From: Bdellovibrio sp.
GTDB taxonomy: Bacteria > Bdellovibrionota > Bdellovibrionia > Bdellovibrionales > Bdellovibrionaceae
Direction of reading: 5' to 3'
Length of the DNA stretch: 64,000 nucleotides
Assembly: GCA_036676395.1 (NCBI GenBank)
Contig: JAKFCY010000002.1
Span: 160,001-224,000, forward strand
Positions within the stretch are counted from its first letter, which is position 1, and every line of letters begins with the position of its first letter. The notes under the pieces are model-generated. The model saw only the letters and a list, made by a program, of their open reading frames with translations. It was not told where the DNA came from and did no database searches. This document shows positions 1 to 64,000 of this stretch, piece by piece. Both the position numbers and the translations under genes were made by a program.

Positions 1-317
1 TAGACGCCATTTTGCCCTGGGCCGACGTTGCAATCAATTGTTGTGAAATCATCTGATATTGCGACATCTTCACATTCATAGCTGCCAATAAAAACACGGG
101 CCTTTTTATAAAAATTGGTTCCGGTAATTTGAATCGGGCAACCGCCAGAAATACTGCAGTAAAGATCGCCACCGCCATTCGCTACGATGCCATCGATAGT
201 TGCTTGTGGCAAATCGCCAGGAGCGAAGCTTTCAACTTCTTGAATTTTACTACAATTTGCAAGAGTGAGTATTGTTGCAAGCGATATGATTGAGATAAAA
301 ATTAATTTATTAAACAT
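1..317 (-). CDS. Lipoprotein with IPT/TIG-like domain (partial, runs off window start)
   Basis: Manual translation from ATG at 317: MFNKLIFISIISLATILTLANCSK (lipobox LANC)...GGCPIQITGTNF..VFIGSYEC..TTIDC, an IPT/TIG-like pattern. The start overlaps the upstream stop (TAATG). Confidence 0.65.
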   Translation of the reverse strand, partial: MFNKLIFISIISLATILTLANCSKIQEVESFAPGDLPQATIDGIVANGGGDLYCSISGGCPIQITGTNFYKKARVFIGSYECEDVAISDDFTTIDCNVGPGQNGV

Positions 318-907
318 TAATTTCGCCCGCTTTTAAAATTAGATAACACTAAGCCCACTGAAAATCGATTCATTGTAACATCTGCATCGGATAGGCTTTC
401 ATTGTAAGTTGTAGCCGAATAATCCACGACTAAACCGATTTCTTTGCGCAATTGCGCGGTAACTTGAACGCCGTAAGCAAAATTACTTTTGTAAGCAGAA
501 CTTTCGCCGTTGCCGGTGGTTTTGGTGAGTTTAAAGTCATTGCTTGGTTTTAAGATGATTCCGCCGCTGTATTTGCCGTTGAAGTACTCGATACGAAGGC
601 CTGCGTTAGTTTCTTTGCCTGTTAGATTTGTAAAATTCACTTCAGAGGGGCTCGTAGTTTGATTCACGATAACGTATTCGTAATTTAAACCAAACCTAAG
701 TTTTTTGTAGTTATAACCAAAAAAAGCAGCGATCGGAAAATACTCCATCGTGCGATCTGGAGCTAAATTATTTAAATCGCCATTTCCCATATTTCCAGAT
801 CCGAACATCGCCATGATTCCATATGAATAGTTACCACTTCGCTGCGCGAGCGAAAAAGACGGCATAGCCAGAACTAGTATGAGTAAAATCCTTTTAAAAC
901 TGCACAC
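317..907 (-). CDS. Secreted, probable outer-membrane beta-barrel protein
   Basis: Signal peptide (SFSLA-Q) and alternating aromatic/Gly beta-strand pattern. Confidence 0.55.
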   Translation of the reverse strand: MCSFKRILLILVLAMPSFSLAQRSGNYSYGIMAMFGSGNMGNGDLNNLAPDRTMEYFPIAAFFGYNYKKLRFGLNYEYVIVNQTTSPSEVNFTNLTGKETNAGLRIEYFNGKYSGGIILKPSNDFKLTKTTGNGESSAYKSNFAYGVQVTAQLRKEIGLVVDYSATTYNESLSDADVTMNRFSVGLVLSNFKSGRN

Positions 908-1057
908 TTGGTTATCAGTATAAATCTAAATTGGTTACATCACAAATTTGGTCTCTATTTGAGAACGAGCGCCTGCACCAAAGGCCAGGGATAAAGATAC
1001 CCGAACGCTTAAAGATGTACTTAAATAGTGGGGTAAAGACTTACAACAGGATGTTTA

Positions 1058-4000
1058 ATGGAAAAGATCAAAATTTTTTTTGGTAATTTGTTCGCGCTTA
1101 TCTTCGGAAATATCAATTATACTAAACCAGTCTGGCTGCAAAAAATATTTGATCTGGCAAAAGTAAATCCCCAAAAAACAAAAAAGTTTTTTATCACTTT
1201 GGGCGCGGTTGTTGTAACTGCAGTCGGAGCCATCTTAGATAAAAACTATTACGACAATTTACCTAAACCAAACGCAGTCTCGTTTCGCGTAGGGCAGATC
1301 TATTCTTACAATCACATCCAGCCTGAACCACGCTCTTTGTATATTACATTCAATAAATCAGCGGCGTCAGTTGACATGATTGGTAAACCAATTGCCAATG
1401 CTGAGGGTAATGGTATTAAATTAAAACCAGAGATCAAAGGTCAGTGGGTTTGGGCTTCAGATAAAGAATTAAAATTTACGCCGATCATGGAAAAAGGCAA
1501 AAGCGAATGGCCCATCGGGCAAAAATTTAGCGGAACGATTTCGAAAAAAATTCTTGGACCAAATATCATTTTACAGGATTATGATTTTAAATTTGAAATC
1601 GAGCCATTAAAGGCAAATAGCAGCAGCAGCGGTTTTCATCAAGATCCACGCTTTGCTGAAAATAAAAAAGTAATCACAACATTTCATTTTAATTATCCTG
1701 TTGATCCTGAATCTGTGAAAAAGCGCCTGAGCTTAATGGAAAAAACCGATAATGGTATCGAAGGACGTTCAAATTTAGAATTTTCAGTTTCATTTGATGA
1801 ATACAAAACTAATATGTATGTGCAATCGGCGAATCTTAAGATTGGCAACAGCAACATGGTTTATCGTTATGTGATTGCAAAAGGTTTTACTTCGCCATTA
1901 GGTGGTCAATCAGTGGCTGAAGCTGATGCGTCGATTCGAGTGCCATCGCTGTATGATTATTTTAAAATTACGAATGCTACAATTGTAATTGCCCGAAATG
2001 AAAAATTTGAATCTGAACAGATTTTGCGTTTTGAAAACGTGGCTGAAATTGCTTCTGAAGAATTATTTAAATCGATCGAGGTTTTTGAACTGCCATTTTT
2101 ACTGGATAAAAATGAAAAAAAGAGCACCGCTTACCCCTGGGAGAGCGTTTCTGAAGTGACTGAAGAAGTCATAAAAAGATCAAAAAAATTGGTTTTAACG
2201 ACAATTCCATCAGAGCAGTTAGTTTCATTAGAACATTCTTATAAATTTAATTCTCAACCGGGTAGATCGCTATATGTGCGTATTCCACGCGAAACAGTTT
2301 CATTTGGCGGCTTTAAATTAAAAGATGATTTTGAAAAAGTGATTTTGGTTCCGCAATACCCATCAGATTTACAAATCATGGGTAAGGGCTCGTTATTGCC
2401 GTTAACAGGCAGTAAGCAGCTTTCTTTAGTTTCTCGTAATTTAAATAAAATCACTTATCAAATTCACCAAGTGCGCCCAGAACATGTGAATCATTTGATT
2501 CCATCATTAGTGTATGAATTTTCTAAACCTGATATTTATGATATTCGCCCGGATCGCATTGCTGAACGTTTTAGTGGTGATATCCCGTTAATTAATAAAA
2601 ATCCGCAAAAAACGCAGTTTAGCTCGATTGATTTAGGGGCTTATTTAACCGGAAACAAAAAAGGCTTATTTTTAATTTCACTTCAATCTAAAGATTCGGC
2701 GGCCTATGTTGATGATCGCCGTTTTGTGATTTTATCTGATTTAGGTTTGATCGTGAAAAAAACCGTAGCCGGTGGTTATGAAGTGTTTGTGCAAAACGTA
2801 AGTACGGGCTTACCGGTTGTCGGAGCTAAAGTAAGTGTTTTAGGTCAAAATGGCATTAGCGTTTTAACAGTAGATACCGAAGCGAATGGCTCTGCAGAAT
2901 TTCCGAATTTAAAAGATTTTAAATATGATAAAGAGCCAATTGCTTTCACCGCGCAGCAGGGTGATAGCATTTCGTTTGTACCGTTTAATTCATATTCACG
3001 TGAAATTGATTTAACTTCATTTGATATCGGCGGCGCCCGTGATTCATCTGAATCAGATCAGTTAAATGCTTATATGTTCTCGGATCGCGGTATTTATCGC
3101 CCCGGCGAAAAAGCCGATTTTGGTATTATCGTTAGATCTAAAAATTGGGGAAAAGTTTTTTCACAAATTCCTGTAGATATCGTCATTACGAATCCAACGG
3201 GGCAAGAAGTTTTTAAACAAACTTTAAAAGTCAGTTCAAACGAAATTGAAAGCGTAAATTTTAAAACAGAAGATTATTTCGAAACCGGAAGCTATTCAAT
3301 CATGGCTTATATCAAGCAACCCGATAAATCTGTAGTGATGATCGGAAGTACAGCTTTTCAAGTCGAAGAATTTTTACCTGATCAAATCAAAGTGCGCACA
3401 ACTTTATCGCAAACAGAAATAGATGGTTGGGTAAAACCTAAAGATTTAAAATTGAACTTAACGGCTTTTAATCTTTATGGAAAACCAGCCAGTGAAAGAA
3501 CGGCGCGATCAAAAATTCGCATCAAAGCCACCGATGTGTATTTCAAAAAATGGAAAGATTATTACTTTAATGTGCCCAAGCCTTCGCAAATTGAAATCAA
3601 CGATAGTCTGCCAGATGTAAAAACTAATGAAAACGGTGAAGCTGAATGGAAGCTTAGCTTTGAGCAGTTAGAAAGATCTTTATACCGTTTACATATCGAT
3701 TCTGAAGTGTTTGAAACCGAAGGCGGTAAAAGTGTTAAATCCCAATTAAGCCAGTTGATTTCGGATCAAGATTATTTACTGGGATACCGCTCTGATTTAT
3801 TAGACCTATCATTCATTAAAAAAGACACTGCAGCTCAAATTGACATATTAACAGTGGATTCTAAGTTAAACCCGGTAGCGGTAAGTAATATCGTCGTTGA
3901 ACTGATCGAGAAAAAGCCGACGTCGGTGTTAATGAAACTGCCGAATGAAACTTATGCCTACCAAACAGTGTATAAACAGACAGTTCTGAAAACCTATAAA

Positions 4001-6856
4001 CTAGCAACAGCTGCAAAAGCGACCAAGTTTAAACTTGAAACCGCGCAAGTGGGTGAATATGTCTTAGTTTTTAAAGATGATCAAAAAACCGAGTTAAATC
4101 GCCTGGCTTTTAACATCGTTGGAACCGCCGACATTGAACGTGGTTTAGAAAAATCATCTATTTTAAAATTAGGTTTAAATAAAAAAGATTATAAACAAAA
4201 TGAAGAAATCGAAGTTCAGATTAAATCACCTTATGTAGGTGCTGGTTTAATTACAATTGAGCGCGATAAAGTTTATGCCCGCAAATGGTTTAAAACGACC
4301 AGTAAAAGTACGGTTGAAAAAATTCAGATACCCGCAGGCTTAGAAGGCCAAGCTTATATCGTCGTGACGATGCTTCGTGATGCCAAGTCTGAAGAAATCT
4401 ACACTTCGCCATTGGCCTACGGGGCAGCTACTTTTGCTATTGATTTAGAAGCTCGCCGTTCAAAAATTGAAATCACAGCTCCTGACGTTGTAAAACCTGG
4501 TGAAACATTAAGTTTTAAAGTAAAAGCCGAACATAATACAAAAGCCGCAATCTATTTAGTGGATGAAGGTATTTTGCAAGTTGCCAATTACAAATTACCA
4601 ACGCCATTGAATTACTTTTTTCAGAAAAAAGCCTTACAGGTTAATACGTATCAGATTTTAGATTTAGTAATGCCTGATTTTAATCAAGTGTTGCCAAAAG
4701 CAGCCGGCGGCGATGAAGGCTCAAATCTAGGGCGCAGTCTTAATCCGTTTAAACGTAAAAACCTACCTCCGGTGGCTCACTGGGTAGGTGTTGTCGAATT
4801 AACTGATAAATGGGCGGGCTTTCAGTATAAAGTGCCTGATCATTTTAACGGGAATCTAAAAGTCATGGTCGTAGCCGCTGATGATAAAAAACTAGGGTCA
4901 GACAGTGTCGATGTAAATGTGCGCGGCGATTTTATCATCAATGCCACAGCAACTACATTTACCGCACCAGAAGATGAATTCGAAGTTAACTTGATTATCG
5001 CAAACCAACTAAAAGGCAGTGGTGCCGAGGCTCAAGTTGAAATGAATGTTGAAAGCGCTGAAGGCTTTACGATTGTGGATAAAGGTGCGGATAAAATTCC
5101 GATTCCTGAAAATAAAGAAAAAAGTTTTAATATCCGTGCAAAAGCTACAGATAAATTAGGCTCATTTCCAATTACAGTAACAGCTGGAATCGGGACAAAA
5201 AAAGCCAAGGTAGAAATCCAAGTTTCAAATCGACCAGCAGTTCCTTACCAGCAGACTTTGCAATGGATGATTGTGCAGGATAAACCGGTTGAAATTACCG
5301 TCTTAAATGATAAAAAGCCAGAATTCAGAAAAAACTATGTTCAGCTGCACACTTCAATTAATGATCTAGTAAAACCATTCACGGCTTTCTATGAAGTGAA
5401 TGATTATTTATGTTCAGAACAAATTGCCAGCCAATTAGTGGCCCTTGTGCAAAAAAGCGATAAAACAAAAGATGAAACGCAAAAAATCAATAAGTTCGTC
5501 GCACTTCTGCGTGCGCGCCAACATACATCTGGAGCATTTGCTTTGTATCCAGGTGAAGGCCCAGCAAACTTAGATGTGTCATTACACTTAGGGATGATCT
5601 TTTTATATATGCAGGAAAAAGGTGAACCCATTCCTGAAGACATGTGGAAGCGCTATATCCAGAGCTTAAAATCTGATTACAACGAAACCCAATCAAAAAT
5701 GGATTTATTTCGTAAAACAAAAGCTATCTATTTATTGGTGCGTTCGCAGTATATTCCAAAAGAAGATCTTAAAAATATGGCCACATTGTTAAAAGACAAA
5801 ATGGCAAAAAAAGATTTCTCTGAAACTGCGGCACAATACTTAGCGGCCAGTTATAAAATGGCGATGCAAGATGATTTAAGCCAAAAAGCATTTACTCTGA
5901 GCCAGGAAAATAAAGCCGTGAGCTTAGAAAACAGTTATATTTTTCCACAGTCAGAGGTATTTGAAAATTTCGCTTTAGCGATTAAACATTTTCCGAATAA
6001 GGCTAATGATGTTTTCACATCAAAAGCTTTTTTCAGCGTGATCGAAGCTGCAAACCGCGGACAAATGAATACATATTCTGCCAGCTACTTGTTAATGAGC
6101 TTAGACACATTAATGAAATCTGGATCTGCAGCAGCTAATATCGAAAAGATCAAATTTACAGCTATCGATAGCGATGATAAAAAATCTGACCTTAAATCGA
6201 CTAAAAAAATCGATCTGCTAGAAACTTATAAAAAACTAGTCATCGAAAATGCTGGTAGCCCGGTTCTCTTAACTTATGTAAACGGTGGTTTTACAAAAAG
6301 TGAAGCGATGAAGCAAAACTACCAAGGTATCGAGATCTCGCGCACCTTTGAATATGCGGATGGTAAAGTCGCAACCACTACTGCATTAGGCGAAGAAATC
6401 ACAGTTAAAATCAGAACTCGTGTCACCCGTGATGATATGTCGTCAGTGGTGATCATGGATTTATTGCCAGCGGGATTTGAAGTCGTGATGGATTCAATCA
6501 GAAAACCAATTGATTCATACTCACCAGGTGATGAAGGCGGCGAAGATGAAGCGCCATCAGAATATGAAGAAGGTGAGGGCGAAGGAGAAGGTGCATCAAA
6601 TTGGCCGATGCAATTATTACTGAATAAAGCCTATGCGCAAACTTCATCGATTTCGCCAATGAACACACAACTTGTAGATGTGCGTGAAGATCGCGTAAAT
6701 ATTTATGCGATGATTGGTAAAGATATGGTCGAATACTCATACAAAATTAAAGCCGTATCAAAAGGCCATTTTAAAGTTCCGGGTATTTATGCTAAAGGTT
6801 TATACCGCACAGACTTAATCGGCCAGGGCGATTCGGGGCAGATTGAAGTTAAGTAA
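1058..6856 (+). CDS. Bacterial alpha-2-macroglobulin (YfhM-like)
   Basis: 1932 aa; SDRGIYRPGE (MG2), VEEFLPD, LVDEGIL, thioester motif CSEQ, DLLPAGFE and DVREDRV; directly upstream of pbpC. Confidence 0.95.
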   Translation: MEKIKIFFGNLFALIFGNINYTKPVWLQKIFDLAKVNPQKTKKFFITLGAVVVTAVGAILDKNYYDNLPKPNAVSFRVGQIYSYNHIQPEPRSLYITFNKSAASVDMIGKPIANAEGNGIKLKPEIKGQWVWASDKELKFTPIMEKGKSEWPIGQKFSGTISKKILGPNIILQDYDFKFEIEPLKANSSSSGFHQDPRFAENKKVITTFHFNYPVDPESVKKRLSLMEKTDNGIEGRSNLEFSVSFDEYKTNMYVQSANLKIGNSNMVYRYVIAKGFTSPLGGQSVAEADASIRVPSLYDYFKITNATIVIARNEKFESEQILRFENVAEIASEELFKSIEVFELPFLLDKNEKKSTAYPWESVSEVTEEVIKRSKKLVLTTIPSEQLVSLEHSYKFNSQPGRSLYVRIPRETVSFGGFKLKDDFEKVILVPQYPSDLQIMGKGSLLPLTGSKQLSLVSRNLNKITYQIHQVRPEHVNHLIPSLVYEFSKPDIYDIRPDRIAERFSGDIPLINKNPQKTQFSSIDLGAYLTGNKKGLFLISLQSKDSAAYVDDRRFVILSDLGLIVKKTVAGGYEVFVQNVSTGLPVVGAKVSVLGQNGISVLTVDTEANGSAEFPNLKDFKYDKEPIAFTAQQGDSISFVPFNSYSREIDLTSFDIGGARDSSESDQLNAYMFSDRGIYRPGEKADFGIIVRSKNWGKVFSQIPVDIVITNPTGQEVFKQTLKVSSNEIESVNFKTEDYFETGSYSIMAYIKQPDKSVVMIGSTAFQVEEFLPDQIKVRTTLSQTEIDGWVKPKDLKLNLTAFNLYGKPASERTARSKIRIKATDVYFKKWKDYYFNVPKPSQIEINDSLPDVKTNENGEAEWKLSFEQLERSLYRLHIDSEVFETEGGKSVKSQLSQLISDQDYLLGYRSDLLDLSFIKKDTAAQIDILTVDSKLNPVAVSNIVVELIEKKPTSVLMKLPNETYAYQTVYKQTVLKTYKLATAAKATKFKLETAQVGEYVLVFKDDQKTELNRLAFNIVGTADIERGLEKSSILKLGLNKKDYKQNEEIEVQIKSPYVGAGLITIERDKVYARKWFKTTSKSTVEKIQIPAGLEGQAYIVVTMLRDAKSEEIYTSPLAYGAATFAIDLEARRSKIEITAPDVVKPGETLSFKVKAEHNTKAAIYLVDEGILQVANYKLPTPLNYFFQKKALQVNTYQILDLVMPDFNQVLPKAAGGDEGSNLGRSLNPFKRKNLPPVAHWVGVVELTDKWAGFQYKVPDHFNGNLKVMVVAADDKKLGSDSVDVNVRGDFIINATATTFTAPEDEFEVNLIIANQLKGSGAEAQVEMNVESAEGFTIVDKGADKIPIPENKEKSFNIRAKATDKLGSFPITVTAGIGTKKAKVEIQVSNRPAVPYQQTLQWMIVQDKPVEITVLNDKKPEFRKNYVQLHTSINDLVKPFTAFYEVNDYLCSEQIASQLVALVQKSDKTKDETQKINKFVALLRARQHTSGAFALYPGEGPANLDVSLHLGMIFLYMQEKGEPIPEDMWKRYIQSLKSDYNETQSKMDLFRKTKAIYLLVRSQYIPKEDLKNMATLLKDKMAKKDFSETAAQYLAASYKMAMQDDLSQKAFTLSQENKAVSLENSYIFPQSEVFENFALAIKHFPNKANDVFTSKAFFSVIEAANRGQMNTYSASYLLMSLDTLMKSGSAAANIEKIKFTAIDSDDKKSDLKSTKKIDLLETYKKLVIENAGSPVLLTYVNGGFTKSEAMKQNYQGIEISRTFEYADGKVATTTALGEEITVKIRTRVTRDDMSSVVIMDLLPAGFEVVMDSIRKPIDSYSPGDEGGEDEAPSEYEEGEGEGEGASNWPMQLLLNKAYAQTSSISPMNTQLVDVREDRVNIYAMIGKDMVEYSYKIKAVSKGHFKVPGIYAKGLYRTDLIGQGDSGQIEVK

Positions 6857-9086
6857 AAAGTTTTTCTATTTAGGTTTAGTGGTAGTGATAGGATTAGCCC
6901 TGTCACTGCCATATTTTTTTTCGGGCGATTTGCTAGCCGAAAAAACTTGGTCGCAGCAGTTTTACGACCGCAATGGCAAATTACTGCGCCTGACTTTATC
7001 AGGTGATGAAAAATATCGTTTTTATACTGATTACAAAGAAATAAATCTGAAATTAGTCGAAGCATTCCTGAATAAAGAAGATCAGTTCTTCTATTATCAT
7101 CCCGGCGTAAATCCTTTTGCCTTAAGTCGCGCATTTTATAAGACCTTTTTAGCCGGTGGTAAAAAACAAGGGGCTTCGACGATCACCATGCAAGTGGTTA
7201 GACTTTTATACCCTGAAACAACTAAATCTATTTCAGGTAAGTTTTTACAAATTTTTCAGGCCATCAAATTAGAAACACTTTATAGCAAAGATGAAATTCT
7301 ATTAGCTTATTTGAACTGGGCTCCTTTTGGATCAAACTTAGAAGGCGTTGGAGCCGCTTGTTTTTTTTATTTTAAAAATTCATGCGAAAAACTAACTCAG
7401 GAGCAAATTGAATTTTTAGTGCAAGTTCCGCAAAATCCAACAAAGTTCACAAGTTTAGCCAATGAAAAAAAACAAAAGCTGGCCTTTACTGCGCCTCATT
7501 TCATTGAGTATCTAAAACAAAAGGGTATCGAAGATAAAGCCGTCACTACGACTCTTGATAGTATGCTCCAAAAAAATATAGAAACTTTGGCTGAATCTTA
7601 TTTTAAAACTATCGCGCGCACCGGCGTCAAAAATTATTCACTGGTGATTGTTGATACAGCTAAAAATGAAATTGTTTCTTATATCGGTTCACGTGATTAC
7701 TTTAACGCCGACATCAAAGGGCAAATTGATGCCAATCGTTCGTTAAAACCACCGGGATCAACCCTTAAACCTTTTATTTATGCTCTGGCATTACAACAAG
7801 GACTTATTCATGAAAAAACTTTATTAAAAGATACACGTATGACCTTTGCCGGTTTGAACCCAGAAAATTTCGATGAACAATTTTTGGGGCCGATGAGTGC
7901 AGATCAAGCTTTAATCTTAAGTCGGAACTTACCAGCGGTAGATTTAGCGCGAAAGCTTAATAACCCTAGCTTTTATGATTTTATGAAAGGCAAAAGTTCT
8001 CTTAGATTTAAAGACGAAAAATTTTATGGGCTTTCTTTGCCACTTGGCGGTGTTGAGATGAGTTTGTTAGATTTAATGAAGCTTTACACTTCGCTAGCTC
8101 ATCAAGGTCAGTATGCGGATTTAAACGTGACAGTAAAAAAACAAAAGTCTTTATACCAGCAGATTTTAACTGCAGAGTCTGTGTATATTGTATTGCAAAT
8201 GCTTAAGAAGAATCCGCGCAGTGAAAGTGCGACATTGCATGAATTAACTCATACAGCGATGCCACTCGCTTGGAAGACCGGAACTTCAAAGTCTTATAAA
8301 GACGCTTGGACTTTAGGGTTAATCGGTAATTATGTCGTAGGCATTTGGTTTGGTGATAATGATCGCGAGATGAATCCGGCCTTAGTCGGACGAAATATGG
8401 CAGCGCCGCTCTATTTTCAGATCTATGATTATCTTCGCAATAAGCCGCAGTATTTACGCGGCCACGAAAACCCCATTTGGGATTCTCGGGTGGGTCTTAA
8501 TATTAAGCCAGTGCACATCTGCAGTGTTTCTAAAAAATTAGTGACTGAAAACTGTGGGCATAAAACTGAGGCTAGTCTTTTTATACCTGCAGTTTCATCC
8601 ATTGAAACCTGCAGTATCCACCGTAAAGTTTATGTTGATTCCAATACCCAGAAAATATCGTGCAAGGCCGGTGCCTTTTTAAAGGCGCAAAGCCGCGTGG
8701 TTGAAGTTTGGCCGGATGATTTGTTGGCTGTTTACAAAGAAGCAGGATTAAAAAAAATCACGCTGTCAGACAAAAAATTTTCATGTGATGAAAGTGGCAG
8801 TCGTCTTGGGCAAATCAGCATAACCAGCCCACAAGAAAATATTGAATACCTGATTCAAACACAGCAAGGGCGGCTGAAAAAGCCAAAAATCCAGCTGCGT
8901 GCAATTTCAGAATCAGACAGTCAATATCTAGATTGGTTTGTAAATAAAAATTATGTGGGCCGTTCTTATAAAAGTGACCCCGTATTCTTTGAAACCGACC
9001 TTCCAGGCCGATATTCGGTGTCAGTGAGCGACAATTTAGGTCGTTCCCAAAGCAGTTATTTTAGTGTTAAAGTCATAAGCCAGTAG
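6843..9086 (+). CDS. pbpC: Penicillin-binding protein 1C
   Basis: Transglycosylase motifs EDQFF..HPGVNP and GASTITMQ; transpeptidase motifs GSTLKPF, SRN, KTGTS; C-terminal BiPBP-like domain; coupled to A2M. Confidence 0.93.
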   Translation: MKLSKKFFYLGLVVVIGLALSLPYFFSGDLLAEKTWSQQFYDRNGKLLRLTLSGDEKYRFYTDYKEINLKLVEAFLNKEDQFFYYHPGVNPFALSRAFYKTFLAGGKKQGASTITMQVVRLLYPETTKSISGKFLQIFQAIKLETLYSKDEILLAYLNWAPFGSNLEGVGAACFFYFKNSCEKLTQEQIEFLVQVPQNPTKFTSLANEKKQKLAFTAPHFIEYLKQKGIEDKAVTTTLDSMLQKNIETLAESYFKTIARTGVKNYSLVIVDTAKNEIVSYIGSRDYFNADIKGQIDANRSLKPPGSTLKPFIYALALQQGLIHEKTLLKDTRMTFAGLNPENFDEQFLGPMSADQALILSRNLPAVDLARKLNNPSFYDFMKGKSSLRFKDEKFYGLSLPLGGVEMSLLDLMKLYTSLAHQGQYADLNVTVKKQKSLYQQILTAESVYIVLQMLKKNPRSESATLHELTHTAMPLAWKTGTSKSYKDAWTLGLIGNYVVGIWFGDNDREMNPALVGRNMAAPLYFQIYDYLRNKPQYLRGHENPIWDSRVGLNIKPVHICSVSKKLVTENCGHKTEASLFIPAVSSIETCSIHRKVYVDSNTQKISCKAGAFLKAQSRVVEVWPDDLLAVYKEAGLKKITLSDKKFSCDESGSRLGQISITSPQENIEYLIQTQQGRLKKPKIQLRAISESDSQYLDWFVNKNYVGRSYKSDPVFFETDLPGRYSVSVSDNLGRSQSSYFSVKVISQ

Positions 9087-9094
9087 AGGTTTAT

Positions 9095-10180
9095 ATGGAT
9101 AATAAAGAAATAGTTTTTAAATACTCAATTTTAACTGTGGTTTATATTTCTTTTGCCTTATTGTTCTGGCCTTTTAAAACAGCGCTACTATTAGCTGCAC
9201 TTTTTGCGATGGCGATGACGCCGTTATTGAATCGCTGGCTGAATAAAATCGACCGCGAAAAACTTTTGATCTTTTTTATGGTCACTGGGTTAATTCTAAT
9301 TGTTATTGCACCTCTGACAGCGATTGTAACTAAAGGGATTTTAAATTTAGCGCAGTTACAACAAGACGCGATTGCACAATTACCTTTATATAAAAATGTA
9401 GAGGCTACCGTGAGCAAAATCTGGGGTTTTGCCAATGACATATCGTCGCGTTTTAATTTTGATTTAAATGAAACTTTTGATGTGCAATCACTTTTGCCGA
9501 AAGCCTTACAACTTGTGATTCCTTGGTTGACGGCCTTGATCACTAATTTTCCTGAATTTCTATTACAACTTTTCGTTTTCGTGTCGAGCTTGTATTTTTT
9601 CTTATTAAAGCGCCGTGAGTTTTTATCATGGTTTAAAGATAGAGGACTGTTGTCTGCTGATTCTTTATCAAGACTGATTAGCGTATTACAACGAGTTTGT
9701 TACACAGTGGTTTTTTCAACGCTTATTGTGGCCTCTGTGCAAGCAACGATAGTGACTGCTGCGGCTTCTATTTCAGGTTTTGATAATTTAATGATTATTT
9801 TCATTCTGACATTTTTTATGTCGTTTTTACCGGTTGTTGGATCGGTGCCAGTATCCGGAGCTTTAGCTTTGTTCAGCTTTTTGCAAGGTGAAACCGGGCA
9901 CGGTATAGTGATGTTGATCGCTTTAGGCTTTGCTGGCGGAATTGACAATGTTATTCGCGCTTATATCTTAAGTGCTGAAGAAGAAATTCATCCTCTGGTT
10001 TCGTTATTAACTTTAATCGGTGCTTTAGCCATGTTTGGAATTTCGGGATTATTTTTAGGCCCGATTATCGCAGAGCTTACTTTTGCAATTGGCAATATTA
10101 TGAATGGGTCTGATCAGCCGACGGAAGTGCCAGCGATTGTTTCTTCGGAAGACGAATCAGCGCCACAACGTTCCCGATAA
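9095..10180 (+). CDS. AI-2E family transporter
   Basis: Multi-TM; SFLPVVGS, IDNVIR, IHPL...FGISGLFLGPII motifs. Confidence 0.88.
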   Translation: MDNKEIVFKYSILTVVYISFALLFWPFKTALLLAALFAMAMTPLLNRWLNKIDREKLLIFFMVTGLILIVIAPLTAIVTKGILNLAQLQQDAIAQLPLYKNVEATVSKIWGFANDISSRFNFDLNETFDVQSLLPKALQLVIPWLTALITNFPEFLLQLFVFVSSLYFFLLKRREFLSWFKDRGLLSADSLSRLISVLQRVCYTVVFSTLIVASVQATIVTAAASISGFDNLMIIFILTFFMSFLPVVGSVPVSGALALFSFLQGETGHGIVMLIALGFAGGIDNVIRAYILSAEEEIHPLVSLLTLIGALAMFGISGLFLGPIIAELTFAIGNIMNGSDQPTEVPAIVSSEDESAPQRSR

Positions 10181-11021
10181 TGCAAAAAACTGCGCCTAAA
10201 GCTAAATACAGGCTCCAATTTAAATCTTCGATATAAGTCGAAACGATCAGGGCAATGATCGGCGAAGCGATACTGGTAAAGCCAGCTTTAGCTGGTCCGA
10301 TATTTTCGATCAATTTAAAATACGCCCAAAAAGAAATAACTGTTCCGAAAATTGAAAGATAGAAAAATGAAATTATAAAAGGTGAAGTGATTTCAACGTG
10401 CAGTGATTTTCCGAATAATAAACAGACTAATAATGAAAAACCTGCACCATATAACATAGCCCACGAATTATTCGCCGAAACAGGAATGTTATCTTTCTTA
10501 TTTAAATACGAAACTATGTTTCCGGCTGAAGCTGAAAGCGTAGATAATAGACCGATTAAAAATCCCCACAGCGAATTGGGGTGTAAGCCGATATTTAAAT
10601 ATTCATTCCACGCAATAAAAGCCATACCGAACAGGCACAAGATGCCACCCCACACGACTTTTTTTTCAAAAGGTATATTTAAAAATATACGCCCACCGAA
10701 CATGTTTAAAAAAATGATCGAAGTAAAAGCTAAGGCAATCAATGCCGAGGTGGCCATTGAAGTGGCCCAGTAAGTTAAAAGGTAATTTAAACAAAAGATA
10801 AATAAACCCTGGGTCGCAAAACGAAAGTGTTGCGAGCGGGTAAATTTAAAGAGTGAAATCTTTGTGAAGTAGCAGGTGATAAACATCACGCAGCTTGAAA
10901 AGATAAAACGGTAAAAAACTGCGGCGCTGCCATCAACGTAGGGAAGTTGGTATTTAATCGCAATCCAAGTTAATCCCCAGATGATGGCGCAGGTTAAGAA
11001 ATAACTGGTATTATTCCTCAT
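10098..11021 (-). CDS. DMT/EamA family transporter
   Basis: IWGLTWIAIK, about 10 TM, LIENIGPAKAG. Start reassigned to ATG 11021 (MRNNTSY); the longer ORF extension is a shifted reading of the upstream acidic tail. Confidence 0.88.
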   Translation of the reverse strand: MRNNTSYFLTCAIIWGLTWIAIKYQLPYVDGSAAVFYRFIFSSCVMFITCYFTKISLFKFTRSQHFRFATQGLFIFCLNYLLTYWATSMATSALIALAFTSIIFLNMFGGRIFLNIPFEKKVVWGGILCLFGMAFIAWNEYLNIGLHPNSLWGFLIGLLSTLSASAGNIVSYLNKKDNIPVSANNSWAMLYGAGFSLLVCLLFGKSLHVEITSPFIISFFYLSIFGTVISFWAYFKLIENIGPAKAGFTSIASPIIALIVSTYIEDLNWSLYLALGAVFCIIGNVVALIRLPKKQSLALPSADQTHS

Positions 11022-11427
11022 CGTCCTCAGAAGCTTCTTCGTCTTCATCATCGAAGTCGTCATCCTCATCATCTTCGTCGTCGTCTTCTTCGTCTTCATC
11101 ATCATCGATTTCGCCAGCGACTTCGATGCGAACAAGCCAACCTTCTTCGTATGGATCTTCCATAAGAACAGCAGGATCATCGACAACTTGTTGATTGATT
11201 TCGATAATTGTTCCTTCGAACGGCGAAACGATATCAATTGTTCCGTCGTCAGATTCTACGCTTCCGAAAGCAGTGTCTGCTTCAACTTTTTCTTGTTCGG
11301 GAGGTAAATCAATCGTGTTGATTTCTGTGATGTCTTCAAGACCTTCATCATTAATACCAATTGTAATAATGCCGTCAGTTTCTGAATACCAAAGATTGTG
11401 ATTAAAGTTTTTTATTTTTCCGGCCAT
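11011..11427 (-). CDS. Glycine cleavage H-like protein lacking the lipoyl lysine, with acidic C-terminal tail
   Basis: GcvH-fold motifs (TIGI, FGSVES, IVSPFEG.IIEIN, NxDPY-like EDPYEEGWL), but VESDD replaces VESVK. Confidence 0.85.
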   Translation of the reverse strand: MAGKIKNFNHNLWYSETDGIITIGINDEGLEDITEINTIDLPPEQEKVEADTAFGSVESDDGTIDIVSPFEGTIIEINQQVVDDPAVLMEDPYEEGWLVRIEVAGEIDDDEDEEDDDEDDEDDDFDDEDEEASEDDEE

Positions 11428-11623
11428 ATTTTTTCCTATTTATGCTCAAGATAAATCCATTTTAACTATTTTTTTCACGGGGTCAAATTTTGGCGAATTT
11501 TTAACAAAAGATATAATTCTTCTTAACGCAAATTTTAAAAATAGACTTTATCTAACTGTGTCTGTTACAACACACCAACTTTTAGAGAAAAGCTAATTTG
11601 AGTCACAAGTCAGAGGGGGATGA

Positions 11624-12226
11624 ATGACGACAATGCGTTTTTTTATGATCGGTTCTTGGACCGAGGGGATGTTTCATTTTCAGAAACTAATGCCCTTTAT
11701 AGTATCATATGAACCAGCAACAATTCAGGCAACAGCGTATCGTTTACCGGTGGGATTTCCAGTTATCACTGAAGAAAAAGCCGCCACAATTCATGGTCAA
11801 ATCATTGAATTAAATGCGGATGCAACTCTGTTGGCGTTAATGGACACTTTGCACGGAGTAAAAGCAGCAGATCCTACTAAGGGTTTGCACTATCGCACGC
11901 AAGCGCAAGTCACCAAAAATTCGGGTCAGACTGACACAGCCGAAGTTTATTTTTATAATCCAAAAAAATTGACAGCAAAAGCAGCAGTTATTGCTGGCGG
12001 TTTATGGAAGCAGTCTTTAGAAGAGCAGCAGCCATTGCCATTACAATTAACTGAAAAGCAAAAAACCTATGTGCTTAAATTAGGTGCTGTTAAAGGCCGC
12101 GATATTATTCCGATCAATGATCTTACTTTATATCGTGAATTGATGAAATTAGAGTTGATCGTTGATAAAGGCCGCCGTTTAGCATTGAGTTCTTTAGGCA
12201 AAGAAGTTTATAACCATCTTGTTTAA
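11624..12226 (+). CDS. Gamma-glutamylcyclotransferase (GGCT/AIG2)-like protein with C-terminal extension
   Basis: FFMIGS start, GFPVI, IHGQI, LMDTLHG, LHYR, AEVYFY and IAGGLW match the GGCT pattern. Confidence 0.65.
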   Translation: MTTMRFFMIGSWTEGMFHFQKLMPFIVSYEPATIQATAYRLPVGFPVITEEKAATIHGQIIELNADATLLALMDTLHGVKAADPTKGLHYRTQAQVTKNSGQTDTAEVYFYNPKKLTAKAAVIAGGLWKQSLEEQQPLPLQLTEKQKTYVLKLGAVKGRDIIPINDLTLYRELMKLELIVDKGRRLALSSLGKEVYNHLV

Positions 12227-12705
12227 TGGACCATTTAAAACCGATCGATCCACTTTTTAGAATTGTTATTGTTGAGCCGGAAATTCCACAAAATACCGGT
12301 AATATAGGTCGCACCTGTGTTGGTGCGACTTGTGAACTTCACCTCATTAAACCCATGAGTTTTGAAATCACTGATTCGCAAGTCAAACGTGCGGGCCTTG
12401 ATTATTGGCCACATCTTTCTTGGAAAATTCATGAAAATTTTAACGACTGGTATAATTCAGTCGAAGATAAAAGCCGCATTTTTTATATTGAAAACAAAGT
12501 AGAGCAAACCATCTATCAAGCGAACTTTAAAAGAGGCGATTGGTTAGTTTTTGGAAAAGAGACAAAAGGTTTGGACCCTGATTTGCTTATGTCAAATCTG
12601 GATCGTGCCTATATGATACCACAAACAGGGCCAGTTCGCAGTTTGAACTTGGCCACAGCTGTGGCGATCACGATCTATGAAGGTTTTAGACAGGTGAATG
12701 TGTGA
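12226..12705 (+). CDS. trmL: tRNA (cytidine(34)-2'-O)-methyltransferase
   Basis: PEIPQNTGNIGRTC, RAGLDYW, FGKETKGL, RSLNLA (SPOUT). Confidence 0.93.
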   Translation: MDHLKPIDPLFRIVIVEPEIPQNTGNIGRTCVGATCELHLIKPMSFEITDSQVKRAGLDYWPHLSWKIHENFNDWYNSVEDKSRIFYIENKVEQTIYQANFKRGDWLVFGKETKGLDPDLLMSNLDRAYMIPQTGPVRSLNLATAVAITIYEGFRQVNV

Positions 12706-13547
12706 AAAAAATATTGTTAATTTTATTGGCGTTAACTGCATTTTCAAATATCGCTGAAGCAAAACGCCCGTTAGTTTTATGGTTACATGGGTGTTTGCAA
12801 TCGCCAGAAAGTTTTATCACTCAATCTAAAATCGAAGAATTAACTCAAGAACTAAATCCTGTGATTTTAGCGCCTGAACAAAATATTTTTGCAAATCCTG
12901 TTAAATGCTGGAATTGGTTTTTACCAAGTTTACAAGACCGCAAAGCATTTATGGCTTCAGTGGTCTCTGATATTACGGCATTAGTTGATTCAGGTGTTGT
13001 TGATGCCAACAGAATTTATGTGGGTGGGTTTTCTGCAGGTGCGGTTTTATCGACGCATTTTGCGTTATGTTATCCAGAAATTTTTAAAGGAGCACTTTTA
13101 CATTCAGGGGCTCCGTTTAAATTTGTGCAAAGTTTATTCGGTGCGGGTAATGACGATGATTTAGCATACGCTGGTTACGAGTGTGCAGACCATATTTTAC
13201 CTGCGAAATTAAATACGGTGACGATTTTTTCTGGCACTAATGATTTAATTTCAACAGAGCGTGATAATAAATTAGTCTTAGAACAGTTTTTAGGTTTTTA
13301 CGATTTATCAGATGATCAATTGTTAAATGATTCTTCAGTTGCAGCTGTTACAGTATCAACTACTGATCGTAAAGGCGATAAAATCACTGATTATGTGATG
13401 CACTCAGGGTCACATGTGCGTTTTGTTTCAATCAAAGGTCTGCGCCACCAATTTAGCGGTGGTGATGAAAACAGTTTAGCCACTTCGCCTGAAACTCTAT
13501 CTGCAGTCGGCGCTTTTTTGAAGTGGACCAAGAATTTTACCAATTAA
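12702..13547 (+). CDS. Secreted PHB depolymerase/LpqC family esterase
   Basis: Signal peptide; LHGCLQ oxyanion motif, CWNWF, GFSAG nucleophile elbow. Confidence 0.85.
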   Translation: MKKILLILLALTAFSNIAEAKRPLVLWLHGCLQSPESFITQSKIEELTQELNPVILAPEQNIFANPVKCWNWFLPSLQDRKAFMASVVSDITALVDSGVVDANRIYVGGFSAGAVLSTHFALCYPEIFKGALLHSGAPFKFVQSLFGAGNDDDLAYAGYECADHILPAKLNTVTIFSGTNDLISTERDNKLVLEQFLGFYDLSDDQLLNDSSVAAVTVSTTDRKGDKITDYVMHSGSHVRFVSIKGLRHQFSGGDENSLATSPETLSAVGAFLKWTKNFTN

Positions 13548-13696
13548 TAATTCATTTCAGGGTTAAAGACTTGTAAAGAGATGCGTAAAATAACGTTATA
13601 ATGGATCTCTGGCTAGACTGTCTCAAGTTGAGACTAAAATGTAAAAATCGTCAAAAAAAAGCACAATATTTTTAAGAATTTACCGATAAGTTAACA

Positions 13697-16600
13697 GTGA
13701 AGAACGTATGCAGGACACTTAGCAGATGGCTATTTATTTTTGTAAGTATTTTTATGCTTGCACCGAGCGTGTTTTCTGCAAACTACACCACATATCAAGC
13801 TAAAATTGTTAAGCCCGATGGTTATCCATTAGAATCAAATAACGTCAATTTTAAATTTACAATTTTAGAACCAACCGGCAGTTGCATTTTGTATGCTGAA
13901 ACTTACAGTTCAGTGAACATGGCAAACACTGGCGGGTTGATTTCTTTTTCGCTTGGTTCTGGGGTTAAAACTTATCCGGTCAGTAGTCCGACATTTGTTG
14001 ATATTTTTAATAATGCGGTTGCATCGCATTCGTGTGATGCAGGCGGGCCCGTAAGTTATTCACCGAACTCTGATGATACCAGAAAAATCGTGATGCAATT
14101 TCATGACGGTAACGGTTGGCAAACGCTGCCAGCGATGACGATCAATGCCGTGCCCTATGCGATGTATGCCAACGATTCGCAACAATTAGGTGGCGTAGCT
14201 GCTGCAAATTATGTTCGTCATAGCACGATTCCGACTTGTACGGCATCGCAAGCACTTCAGTATACTGGGGCAAGTTTTAATTGTGTGGCATTGCCAGACG
14301 CAGGTGTGTTCAGTGCAGCTGATGTAGCAACAGCTTTAAGTTATACACCAGCAAATGCAGTGAGCGTAACTTCGTTAAGTAGCGAAATTGGCAATGTGTC
14401 GTCAACGGTGTATGCGGTTTCGTCGACAGTAAATAGTTTAACTTCAAATTTTTCAAGTTTACAAAACAGTGTTGCTGTTTCATTAGCTGCCATCACAAGT
14501 TCACAATGGGTAACGTCAGGAACAACTCTTTTTTATAATTCAGGCAATGTTGTAGTTTCTGGTGGTTTACGCATCAGTATGGATGTTGCGGTCTGTTCAA
14601 TAAATTTAGCAGGTGCCTTACGCTATAATTCAGGCGCTGTTGAATATTGTAACGGAACAACCTGGACAGCCTTTGGAGTTTCTGGAGCCGGCTTGCAGGG
14701 GTTAAATGGTTCAACTTCAGGAACACAAACTTTTGCGATCGGAACAGCCGGCACGGCACCAACATTTGTAACAAATAATGGTGTGCACACTTTAAATATT
14801 CCGTTAGCCAGCGCTGGATCAGTAACTGGTGGGTTATTATCTAACGCTGATTATTCAACATTTATGAATAAGATCACATCAAGTGCCGCAAGCATTGCGC
14901 AGGTGTTAGGTTTTACTCCGGCAAATAATGCAACGCTTGCCAATTATGCCGTACGTTCAAATAATTTAAGTGATTTAACTTCAAGTGCAACAGCACGCGC
15001 TAATTTGGGCGTTGGCTATATCGGTACTTTAACAAGTGTAGATTTAAGTTCAGCCGATGTCAGCGGAACACTGGCGATTGCAAGAACGCCTTCTTATATA
15101 GGTGATGTCACAAAAGCTGCAGCAAGTAATGCATTAGTGTTATCAAACACAGGTGTTGTGGCTGGTACGTATAATAAAGTTACTGTCGATGCAAAAGGCC
15201 GTGTCACTTCAAGTTCTGCCTTAACGGCCAGTGATGTAAATACCGCTCTTACTTATACAGCTGCAAATAGTGCTACGGTAGCATCGTTAAATTCAAGCGT
15301 CATAGCTTCATTTACTTCGGTGGCAAATTCTTTGGCGACAATATCTGGTACTTTAAGTTCAACTGTAAGTTCACAGTGGACAACTTCTGGCGCGGCTATT
15401 TTTTATAATTCGAGTGTAGGCGTGGGCACTGAGGCACCAGCGGCCAAACTGCATATCTGGCGTTCAGGCGGAACAACTATTGGTGGGTCTTCATCAAGCA
15501 CGGCTAATGCTGGTTTGCTGATTGAAGGCGGCGCCGCAGGAGTTCTGACTTTTGATGGAAATGAAATTCAACAATTCGGAGATACTTTATTTTTGCGTGG
15601 TGAAAACGGAATCAACTTTGCTATTGGCGATGGCGCTGATGGTAACAGCAGTACGCCGATGGTGCTTAACTCTAACGGCCGACTAGGCGTTGGTACGACG
15701 AATCCATTGGTGCAAAATCACTTTCATAAAGCAACGACTATTGGAACAGTTGGAGCCTTAAATATTAATTCTGCTGTTCTTCGTATTTCAGAAGCCGCAA
15801 GCGCGACACTAAATTTCGATGGTAATACTATTGTAGCTGAAGATGATTTATATCTTGGTACAAAAGGTTCAGGTGTATTTCAATTAATCAGCAGCGATAC
15901 GGTTCGTGTTAATATTGCAAATACCGGTAACATAGGTGTGGGCGCAAACTTTACACCAACAGCCCGGTTACATTTAGTTTCAGGCACGGCAGCCGCAAAT
16001 TCAGCTCCCTTAAAATTTACTTCAGGAACTTTAATGACAGCGGCACAAGCTGGCGCGATGGAGTATGATGGTTCTGGATTTTATTTAACAGATGGTGCAG
16101 GAACACGCCGAGTGATTGCCACAGCGACTATGCCGGGCTCATTAGATAATGCTTCAATTATTAATTCGACCGGCAACATGAATTTGGTTCCGGTGGGATC
16201 AGTTATTGTATCAGCGACAACTCAATCTACGAATTCACAAACTGGTGCGCTAGTTGTTAAAGGCGGATTAGGTGTTGCCGGAAATATTTTTGCATCAGGC
16301 ACAATTATCACCTCATCAAATATTCAAGGCGCTTCAATCACAGCAACTAACGGCATGATTGCGCCGTACATTGCAGGCAGTATTGTATCTAGTGGTAGTT
16401 TAACTTTAGATTCAACGACTCATGCAACTAAAGGTAAAATTTTATTAGCGCCAAACGGGGGCTATGTCGGAGTAGGTACAGTCGTGCCAACAGAAAAATT
16501 TCACGTGGCAGGCAATGGTCTTTACAGGTCAAATGATACGATCTTAAAAGTTCAGGAATCAAATCATGCCTTAGGTTCGGCCCAGATACAGGTCGGCCAA

Positions 16601-19051
16601 AGTGATTGGTATGGATTTTTGAATTACGACACCGCTACCGATGTATTTACTATCGATACAGCGTTAAATGGTGTCACGACTGGTACGGGCGGTATTCATA
16701 TTAAACACACAAGTGGAAATGTCGGAATCGGAACAAGCGCGCCAACCGAAGCCCTGCAAGTGAGTGGAGCGATCAGAGCTAATGCAGTTTTAAATTCGGC
16801 AAATGAAATCTTTGAAATAAATGCGGGCATAACTCTTACGGATTCTACAAATCCTGCGTTAGAACTTAGAACGACAGCTGCAGTCAGTGATGCGGGCGCT
16901 GTTCGTCTAACGATGGGTGAAACAGCTACATCTTTCATATCATTTGGAAAAGAAGTTGGTGGAGCTGCTAAATCCGATTACTTATATATAAACAATACGG
17001 GCAGCGTCGGCATTGGCACCGCTTCGCCTACACAGTCGCTTGATGTTATTGGTACAATTAAATTCGGTGCTGATACGTTGCGCGCTGGTCATTTAAAATC
17101 TGTTGGCAGCGGCTTGTCGCCAAATCCAGGATCTTCAGCTTTCGGTGCGATCGTTGAAGGTGCAAGTGAAGGTCATTTAGTTTTAGATTTAAAAAATAAT
17201 CAAACAAATGATGCTATCGCTTTTCGTTATTCGGCAGCACAGAATATGGTGGTCGACACTGTTGGTTTGGTGATGAATGGTTCTGGTGAAGTCGGTATTG
17301 GAACAACAGCTCCAAGTTCAAAACTAGAAGTTGTAGTTGATAGCAGTGCTATTACTCCTGGATCAGGCAATGCCATCAAAATTTCAAATGCAGATCCGAC
17401 CATTAACAATATGGCGGGTCTTATTTTTAATGCTTCTGTCGCTGGTTCATCTGGTGCCGGTATGTATACGGCATTTGAAGAACAGGACGCTTCCCCTGCT
17501 GCCAATCTTCGTTTTTACACCAACTCGGGTTCGGCCTTTACTGAAAGGATGAGAATTTCAAAAGAAGGTAATGTTGGTCTAGGCACAAGTGCGCCAGCTT
17601 CACGATTAGATATAATGTCTGCAGATACAGTTCCGTTACTGATCAGAAATACTAATCCCGCTGGATACAGCGGATTAAATGTCTACGATAATACAAACAC
17701 GCTGGTGGGAACAGTTCATTACTCTAATCCTAGTGCGGGTATTAATCCTGATACATTTTGGATCGGCAGTCGTAAAACTGGAGTTCCGTTGATATTTACT
17801 ACGGGTGGTTCTGCAGAGCGTATGCGCATTGATGACACAGGTTATGTCGGTATTGGTACTAGCAACCCAGCAACGGTGTTAAACATTGTCGGTACCGGCG
17901 GAGCTAACGATGATCTATTGGTCGATTCGTACGGGAACTCGGGCGAGAGTACCGTGATGATAAGACGGGCGCGTGGAACAATTGCTTCAGCAACCCAATT
18001 GTTGGCTAATGATCGTATCGGTTTTTTAACTTTCCGGGGTTATGATGGCTCTGCATTTTTAGATTTATCGCGTATCCAGGCATCAACAGAAGCAAATCTC
18101 AGTGTCAGTGCTTCATCAAATCTTCAATTTTTTACAACCTATGATGGTTCAAACACAGAAAAAATGCGAATTACCGCTTCGGGCGCGGTTGGGGTTGGTA
18201 CTTCGGCTCCGACTGCTGGATATAGAATGGATGTTTTCGGTGATCTGCAAGTCGGTAACGGCGGTGCTTCGCAAACCATTCGATTCAGAACCGTAAATAC
18301 AGACAGTGGTTTTATCAGATTTAATTCAACTGCAGACTCTGCAGGAAATTCGTCATTAGAAATTGGTACAATGGATAATAACGATGAGCCGATTATTTTC
18401 ACACAATCAGGTCTTGAAAGAATGCGTATTCACTCAAATACATATGTGGGTATTGGAACGGCAACGCCAACTACACACCTTGCGGTAAATTCAAGTGCAG
18501 GTTATACGATTATCTCAAATAAAAATTCTGCGGCCGGTGGCCAAGAATGGCGCTGGTATTCATCATCAACAGGTGCGCCACTTGGATCAGACTCAATGTG
18601 TTTCGGTCTTGGCGCGTGTATCTTAAGTATTTATTCGAGTGGTAACGCTACATTGGCAGGAACTCTTACACAAAGTTCTGATGTGCGCTTAAAACGCGAA
18701 ATCAGTTCGATTCCGTATGCGCTTGATGCAGTCACAAAACTTGAAGGTGTGACTTACTACTGGAAAGATTCAACAAAAGATGCATCGAAACAAATTGGTC
18801 TCATCGCTCAAGACGTGGAAAAAGTTTTTCCTGAAGCCGTGAAAACCAATGCCCAAGGATTTAAATCAGTGGCTTACCAAAACTTAATCGCTCCGCTGAT
18901 CAATGCGTTGCGCGAAGTTCGTGAGTGGATGTTTGCAACTGATGAACGCGTTTCAGCTCTAGAAAAAGATAATGCTAAAATTAAAGCAGAAAATCAGATG
19001 CTTAAAGAATATCTTTGCGAAAAAGATCCATCAGCAAAAATCTGTAAGTAA
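13697..19051 (+). CDS. Trimeric adhesive fibre protein with C-terminal peptidase S74 chaperone (MAT-like)
   Basis: Signal peptide; N-terminal TYQAKI...AVPYA domain; 11 GxVG(I/V)GT..P repeats; C-terminal SDVRLK...GLIAQDVEKVFPEAV followed by a coiled coil. Confidence 0.9.
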   Translation: MKNVCRTLSRWLFIFVSIFMLAPSVFSANYTTYQAKIVKPDGYPLESNNVNFKFTILEPTGSCILYAETYSSVNMANTGGLISFSLGSGVKTYPVSSPTFVDIFNNAVASHSCDAGGPVSYSPNSDDTRKIVMQFHDGNGWQTLPAMTINAVPYAMYANDSQQLGGVAAANYVRHSTIPTCTASQALQYTGASFNCVALPDAGVFSAADVATALSYTPANAVSVTSLSSEIGNVSSTVYAVSSTVNSLTSNFSSLQNSVAVSLAAITSSQWVTSGTTLFYNSGNVVVSGGLRISMDVAVCSINLAGALRYNSGAVEYCNGTTWTAFGVSGAGLQGLNGSTSGTQTFAIGTAGTAPTFVTNNGVHTLNIPLASAGSVTGGLLSNADYSTFMNKITSSAASIAQVLGFTPANNATLANYAVRSNNLSDLTSSATARANLGVGYIGTLTSVDLSSADVSGTLAIARTPSYIGDVTKAAASNALVLSNTGVVAGTYNKVTVDAKGRVTSSSALTASDVNTALTYTAANSATVASLNSSVIASFTSVANSLATISGTLSSTVSSQWTTSGAAIFYNSSVGVGTEAPAAKLHIWRSGGTTIGGSSSSTANAGLLIEGGAAGVLTFDGNEIQQFGDTLFLRGENGINFAIGDGADGNSSTPMVLNSNGRLGVGTTNPLVQNHFHKATTIGTVGALNINSAVLRISEAASATLNFDGNTIVAEDDLYLGTKGSGVFQLISSDTVRVNIANTGNIGVGANFTPTARLHLVSGTAAANSAPLKFTSGTLMTAAQAGAMEYDGSGFYLTDGAGTRRVIATATMPGSLDNASIINSTGNMNLVPVGSVIVSATTQSTNSQTGALVVKGGLGVAGNIFASGTIITSSNIQGASITATNGMIAPYIAGSIVSSGSLTLDSTTHATKGKILLAPNGGYVGVGTVVPTEKFHVAGNGLYRSNDTILKVQESNHALGSAQIQVGQSDWYGFLNYDTATDVFTIDTALNGVTTGTGGIHIKHTSGNVGIGTSAPTEALQVSGAIRANAVLNSANEIFEINAGITLTDSTNPALELRTTAAVSDAGAVRLTMGETATSFISFGKEVGGAAKSDYLYINNTGSVGIGTASPTQSLDVIGTIKFGADTLRAGHLKSVGSGLSPNPGSSAFGAIVEGASEGHLVLDLKNNQTNDAIAFRYSAAQNMVVDTVGLVMNGSGEVGIGTTAPSSKLEVVVDSSAITPGSGNAIKISNADPTINNMAGLIFNASVAGSSGAGMYTAFEEQDASPAANLRFYTNSGSAFTERMRISKEGNVGLGTSAPASRLDIMSADTVPLLIRNTNPAGYSGLNVYDNTNTLVGTVHYSNPSAGINPDTFWIGSRKTGVPLIFTTGGSAERMRIDDTGYVGIGTSNPATVLNIVGTGGANDDLLVDSYGNSGESTVMIRRARGTIASATQLLANDRIGFLTFRGYDGSAFLDLSRIQASTEANLSVSASSNLQFFTTYDGSNTEKMRITASGAVGVGTSAPTAGYRMDVFGDLQVGNGGASQTIRFRTVNTDSGFIRFNSTADSAGNSSLEIGTMDNNDEPIIFTQSGLERMRIHSNTYVGIGTATPTTHLAVNSSAGYTIISNKNSAAGGQEWRWYSSSTGAPLGSDSMCFGLGACILSIYSSGNATLAGTLTQSSDVRLKREISSIPYALDAVTKLEGVTYYWKDSTKDASKQIGLIAQDVEKVFPEAVKTNAQGFKSVAYQNLIAPLINALREVREWMFATDERVSALEKDNAKIKAENQMLKEYLCEKDPSAKICK

Positions 19052-19206
19052 CAATTTTTACAATCTCAGTGACGTTAAATGTTTTTATTGAAGACTTGCT
19101 CTAGCGTGAGCATGACGTAAAATCCAGTACAGCTGAGAAAAACTCTGGCCTCAATATTGTAAATGCATTTCCACGACGATTATTTTTTCGAAAGTTGTGG
19201 GGGGCC

Positions 19207-20013
19207 ATGAAACTTTTATTACTAACAGCCATTATTCTAGGATTTCATTCACTGTCTCAGGCGAATCAAATCACCGCATCTATTGTCACTAAACACAATG
19301 ATCAGTTGGTGATGGTTTCTGAATCTGATCTTGAGTGGAGTTTAAACCAGGTTCCATTTAATTCTTTAAAAAATTTGCAAATTAAAGGAACATTTATGAG
19401 CGCAGAGCGCGCTATTCTGGTTTTTGATATCAATGAAACTGTTTCAAGCCCTGAAACTGTAGCTGCCCAGCAGATTCATGTGTTAACAGCTCAAGAAAGG
19501 CTAGTGGCCGCTGAAATTGATCCAGCTACTGATATGGTTAAGGTTCTAGTTTCAGAATCAGGTGAAGTTTCAACTACAAACGCTGAATTAATAGGCATAA
19601 TCAATCAAATAGATGCTGCATACACAGGCAAGCAGCTTCTTTGGGCTGCTGACGGCCAGGTTTTTACAACTGACGGACACAAAATTGGTCGCGTAACGAT
19701 TGATGGAGTAGTCGTTACGATGGTCACGGATTTGAACAAAAAAATTGCGACCTTAACTGGTTCTGGCTCTGAAATCGTGATCACGGGCGAGAAAAAAGAA
19801 TTCTTAGCCTCGATCGATGAGCTTCAAGATCTCAACGCACAACAAAAAGAAAATCCTGAATGGGTACCGGTCACTGATTTAAAAATTTCAAATCTAAGTT
19901 CTGTTTTGCAGATTGAATTCAGAAACAGCACTGAAGAAGAATCATTTACTGTCTTTAAATTGGTTTCTCCTCTGGTGGTAAGCCAGATTAAAGAGAACCA
20001 AGCTAAAAATTAA
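19207..20013 (+). CDS. Hypothetical secreted protein
   Basis: ATG at 19207 after GGGGG; signal peptide MKLLLLTAIILGFHSLSQA. Confidence 0.6.
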   Translation: MKLLLLTAIILGFHSLSQANQITASIVTKHNDQLVMVSESDLEWSLNQVPFNSLKNLQIKGTFMSAERAILVFDINETVSSPETVAAQQIHVLTAQERLVAAEIDPATDMVKVLVSESGEVSTTNAELIGIINQIDAAYTGKQLLWAADGQVFTTDGHKIGRVTIDGVVVTMVTDLNKKIATLTGSGSEIVITGEKKEFLASIDELQDLNAQQKENPEWVPVTDLKISNLSSVLQIEFRNSTEEESFTVFKLVSPLVVSQIKENQAKN

Positions 20014-20083
20014 GGCCTTTTTAAGTATTGAGCCAGACTTAAATCTGGTTCGCGAAAACACAATCATTCCCTGATGGTTTTCA

Positions 20084-20120
20084 GCCCCCATAGAGATTGG
20101 CTCTATGGGGGTATTTTTTT
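20084..20120 (+). terminator. Rho-independent terminator
   Basis: CCCCCATAGAG-attgg-CTCTATGGGGG followed by TATTTTTTT. Confidence 0.85.
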
Positions 20121-20210
20121 ATGGACCATTGGTGTATCGTGCCTTGCCCCAGGCCTGAATCAGCTCTAAGCTTATTTATTGTAAAACCCAGCAGGCTTAA
20201 GGCGGCATAC

Positions 20211-22865
20211 ATGTTTCAAAAGATAGCAGCAAAATTGTTCGGCACTCACCACGATCGCGAGATGAAAAAGATCCAACCTACGGTGGATAAAATCAATTCT
20301 TACGAAGATGCGATGAAAAAATTGTCGGATGACGAATTAAAAAATAAAACTAACGAATTCAAAGCACGCTTAGAAAAAGGCGAAACAGTTTTTGATATTT
20401 TACCAGAAGCTTTCGCCGTTTGTCGTGAAGCTTCAATTCGTGTTTTAGGCATGCGCCACTACGATGTGCAAATGATCGGTGGAGTCGTTTTAAATCGCGG
20501 CGGTATCGCCGAGATGAGAACCGGTGAAGGTAAAACACTCGTGGCAACACTTCCGGTTTATTTAAATGCTCTTTCTGGTAAAGGTGTTCACGTTGTATCA
20601 GTAAATGATTACTTAGTTCAACGTGACTGCGAAGAGATGGGAAGATTATATAACTGGTTAGGTCTGACAACTGGTGTAATCGTTCATGGTCTTAACGATG
20701 AACAACGCCGCAAAAATTATTTAGCTGATATCACATATTGCACAAACAATGAAATCGGTTTCGATTATCTTCGTGATAATATGAAATTTGATTTAAATGA
20801 TTACGTGCAACGTAAGCCACACTTTGCCATCGTGGATGAGTGCGATTCGATCTTAATCGATGAGGCGCGTACACCGCTTATCATATCAGGCCCTGCAGAA
20901 GCATCGACTGATAAGTACTACACGATTGATAAAATTATCCCGTTCTTGAAAAAAGATTTACACTTCACGATCGAAGAAAAATCAAAATCTGCTTCATTAA
21001 CTGAAGAGGGTAATCAAGAAGTTGAAAAATTATTAAAATTAGATAACTTATACGATCCGCAAAATATTGAAATTCTTCACCATGTAAACCAAGCTTTACG
21101 AGCACATAACTTATACCGTTTAGATGTTGAGTACATGATTAAAGACGGCGAAATCGTGATCGTCGATGAATTTACAGGACGTTTAATGCCGGGCCGTCGT
21201 TGGTCTGATGGTTTACATCAGGCGATCGAAGCCAAAGAAAAAGTTGAAGTTAAAAATGAAAATCAAACTTTAGCGACAATCACTTTTCAAAATTACTTTC
21301 GTATGTACGATAAACTTTCTGGTATGACAGGTACGGCAGATACAGAAGCTGTCGAGTTCAGAAAAATCTACAACTTAAGTGTAAATGTTATTCCGACGAA
21401 CAAACCAATTCGCCGTGAAGACAAAGAAGATATCGTTTTCAAAACTGAAAATGCTAAATACAAAGCGATCGTAAACGATATTCGTGAACGTCACGCTAAA
21501 GGCCAGCCGGTATTAGTGGGTACGGCATCGATTGAAAAATCAGAGGCGATTTCAAGATTCTTAAAAAACGAAGGTATCCGTCATGACGTTTTAAATGCGA
21601 AACATCACGAACGCGAAGCCGAAATTATCGCCCTTGCAGGCCGTAAAGGTTCAATCACTATCGCTACAAATATGGCCGGTCGTGGAACTGATATCCGCTT
21701 AGGTGGTAATCCTGAAGTTCTGGCTAAAAAAGCAGTCGACGATGAATCAACTCCAGAATACACAGAAGCTTTAAAAAAATATAAAGCACAAGTTGAAGCT
21801 GAAAAACAAGAAGTGTTAGCAGCTGGTGGTTTATACATTGTAGGTACTGAGCGCCATGAATCACGTCGTATTGATAATCAATTACGTGGTCGTGCCGGTC
21901 GTCAAGGTGACCCCGGCGAATCAATGTTTTACTTATCGTTAGAAGATAATTTAATGCGTATCTTTAATGGTGAGCGTATTCAAAAAATCATGACGATGTT
22001 AAATATTCCGGAAGATGAACCAATTGTTCATAAGATGGTAACGAACGCTATCGAAGGGGCACAAAGAAAAGTCGAAGGTCACAACTTTGATATTCGTAAG
22101 CATTTACTTGATTACGATGATGTGATGAACCAACAAAGAAATGCGATCTACAAATTACGTCGTAAAATCCTTGAAGGTACAGATTTAGAACGCACAATCT
22201 TAGATTACTTGGGTGATGTTGTTTCTAATATCTTAGATAGTTTTATTGCTTCAGATGCAAAACCAAGTGATTGGAATTTAGAGGGTTTAAACAACGCTTT
22301 AATGCAACAATTTGGATTCCGCGTAGCAACCGAGGGTAGAAAAGCCGCTGAAATTGAGACTGAAATCACAGATAATGTTAAAAAAATCTATGATATGCAG
22401 AAAAAATCGATGGGTCCTTTTTACGAGCAAATAGCTAAGATGATTTTATTAAATGCGATTGATCAAAAATGGAAAGAGCATTTATACACGATCGATAAAG
22501 TTAAAGAAGGTATTAACCTTCGTGCTTACGGCCAAAAAGATCCGTTAATTGAATACAAAAAAGAAGCCTTCCAAGCTTTTGAAAATTTAAATCATGTGAT
22601 TAAAGCTGAATCTGTTGAAAAAATTATGCGCGTGCAATTAATGGGTGAAGGTTTGCAAGAAGCCATTGAAAGAATGCGCCCTGAAGAGGCGGATATGGAT
22701 GAATTAAATTTTTCGGCTCCGGATGAAAATGCTGCATTTTCTGCTCCGTCTGCATCTGGTCTGGACACTGTTCCAGAAGCTTCCACAAAACGTAAAATTG
22801 TAACTGGTCCGCCACGTGGTGATGATCGACCAACGAATCGTGCGGATCGCCGGAAGAAAAAATAA
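20211..22865 (+). CDS. secA: Preprotein translocase ATPase SecA
   Basis: [58 protein letters not shown]; start taken at ATG 20211 (MFQKIA). Confidence 0.98.
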
Positions 22866-23656
22866 TGCAATGTCCGAGCTGTCAAAAAGAAGTCAGCGTT
22901 CAAGATAAAGATGTGGGGGCGCTGTTTACTTGCCCTCAGTGTCGAAGCGTTTACTTTATTAATTTTGATGGCACCCCTGAATACGGCGATGTTGATCAGC
23001 CTTCGGCTGAAGAGTTAGAGAAACTACAAAACCAATCGATACCTGAGAAAAAAAAGAAAAAGAAAAAAAGTAAATCAGATGAAACTGAGGCCGAAGAGTT
23101 AGAGGCGCAGGCTGCAGGTTTTGAAATGGAAGTTCCGGCAATGGAGATGGCACCAGTCGATACGCCTGCATTTGAAATACAATCAGAACCCGCTCCATTT
23201 GAAATACAATCAGAACCCGCTCCATTTACTTTAGAAGAGCAATCTGCTGACACATTTCAAATAGAGCCTGAGTCAGAGCCGATACCGTTTGAAGCGTTGC
23301 CAACAGAGATACCTTCAATCGAAAATATATCTTACGAAGCCCCGCAAGCCACGGGCGCACAAGATTTTTCATCGATTGCCTCTGAAATTGAGACTTTTGG
23401 TAATCAACACACTGCTGTTGCAGGCATTAGTTACGATCTTGAAATCACGGGTCTTGATACGAAACAATCGCAAGAGCTTTTGCGTGAAGCTATTGATGAT
23501 GCCCGGTTTGGCTGGCACCCTGAAGATATCGTTCGTGAAATCAGAACGGGCACTTGTCATTTAAAAAATTTAACTCCGGTGCAGGCTTTTGTAATCGCGC
23601 GCCGAATTCAATTTATTGATGTGCAAATGAAATGGAAACAACATGTATTGGCTTAA
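22865..23656 (+). CDS. N-terminal zinc-ribbon protein with acidic low-complexity linker
   Basis: CPSC...CPQC, poly-Lys, E/P-rich linker and a conserved-looking C-terminal domain; coupled to secA by TAATG. Confidence 0.7.
   Translation: MQCPSCQKEVSVQDKDVGALFTCPQCRSVYFINFDGTPEYGDVDQPSAEELEKLQNQSIPEKKKKKKKSKSDETEAEELEAQAAGFEMEVPAMEMAPVDTPAFEIQSEPAPFEIQSEPAPFTLEEQSADTFQIEPESEPIPFEALPTEIPSIENISYEAPQATGAQDFSSIASEIETFGNQHTAVAGISYDLEITGLDTKQSQELLREAIDDARFGWHPEDIVREIRTGTCHLKNLTPVQAFVIARRIQFIDVQMKWKQHVLA
23171..23224 (+). repeat. Perfect 27-bp coding tandem duplication (FEIQSEPAP x2)
   Basis: TTTGAAATACAATCAGAACCCGCTCCA occurs twice head to tail. Confidence 0.95.
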
Positions 23657-24245
23657 GCGTCTAACCCTAGTTGTAACAACTGTATGTCTAACTGAAGCCT
23701 TTGCCAGTGATAAACCGGCAGAGGGGGATAAAGCAAAAATAGCTGCGAAAGACATGGCTTATTCGGGAACACAAAGCGAAGAATGGTCGAAAATTCAAAA
23801 AGACGTTCAAACTGCAAAAATTAAATTTGAAAACGATAAAAAAGCTCTCGAAGATTTAAAACACTCAGCCGAGATGCAAGAAAACCTGTCAAAAGACTCT
23901 TTAGCGAAAATTAATGAAGCTAAGAAGACGATGAAAGCTTCGCAAGCTAATTACTTACGTTTTTTAAATCAGTATAATTTGCGTTTTCCAGAAAAAGGCC
24001 TAGATGTTGGGCGAAAATATGAGCGCACAGATTCTGAGCGTGATGGCATCGAGACTGTGGATGAAAAGCCACAAGGTGTTGAAGCAAAGATCAGAAGATT
24101 AAACCGTAACATAAAACATCAGTACTTAAATGCTGAAGACCCTAAAAAAAAGCCAAAGAAAAAACAAAGTTCTGATGAAACCAGCGAAACTTTGCCGCAA
24201 ACTCCGGCCGCAGATGTGACCGACGAAATCACGATCGAAAAATAG
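23643..24245 (+). CDS. Hypothetical secreted coiled-coil protein
   Basis: Signal peptide ending AFA; helical, charged sequence. Confidence 0.6.
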   Translation: MYWLKRLTLVVTTVCLTEAFASDKPAEGDKAKIAAKDMAYSGTQSEEWSKIQKDVQTAKIKFENDKKALEDLKHSAEMQENLSKDSLAKINEAKKTMKASQANYLRFLNQYNLRFPEKGLDVGRKYERTDSERDGIETVDEKPQGVEAKIRRLNRNIKHQYLNAEDPKKKPKKKQSSDETSETLPQTPAADVTDEITIEK

Positions 24246-24402
24246 CTCATAAAATTCAAAACTGTTTTGCCTAATTGCTGCGCAACCAACTTTCATTTCG
24301 TTTTCAATCTTTAAATTGATCGAACTATCTAATTACTATATAAGTATTTAATATCCCTAAAAAAGATAAGACCTTCAGATCGTGAAAAGGAGTGGCCTTT
24401 CT

Positions 24403-24915
24403 ATGTCATCACAAAAAGATTATCACAACAGCGGTGGACTTATTGCCTTACTTGGCTCAGTCGTTTTTGTTTTCGTTTTTTTCTATTATATCGTTTACAT
24501 CAACAAAGGTGTTGATCTTGCAGAAAATGTAACTGAGCCAGCAAAGCCAGGCGAAGTACAATTTGATTTAGCATCTGTAAAAGAACCATGGGTGCCAAAC
24601 GAACAAGTTCTTGCTGTCGGAGCAAAACTCTTCAAGCAAAACTGTGCTGTTTGTCACGGAGCTAAAGGTGATTTAGTCGGCGGTATTCCAAACTCTCGTA
24701 ATCTAGTAGAAGGCGCATGGAAAGCTGGTGGCGGCATGATCGGTCACTATAAAGTTTTACAAAATGGTTTGCCTGGAACTCAGATGGTTTCGTTCAAAGC
24801 GACTCTTAAACCAAATGAACGTTGGGCTGTAGTTCAGTTTATTGAATCAATCACAAACAATAAATCAAAAGATAAACCAGAAGACGTAGCCACTTTCGCA
24901 GCGACTGCTGATTAA
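24403..24915 (+). CDS. Membrane-anchored c-type cytochrome
   Basis: TM helix, CAVCH haem motif, GLPGTQM axial Met; AAGGAG RBS upstream of ATG 24403. Confidence 0.88.
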   Translation: MSSQKDYHNSGGLIALLGSVVFVFVFFYYIVYINKGVDLAENVTEPAKPGEVQFDLASVKEPWVPNEQVLAVGAKLFKQNCAVCHGAKGDLVGGIPNSRNLVEGAWKAGGGMIGHYKVLQNGLPGTQMVSFKATLKPNERWAVVQFIESITNNKSKDKPEDVATFAATAD

Positions 24916-24923
24916 TTAATTTA

Positions 24924-25772
24924 ATGAAAAAACTTTTCGTGCTTTTCTTATTAATAGGTTTAAATTCTTGGGCGGACAACATGCCGATTCCAGGAACTTT
25001 GCCTACATATACAGGAACACAAAAAGAATCGAATTCGGCAAATGTTCCTGAAGAGCTTAAGGGTGTTGGTATCAAAGAACATTTGGGCGAATCTATTGAT
25101 TTAAATTTACAAGTACGCAATGAAGCTGGCCAATTAGTGACGTTGGGTTCATTTTTTAAATCACATAAACCGGTGATGTTAAGCCCGGTGTATTTTAATT
25201 GTCCGGGACTTTGCAATTTTCACTTTAACGGCGTTATAGAAACACTTCAAAATATTGACTGGAGCCCGGGCGATAAATTTGAAGTGATTGCCTTTAGTTT
25301 TGATTCTAAAGAGGGTGCTGAGCTTGCGCAGGCTAAAAAAGCCAACTACATGAAAATGTATAACCGCGCAGGCACCGAAGGCGGCTTTCATTTCTTATCA
25401 GCTGACGAAGCCACGATTAAAAAATTAACGGCTTCTTTAGGTTTTGAATATCGCTGGAATGCGCAAGCTAATGAATGGTCACATGCATCTGCTGCTATCG
25501 TAATTACTCCAGAGGGAAAAATCTCTAGATATTTACATGGTATTGCGTTCGAACCGAAAGATATGAAGCTGGCGTTGAACGAAGCTTCAAATGGTAAAAT
25601 CGGTAACTTGATAGATTCAGTTGTTTTATTTTGTTTCAAGTATGATGAACATAAATCCAAGTATGGCCTTGAGGTCTTTCGAGTTGTACAACTCGGAGGC
25701 GCTTTGATGGTTCTGATCTTGGCCTTTTGGTTAACGCCTACGTTAATCAAAGCGGGAAGGGAGAAAGTGTAG
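24924..25772 (+). CDS. SCO family copper chaperone
   Basis: CPGLC and a distal His (WSHAS); located in the cox operon. Confidence 0.9.
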   Translation: MKKLFVLFLLIGLNSWADNMPIPGTLPTYTGTQKESNSANVPEELKGVGIKEHLGESIDLNLQVRNEAGQLVTLGSFFKSHKPVMLSPVYFNCPGLCNFHFNGVIETLQNIDWSPGDKFEVIAFSFDSKEGAELAQAKKANYMKMYNRAGTEGGFHFLSADEATIKKLTASLGFEYRWNAQANEWSHASAAIVITPEGKISRYLHGIAFEPKDMKLALNEASNGKIGNLIDSVVLFCFKYDEHKSKYGLEVFRVVQLGGALMVLILAFWLTPTLIKAGREKV

Positions 25773-25774
25773 CC

Positions 25775-26746
25775 ATGATGTGGTTATTTAGTCTAATAAA
25801 CAGGGCAAATGCCCAGACATTTATGCCGACCGAGGGTTCGGATATCGCAACGAGAGTTGATAACTTGTATGCATTTTTAATTGCTACTAGCTTTATCTCT
25901 TGCGCGATTTTAATCGGTGGCATGGTTTACTTTGCGGTTAAATATAAACGCAAAAGTGATAACGATAAAGTAGCGTACATTACTCATGACACTCGTTTAG
26001 AAATTATATGGTCAGTGATTCCATTGATTATTTTCTTAGTGGTGTTTGCATGGGGATGGATCATTTACCACGACATGCGCAAGATGCCAGAAAACGCTTT
26101 AGAAATTCATGTGACTGGCCGCCAATGGGCTTGGATGACTGAATATAAAAATGGTGTGAAATCGCCGAATATCGTTGTGCCAGTAGGCCGCGACATCAAA
26201 ATCGTGTTGTCTGCCGAAGATGTACTTCACTCGCTATACATTCCTAGTTTTCGTGTAAAACAAGATGCGGTGCCAGGTCGTTACACGGCTTTATGGTTTA
26301 AAGCCGATAAAATGGGTGAATTCCATGTATTTTGTACTGAGTTCTGCGGAACTGCGCATTCAGGCATGATCACTAAATTAAGAGTAGTATCTCAAGAAGA
26401 ATTTGATAAATGGCTCATTGAAGAATCTGAAGTTTCGTTACTTCCAATGGCTCAACGTGGTGCTAAGGTTTTCCAAACGCGCGCTTGTGCTTCTTGTCAT
26501 AATGTAGATAACGCAGCAGTAAAAATTGGTCCTTCTCTTCATCAGGCTTTTGGCGCTGACAGAGATTTAGAAGATGGCGAAAAAGTAGCGGTAGATGATA
26601 ACTATCTTCGCGAATCTATTCTTAACTCGAATGCTAAAATCGTAAAAGGTTTTGGTCCGCGTTCAGCAATGCCGGCCTTTCAAGGTCAGCTATCTGAAGC
26701 CGAAGTGACAGCCTTAATCGAGTATATCAAAACTTTAAGTAAGTAA
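25775..26746 (+). CDS. coxB: Cytochrome c oxidase subunit II with fused cytochrome c (caa3 type)
   Basis: DVLHS and CTEFCGTAHSGM CuA ligands; C-terminal CASCH...MP. Confidence 0.95.
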   Translation: MMWLFSLINRANAQTFMPTEGSDIATRVDNLYAFLIATSFISCAILIGGMVYFAVKYKRKSDNDKVAYITHDTRLEIIWSVIPLIIFLVVFAWGWIIYHDMRKMPENALEIHVTGRQWAWMTEYKNGVKSPNIVVPVGRDIKIVLSAEDVLHSLYIPSFRVKQDAVPGRYTALWFKADKMGEFHVFCTEFCGTAHSGMITKLRVVSQEEFDKWLIEESEVSLLPMAQRGAKVFQTRACASCHNVDNAAVKIGPSLHQAFGADRDLEDGEKVAVDDNYLRESILNSNAKIVKGFGPRSAMPAFQGQLSEAEVTALIEYIKTLSK

Positions 26747-26758
26747 TTAGGAGAGCAA

Positions 26759-28375
26759 ATGGGAAACGCAGCTCACGGCAGTAATTATATAAATGCAGAA
26801 AAAGGTCTGATGTCATGGCTTACATCATTAGATCATAAACGAATTGGTATTCTTTATTTTGTAACAATTTTATTTTTCTTTTTAGTGGGTGGTACATTCG
26901 CATTATTATTAAGACTTGAATTGTTTGCGCCGAATGTGAATGCCGCAGGCCAAGCAGTTGCTGGAGCAATTTTCAAAACTGGTGACACGTACAATCAGGC
27001 ATTAACTTATCATGGTGCCATCATGGTTTTCATGGTGATCGTTCCAGGGATTCCGGCGATCTTTGGTAACTTCTTTTTACCGTTACAAATCGGCGCAAAA
27101 GACGTGGCCTTTCCAAAATTGAACTTAGCCAGTTGGTACATGTTGATGATCGGCGCGACAATGGCCATTGCAACAATGTTTTTAAATAAAGTTGATACAG
27201 GTTGGACATTCTATACACCTTATTCAATTCGTACGAGCGGTTCAGTATCATTAATGATAGCAGCGGTTTTCATCATGGGGATGTCATCTGTTTTTACCGG
27301 CTTAAATATGATTGCGACAATTCACAAATTGCGCGCTCCTGGAATGACTTTTCATAGAATGCCATTATTTTGCTGGGCGATTTACTCAACTTCAATTCTT
27401 CAAGTCTTGGCGACTCCGATTTTAGCGATTACATTATTATTATTAATTATGGAACGCGCTTTCGGTGTAGGTATCTTTGATCCGAAACTTGGCGGTGACC
27501 CGGTATTGTTCCAGCATTTCTTCTGGTTTTATTCGCATCCTGCGGTTTACATCATGATCTTACCGGCCATGGGAGTCATTTCTGAGTTGTTAACGACTTA
27601 CTCTAAAAAAACGATCTTCGGTTACACAGCGATTGCCTACTCTTCATTAGGTATCGCAGGCGTTTCGTTCTTCGTTTGGGGACATCACATGTATGTTTCT
27701 GGGCAATCTGAATTAGCCGGCGTGATCTTTTCATTCTTAACAATGTTAGTAGGGGTTCCGACAGCGATTAAGATGTTCAACTGGATTGCGACTCTTTATA
27801 AAGGTTCAATCGAATTCACAGCATCGATGTTATACGCGATGGGATTCATGTTCTTATTCGTAATCGGTGGCGTGACTGGGATTATGTTAGCGGTTTTACC
27901 AATCGACGTTCATTTTCATGACACTTATTTCGTAGTAGCGCATTTCCATTACGTTATGGTGGGTGGAACATTAATGGCGTTAATGGGCGCGATCTATCAC
28001 TGGTTTCCAAAAATGTTCGGTAAGATGTACAGCGAAGCATTAGCTCGCGCTTCTTTCGTGTTTGTATTCATCGGTTTCAACGTAACGTTCTTTCCTCAAT
28101 TTATTTTAGGTGGAATGGGTATGCCTCGTCGTTACTTCGATTACATCCCGGCTTACGAGCAATTAAATAAAATTTCTACTGTAGGTTCTTGGTTAATCGG
28201 CATCGGATTCTTAATCGGTCTGGTTTCAATTATTCAAGCCTTACGTTCTGGCGCAAAAGCTCCTGCAAATCCTTGGGGATCTAAAACGTTAGAGTGGCAC
28301 ACTGAATCTCCACCAATCACACATAACTTTTCACATGAACCGCACGTTACAGAGGGGCCATATGAGTACAAGTAA
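26759..28375 (+). CDS. ctaD: Cytochrome c oxidase subunit I
   Basis: DHKRIG, YSHPAVY (A2-type YS motif), WGHH, HDTYFVVAHFH, GMPRR. Confidence 0.97.
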   Translation: MGNAAHGSNYINAEKGLMSWLTSLDHKRIGILYFVTILFFFLVGGTFALLLRLELFAPNVNAAGQAVAGAIFKTGDTYNQALTYHGAIMVFMVIVPGIPAIFGNFFLPLQIGAKDVAFPKLNLASWYMLMIGATMAIATMFLNKVDTGWTFYTPYSIRTSGSVSLMIAAVFIMGMSSVFTGLNMIATIHKLRAPGMTFHRMPLFCWAIYSTSILQVLATPILAITLLLLIMERAFGVGIFDPKLGGDPVLFQHFFWFYSHPAVYIMILPAMGVISELLTTYSKKTIFGYTAIAYSSLGIAGVSFFVWGHHMYVSGQSELAGVIFSFLTMLVGVPTAIKMFNWIATLYKGSIEFTASMLYAMGFMFLFVIGGVTGIMLAVLPIDVHFHDTYFVVAHFHYVMVGGTLMALMGAIYHWFPKMFGKMYSEALARASFVFVFIGFNVTFFPQFILGGMGMPRRYFDYIPAYEQLNKISTVGSWLIGIGFLIGLVSIIQALRSGAKAPANPWGSKTLEWHTESPPITHNFSHEPHVTEGPYEYK

Positions 28376-29048
28376 GATGATTAATGGTGTTCCTGTTCAG
28401 GAGCACTTTAAAAACGCTCACCATCAGTTCGATACAGCCAAAATGGGAATCTGGTTATTCATGGCCACTGAGATTCTAATGTTCGGTGGTCTTTTTGTTG
28501 GATACGCTATTTTTCACATGATGTACCCTGAGATGTTCGCTGAAGGCGCACGTTTCTTAGATTGGAAATTAGGTTTCGTAAATACGTTAGTACTTATCTT
28601 TTCATCGTTAACGATGGCTTTAGGTATTCACTTCATTCAAATGAATCAAATCAAAAAAGCTGTTTGGGCTTTAGCGATCACGATTGTTTGTGGTGCGATT
28701 TTCATGGTTATTAAGTACTTTGAATACACGCATAAATTTCACATGGGAATTTTTCCAGGAAACTTATTAGACATCGCTAAGTTAAACGAGCATTTAACGG
28801 CGCAAGGATTAGACACTGTTAAGTCGACTAATCTTGGTATGTACTTTGGTTTTTACTTTTGTATGTCAGGTCTTCACGGGATCCACGTAATAATAGGTAT
28901 GGGATTAATCACTTGGTGTTTAATTCGTGCAGTTCGTGGTGACTTTAACCCGAATTATTATACGGCTGTAGAAGGTGTTGGTATCTTCTGGCATATCGTC
29001 GATTTAGTTTGGATCTTTTTATTTCCACTACTTTACTTGGTTGGATAG
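28362..29048 (+). CDS. ctaE: Cytochrome c oxidase subunit III
   Basis: WLFMATEILMFGGLF, GLHGIHV, FWHIVDLVWIFLFPLLY. Confidence 0.93.
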   Translation: MSTSKMINGVPVQEHFKNAHHQFDTAKMGIWLFMATEILMFGGLFVGYAIFHMMYPEMFAEGARFLDWKLGFVNTLVLIFSSLTMALGIHFIQMNQIKKAVWALAITIVCGAIFMVIKYFEYTHKFHMGIFPGNLLDIAKLNEHLTAQGLDTVKSTNLGMYFGFYFCMSGLHGIHVIIGMGLITWCLIRAVRGDFNPNYYTAVEGVGIFWHIVDLVWIFLFPLLYLVG

Positions 29049-29057
29049 GAGAGCAAC

Positions 29058-29396
29058 ATGGGACACAGTCACGGACACAAAGAAATTTTACCAGATGAAC
29101 ATCACATAACTCCGTTTTCAGTTTACATGAAAGTGGCGTTAGCCTTATTTGCTTTAACGTTTTTAACAATTGCAGCCCATTCAGTACGTCAGTATTTAGG
29201 ACCTGTAGCTCCGTTAGTTGCTTTCGCAATTGCCGGTGTAAAAGCGTTTCTGGTTATGGCTTGGTTCATGCATTTGAAATACGAAAGCATGGAAAATAGA
29301 ATCGTATTTGCTTTAGGTTTTATTTTCTTAGTCGTGTTATTCGGAATTTCGATCACTGATATTTTATCTCGTCAGTTAATCAGCGGAGTTCTTTAA
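29058..29396 (+). CDS. ctaF: Cytochrome c oxidase subunit IV
   Basis: 3 TM; KAFLVMAWFMHLKY. Confidence 0.88.
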   Translation: MGHSHGHKEILPDEHHITPFSVYMKVALALFALTFLTIAAHSVRQYLGPVAPLVAFAIAGVKAFLVMAWFMHLKYESMENRIVFALGFIFLVVLFGISITDILSRQLISGVL

Positions 29397-29403
29397 AACC
29401 CCT

Positions 29404-30282
29404 GTGTTTAAGATATATTCCCAGCTTACAAAATTTGGAATAGTCATATTCGTACTTTTAGCCGGTTTAGCAGGATATGCGACCGGCTATTTTGTTGAAA
29501 CTCCTTTTTCTTGGCCACATCTTTTAACATTCGTTGGCGGATTATATTTTTTAAGTTCAGGATCATTAGCCCTTAACCAAGTGCAAGAAATCGAACTTGA
29601 TCGCTCAATGCCAAGAACCCAATCGCGTCCACTAGTTACGGGTGCATTAAAACCTGCAGCCGCTTTAATTATAGCAATCACTCTGATAATCCTTGGCATC
29701 GCCATGCTATTTTCATTAACAGCGATGGCTGGTTGGGTAGGGATTGTGTCAGTTGTGTTATACAACGGTTTATACACTTACATCTGGAAGCCAAAATGGG
29801 TGTTTGGCGCGGTTCCTGGAGCCGTTCCTGGGGCTTTACCGATCACGATTGGTTATGCCGCCTGTAATCCAGATATTTTTACTTTAGATTCGCTTTATTT
29901 ATTTTTAATTATGTTCTTATGGCAAATGCCACACTTCTGGTTATTGGCGATAAAATATAAAAAAGATTACAAGATGGGTGGAATTCCGACTTTACCTGTA
30001 GCCTTAGGTGATCAAAAAACTTTATTTCATATTGGGCTTTATACTTTTTGTTATGTCGGAGTCGCAATTGCTTCGCCGTTTTTCTTACAAACCAGCTGGT
30101 TATATATTTTATTAATTTTTCCGTTCGCTTTTTTCTTAATGAAAGAATTCTTTCGTCTTTACCGCTCTAATGGCCAAGAACGCTGGTTTGCTTTCTTTAT
30201 GTGGGTCAACTTTTCAATGCTGGTCTTTGTTTTTGTGCCGGTAATTGATAAGTGGAGCTTTCTTTTCTTACACCGCGTCTAA
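29404..30282 (+). CDS. ctaB: Protoheme IX farnesyltransferase
   Basis: LNQ..E.ELD..M.RT..RPL, LWQMPHF, DY..GGIP. Confidence 0.93.
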   Translation: MFKIYSQLTKFGIVIFVLLAGLAGYATGYFVETPFSWPHLLTFVGGLYFLSSGSLALNQVQEIELDRSMPRTQSRPLVTGALKPAAALIIAITLIILGIAMLFSLTAMAGWVGIVSVVLYNGLYTYIWKPKWVFGAVPGAVPGALPITIGYAACNPDIFTLDSLYLFLIMFLWQMPHFWLLAIKYKKDYKMGGIPTLPVALGDQKTLFHIGLYTFCYVGVAIASPFFLQTSWLYILLIFPFAFFLMKEFFRLYRSNGQERWFAFFMWVNFSMLVFVFVPVIDKWSFLFLHRV

Positions 30283-30342
30283 TTCCTGGCTTGTGCTAAA
30301 TTAGTCCTCGTAGCTAATCTCTTGGTAACAAGGGGATTTGCC

Positions 30343-30900
30343 ATGAAAGCATTCTTATTAACGGTATTAATTTCTGTTTCAGTATTTGCAGATACGATCA
30401 CTTTTAAACCAGCTGACGGAAAAACCGAATTTTTAGCCGTCGGAAAACCCGCCATGATCAAAATTAACGGCGAAGGCCAGGGCGTTGAAGGCACCCTAAC
30501 AGTCTTGAAAACAGCAGTCAGTGGCACCCTAACTATGGATTTAAATACTTTAACTACCAAAATTGATCTGCGCGATGATCATATGAAAAATAAATATTTA
30601 GAAGTTTCTAAGTACCCAAAAGCTACATTGGAATTTTCAAATCTTGAATTACCTGTTGAGGTGACAAAATTAACAGATACAGAAATAGCACTTCCCTTTA
30701 AGGGAAAATTTACTTTTCATGGTAAAACCAGCGAAGTCATAGGCACTGCGAAAGTTAGCAAAAAGACGAATGATTTATTAGGTAGCGCTGAATTCACATT
30801 TAAAATCACCGACCATTTAGATACTTTACCAGGCTGGTTAGGTGTGAAAGTTGCAGAAACTGTAACTGTAAAAACGCAAATCAAAGGATTAATTAAATGA
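30343..30900 (+). CDS. YceI family protein
   Basis: Signal peptide; RDDHM...LEVSKYPKA and G.FTFHGKT motifs. Confidence 0.85.
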   Translation: MKAFLLTVLISVSVFADTITFKPADGKTEFLAVGKPAMIKINGEGQGVEGTLTVLKTAVSGTLTMDLNTLTTKIDLRDDHMKNKYLEVSKYPKATLEFSNLELPVEVTKLTDTEIALPFKGKFTFHGKTSEVIGTAKVSKKTNDLLGSAEFTFKITDHLDTLPGWLGVKVAETVTVKTQIKGLIK

Positions 30901-32039
30901 AATTGATTTTTGTACTTTCATTACTAGCTGTTCAAAGCCTTTGGGCTTTTCCTGAAATGATTAAACATGGTTACGTGAATTGCACAGCCTGCCATATATC
31001 TCCGAGTGGTGGTGGCGTGTTGAACCCATACGGTCGTAACTTATCAGCAGAACTCATCAGCACCTGGTCTTATAAAGGCGAAGAAGGCCTTTTTCACGGA
31101 GCTGTTGATACATCTGCAGTTGATGAATGGTTAGCTATTGGCGGTGAATACCGTGGTGTGCAAGTGCATACGGATTACACGCAAAAATCAACGGGTGTGA
31201 CGAATGTTGATGGTCGTTATATCAATATGCAAATCGGCTTTGAGTTGGGGATTATCCAGCCAAAATGGGCGTTGGTAGGATTTCTGGGGCAGTATAGCTT
31301 TAATGAACCAGCTCATTACAACCGTGTTAAAGCCGATGTGAGCCGCATCTATGGTCTGTTCAAGGCAACTGATGAATTAACTTTTAAAGTGGGCCGTTTT
31401 CAACCTAACTTTGGTATCAATCTTCCGGATCATAATTTATCAACACGCACGCGTTTGGAAATGAGTTCACTTTCATACCGTGGTGGGCAAATTTCAATCG
31501 AAGACAAAAATACCGTTGAAGTTTTTTGGCTGGGTGAAGAGTACAACTTTTCATTAGCCGGTTACCGCATTCGTAAAGACTTAACAGATGATGGTGACAA
31601 AGGTTTTGCTTATACCGGCAGTAAAGTTTTTGCTGAGCGTTTTAAATTAGGCATTCAGGGTTTGCGTGAAAAAAGTGACGTGCGTGAAAAGAAAATTTTT
31701 GGTTTTACCGGTCATTTAGGTTGGAACGAAAAGTGGTCTACCTTGGCTGAAGTTGATCGCGTGACTACTGAACCTGTCGGTGGTTCTGAAATCAAGGGAA
31801 TCGCTGCTGTACAGCGCACCGGTTACGAAGCTTTTAAGGGCTTTCAAGTGTTGGTACTGAATGATTATTACCAGTCGAATGTCGATAATGGGGCTACGAA
31901 AGTTTACCGTTATGGACCAGGCATTATCTGGTACCCAAGACCACACTTTGACTTTCAGTTTTTCTTTACTAAAGAACAGCGCTCTACACTTAAGCCAGAA
32001 GGCGATTATGCTTGGCTAATGACGCATTATTATTTTTAA
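30897..32039 (+). CDS. Outer-membrane beta-barrel protein with N-terminal CxxCH haem motif
   Basis: Signal peptide; CTACHISPSGGG; KVGRF.P.FG porin-like motif; C-terminal aromatic HYYF. Confidence 0.7.
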   Translation: MKLIFVLSLLAVQSLWAFPEMIKHGYVNCTACHISPSGGGVLNPYGRNLSAELISTWSYKGEEGLFHGAVDTSAVDEWLAIGGEYRGVQVHTDYTQKSTGVTNVDGRYINMQIGFELGIIQPKWALVGFLGQYSFNEPAHYNRVKADVSRIYGLFKATDELTFKVGRFQPNFGINLPDHNLSTRTRLEMSSLSYRGGQISIEDKNTVEVFWLGEEYNFSLAGYRIRKDLTDDGDKGFAYTGSKVFAERFKLGIQGLREKSDVREKKIFGFTGHLGWNEKWSTLAEVDRVTTEPVGGSEIKGIAAVQRTGYEAFKGFQVLVLNDYYQSNVDNGATKVYRYGPGIIWYPRPHFDFQFFFTKEQRSTLKPEGDYAWLMTHYYF

Positions 32040-32890
32040 AGTCCTTTTAAAGTTTCAAGCATGAATTGAATTAAATTTTTTCTGTCGCTGGTTTGAAATT
32101 TTGATTCGTGCACGATAAGGCATAAATCAAAATTCACCAGCTCTTGGCCAATCTGTTCTAGATTGTAGGCTTCAGCAATAGGGCTTGGCAGTATGCCGTA
32201 GCAAGAATCTGCAGCAATGCTTGCTGCTATCACTTCATAATTTTGTACCGGAACTAATTTATACTGGTGTGACAGTTTTGAAATAATTTTTGGCGCTAAG
32301 TACATATCTGGATTGTACATCAGCAGCACATGATTCTTTTTTTTCTTATAGATAGCCACGTGTTCGGCTCTAACTTTTTTAGGGATTAGATTTGGGTTTT
32401 TAATAGGATTAATCACGAAGCCTAAATCCAGATCCAAGCGATTTACTTTTTGCGTGATTTCGGTCGAAGTACCAAACACCGAGGTCAGTTCAAATTCGAT
32501 ATTTTGTTGGTAAAGCGCAGGGGCAAGCACTGGTAAAACCGTGCGTGCGATGACCGGGTGATAACCAATCGTTAAACGCTGTTGCCAGATGGCTAATGAT
32601 TTTGATTGGTTTTGGGTTTTAAGCCATTCATTTTCTAAATGTTCGATCACTTCTTTAAGGTGGGCACCTGACGCCGTTAGCTTTAACCCCCGTGAAGTTC
32701 GTTCAAAGAGTTTAGCTTTTTGTCCGTGTTCTAATTGCAGAATAATTTTAGACATGGCTGATTGACCCAAACCGTGGATTTCTGCCGCCTTACTGAGGTT
32801 TAAAGTCGCGCAGCAGGTTTTAAAGTATTGATATTCTTTTTTAAACGGGGTTTCTTTTGTCATTCCATATAAGAATACCACATATTCCAA
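32036..32890 (-). CDS. LysR family transcriptional regulator
   Basis: NLSKAAE..QSAMSK..LE...LFERTSRGLKLT HTH; start uncertain. Confidence 0.85.
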   Translation of the reverse strand: MEYVVFLYGMTKETPFKKEYQYFKTCCATLNLSKAAEIHGLGQSAMSKIILQLEHGQKAKLFERTSRGLKLTASGAHLKEVIEHLENEWLKTQNQSKSLAIWQQRLTIGYHPVIARTVLPVLAPALYQQNIEFELTSVFGTSTEITQKVNRLDLDLGFVINPIKNPNLIPKKVRAEHVAIYKKKKNHVLLMYNPDMYLAPKIISKLSHQYKLVPVQNYEVIAASIAADSCYGILPSPIAEAYNLEQIGQELVNFDLCLIVHESKFQTSDRKNLIQFMLETLKGL

Positions 32891-32958
32891 ATAGTAAATA
32901 ACTAAATTAAACCAGAAGTGCGATATGTAATTTAACCCAAGCGGGTAGGAGATTATTT

Positions 32959-33372
32959 ATGAAATTATTAATCATGAGTTTAGTGTTAGTTATCAGTTCT
33001 TATTCAATGGCTGGGGTGTTGCCACTTCAGGCTCAGCAAAGTTTAGATGGTATTGATACTGATATGGTGTTAGTGGATGCTAAAGGTATGTCACTTTACA
33101 TCTTCACTCCTGACACACCAGATGTTTCTAACTGTAAAGGTAACTGTCTAAAGGCATGGCCAGCGGCTAGTTTGACACCAGAAGAAGTTGAAAAAGTAAA
33201 AGCTTCAAAAACTTTTGGTGTTATTACCAGAGACGACGGTACAAAGCAGCTCACGCTTGATCGCCGCCCGTTATACTATTATGTGGGCGATGAAAATCCT
33301 GGTGATCGCGTAGGTCAAGGCATCGGTGGCGTGTGGTTTTTGTTAAAGGCTAACTTTTCTTTAAAGGAGTGA
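32959..33372 (+). CDS. COG4315/Lipoprotein_15-like secreted protein
   Basis: GMSLYIF..D, C.G.C..AWP, R.DG..Q, PLYYY.GD..PGD..GQG.GGVW. Confidence 0.85.
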   Translation: MKLLIMSLVLVISSYSMAGVLPLQAQQSLDGIDTDMVLVDAKGMSLYIFTPDTPDVSNCKGNCLKAWPAASLTPEEVEKVKASKTFGVITRDDGTKQLTLDRRPLYYYVGDENPGDRVGQGIGGVWFLLKANFSLKE

Positions 33373-33734
33373 TGATGAAAAACATTTTATTATTAGTAAC
33401 AGCATTTGCTCTTTTTTCTTGTGATTATAGCCGCACCAGCGGTGATGTCGATGAAGCATTACCACAAACAGGTTTAACTGATCCTAAGCCAGGTGAAGAG
33501 CCAGCAGTTCGTTTTGCCGATGTTCGCACTGCGGTGTTTGAAAGTTCGTGTGCCGGCTGTCATCAAAATAGAGGGTTAGATTTAAGTTTTGCTGATTACA
33601 CAAATACTAAAACTTTTGCTGCTAAAATTTTTGTGCGTGTTTTTGAAGATCGCGACATGCCACCGAAGACAAAGCTAACTGCTTTACAAGAACAAGTTTT
33701 AAGATCTTGGTTAGATAACGGTTCACCGGAATAA
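33369..33734 (+). CDS. Monohaem cytochrome c lipoprotein
   Basis: Lipobox LFSC; CAGCH; MPP; W...G. Confidence 0.8.
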   Translation: MMMKNILLLVTAFALFSCDYSRTSGDVDEALPQTGLTDPKPGEEPAVRFADVRTAVFESSCAGCHQNRGLDLSFADYTNTKTFAAKIFVRVFEDRDMPPKTKLTALQEQVLRSWLDNGSPE

Positions 33735-33826
33735 ATTTTGCTTTATGGGGTTAAAACGATCTGCAAACCAAAATATGGAATGCAGATCGTCTATTCGGGG
33801 TTAATCACCCCACCAAGGAGCCCCAG

Positions 33827-34747
33827 ATGAAACCGGCGTGGATACTTTTGTTCTCATTACTGTTTATATTCTCCTGCCAAAAAGAAAAAGCAGAAACGGT
33901 GACACCTATCCCGGCGCCGCCACCGGCACAGGATAAAAACGACGTTTGTGAAAAAATCAAATTAAGCGAAAATTATATTGAATCTGCCGGTATCATCGGT
34001 GGCAGTCGAGTCTTAGCGACAGATGCTGATTCTAAATCTACAGCCATGATTATTGCGACCGAAAAAAGCACGGGCAATTCATTTGTTTGTACAGCTACGC
34101 CAATCACTTCACGCACCTTAATCACGGCAGCCCATTGTTTAGACCGTGCGGCTAAAGTCACAGCCGTTTTTTATGCCGACCTCACGTGCGCCAGTGGCTT
34201 TAGATTTAGCCGCGATACCATTCGTGCCACAGATTTTAAATATCATCCAGACTATAATCCCAACACCATGAATAGTGCTAATCCTGATATTGGTTTAGTG
34301 CATTTAGCTTCAGAGATTAAGCCGGGTTATCCCATCTATGAAATTAATCATGCGCCTGAAACTTTAAATTCAGAATTACTTTTATACGGGTACGGAATTA
34401 CCGGTTCAAATAATAGCGATAGTACCGTATTACGTAAGGTGACTCTTGCGCGGGCCGAGTATGGTTTTGAACTTAGCTCGATTGTGATTGAAAATAATGG
34501 TATGCGCGGAATATGCCTTGGCGACTCTGGGGGGCCAGGGCTTGTGCGTGTCGCAGACAAATTGCAAATTGCCAGCGTAAATTCATTTGGCTATGGCCCA
34601 CGTAATGATGTGTGCGGCGGGCGCAGCAGTTTGATTTTGATTCATCCGTTTATGCCGTGGATTCGTGAAACCTTAAATAAATGGGGCGAAGCCTTGCAAG
34701 AACCCCAGATTCCAGCCTTGCCGCCAGGGCCGCCAGCAGTTAATTAG
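33827..34747 (+). CDS. Trypsin-like (S1) serine protease lipoprotein
   Basis: Lipobox FSC; IIGG; catalytic TAAHC, DIGL, GDSGGP. Confidence 0.92.
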   Translation: MKPAWILLFSLLFIFSCQKEKAETVTPIPAPPPAQDKNDVCEKIKLSENYIESAGIIGGSRVLATDADSKSTAMIIATEKSTGNSFVCTATPITSRTLITAAHCLDRAAKVTAVFYADLTCASGFRFSRDTIRATDFKYHPDYNPNTMNSANPDIGLVHLASEIKPGYPIYEINHAPETLNSELLLYGYGITGSNNSDSTVLRKVTLARAEYGFELSSIVIENNGMRGICLGDSGGPGLVRVADKLQIASVNSFGYGPRNDVCGGRSSLILIHPFMPWIRETLNKWGEALQEPQIPALPPGPPAVN

Positions 34748-35408
34748 TGCGCAACTCAACCGGCGTATCGATTTGGCAAAATGGATGCGCTTTTTTGAAA
34801 GCTTCAAGATTATTGCAGTGATTTACAATTTTAGCGATCAACTGAAAATTCTCTAACGGAACCTTAAATCTGTTGGCCGTAAAAATTTGCGGCACTAAGA
34901 ATAAATCAGCTGCAGTGATTTCATCACCAAAGCAAAAAAGACCAGAATGTTTTTCTAACATTTTTTCACAAGCTGCAAGACCTGCAATGGTCCATGAGTG
35001 AATCCACTTTGTTTTTTGTTCTTCGGTCGCCGAAAAGTTTTTTTCTAAATATTGTATTGTGCGTAAATTACCATAAGCGTGGGTATCGGCATTGATGTTT
35101 TCGCAAAACTGTTTGATCAAGGCTTTTTTATACGGGTCTTTTGAAAACAGTTGATAGCTTTGGGGAAAAGCATCGTCTAAATATTCAACGATCGCGATTG
35201 ATTGACCAATCACATTTTTTTCATGAACTAAGGTTGGTACGCCGCCCATGGGGTTTAAGGCGCGGTATTCTGCAGAATGCTGTTCGCCGCCGTTATTCAG
35301 TAAATGCACGGGCTTATATTCGTAAGATAGTTTTTTAACTTCTAAAGCTAGGCGCACACGGTACGATGTAGAACTTCGAAAATAATTGAAAAGCACTAAT
35401 TTATCCAT
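34740..35408 (-). CDS. maiA: Maleylacetoacetate isomerase (GST zeta)
   Basis: YFRSSTSYRVRLAL, NPMGGVP, QSIAIVEYL, AHP..Q.D; start at ATG 35408. Confidence 0.92.
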   Translation of the reverse strand: MDKLVLFNYFRSSTSYRVRLALEVKKLSYEYKPVHLLNNGGEQHSAEYRALNPMGGVPTLVHEKNVIGQSIAIVEYLDDAFPQSYQLFSKDPYKKALIKQFCENINADTHAYGNLRTIQYLEKNFSATEEQKTKWIHSWTIAGLAACEKMLEKHSGLFCFGDEITAADLFLVPQIFTANRFKVPLENFQLIAKIVNHCNNLEAFKKAHPFCQIDTPVELRTN

Positions 35409-35547
35409 AAGGCCCTTAGTTTGATTGGGTGTGGCTAAAACTCCAACAGATGTCGCAGGTCGCCAATGTGTTGCTCGACTCGAGACCAATGGTTTTTGCG
35501 TGCAGCTCGCCGATGACAGGAGTAAGCTGAGCCTAATCGGAGGAACT

Positions 35548-36123
35548 ATGTTCAAAAATTTATTAACAACAGTGTCTATGATCTTAATGGCTTCGGTAGC
35601 CCATGCTGAAATTGCATACTCTATGCCAGCCCTTGAAGTGGGTTTCAAATTAAACACTATGGATGCCGACACTTCGACATCGAACAAACAGTCCAACGCA
35701 TTTCAGGGCGGTGGTTCGATTGTTTTTGATTTTGGTGACAGCGGTTTTGGCTTAAAAACAGGTTTGATGTATTCAGAACGTACTTTTAAAAATGAATTTA
35801 ACATTGGTCTTACCACGCAAGAGGGTAAAATCACTTATTTCGATATTCCGTTACAAGTGATGTTTAAATTTGAAGATTATGCTGGCATCTATTTTGGCCC
35901 ATCATTTTCAACTAAATTAGGCGATGAGTGCAAAACGAACACGGGCTCTTGCACTTTAACGAATATTAAATCATCAATTATGCCAATGACTTTTGGTGCG
36001 CAATTTAAAATGGCTGCTAATCTTGGCTTAAGTTTATTTTTTGAAACATTTTCTGGAGAAGTGGCGCAAGGGCTTAAAGCTTCTCGCGGCGTCGGTGCCA
36101 ATTTATTATTCGTATTTGACTAG
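35548..36123 (+). CDS. Outer-membrane beta-barrel (OMP_b-brl-like) protein
   Basis: GGAGG RBS; signal peptide ending AHA; YFDIPL and YFGP strands; C-terminal FVFD. Confidence 0.75.
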   Translation: MFKNLLTTVSMILMASVAHAEIAYSMPALEVGFKLNTMDADTSTSNKQSNAFQGGGSIVFDFGDSGFGLKTGLMYSERTFKNEFNIGLTTQEGKITYFDIPLQVMFKFEDYAGIYFGPSFSTKLGDECKTNTGSCTLTNIKSSIMPMTFGAQFKMAANLGLSLFFETFSGEVAQGLKASRGVGANLLFVFD

Positions 36124-36173
36124 TAAAATATTCGTCTTCGACAAAATGTTTATATAAAAGGAATTCAGGACTC

Positions 36174-37157
36174 ATGAAATTAGCAACACTTAAAACTAAA
36201 AATTCTAAAGATGGTGAATTGGTTATTGTTAGCCGCGATGGCAGAAATTTTGTTTCGGCTAAAGACATTTCGCCTAATTTATTACAAGCTATGGATAACT
36301 GGTCAGTTGTTGAACCCCAATTAAAACAACGTTACGACCAGTTAAATAGCGGAAGTGTTGCGGGCCAACAGCCAGTTTCTAGTCCTACCCTTTTTGCCTC
36401 AGCGTTGCCACGCACATGGCTTTTTGCTGATGGATCAGCCTTTATTCATCATATTAAACTTGTGCGTAAGGCGCGTAATGCGGCCTTACCAGAAACTTTG
36501 TTAACTGTTCCTTTAATGTACCAAGCTGAAAGCGGAAAATTCTTAGATCCTATCGAAGATATTCCCCAGCGCGACTTTGCTCACGGTACGGATTTTGAAG
36601 CTGAAGTGGGTGTGATCGTAGACCATGTTCCGATGGGAGTGACCCCCGAACAGGCCCTTAATCACATTAAGTTACTCGTTTTGATTAACGATGTTTCCCT
36701 GCGCGGCTTGATTCCAGAGGAGTTAGCGCAGGGGTTTGGTTTTTTTCAAAGTAAACCTAATAGCGCGTTATCTCCATTAGCACTTACAATTGATGAATTA
36801 GGTTCGGCGTGGAAAGACGGCCGTGTGCAGTTACCATTAAACGTAACATATAACGGAAAATTTTTCGGTAAAGCTAATGCTAAAGAAATGCATTTTCACT
36901 TTGGACAATTAATCGCTCACGCGGCAAAAACTCGTGATCTTGCAGCGGGCTCGTTAATCGGCAGCGGTACTGTAGCTAACGAAGATATAACTATGGGTTC
37001 AAGTTGCTTGGCTGAAAAGCGCACGTTAGAAACAATCAATAATGGTAAAGCAGAAACTCCATTTATGAAAGTCGGCGATACCATTGAAATTGAAATGTTC
37101 AATGACAAAGGTGAAAGTCTATTTGGCCGTATTTCGCAAAAAGTTGCTCAAAGATAG
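36174..37157 (+). CDS. Fumarylacetoacetate hydrolase family protein
   Basis: DFEAEVG, NDVSLR, FFQSKP, GSGTV. Confidence 0.92.
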   Translation: MKLATLKTKNSKDGELVIVSRDGRNFVSAKDISPNLLQAMDNWSVVEPQLKQRYDQLNSGSVAGQQPVSSPTLFASALPRTWLFADGSAFIHHIKLVRKARNAALPETLLTVPLMYQAESGKFLDPIEDIPQRDFAHGTDFEAEVGVIVDHVPMGVTPEQALNHIKLLVLINDVSLRGLIPEELAQGFGFFQSKPNSALSPLALTIDELGSAWKDGRVQLPLNVTYNGKFFGKANAKEMHFHFGQLIAHAAKTRDLAAGSLIGSGTVANEDITMGSSCLAEKRTLETINNGKAETPFMKVGDTIEIEMFNDKGESLFGRISQKVAQR

Positions 37158-38054
37158 ATGAAGCACTTTTCGGTCCATAAGAATTTTTTTCCAGAAGCTA
37201 AAAAACTTCGTTCTGAATTTGATCAGAATTTTTCTAACCCACGCACAACAGATAATAAACGTTTTGTGTGGGATTACTGGTACTTCGAAGATCAGTACCA
37301 TTTAATTAGAACCCCAGCTTTTTATTATTTCACAAAAAAGATTTATCAAAATTTTCACTCGCAACTTGTACAGTGGGGTCGTGAAAATTTAGGCTGTCAT
37401 GATATCTCGCCTCCGTGGATGAGTTATTATGTCGATGGCTGTTACCAGAATTTACATTCTGATGTTCCGCATGGCCCGTGGGCTTTTGTGTATTCATTAA
37501 CGATTGATCCTAAAGCTTTTCGCGGTGGTGAAACGTTAATCATGAAGCCAGATGTTTTAGATTACTGGCCAGGTTTTCAAGATCAGCAAGATCGCGAATA
37601 CCAAAGTTTTGTTGATCGTGTGCCGGCTAATTTTAATCAGTTAGTTGTCTTTGATCCACGTTTTCCACACGGGGTAACCGAAGTTAAAGGCACGCGTGAT
37701 CCACAAAAGGCGCGTTTAGTGATTCATGGTTGGTTCGTCGAGCCGCGCCCCTATGTGGTCGGCGGATTAACAACCGCGCAGGTGCAAAAGCCGTTATCAG
37801 AAGCGATGTTTGTGTTCTCGGAAGAAATCGCTAAACTTAATCCTTCGCACGGAACAGTGTCGCTGCGCTTAGAAATTTCTACAGCCGGAAACGTTGTGAA
37901 CTATCAAGAAGTAACAAATACGTTAATTTCATTAGTGCATGAAGAAAAAGAAATTCTTCACACTAAAAAATTGATGAAGAGTCTTTTTACGCAAATGCAG
38001 TTTCCGAAATCTAAGAAAAAGTCGTTTTTAACGATTCCAATTTTATTTAAATAG
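37158..38054 (+). CDS. 2OG-Fe(II) oxygenase with extra C-terminal domain
   Basis: HSD...GGET...FNQLVVFD..PHGV...R..IHGW. Confidence 0.8.
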   Translation: MKHFSVHKNFFPEAKKLRSEFDQNFSNPRTTDNKRFVWDYWYFEDQYHLIRTPAFYYFTKKIYQNFHSQLVQWGRENLGCHDISPPWMSYYVDGCYQNLHSDVPHGPWAFVYSLTIDPKAFRGGETLIMKPDVLDYWPGFQDQQDREYQSFVDRVPANFNQLVVFDPRFPHGVTEVKGTRDPQKARLVIHGWFVEPRPYVVGGLTTAQVQKPLSEAMFVFSEEIAKLNPSHGTVSLRLEISTAGNVVNYQEVTNTLISLVHEEKEILHTKKLMKSLFTQMQFPKSKKKSFLTIPILFK

Positions 38055-38063
38055 AAGGTTCTT

Positions 38064-39017
38064 ATGACTCTGACCCAATTAAGTTATGTTGTAGCTGTTG
38101 ATAAATATAAAAACTTTGGCCAAGCCGCTGAAAGTTGTTCGATCACCCAGCCAACATTATCAATGCAGATTCAAAAGTTAGAAGAAGAACTGGGTGTACA
38201 AATTTTTGATCGCAGTCACCAGCCTGTGAAAACGACAAAAATCGGGGCAGCCTTAGTTATTCAGGCGCGAGTGATTTTAACAGAGAGCCAACATTTTCAT
38301 GAAATTATTCAAGACAGCAACGGCGAAGTTAAAGGTGAGGTAACGATTGGTGTAATTCCGACGTTAGCGCCATACTTATTGCCATTATTCTTAAAAAAAT
38401 TCAGTGTTAAGCACCCGAATTTACAAATCCATGTTGAAGAGCTGCAAACTGAACAGATCATCGAACGTCTTAAAGCAAGTTCTTTAGACGTAGGGTTATT
38501 AGTTACGCCGATTGAAGATGTACACCTTGAATCAGTTCCTCTTTTTTATGAACCGTTTATGGTTTATGCTTCTGAAAAAAGTGCTTTAATGAGTAAAGCT
38601 AAAGTTCAGCAGACTGATTTAAACTCGAATGATTTATGGTTATTAACTGAAGGCCATTGTTTTCGTGATCAATCGCTAACGATTTGTCGTAACCGCAAAA
38701 AAACTACAGATATCAATCGCAATATTAAATTAGAATCAGGAAGTCTTGAAACTTTACGTCGTATGGTTGATCAAGAAACTGGTTTTACATTGTTACCGTA
38801 TTTAGCGGCCCAAGATGTCGATAATAAAAAGCAACTTAAAGAATTTGCCTCGCCAATTCCAACACGTGAAGTAAGTTTGATCTATAATGTCCACTTTAAA
38901 CGTAATGCTTTTAAAGAATCTTTGATTGAAACCATTCAAAAAACATTACCTAAAGAAATTCATGTGACGCCGGCTAAAAACACTCAGATCGTGGATTTGC
39001 CGATGGGTAATAAATAA
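38064..39017 (+). CDS. oxyR: Hydrogen peroxide-inducible regulator OxyR
   Basis: LysR HTH; EGHCFRDQ...C redox cysteines; SLETLRRMV. Confidence 0.9.
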   Translation: MTLTQLSYVVAVDKYKNFGQAAESCSITQPTLSMQIQKLEEELGVQIFDRSHQPVKTTKIGAALVIQARVILTESQHFHEIIQDSNGEVKGEVTIGVIPTLAPYLLPLFLKKFSVKHPNLQIHVEELQTEQIIERLKASSLDVGLLVTPIEDVHLESVPLFYEPFMVYASEKSALMSKAKVQQTDLNSNDLWLLTEGHCFRDQSLTICRNRKKTTDINRNIKLESGSLETLRRMVDQETGFTLLPYLAAQDVDNKKQLKEFASPIPTREVSLIYNVHFKRNAFKESLIETIQKTLPKEIHVTPAKNTQIVDLPMGNK

Positions 39018-39020
39018 TTT

Positions 39021-39431
39021 CTAAACAAATAAAATTTCAACAGGAACTTGCACGTCAGGGTGTAATGATTTTTTCACCGGGCACATGTCTGCAATTTCAG
39101 GAATTCTTTTTTTGAATTCTTCTGGTATTGTATTCGGAAACTTACATATTGTTTTTAACGACGCTATTCTTCTTGGTGGCGGAGTCATTATTTTTTCTGT
39201 GTACGAAGTGGCGCCTACGATAGAGATATTTTCTTTTTCGGCATGAATAGCCACTGTCGTTAAAATACATGTTCCAAGCGCTGTAGCTACTAGGTCAGTC
39301 GGTGAAAACGTTTCGCCTAACCCGTTATTATCTTTTGGGGCGTCAGTTTGAATTTGAGAATTTGAGGGGCCGTGCGTGGCTTCGCAATGTTTTTGCCCTG
39401 TGTATTTTGAACTGATGTTTACCATATGCAT
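39021..39431 (-). CDS. OsmC family protein
   Basis: TDAP..NNG.G..FSPTDL..ALGTC...CPV..SL. Confidence 0.9.
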   Translation of the reverse strand: MHMVNISSKYTGQKHCEATHGPSNSQIQTDAPKDNNGLGETFSPTDLVATALGTCILTTVAIHAEKENISIVGATSYTEKIMTPPPRRIASLKTICKFPNTIPEEFKKRIPEIADMCPVKKSLHPDVQVPVEILFV

Positions 39432-39473
39432 GTACCTCTTGCTTTTGTTGTATATTCAGGTATCTGTTAAGTC

Positions 39474-40376
39474 ATGAATTTACGTACGTTGTTATCTTTA
39501 TTGGCAGTGGTTTTCGTGGTTTCTGGCTGTACTCAATCTAAAGAATTAGGCAGTAAGAAAAATCCGTTTAAGTTTTATATTGTTCCGGCCCAAGATGTTG
39601 TGGCTTTAAAAGAACAAGGGCAAAAATTAGCGTCTTTTTTAGAAAAAGAAACGGGCATGTTCGTTCAAATCGAACTTCCGATTAACTATATTGCTTTAGT
39701 GGAAGCATTTGGTTCTAAGCGCGCTGATGCGGCAATAATTAATACTTTCGGATATATCTTGGCTAACGAAAAATACGGTGTTCAGGCACGACTGAAGCTG
39801 ATGAATCGTGGCCGCGATGAATATTACGGGCAAATTATTGCTCGCGTAGACGGGCCTAAATCTATTAAAGAATTAAACGGCAAAAAATTTGCTTTTGTTG
39901 ATCCAGCGTCAACTTCTGGTTATTTGTTACCGCTGCGGTTATTTAAACAAGAAAACGTAAAACTTAAAGAATTTATGTTTGCCGGCAAGCATGACACGGT
40001 TGTGCGCGCGGTTTATCAAAAACAAGTTGATGCCGGTGCTACATTTTATACGCCACCTGATGATGACGGCACACCCAAAGATGCGCGTTGGATTTTACGT
40101 ACTGAGTATCCTGATGTTTATGAAAAGATTAAAATTTTAAAATTAACTGGACCGATTCCGAATGATCCGGTGATTTTTAGAAAAGATATTCCTGAAGAAG
40201 TAAAACAGAAATTCGCTGATGCTTTGATTAAATATATTAAAACTGACGAAGGTAAGAATGTTTTATTAGGTATGTATCATATTACTGATTTCAAAGCGGC
40301 ATCTGATAAAGACTACGATCTTGTACGCAGTTACCTAAAAGACTTAGGACAAACTGCGCAAGGCTTTATAAAATAA
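39474..40376 (+). CDS. PhnD/phosphonate-type ABC substrate-binding lipoprotein
   Basis: Lipobox VSGC; DPASTSGYLLP; GKHD; IPND. Confidence 0.85.
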   Translation: MNLRTLLSLLAVVFVVSGCTQSKELGSKKNPFKFYIVPAQDVVALKEQGQKLASFLEKETGMFVQIELPINYIALVEAFGSKRADAAIINTFGYILANEKYGVQARLKLMNRGRDEYYGQIIARVDGPKSIKELNGKKFAFVDPASTSGYLLPLRLFKQENVKLKEFMFAGKHDTVVRAVYQKQVDAGATFYTPPDDDGTPKDARWILRTEYPDVYEKIKILKLTGPIPNDPVIFRKDIPEEVKQKFADALIKYIKTDEGKNVLLGMYHITDFKAASDKDYDLVRSYLKDLGQTAQGFIK

Positions 40377-41147
40377 TTAGTATTTACGAAGAAGAGCTTT
40401 AACTAAACCTTTGATATCAACTTGTTGTGGCGCATACCACATTGAAGTTAAACGAGGGTTAGCTGGGCGTAATTCAATCGCTTTAGTGCTTGTTGAAATC
40501 TCTGGATTCTTTTTCATGTAAAAGCGCTTAACAGTAGCGCCTTCTTCGATGCCTGCAACAACAAGATCGCCATCTTTGGCATTCTTTTGTGAAAGCACGA
40601 CAAGAAAGTCTCCATCAAAGATACCTTCATCGATCATTGAATCACCTTCAACTTTTAAAGCGAAGTAATCACCAGGTGATTTCATAAAATTCACCGGCAC
40701 ATCGATGAATTCACCTTCGTGAATACGTTCGATCGGTGAGCCGGCAGCTACGCGGCCTAAGAAAGGGATAGGAAGAACCTTCGAATCTTGTCCGTGGAGA
40801 CTTTGGGAAGACTGACCAGCGAAGGAGCTCTTCGAAGGTTCTTTCACTAAATTAAGATTAGGCTGACCCAAACGACTTGCTAAATCTTTTTGAAAGTCTT
40901 CAGCAGAGTGCAAGATTTGGATCGCGCGTTTTTGATTCTGAGGAATTAGCAAATATCCTTTTGTGCTCAGCTGCTTTAAATAATTTTGAACTGAGTTAAA
41001 AGATGCAAAGCCAAAGTGATCACAGATCTCTTGATAAGACGGTGATACGCCTTTAGAGATCAGTTCCTGCTCAATAAATTGCAGGACTGATTTCTCTTTG
41101 GCAGTTAACGGTGGGAGGGGCGAGTTTGCATGTTTCTTCATACACAT
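40377..41147 (-). CDS. lexA: SOS repressor LexA
   Basis: wHTH (PSYQEI..FGFAS), VAAG cleavage site, GDSM Ser, TVKR Lys. Confidence 0.95.
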   Translation of the reverse strand: MCMKKHANSPLPPLTAKEKSVLQFIEQELISKGVSPSYQEICDHFGFASFNSVQNYLKQLSTKGYLLIPQNQKRAIQILHSAEDFQKDLASRLGQPNLNLVKEPSKSSFAGQSSQSLHGQDSKVLPIPFLGRVAAGSPIERIHEGEFIDVPVNFMKSPGDYFALKVEGDSMIDEGIFDGDFLVVLSQKNAKDGDLVVAGIEEGATVKRFYMKKNPEISTSTKAIELRPANPRLTSMWYAPQQVDIKGLVKALLRKY

Positions 41148-41149
41148 AA

Positions 41150-50731: not shown

Positions 50732-50987
50732 ACTGCACACCTAAAAAGTACAGACCATTCTTTTCAAGTGTGTGCACTGAATATCCGGCCATTTTTACGA
50801 AGTCTGATTTATCATTCGGGTAGATCAAGGCGATCTGTCTTTTGGGCGCGACGATTTTTTCAATGCGCAAAAGGCATCCCATTTGCGAATAATCCACGAA
50901 ATACGCTTTGATTAAGCGCGAATCCGTTTCGATCAGACAAAATGTATTCGAAGGGTAGCGTGAAAACTGTCGTAAATTATTTGGCAT
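50709..50987 (-). CDS. Stand-alone PilZ domain protein
   Basis: RQFSR (RxxxR) and DYSQMG (DxSxxG) motifs; C-terminal GVQF. Confidence 0.75.
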   Translation of the reverse strand: MPNNLRQFSRYPSNTFCLIETDSRLIKAYFVDYSQMGCLLRIEKIVAPKRQIALIYPNDKSDFVKMAGYSVHTLEKNGLYFLGVQFMALISR

Positions 50988-51169
50988 AAAGTTTAACAAA
51001 GCAAAGACTGTGCTTGATCTATATCACCGTGATGCGCTTGGGCTCTTCAAGTAGCTACAAGTTCGACAGCTGTGTGTAATGTTAGACGATAGCCCAGACA
51101 CAGCAGTCTTAAGTACAGAAGCAGAGTGGTCTAGTATCATATTTAATAAGCTAAATTTATTATGGTGTA

Positions 51170-51715
51170 ATGAGAAAAATATTATTAATTTCAATGACTT
51201 TTGTGCTTGGCCTAGTTTGGTTCTTATCAGCAAGTGGGCAGGAAAAAGATCGTCCAATCGAATATGCATTGAATGCTGATCAACGTTGGATCGAAGATTT
51301 TGAATCTTCGGCACTACGTTCAGGTTATAAAGTTTATAAATTAGAAAAAGATCCGCGCATTGTTCTGACGCTAGGAATTGAAACTGTCAGCATGAAGTCT
51401 GAATTTTCAAAAGCAGAAATCAATGCCTATGCTAATAAATTGATGGATGCGAAAAATTTCATCGATGATGCTTTTAATACTCCATTAGCGAAGTTAACTA
51501 AAGCAAGCACATGCCATAAAGATGGTGTTCCGTGTTTAAGCCTTGAGATGGAAAAAGATTTTAAGGCTGGCACATTCAAATTGATTGATAAATATTTTAT
51601 GGCTGATGATCGTACGGTTCTAGCAACGATCAAATGGCCAAAGTCTGCTGATTCAGATGTCATCAAATCGGCCTATAACGATTATCAGAATATCCAGATC
51701 GTGAAGGTTAAATAA
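51170..51715 (+). CDS. Hypothetical secreted protein
   Basis: N-terminal hydrophobic signal; 1 nt from the next gene. Confidence 0.6.
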   Translation: MRKILLISMTFVLGLVWFLSASGQEKDRPIEYALNADQRWIEDFESSALRSGYKVYKLEKDPRIVLTLGIETVSMKSEFSKAEINAYANKLMDAKNFIDDAFNTPLAKLTKASTCHKDGVPCLSLEMEKDFKAGTFKLIDKYFMADDRTVLATIKWPKSADSDVIKSAYNDYQNIQIVKVK

Positions 51716-51716
51716 T

Positions 51717-53783
51717 ATGGCCTTCTTTAACAACTTAATAAAAATCAGTGTTTTTAGTTTTTTAATAATTGCTGGTTTTCAGGCCGAAGCTGCTGACAAA
51801 TGTGCGAGCGCTGATAAAGCAAAATATTTAAAGGCGGGAAGTTTTGAATCTGCTCCTGGCCAAAGAATTATTCGCTTCAAACAATTACGAGATGATTTAA
51901 AGGGTGCATTAGAAAAAGGTGAAGCCGATCGTTCACAATGTTTGTATGATCTTTATGATAAATCCGCGCAAGACGAAGCCGGATTTTGGCAAGCTAAAGC
52001 AGCTGCAGAAGGTTGCGATTTAGAAAATCCTAAAGAATGTCCGGATCCAGAGACGCCGCGCAGTTTAAAATTTTTAGAGAACATCCATAAAGAACTTGAA
52101 GCTGATTTAAAAGAAGACATCGCAAAAATTCCAGCAACAGAAGCAGCAGCTGCGGCTGAATGTAATGATTGCGAAGTGAATACAGATTTAGAAGATCAAG
52201 CCGCACTTGCAGATTACTTAAAGCATGATCAATGCTGCGGATCTAAGGATGCTAAAACGGATGGAGAAATGGGCATCGTGCGTGAGCGATACGCTGGTAT
52301 TTCTTACAATCAATGTTTAGCTAAAACAGATAAGAATGCTAAAGCGAGCGGACTACAAACGGCAGGCTCTTGTATCGCTGGTTTAGTGATGAGCGTATTT
52401 AAAGGTATGTTTGATGGCGTAGTTGGCTTTTTCAAATTACCCGGTGAACTTATCGCAGCCCGTGCTCAAATTTGGGCGATCATTACAGATTCAGATGAGC
52501 GTGCGAAATTTTTTGAACACATTAAAAATTCGCTCTTAGAGTTTATCGGTGTGCAAAGTGGTGATTTAACAAACTGTTTAAATGCTGAAGCGAAAACGAA
52601 AATGTACTGTGAAAATGCCGGCGAGGTTATCGGCTTCTTAGCATCACCTGCACTTATCGGAAATATTTTTAAAATCGCTAAACTTGGCGTTAAGGCTGCA
52701 GCTGCAGCAATGAAGACGAGCTTAGCTTCGACTGCAAAAGGTGCGAAAATGCTAGCGAAGATGAGCAAGGCCGTAAAAGCAGCTGAAACCGTCGGCGGTA
52801 AAACTAAAGCCATCGCAAGCAAAGTCGGAAAAAGTGCTAAACTAGTCGGTATGACAGTGCAGACTTCAAAAATTGCAAAATTTATCGTGAAAGCCGGCTC
52901 GCCGTTCACTCGAGGGGCTGCTAGCGTTTACAATACTCTGGCTCCGGTTGTCAGAGTGGGTGGTAAAATTATTGCATTACCAAGTAACGTTACTAATAAA
53001 GCGATTATTGCCGGCTTCAATGCTGGTCAAAAAGTTGTTGCCAATATCGCAGCTAAAAAAGCGGCACAAGTCATTACAGCAAGCGCAGTAGCAGCACCTG
53101 CTGTTGCGAGTTCAGTGGATGATGTAGCTGCTGCGGCGGCAAAAGCTACGACGACAGCTCCACAACTGGCAGGAATGCAGCCTTCGGGAGTACAAGTTTT
53201 ACCACGAGTTCAATCAACGACAGCAAATCCAACAGGTAATCCATATGCAGGAACTCCGGCGCGTAATTTAAGAGTGAACTTATCAGGTACGAATTCACAA
53301 ATTGCACGTATTGAAACACAGTTAGCAGCTAATCCAACAGATGCAGTACTTCTGCAAAAACAAAGTGATCTATTAGCAAAAAAATCAATGCTTGATGAAG
53401 CTCTGGCTCCTAAGCCAGCAGCTCCGACTCCGGTTGATAAAGTTAAAGATGGTTCTGTTAAATTATTTCAAGGCACTCCGAAAGAAGTAGCTACGGCGCC
53501 ACAAGTAAAAGCTGCTGAAAGAAATATTCAAACGCGTTCAAAAAGAGGCGGACAGACTGAAGTTAAAACTTACGTCGCTGGTGAAAGAAAACGCTTGAAT
53601 GGTTTACTTTCTAAGTACGACCAAGAATTAAATGCTGTTAAAGGTGAAGCTGCGGCAGCTCGCCCTGCGAAAGAAAAAGTGATTCAAGATAAAATGAGAG
53701 ATGCTCGTCAGCGCTTAGATGCTTTAGAGAAAGCTGAAAGAAATCTTCAATACCGCCAGTGGGAAAATCAAGAAGCTGGATAG
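51717..53783 (+). CDS. Large secreted Cys-rich / Ala-Lys-rich protein of unknown function
   Basis: Signal peptide ending AEA; about a dozen Cys in the N-terminal half; amphipathic Ala/Lys-rich middle; C-terminal coiled coil. Confidence 0.7.
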   Translation: MAFFNNLIKISVFSFLIIAGFQAEAADKCASADKAKYLKAGSFESAPGQRIIRFKQLRDDLKGALEKGEADRSQCLYDLYDKSAQDEAGFWQAKAAAEGCDLENPKECPDPETPRSLKFLENIHKELEADLKEDIAKIPATEAAAAAECNDCEVNTDLEDQAALADYLKHDQCCGSKDAKTDGEMGIVRERYAGISYNQCLAKTDKNAKASGLQTAGSCIAGLVMSVFKGMFDGVVGFFKLPGELIAARAQIWAIITDSDERAKFFEHIKNSLLEFIGVQSGDLTNCLNAEAKTKMYCENAGEVIGFLASPALIGNIFKIAKLGVKAAAAAMKTSLASTAKGAKMLAKMSKAVKAAETVGGKTKAIASKVGKSAKLVGMTVQTSKIAKFIVKAGSPFTRGAASVYNTLAPVVRVGGKIIALPSNVTNKAIIAGFNAGQKVVANIAAKKAAQVITASAVAAPAVASSVDDVAAAAAKATTTAPQLAGMQPSGVQVLPRVQSTTANPTGNPYAGTPARNLRVNLSGTNSQIARIETQLAANPTDAVLLQKQSDLLAKKSMLDEALAPKPAAPTPVDKVKDGSVKLFQGTPKEVATAPQVKAAERNIQTRSKRGGQTEVKTYVAGERKRLNGLLSKYDQELNAVKGEAAAARPAKEKVIQDKMRDARQRLDALEKAERNLQYRQWENQEAG

Positions 53784-53812
53784 ATTTTTAAGTGTTCTGC
53801 TATAGGGGCAAA

Positions 53813-54549
53813 ATGAAACAATTAACTTTATTGATTATTATCATTTTGACCTCTTTTTTTACGAACACTTATGTATCCGCTAAAGAAAATAAAAAAGAAA
53901 AATTAAAATACAGATATGAAGGCAATGATAAAATACTAAAATATAACGGATTTATCTTTCGTGCTGATAAATCTGTTTCTGACTTAGTTATTTTACGGTC
54001 GCACGCAATCATCGATGCAATGCTCGCAAATGATGAATATATGCAAGACAGCTAACTGAAATGGATTTTCAGATTAATTTTACACCATCAGGTGGAAAAA
54101 TAACGGATGTCGATAACTATGCTGAATTCAAAGGTAAAAAAGTAAAGTTTAAGACTTTACCATCGGGCAGCGGGAATTTTGAAGATCAGGTTGCTGGCCT
54201 AGCTGAATTTCATCAACTGATCGTTCCTGAAGATGATCTAGGCGGGATAGGTAAAGGGCGGATCATGGTGCATGAGTTTGCGCATGCTATTCATTTTTAC
54301 ATGCCCCAAGATGAACAACGACAAATTAGTAAAGCTTTTGAAAACGCCCGACGTAAGAGGTTGTATGCACCGAATTTGTATATCAATGAGAATTCATTCG
54401 AGTATTGGGCCGAATCTACGACAGCTTGGTTTAATGTACAATGGAAGTCTCGTTCAGATGGGATTAATACGCGCAAAGCTCTAGAGGACCACGATCCAGA
54501 GATTTCAAAAATATTAAAAAAAATCTATGGTGATTCAAAGTTTCCGTAA
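53813..54549 (+). pseudogene. Frameshifted secreted zinc metalloprotease (HEXXH, anthrax-LF/Pro-Pro endopeptidase-like zincin)
   Basis: ORF1 has a signal peptide and stops at 54055. ORF2 (54061-) carries VHEFAH and EYWAE and has no RBS. Adding one base near 54050 joins the two frames. Confidence 0.7.
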
Positions 54550-54638
54550 GGGCGCCAAAAATGCAAAAAGCTGCAGGTGGATAACCTAACAGCTTTTTAG
54601 TGATACCAGACTTCCGAACTTACGGAAGGAGGTCCGAT

Positions 54639-54749
54639 ATGCGTAAACCCAATTATTTACGTTATCGTCGCCTTTTAAATGTTTCTAAAGAGATTTTAAG
54701 AATAATTATGATGATTCTAGTGATTGTCATAACGATTAAAAGTATTTAG
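54639..54749 (+). CDS. 36-aa basic/hydrophobic peptide, putative type I toxin
   Basis: AGGAGG 6 nt before ATG; MRKPNYLRYRRLLNVSKEILRIIMMILVIVITIKSI*. Confidence 0.7.
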   Translation: MRKPNYLRYRRLLNVSKEILRIIMMILVIVITIKSI

Positions 54750-54875
54750 CAATCTAGATTCTGTACGTTAATTGCTAGATTTTGATTTGTGATCAAGACC
54801 AAGGTCGGACTTAAAATCCCGGGAATTTGGTGAACATGGAATCGTTGTTAGGTCTATCCACACTCTTAAAAATAA

Positions 54876-54904
54876 AAAACCCACATTTTTTAGATGTGGG
54901 TTTT
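54876..54904. terminator. Bidirectional Rho-independent terminator (icd and the sORF transcript)
   Basis: AAAACCCACAT-N7-ATGTGGGTTTT. Confidence 0.85.
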
Positions 54905-54942
54905 GAAGTTGGAACGCTGCTCCCGAAAAAGGGACGGCCTAC

Positions 54943-56172
54943 CTATAGAGTCATAGCTTTTTTAAGATTAGAATCGATTTTATCTAAGAATGGCTCTGTG
55001 TTCATGTACTTATCAGTAGGAACTTTATCGCCGTAGATGCAAACCGCTAAATCTTTTGTCATGAAACCAGCTTCAACTGTTTCAACACATACTTTTTCTA
55101 AAGTTTGTGCGAATTTTGCTAAAGGTGGATTGTTATCAAGTTTAGCTCTGTGCTCAAGACCACGAGTCCAAGCAAAAATTGATGCGATTGGATTTGTAGA
55201 AGTTGGTTTGCCTTGTTGGTGCATACGGTAATGACGAGTCACTGTGCCGTGAGCGGCTTCTGATTCCATTGTTTTACCATCTGGAGTAATTAATACAGAA
55301 GTCATTAAACCTAGTGAACCAAAACCTTGTGCAACAGTATCAGATTGAACGTCGCCATCGTAGTTCTTACAAGCCCATACGAAGTTACCATTCCATTTAA
55401 GAGCTGAAGCAACCATATCATCGATTAAACGATGTTCATACGTGATACCAGCAGCATCAAATTGAGTTTTGAATTCAGTTTGGTAAATGTTTTCAAAGAT
55501 ATCTTTGAAACGACCATCGTATTTTTTAAGGATCGTGTTTTTTGTCGATAAGTATAAAGGCCATTTTTTAGTTAATGCTTGGTTAAAGCAAGAACGTGCA
55601 AAACCTGTGATTGACTCATCAGTGTTGTACATAGCCATTGCAATACCATCACCTTTGAAGTTGTAAACTTCGTGAGTAATTGTGTCGCCGCCACCTTCAG
55701 GCTGAAAAGTAATTGTTAATTTACCTTTACCTTTTGTTACGAAATCAGTTGCGCGGTATTGATCACCGAACGCATGACGACCGATACAAATTGGCGCTGT
55801 CCAGTTAGGAACTAAACGAGGCACATTAGCGCAAAGGATTGGTTCGCGAAACACTGTACCATCAAGGATGTTACGGATTGTTCCGTTAGGTGATTTCCAC
55901 ATTTGTTTTAATTTAAATTCAGTTACGCGTTGTTCATCAGGCGTGATTGTCGCGCACTTGATACCAACGTTGTACTTTTTGATCGCTTCAGCAGCGTCAA
56001 CAGTGACTTGATCGTTAGTTTGGTCACGGTATTCCATGCCTAAGTCATAATATTTAATGTCGATATCTAAGTAAGGTAGGATTAATTTATCTTTGATAAA
56101 TTTCCAGATGATTCTTGTCATTTCATCGCCATCTAGCTCAACCACTGGGTTAGCCACTTTGATCTTTTGCAT
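54943..56172 (-). CDS. icd: NADP-dependent isocitrate dehydrogenase (type II, eukaryote-like)
   Basis: [45 protein letters not shown]. Confidence 0.97.
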
Positions 56173-56256
56173 GTGAACTCCTATTTAATTTTTAATGCGG
56201 GTTTTAATATAGGATTTCTTTCGCGTTTAGGCACGTCCTAATGCTATGTTCATAGA

Positions 56257-57294
56257 GTGAAAAAAGACACTTCTTTACTTAAAGTTTCAGGACTTCCTAA
56301 ATTAGCGCAGGTCTCGCACCCAGAGCGCCAATCGGTTGTGGTTTTTGACCGTATTTTGCTAAAAAACCCGGCTTTTAAAAAATGGATTGCCCAATTTAAG
56401 CTCGCTCTGCCAGTTCAGGCCGGCGAGTCGCTAAAAACCGTGCAACAGTATGCTAAGGTTTTGAATCAGCTGCAGAAGTGGCAAAAACAAAATTTAATGA
56501 CCCAAAAGCTACAGTTCGTAGCCATCGGCGGGGGATCAGTCGGGGATTTTACGGGATTCTTAGCTTCGACTTATCAGCGTGGGTGCCCGTTAGTGCAAAT
56601 CCCATCAACTTGGTTGTCAGCCGTTGACTCAGCCCATGGGGGTAAAAACGGATTAAATCTTAACGACACGAAAAACCAGATCGGCACTATATACCCAGCC
56701 GATAAAATTATTCTTTCGAAAGCCATCTTGTTAAATCAGCCAGCTGACCGCTTGGTCGAAGCTTTTGGTGAGATTATTAAAATCTGTCTGATTAATCGCC
56801 CGATGTTAATAGCAAAAATTCAGTTCACAGAAAATTATGTCTGGCAAAATTTAGAAAAATTTATCGAAGCTAAAATGCAAGTCGTGGCTAAAGACCCTTT
56901 TGAAAAAAGTGGGTATCGCCATATTTTAAATCTTGGTCATACAATGGGCCATGTGTATGAATCAGCTTTAGGAATCTCGCATGGTAAAGCCATTTTAATG
57001 GGATTAGTTTTTTCAGTGCGCTGGAGCTTTCACTTAGGCTATATGGATAAGAACTGTTTTTTGCATGTTTCACAACTCATTACTTCTTTAGATGAAAAAC
57101 TGGATTTTTCAAAAGCTGGTAAACTTTCAAATAAAGTAGTTACTGAAATCTTAATGCAGGATAAAAAATCAGTATCAGCTAAAGAAAAGTCATTACGTTT
57201 TGTTTTTGTTAAACGACCCGGAACAGTTTTAATTGAAAATAAAAAAGTTTTAGAGATTGTGGCTGAATTTGAACGTCAAAGGTTTTACGCATGA
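56257..57294 (+). CDS. aroB: 3-dehydroquinate synthase
   Basis: GGGSVGD..GF.A..YQRG, VDSAHGGK, KNQIG, LNLGHT.GH..E, HG.A, DKK. Confidence 0.92.
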   Translation: MKKDTSLLKVSGLPKLAQVSHPERQSVVVFDRILLKNPAFKKWIAQFKLALPVQAGESLKTVQQYAKVLNQLQKWQKQNLMTQKLQFVAIGGGSVGDFTGFLASTYQRGCPLVQIPSTWLSAVDSAHGGKNGLNLNDTKNQIGTIYPADKIILSKAILLNQPADRLVEAFGEIIKICLINRPMLIAKIQFTENYVWQNLEKFIEAKMQVVAKDPFEKSGYRHILNLGHTMGHVYESALGISHGKAILMGLVFSVRWSFHLGYMDKNCFLHVSQLITSLDEKLDFSKAGKLSNKVVTEILMQDKKSVSAKEKSLRFVFVKRPGTVLIENKKVLEIVAEFERQRFYA

Positions 57295-58469
57295 GTTTTT
57301 CATTTACCGGATGTCTGGACATTTCAAAATCCTGGATGAATCGTGCTCTTATTCTTAGATCATACCAGCCAGAATTAGAAATTATCGGAAGCTCTAAAGC
57401 CGATGACGTTCTACTTTTAGAAAAATGTTTAGCAGATTTAAAAGCCGGAAAAAAAGAATTCTATGTTGGCCTTGGTGGCACGACTTTTCGTTTTTTCGCT
57501 TTACGCGTATCGCGCGAAATCGGCTATTTCATTATTCGTGGTGAAAAGAAATTATTTTCGCGTCCGCAAGATGAATTAATCACCATTTTAAAACAAGTGG
57601 GCGTTACAGCGTCGTTCAATGCCGAAAAAACTGAATTTCATATCGAAAGTAAAGGCTGGCGTTCAGATGAAGACCTTTTGACTTTGTCTGTTGATTCAAG
57701 CGAATCAAGTCAGTTTCTAACTTCGGTGCTGTTAAATTCAGTGCATTTGCCGTTTGATTTGCAAATTGAAACATCAAAAGTAACTTCAGAAAGTTATTTT
57801 AATTACACGCAAAAAATGATGGCAAGTTACGGCTTTGCGATCGATGATTTATTTATTTCTAGAACGCAAAAACTTCGACCGCAAACGATTCAAGGCGAAG
57901 TTGATGTCAGTTCATTTGCAAGCCTTGCAGCGGCCGCAGTCTTAGGCGGAAAAGTTCATTTAACGAACTGGAATAAGTTTTCAGTGCAACCTGATATGGA
58001 ATTTGTCGCTTTTTTTAAACGTATGGCGATCAAATTTATCACTGAAGAAAATAATTTTTATATTTCTGAACAAAGACAATGGTCATCGTTAAAAGCAAAT
58101 TTTGAACGCTGCCCAGATTTATTTCCGGTGATGGCCGTGTTATGCGCTTTCGCTGAAGGCAGCAGTCATTTATTTGGCGCGCATCAGTTAGTGCATAAAG
58201 AATCAAACCGTTTAGAAAAAACTTTTGAATTATTACAACGCTGTGGTTTTGCCGTCGAGAAATTAGAAGACGGTTTAAAAATTCATGGCAATCCCGTCGC
58301 TAAGTACCGTCATAAAGATTTAATTCAATTTAATCCAGATCATGATCATCGTATGGCTTTTGCCGCAAGACTTCTGCAGTTAAAAGGTTTTCCGGTGCAA
58401 ATCACTGATCCTGACGTTATTAACAAGAGTTATCCGCAGTTTTACCAACATACGGGATTAGAAATATGA
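57291..58469 (+). CDS. aroA: EPSP synthase
   Basis: SKS..NR, GTTFRF, RP, SSQF, PDL.P, KESNR, DHRMA, KSYPQF. Confidence 0.9.
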   Translation: MSFSFTGCLDISKSWMNRALILRSYQPELEIIGSSKADDVLLLEKCLADLKAGKKEFYVGLGGTTFRFFALRVSREIGYFIIRGEKKLFSRPQDELITILKQVGVTASFNAEKTEFHIESKGWRSDEDLLTLSVDSSESSQFLTSVLLNSVHLPFDLQIETSKVTSESYFNYTQKMMASYGFAIDDLFISRTQKLRPQTIQGEVDVSSFASLAAAAVLGGKVHLTNWNKFSVQPDMEFVAFFKRMAIKFITEENNFYISEQRQWSSLKANFERCPDLFPVMAVLCAFAEGSSHLFGAHQLVHKESNRLEKTFELLQRCGFAVEKLEDGLKIHGNPVAKYRHKDLIQFNPDHDHRMAFAARLLQLKGFPVQITDPDVINKSYPQFYQHTGLEI

Positions 58470-60196
58470 AGCGAATTTTTATCGGTCACCGTGGCGTGGG
58501 TAAATCATCGTTATTAGAACGCCATGAAGAGTATTTTCCCGAAACTCCGTGCAAAGATTTAGATGCCGTCATCACTGAAAAAGAAAACCAAGCGGTGAGC
58601 GGTATTTTTAGTTCTCGCGGTGAAGCGGCCTTTCGCGAATTAGAAAAAAAATACTTTCTTGAGTTGATTGCGAGCCAAAATTACTGCATTTCTGTGGGTG
58701 CAGGTTTTAATACAGAACTATTGCCTACAGATGCAGAAATTGTTTATGTCAGCCGTAGAACTGATTCTGACGGCCGCATTTTTTTAAATCGTCCACGTCT
58801 TAATCCAGAAGTCTCAGCTTTAGCAGAATCTATTCAGCGCTATCAGACTCGCGAACCAAATTATAGAAAAGTGGCGTCATGGGTTTATCATTTGCCTGAG
58901 GGTTTGTGTGAAAGTGATGAATTTGAAGAAGCGATTTTTAAAAAAGATTTTAAAATCGAGCACGCTTATTACACATTAGCTAACGAACAAGAAATTAAAC
59001 TTTGGCCTAATTTAGATAAATTTGAATTACGTACTGATGTTTTTAAAATCGAAGATATCAAACGTATGACTGAAAGTTATACGGATAAGCGCTTTATAGT
59101 TTCAGTGCGATCACAAGTTACGGCGTTAGAGCTTCGTGGCTTAAAAGTAGATTGGGCTCTGGAATGTGGACCGATACCCGCCAATGTGAATGCGCAGATT
59201 ATTTCACTTCATGAGGGTGATTTTGTTCAGGCGCTGACTTTGATGCAGCAACAACCTGAAGATAAACATTTAAAATTTTGTCCGGTTATTAACTCTTGGG
59301 ATGAATTAATCATCGGTTATCAATGGCAACAAGATGATCCTAAAAATCGCAGTTTTTTACCACGTTCACCTGAAGGTGTAAAAAGCCGGTGGCGTTGGTT
59401 TAGAAATCTATCTTGGACAAAACAAAAGATTAACTTTGTTCAGGGCATAAAAGATTTTGATGATCAGCCAAGTATTTATGAATATTTATTAAGTCAGAAT
59501 CCGAATAAACATTTTGGCGCCGTTCTTGGTGATCCGATTCATCATTCACGAACACCGACAACCCAGGGCCCGAATATGCAAGATTACGGAATGATTTTAG
59601 CCGTGCCATTAAATGAAGAAGAATTCATTCAAGGAATTTCATTCTTGCAAGAGCTGGGTTTACAATTTGCAGCCGTGACATCTCCACTAAAATTAAAAGC
59701 CGCAGAATTAATCGGCGCAGGCCAAGCTGCAATGGGCATTAACTCACTGTATTTTCAACATTTACACTGGGCAGGTATTTCAAGTGATGCCGATGGTTTT
59801 GAAACCATGGTCGAAGAATCTGATATTCCTGATTTAAAAAAATTAAATATAGCCATCTGGGGTGGCGGCGGCGTGATTAGTGCTTTAAAAGAAGTGCTGC
59901 CACAAGCCGTTGAATATTCAGCGCGCACAGGCGAGCGGCGCGACAAAAAAAATGATCCAGCATTTGTACCAGATGTAGTGATCTGGGCCGCGCCAAGAGC
60001 TGAGGGTGTGCAATTGCCACCGAAAGATTGGCAGCCGAAATATATTTTAGATTTAAATTACGTCGAAAATTCAATGGGGCTTGAATATGCACAACAAGAA
60101 GCAAAAGCTGTGTATTTTTCAGGTTTAGAAATGTTTTATGCCCAGGCGACAAAACAATTTAAGTTTTGGGCTAAATACTTAGCTGAACATTTATAA
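58466..60196 (+). CDS. Fused shikimate kinase / type I dehydroquinate dehydratase-like / shikimate dehydrogenase
   Basis: N-terminal GHRGVGKS, DLD, GEAAFRELE, RP (AroK); middle ELRTD, ISLH, LK (AroD-like); C-terminal HSRTP, VTSPLK, GGGG, DLNY, GLEMF..QA (AroE). Confidence 0.8.
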   Translation: MKRIFIGHRGVGKSSLLERHEEYFPETPCKDLDAVITEKENQAVSGIFSSRGEAAFRELEKKYFLELIASQNYCISVGAGFNTELLPTDAEIVYVSRRTDSDGRIFLNRPRLNPEVSALAESIQRYQTREPNYRKVASWVYHLPEGLCESDEFEEAIFKKDFKIEHAYYTLANEQEIKLWPNLDKFELRTDVFKIEDIKRMTESYTDKRFIVSVRSQVTALELRGLKVDWALECGPIPANVNAQIISLHEGDFVQALTLMQQQPEDKHLKFCPVINSWDELIIGYQWQQDDPKNRSFLPRSPEGVKSRWRWFRNLSWTKQKINFVQGIKDFDDQPSIYEYLLSQNPNKHFGAVLGDPIHHSRTPTTQGPNMQDYGMILAVPLNEEEFIQGISFLQELGLQFAAVTSPLKLKAAELIGAGQAAMGINSLYFQHLHWAGISSDADGFETMVEESDIPDLKKLNIAIWGGGGVISALKEVLPQAVEYSARTGERRDKKNDPAFVPDVVIWAAPRAEGVQLPPKDWQPKYILDLNYVENSMGLEYAQQEAKAVYFSGLEMFYAQATKQFKFWAKYLAEHL

Positions 60197-60215
60197 ATGG
60201 AAGGGTAAACTTTCA

Positions 60216-64000: not shown

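Follow-up and report, generated by a model that had tools for sequence, protein, structure and literature searches.

The window analysed here is a stretch of 64,000 nt from a Bdellovibrio sp. genome, in which positions 54551-54861 form a conserved unit of ~305 nt. Homology between copies of this unit starts at ~54551-57 and stops sharply at 54861, and nothing outside the 305-nt block is conserved between copies. On the plus strand, the unit begins with a conserved GG-N10-TGC motif of sigma-54 -24/-12-like spacing (54551-54564; GG at 54551-52 and TGC at 54562-64), followed by a hairpin (54565-54598) with an A-run on one side and a T-run on the other; this hairpin is terminator-like on both strands and holds the predicted 5' end of the peptide mRNA (54576, 12 nt past C-12 according to the spacing of the motif) as well as the 5' arm of a long-distance 5'-3' helix (54577-54593). 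Then come an upstream anti-Shine-Dalgarno (anti-SD) element, GACUUCC (54609-54615), the Shine-Dalgarno (SD) sequence GGAGGU (54628-54633), a start-codon hairpin made of CGAUAUGCGUAAA with UUUACGUUAUCG (54635-54667), the ORF of a 36-aa peptide (54639-54749, stop codon included) and, within this ORF, a second anti-SD element, GCCUU (54670-54674). Further downstream are a hairpin past the stop codon (54744-54780) with the conserved loop CUGYACGUU (54761-54769), the conserved palindrome UUGAUUUGNNAUCAA (54783-54797), the most conserved element of the 3' UTR, GGACUUAAAAUCC (54807-54819), and the 3' arm of the long-distance helix (54844-54861), with which homology ends. An intrinsic terminator (54876-54904) lies outside the conserved unit and is common to the cassette and the convergent isocitrate dehydrogenase gene.

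A sequence-only reading had already named many of these elements, including the start-site hairpin and the terminator, and all of them were recovered at the places it gave when the sequence 54540-54910 was inspected. Neither the features nor the fold of 54558-54904 is a matter of chance: folded as RNA, this region reaches -103.9 kcal/mol, compared with a shuffle mean of -69.1 (z -7.14), and none of 100 shuffles was as good. When the whole minimum free energy (MFE) structure of the window copy was mapped on an alignment of 22 homologous units, some helices proved to be family-wide and others not. There is very little doubt that the locus is a real, conserved and structured small-protein cassette.

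The ATG ORF at 54639-54749 is present and encodes 36 aa, as had been claimed, and it appears in the ORF listing as part of a GTG-extended ORF (54600-54749). Its length is 36 codons in 19 of the 22 units. Among 19 gap-free ORFs, pN was lower than pS in all 171 pairs (means 0.246 and 0.535), and variation was lowest at the second codon position (0.104), followed by the first (0.257) and the third (0.294). Judged by these substitutions, the 36-aa ORF is under purifying selection, which together with the homologues bears out the earlier proposal of a conserved small membrane-peptide ORF. The window peptide has a basic N-terminal half (charge +6) and a C-terminal hydrophobic helix (best 15-residue hydropathy 3.07). 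The same layout runs through the family, with an N-terminal half of net charge +5 to +8 in 21/22 units, the motif Y-L-R-Y-R-R, and a C-terminal hydrophobic stretch whose best 15-residue hydropathy is 2.3-3.4. With 36 aa, the peptide is of the small (<60 aa), hydrophobic kind found in type I toxin-antitoxin systems.

A profile of 20 peptides searched against 1.84 billion representatives matched 56 clusters at E<=1e-3, seven of them at E<=1e-10. The members of 36 clusters are 33-42 aa long and those of the others 46-103 aa, and several of the longer clusters look like the same peptide behind an upstream-extended start; the sole name recorded among them is 'hypothetical protein'. In Pfam, no family was matched at E<=10 by five of six peptides, and the single match of the sixth was noise. 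NCBIfam and PADLOC returned nothing meaningful for the family peptides, and the best matches in the ESM Atlas were clusters without a name (0.83), while a DinQ-like cluster scored 0.75, which is chance level.

The strongest structural feature of the unit is the pairing of 54844-54861 with 54577-54593, which had been proposed from the sequence of the window copy. It forms 17 bp in the MFE structure, is found in 22/22 homologous units and covaries. The MFE structure of every unit contains a terminal helix of 14-24 bp between its first 25 and last 30 nt, and with the window MFE mapped on the alignment the terminal helices are 83-91% paired across the 22 units. RNAalifold, run on the same units, keeps the terminal helix, the anti-SD helix ACUUCC/GGAGGU, the ORF hairpin and a small GGGACUUAAAAUCCC hairpin, with compensatory changes in 11 of 24 consensus pairs. 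According to the pair count over the 22 units, 94.0% of cells are paired, compared with 27.9-53.5% when the partners are slid, and 11 pairs are changed on both sides, compared with 4.3 +/- 1.2 in shuffles, none of 500 of which reached 11. The duplex energy of cognate unit ends averages -25.6 kcal/mol and that of non-cognate ends -16.8 kcal/mol. In 9/22 units the unit's own 3' end ranks first of 22, including all units with divergent arms (L010, L011, L012, L030, and L003). The arm sequences differ outright among subfamilies, and complementarity is held within each unit. This pattern of covariation indicates that the RNA architecture of the cassette is under selection. A further pairing proposed earlier, 54820-54831 with 54604-54616, stands in part: the MFE structure contains the helices 54604-09/54827-32 and 54596-602/54835-41, but these are just 57-62% paired across the 22 units.

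The proposal that the SD is sequestered is supported in silico, with a mean probability of being unpaired of 0-0.55 in the 22 units and <=0.24 in 20 of them. This predicted burial agrees with type I toxin-antitoxin systems, whose primary transcripts are untranslatable owing to SD sequestration. Both proposed local pairings exist, i.e., CUUCCG (54611-16) with CGGAAG (54623-28), or alternatively GACUUCC (54609-15) with GGAGGUC (54628-34). The latter corresponds to the RNAalifold helix of columns 44-49 with 77-82 and is 96.3% paired across units without compensatory change, which is due to the invariance of the SD (GGAGG being nearly invariant). In the window MFE, the SD pairs instead with the ORF element 54670-74. 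The AUG region (54635-47) is engaged with 54656-67 in a hairpin of 12 bp (helices 6-7), which is 84-88% paired across the 22 units with few compensatory changes; the ORF hairpin is 84% paired. Taking all units together, the MFE partner of the SD is a 5' UTR or ORF segment, and a 3' UTR partner is seen in 1/22 units.

The 3' UTR elements form local structures as well. The hairpin past the stop codon (helices 13-14) is 65-78% paired, and the palindrome (helix 16) is 89% paired without compensatory change. The element 54807-54819 is complementary both to the SD/spacer and to 54690-54700 of the ORF; in addition, it folds on itself into a small hairpin (helix 11, 72% paired). A long-range contact of 54804-12 with the SD and start region 54630-38 had been suggested; the complementarity is there (9 bp, two of them G-U), but the pairing is absent from the MFE and has no support across the 22 units, and it was discarded. 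The earlier proposal that the full-length mRNA may be activated by 3' trimming found no support in silico either. When the 3' arm (end at 54843) or everything past 54800 was removed, the SD and AUG hairpins stayed in the MFE, so that the ribosome binding site is predicted to remain closed if the 3' end is trimmed and nothing else changes.

The motif at the start of the unit reads G(-25)G(-24)...A-run...T(-14)G(-13)C(-12)A(-11). In 22 units, the counts are 18/22 for G-25, 20/22 for G-24, 22/22 for T-14, 21/22 for G-13, 18/22 for C-12 and 22/22 for A-11, while positions -30 to -26 show no conservation; the GG is also found in 22/25 further modules. The GG and GC are spaced exactly as in the sigma-54 promoter consensus TGGCAC-N5-TTGC, and the genome of the window encodes rpoN. 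It also contains many canonical TGGCAC-N5-TTGCT sites. Fifteen of them match 11/12 positions; none of these 15 lies in an open frame, and 12 have an ORF start <=70 nt downstream. The sigma-54-type sites of this genome are often located upstream of small secreted or membrane proteins. In other respects the cassette departs from this promoter class: its -12 region is ATGCA, whereas the genome's own best sites have TTGCT; its -24 region reads (T/A)GG(C/T)NN, with C-23, A-22 and C-21 poorly kept; and, with homology ending at -25, it lacks a conserved activator site upstream. A sigma-70-like alternative would use AAAAAT as the -10 element and start ~6 nt further upstream, but its -35 element is absent from the conserved block. 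On balance we lean slightly towards 54551-54564 being a sigma-54 (-24/-12) promoter.

The start predicted from this motif (54576) coincides with the onset of complementarity to the 3' arm, and across the 22 units the offset between the two is 0 in 13 and 1-3 nt in five more. The hairpin 54565-54598 straddles this position and is present in 22/22 units, with a T-run following it on either strand. In 35 modules of several subfamilies, seven of its nine pairs show compensatory change and 83.9% of cells are paired; 79 cells are changed on both sides, compared with 32.8 +/- 4.6 in shuffles, and none of 500 shuffles reached 79. An extension of this hairpin into the -10 position was also considered and set aside as too weak, with just three compensatory sequences from ~2 lineages. 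Since the hairpin needs both of its arms, the RNA in which it forms would have to be antisense, or produced by read-through, or a sense transcript started further upstream. We infer that it may terminate transcription that is foreign or antisense, and that the transcript of the cassette itself, starting inside the hairpin, would escape.

The sequence-only reading had labelled the locus 'Copy 2'. No close copy of 54551-54861 was found within the 64-kb window; what the window does contain is a diverged paralogous unit at 44596-44942, and a close copy lies on another contig of the same genome (86% identity over 304 nt). The genome has five modules in total, and the units sit in different intergenic contexts. 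In the paralogue at 44596-44942 the layout is the same: besides the motif and the hairpin it has an SD, an ORF of 40 codons and, on the 3' side, an arm that pairs with its predicted 5' end, and its 316 nt fold to an MFE of -99.4 kcal/mol. Its start position is ATC, as it is in all four orthologues (77-97% identical). The ORF is open in three of these four orthologues, and none was reported by the script in L055; the ORF is therefore intact in 4/5 genomes of this ATC subfamily, the window's own included. Related members with ATG exist.

A DNA search of relatives gave matches in 13/61 genomes, with <=5 matches per genome, truncated pieces included; by group, these are found in 10/36 other genomes of the genus and 2/24 others of the order. 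A pattern scan of species-representative genomes yielded 22 loci, 15 of which are in Pseudobdellovibrio, Bdellovibrio or Bdellovibrionota records. The peptide ORF is present at 13 of these 15 loci, and at none of the seven pattern loci from other phyla. In a sample of the phylum, the peptide was detected in 30/401 genomes, all from a single order of Bdellovibrionota, where it occurs in 23/52 genomes of the window's family and in four sister families; the remaining families sampled from the phylum gave no hit (e.g., 0/100, 0/57, and 0/34). In a sister genome with flanks 96-99% identical to those of the window, the syntenic site holds a remnant that has lost its 5' UTR and distal 3' UTR, together with the greater part of the ORF, through two internal deletions.

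Any cognate RNA antitoxin would have to be encoded antisense inside the 305-nt block, because nothing outside it is conserved. Minus-strand promoter-like sites with a -10 element at ATG+60 to +77 are found in many, not all, of 42 modules. In the window, the candidate is ATGACA-17-AATTAT (54730-54702 on the minus strand), a weak promoter-like match, and an RNA started there would end at the hairpin 54598-54565. Such candidates are weak, since the DNA here codes for I, L and M and is AT-rich, and no antisense promoter is conserved in all subfamilies among the 42 modules, several of which, GC-richer ones included, are without a site. Minus-strand promoter candidates located in the 3' UTR did not pass inspection by eye, since their spacing varies from copy to copy. 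An antisense RNA starting within the ORF and ending at the hairpin would be the likely antitoxin. In Rfam, nothing in the whole window reached the gathering score, and matches at E<=10 in 54450-54950 were at chance level alone.

Among known systems, the closest resemblance is to aapA/IsoA of Helicobacter and Campylobacter. AapA peptides have a charged N-terminal part and a hydrophobic helix, a layout shared by the cassette peptide, and both systems occur as several chromosomal copies encoding a small peptide. The primary aapA transcript has been described as non-translatable, as closed by a 5'-3' long-distance interaction and as subject to 3' 'activation' trimming (PMC6733600), and a covarying long-distance helix of this kind is presented as a hallmark in the AapA papers (PMC6733600). 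The cassette likewise has a covarying 5'-3' interaction in its full-length mRNA. For AapA3, two successive metastable anti-SD hairpins were reported, one upstream and one in the ORF (PMC6733600), and the cassette combines 5'-3' closure with two serial local anti-SD hairpins at the same two places. A proposed need for 3' trimming is also common to both (PMC6733600). The two differ in several ways. In aapA, as described, a third anti-SD sequence is contained in the 3' partner of the long-distance helix, whereas the terminal helix of the cassette misses the SD in the MFE. The aapA genes are accompanied by the antisense RNA IsoA, whereas the cassette shows a candidate antisense promoter alone. The cassette belongs to another phylum, carries the -24/-12-like motif and has a hairpin straddling its predicted start. 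Searches of Pfam, NCBIfam and Rfam, made without an AapA or IsoA model, showed no sequence relation to aapA/IsoA.

The older model of the same design is the hok/Sok system (with mok), known from plasmid R1 and from the chromosomes of enterobacteria. The full-length hok mRNA is held inert by a 3' element that pairs with its 5' end and is activated by 3' processing, the peptide damages the membrane, and decayed copies occur on chromosomes. Unlike hok/Sok, the cassette peptides have no Hok_Gef match in Pfam and the window has no Sok match in Rfam; there is no conserved mok-like leader ORF, the upstream ORFs that some copies have being in different frames and with different starts (ATG or GTG), and the hydrophobic part of the 36-aa peptide is C-terminal. 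In the source used for AapA, hok is treated just in general terms (PMC6733600). According to the tests run, with aapA/IsoA compared by description, the cassette is not a member of any described family. The T1TAdb paper covers 24 type I families from genomes reported in the literature (PMC8594479), and its main text contains no mention of Bdellovibrio or Deltaproteobacteria (PMC8594479). Titles and abstract openings revealed no report on type I toxin-antitoxin or small-protein toxin loci in Bdellovibrio, and no literature on a type I toxin with a sigma54-dependent promoter was found. The transcriptome of B. bacteriovorus includes eight unexplained intergenic attack-phase sRNAs (PMC3627812).

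The most likely reading, which we consider somewhat more probable than not, is that the cassette belongs to a hitherto undescribed family of Bdellovibrio-type bacteria, self-contained, similar to type I toxin-antitoxin systems and working in the manner of hok and AapA. This reading is based on the fold, the copies, the coding selection, the covariation, the burial of the SD, the decay, the promoter motif and the parallel with AapA3. Points that speak against it are that no antitoxin RNA was found, that there is no match to a known toxin family, that the SD partner is local, that truncating the 3' end in silico frees neither SD nor AUG, and that the promoter motif departs from the genome's own best sigma-54-type sites. 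According to the proposed mechanism, transcription would start at ~54576 from the -24/-12 type (sigma-54-like) promoter at 54551-54564. With this start inside the hairpin, incoming and opposite-strand transcripts would be terminated, and the cassette's own transcript, lacking the 5' arm, would pass. During synthesis, the SD would be caught first by the upstream anti-SD (54609-15) and would then be taken by the ORF anti-SD (54670-74) together with the AUG hairpin (54635-67). In the finished RNA, the 5'-3' helix would lock the molecule in a stable state that is not translated. Processing at the 3' end, or some other event that opens the RNA, would be required before translation, and the peptide thus released may insert in the inner membrane and harm the cell.

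The main competing explanation, to which we assign a distinctly smaller yet appreciable probability, is a regulated small inner-membrane protein without an antitoxin. The peptide would then be harmless or conditionally useful, e.g., when the envelope is stressed or during a single stage of the predatory cycle, and it would be kept behind a double gate, consisting of an activator-dependent promoter and an mRNA stored in closed form, with the helix serving for stability and translational silence only. The lack of an antitoxin signal conserved in all units fits this idea, as do the -24/-12-like motif, which alone would give tight off-state control, and the small secreted or membrane proteins that often follow sigma-54-type sites in this genome. 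The subfamily with ATC in place of ATG points the same way, as an ORF kept intact behind such a start in 4/5 genomes suggests very low but real translation. However, the units are patchy and variable in copy number (10/36 genomes of the genus, <=5 matches per genome), and both truncated copies and a syntenic deletion remnant in a sister species are found. Patchy copies and decay are more in keeping with toxin cassettes that are selfish or dispensable than with a housekeeping regulator, and the combination of a triple anti-SD with a long-distance helix has, as described in PMC6733600, so far been a property of type I toxins.

Two further explanations would deny the peptide its role, and the selection acting on the ORF weighs against each of them. 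A miniature, MITE-like mobile element, with the arms as terminal inverted repeats and the ORF as a passenger or accident, would explain the multiple copies, the sharp borders of homology, the inverted complementary ends and the insertion in different intergenic contexts. Transposase-bound repeats should be constant, however, and here the opposite is seen, with arms that vary freely between subfamilies and yet remain complementary within each unit. Moreover, the partner of the unit's 3' arm is formed by the loop and the 3' side of the hairpin and not by the outermost bases of the unit, and the interior RNA helices are conserved too, so that we regard such an element as very improbable. Little credence can likewise be given to a non-coding structured RNA or cis-regulatory element with an untranslated ORF. 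Its appeal lies in the very strong and conserved secondary structure and in the burial of SD and AUG in every predicted form, but it is at odds with pN<pS in 171/171 pairs and the most conserved position being the second of the codon, with an ORF fixed at 36 codons in 19/22 units and with a strong GGAGG at the correct spacing; no Rfam family matches either.

A more far-reaching reading may also be put forward, although we think it rather unlikely: a toxin cassette without any RNA antitoxin, which would be kept safe by three nested locks within 305 nt. The enhancer-dependent sigma-54 promoter would be the first lock, the bidirectional terminator, bypassed by the cassette's own start and insulating it from outside transcription, the second, and the mRNA closing on itself the third. 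The peptide would be freed only if the action of a specific activator coincided with a step that opens the RNA, e.g., at a certain point of the predatory cycle or upon phage attack, and the AUC start kept by the sister subfamily in four genomes would amount to a fourth lock.

If the cassette is indeed a new type I-like family, it would be one confined to predatory bacteria, and the 'self-closing toxin mRNA' design would be known from a wider range of organisms. Sharing with known families the long-distance helix and the anti-SD hairpins in series, but no sequence, it would then represent a convergent RNA architecture. With its clean covariation and several paralogues per genome that differ in their arms, the family offers a good natural system for studying co-transcriptional folding. 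Should the promoter reading be true as well, a toxin-like gene would be linked to activator-dependent transcription, and a start site inside a terminator would act as an insulation device.

Two elements in the 3' UTR of the window copy are conserved, namely the loop CUGYACGUU of the hairpin that follows the stop codon (54761-54769) and the palindrome UUGAUUUGNNAUCAA (54783-54797), which is followed by GACCAAGG. Because this loop and palindrome are conserved at the sequence level rather than by covariation, they may serve as binding or processing sites. Among the 22 aligned homologous copies of the cassette, a run of at least four Ts starts no more than a few bases from where the 3' arm ends in 11 (L004, L005, L007-L009, L011, L012, L015, L018, L024, and L027), and in these copies the transcript may end directly at the long-distance helix that the arm would form with the mRNA 5' end. 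Unlike these 11 units, the window copy possesses a separate terminator, located 15 nt beyond its 3' arm.

The ORF just upstream of the window copy (54061-54549, forward strand) encodes a 162-aa product with an HEFAH motif. In Pfam it matches PF07737, a family of zinc-metalloprotease domains, at a sub-threshold level (E 1.4e-4, with a score of 22 bits where the cut-off is 27.4), and the product is probably a small HExxH metallopeptidase-like protein.

A diverged paralogous cassette is also present in the window at 44596-44942 on the forward strand, and is probably the one that the sequence-only reading had called Copy 1. As in the window copy, it carries the GG-N10-TGC motif (C-12, the last motif position, at 44613), followed by a hairpin (44619-44652), an SD sequence, a 40-codon ORF that starts at 44688, and a 3' arm that extends to 44940 and pairs with the predicted 5' terminus. 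At the start position, this ORF has ATC instead of ATG, both in the window's genome and in all four orthologues from other genomes, which are 77-97% identical. Three of these orthologues keep the ORF open; for the fourth (L055), no ORF was reported. The ATC may represent a near-cognate AUC start or, alternatively, an inactivation that all these loci have in common.

The window's genome possesses five modules of this superfamily in all, including three outside the window (C3:85524, forward strand; C2:2162516 and C3:191281-191587, reverse strand). In many genomes of the genus, the match to the 44.6 kb copy is limited to its first ~53 nt, comprising the motif and hairpin, suggesting that additional subfamilies encoding other peptides exist. 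Throughout the window's genome, many canonical TGGCAC-N5-TTGCT sites are located 25-70 nt upstream of ORFs whose products start like secreted proteins or lipoproteins, and this organism may have a large envelope or secretome regulon under the control of sigma-54.
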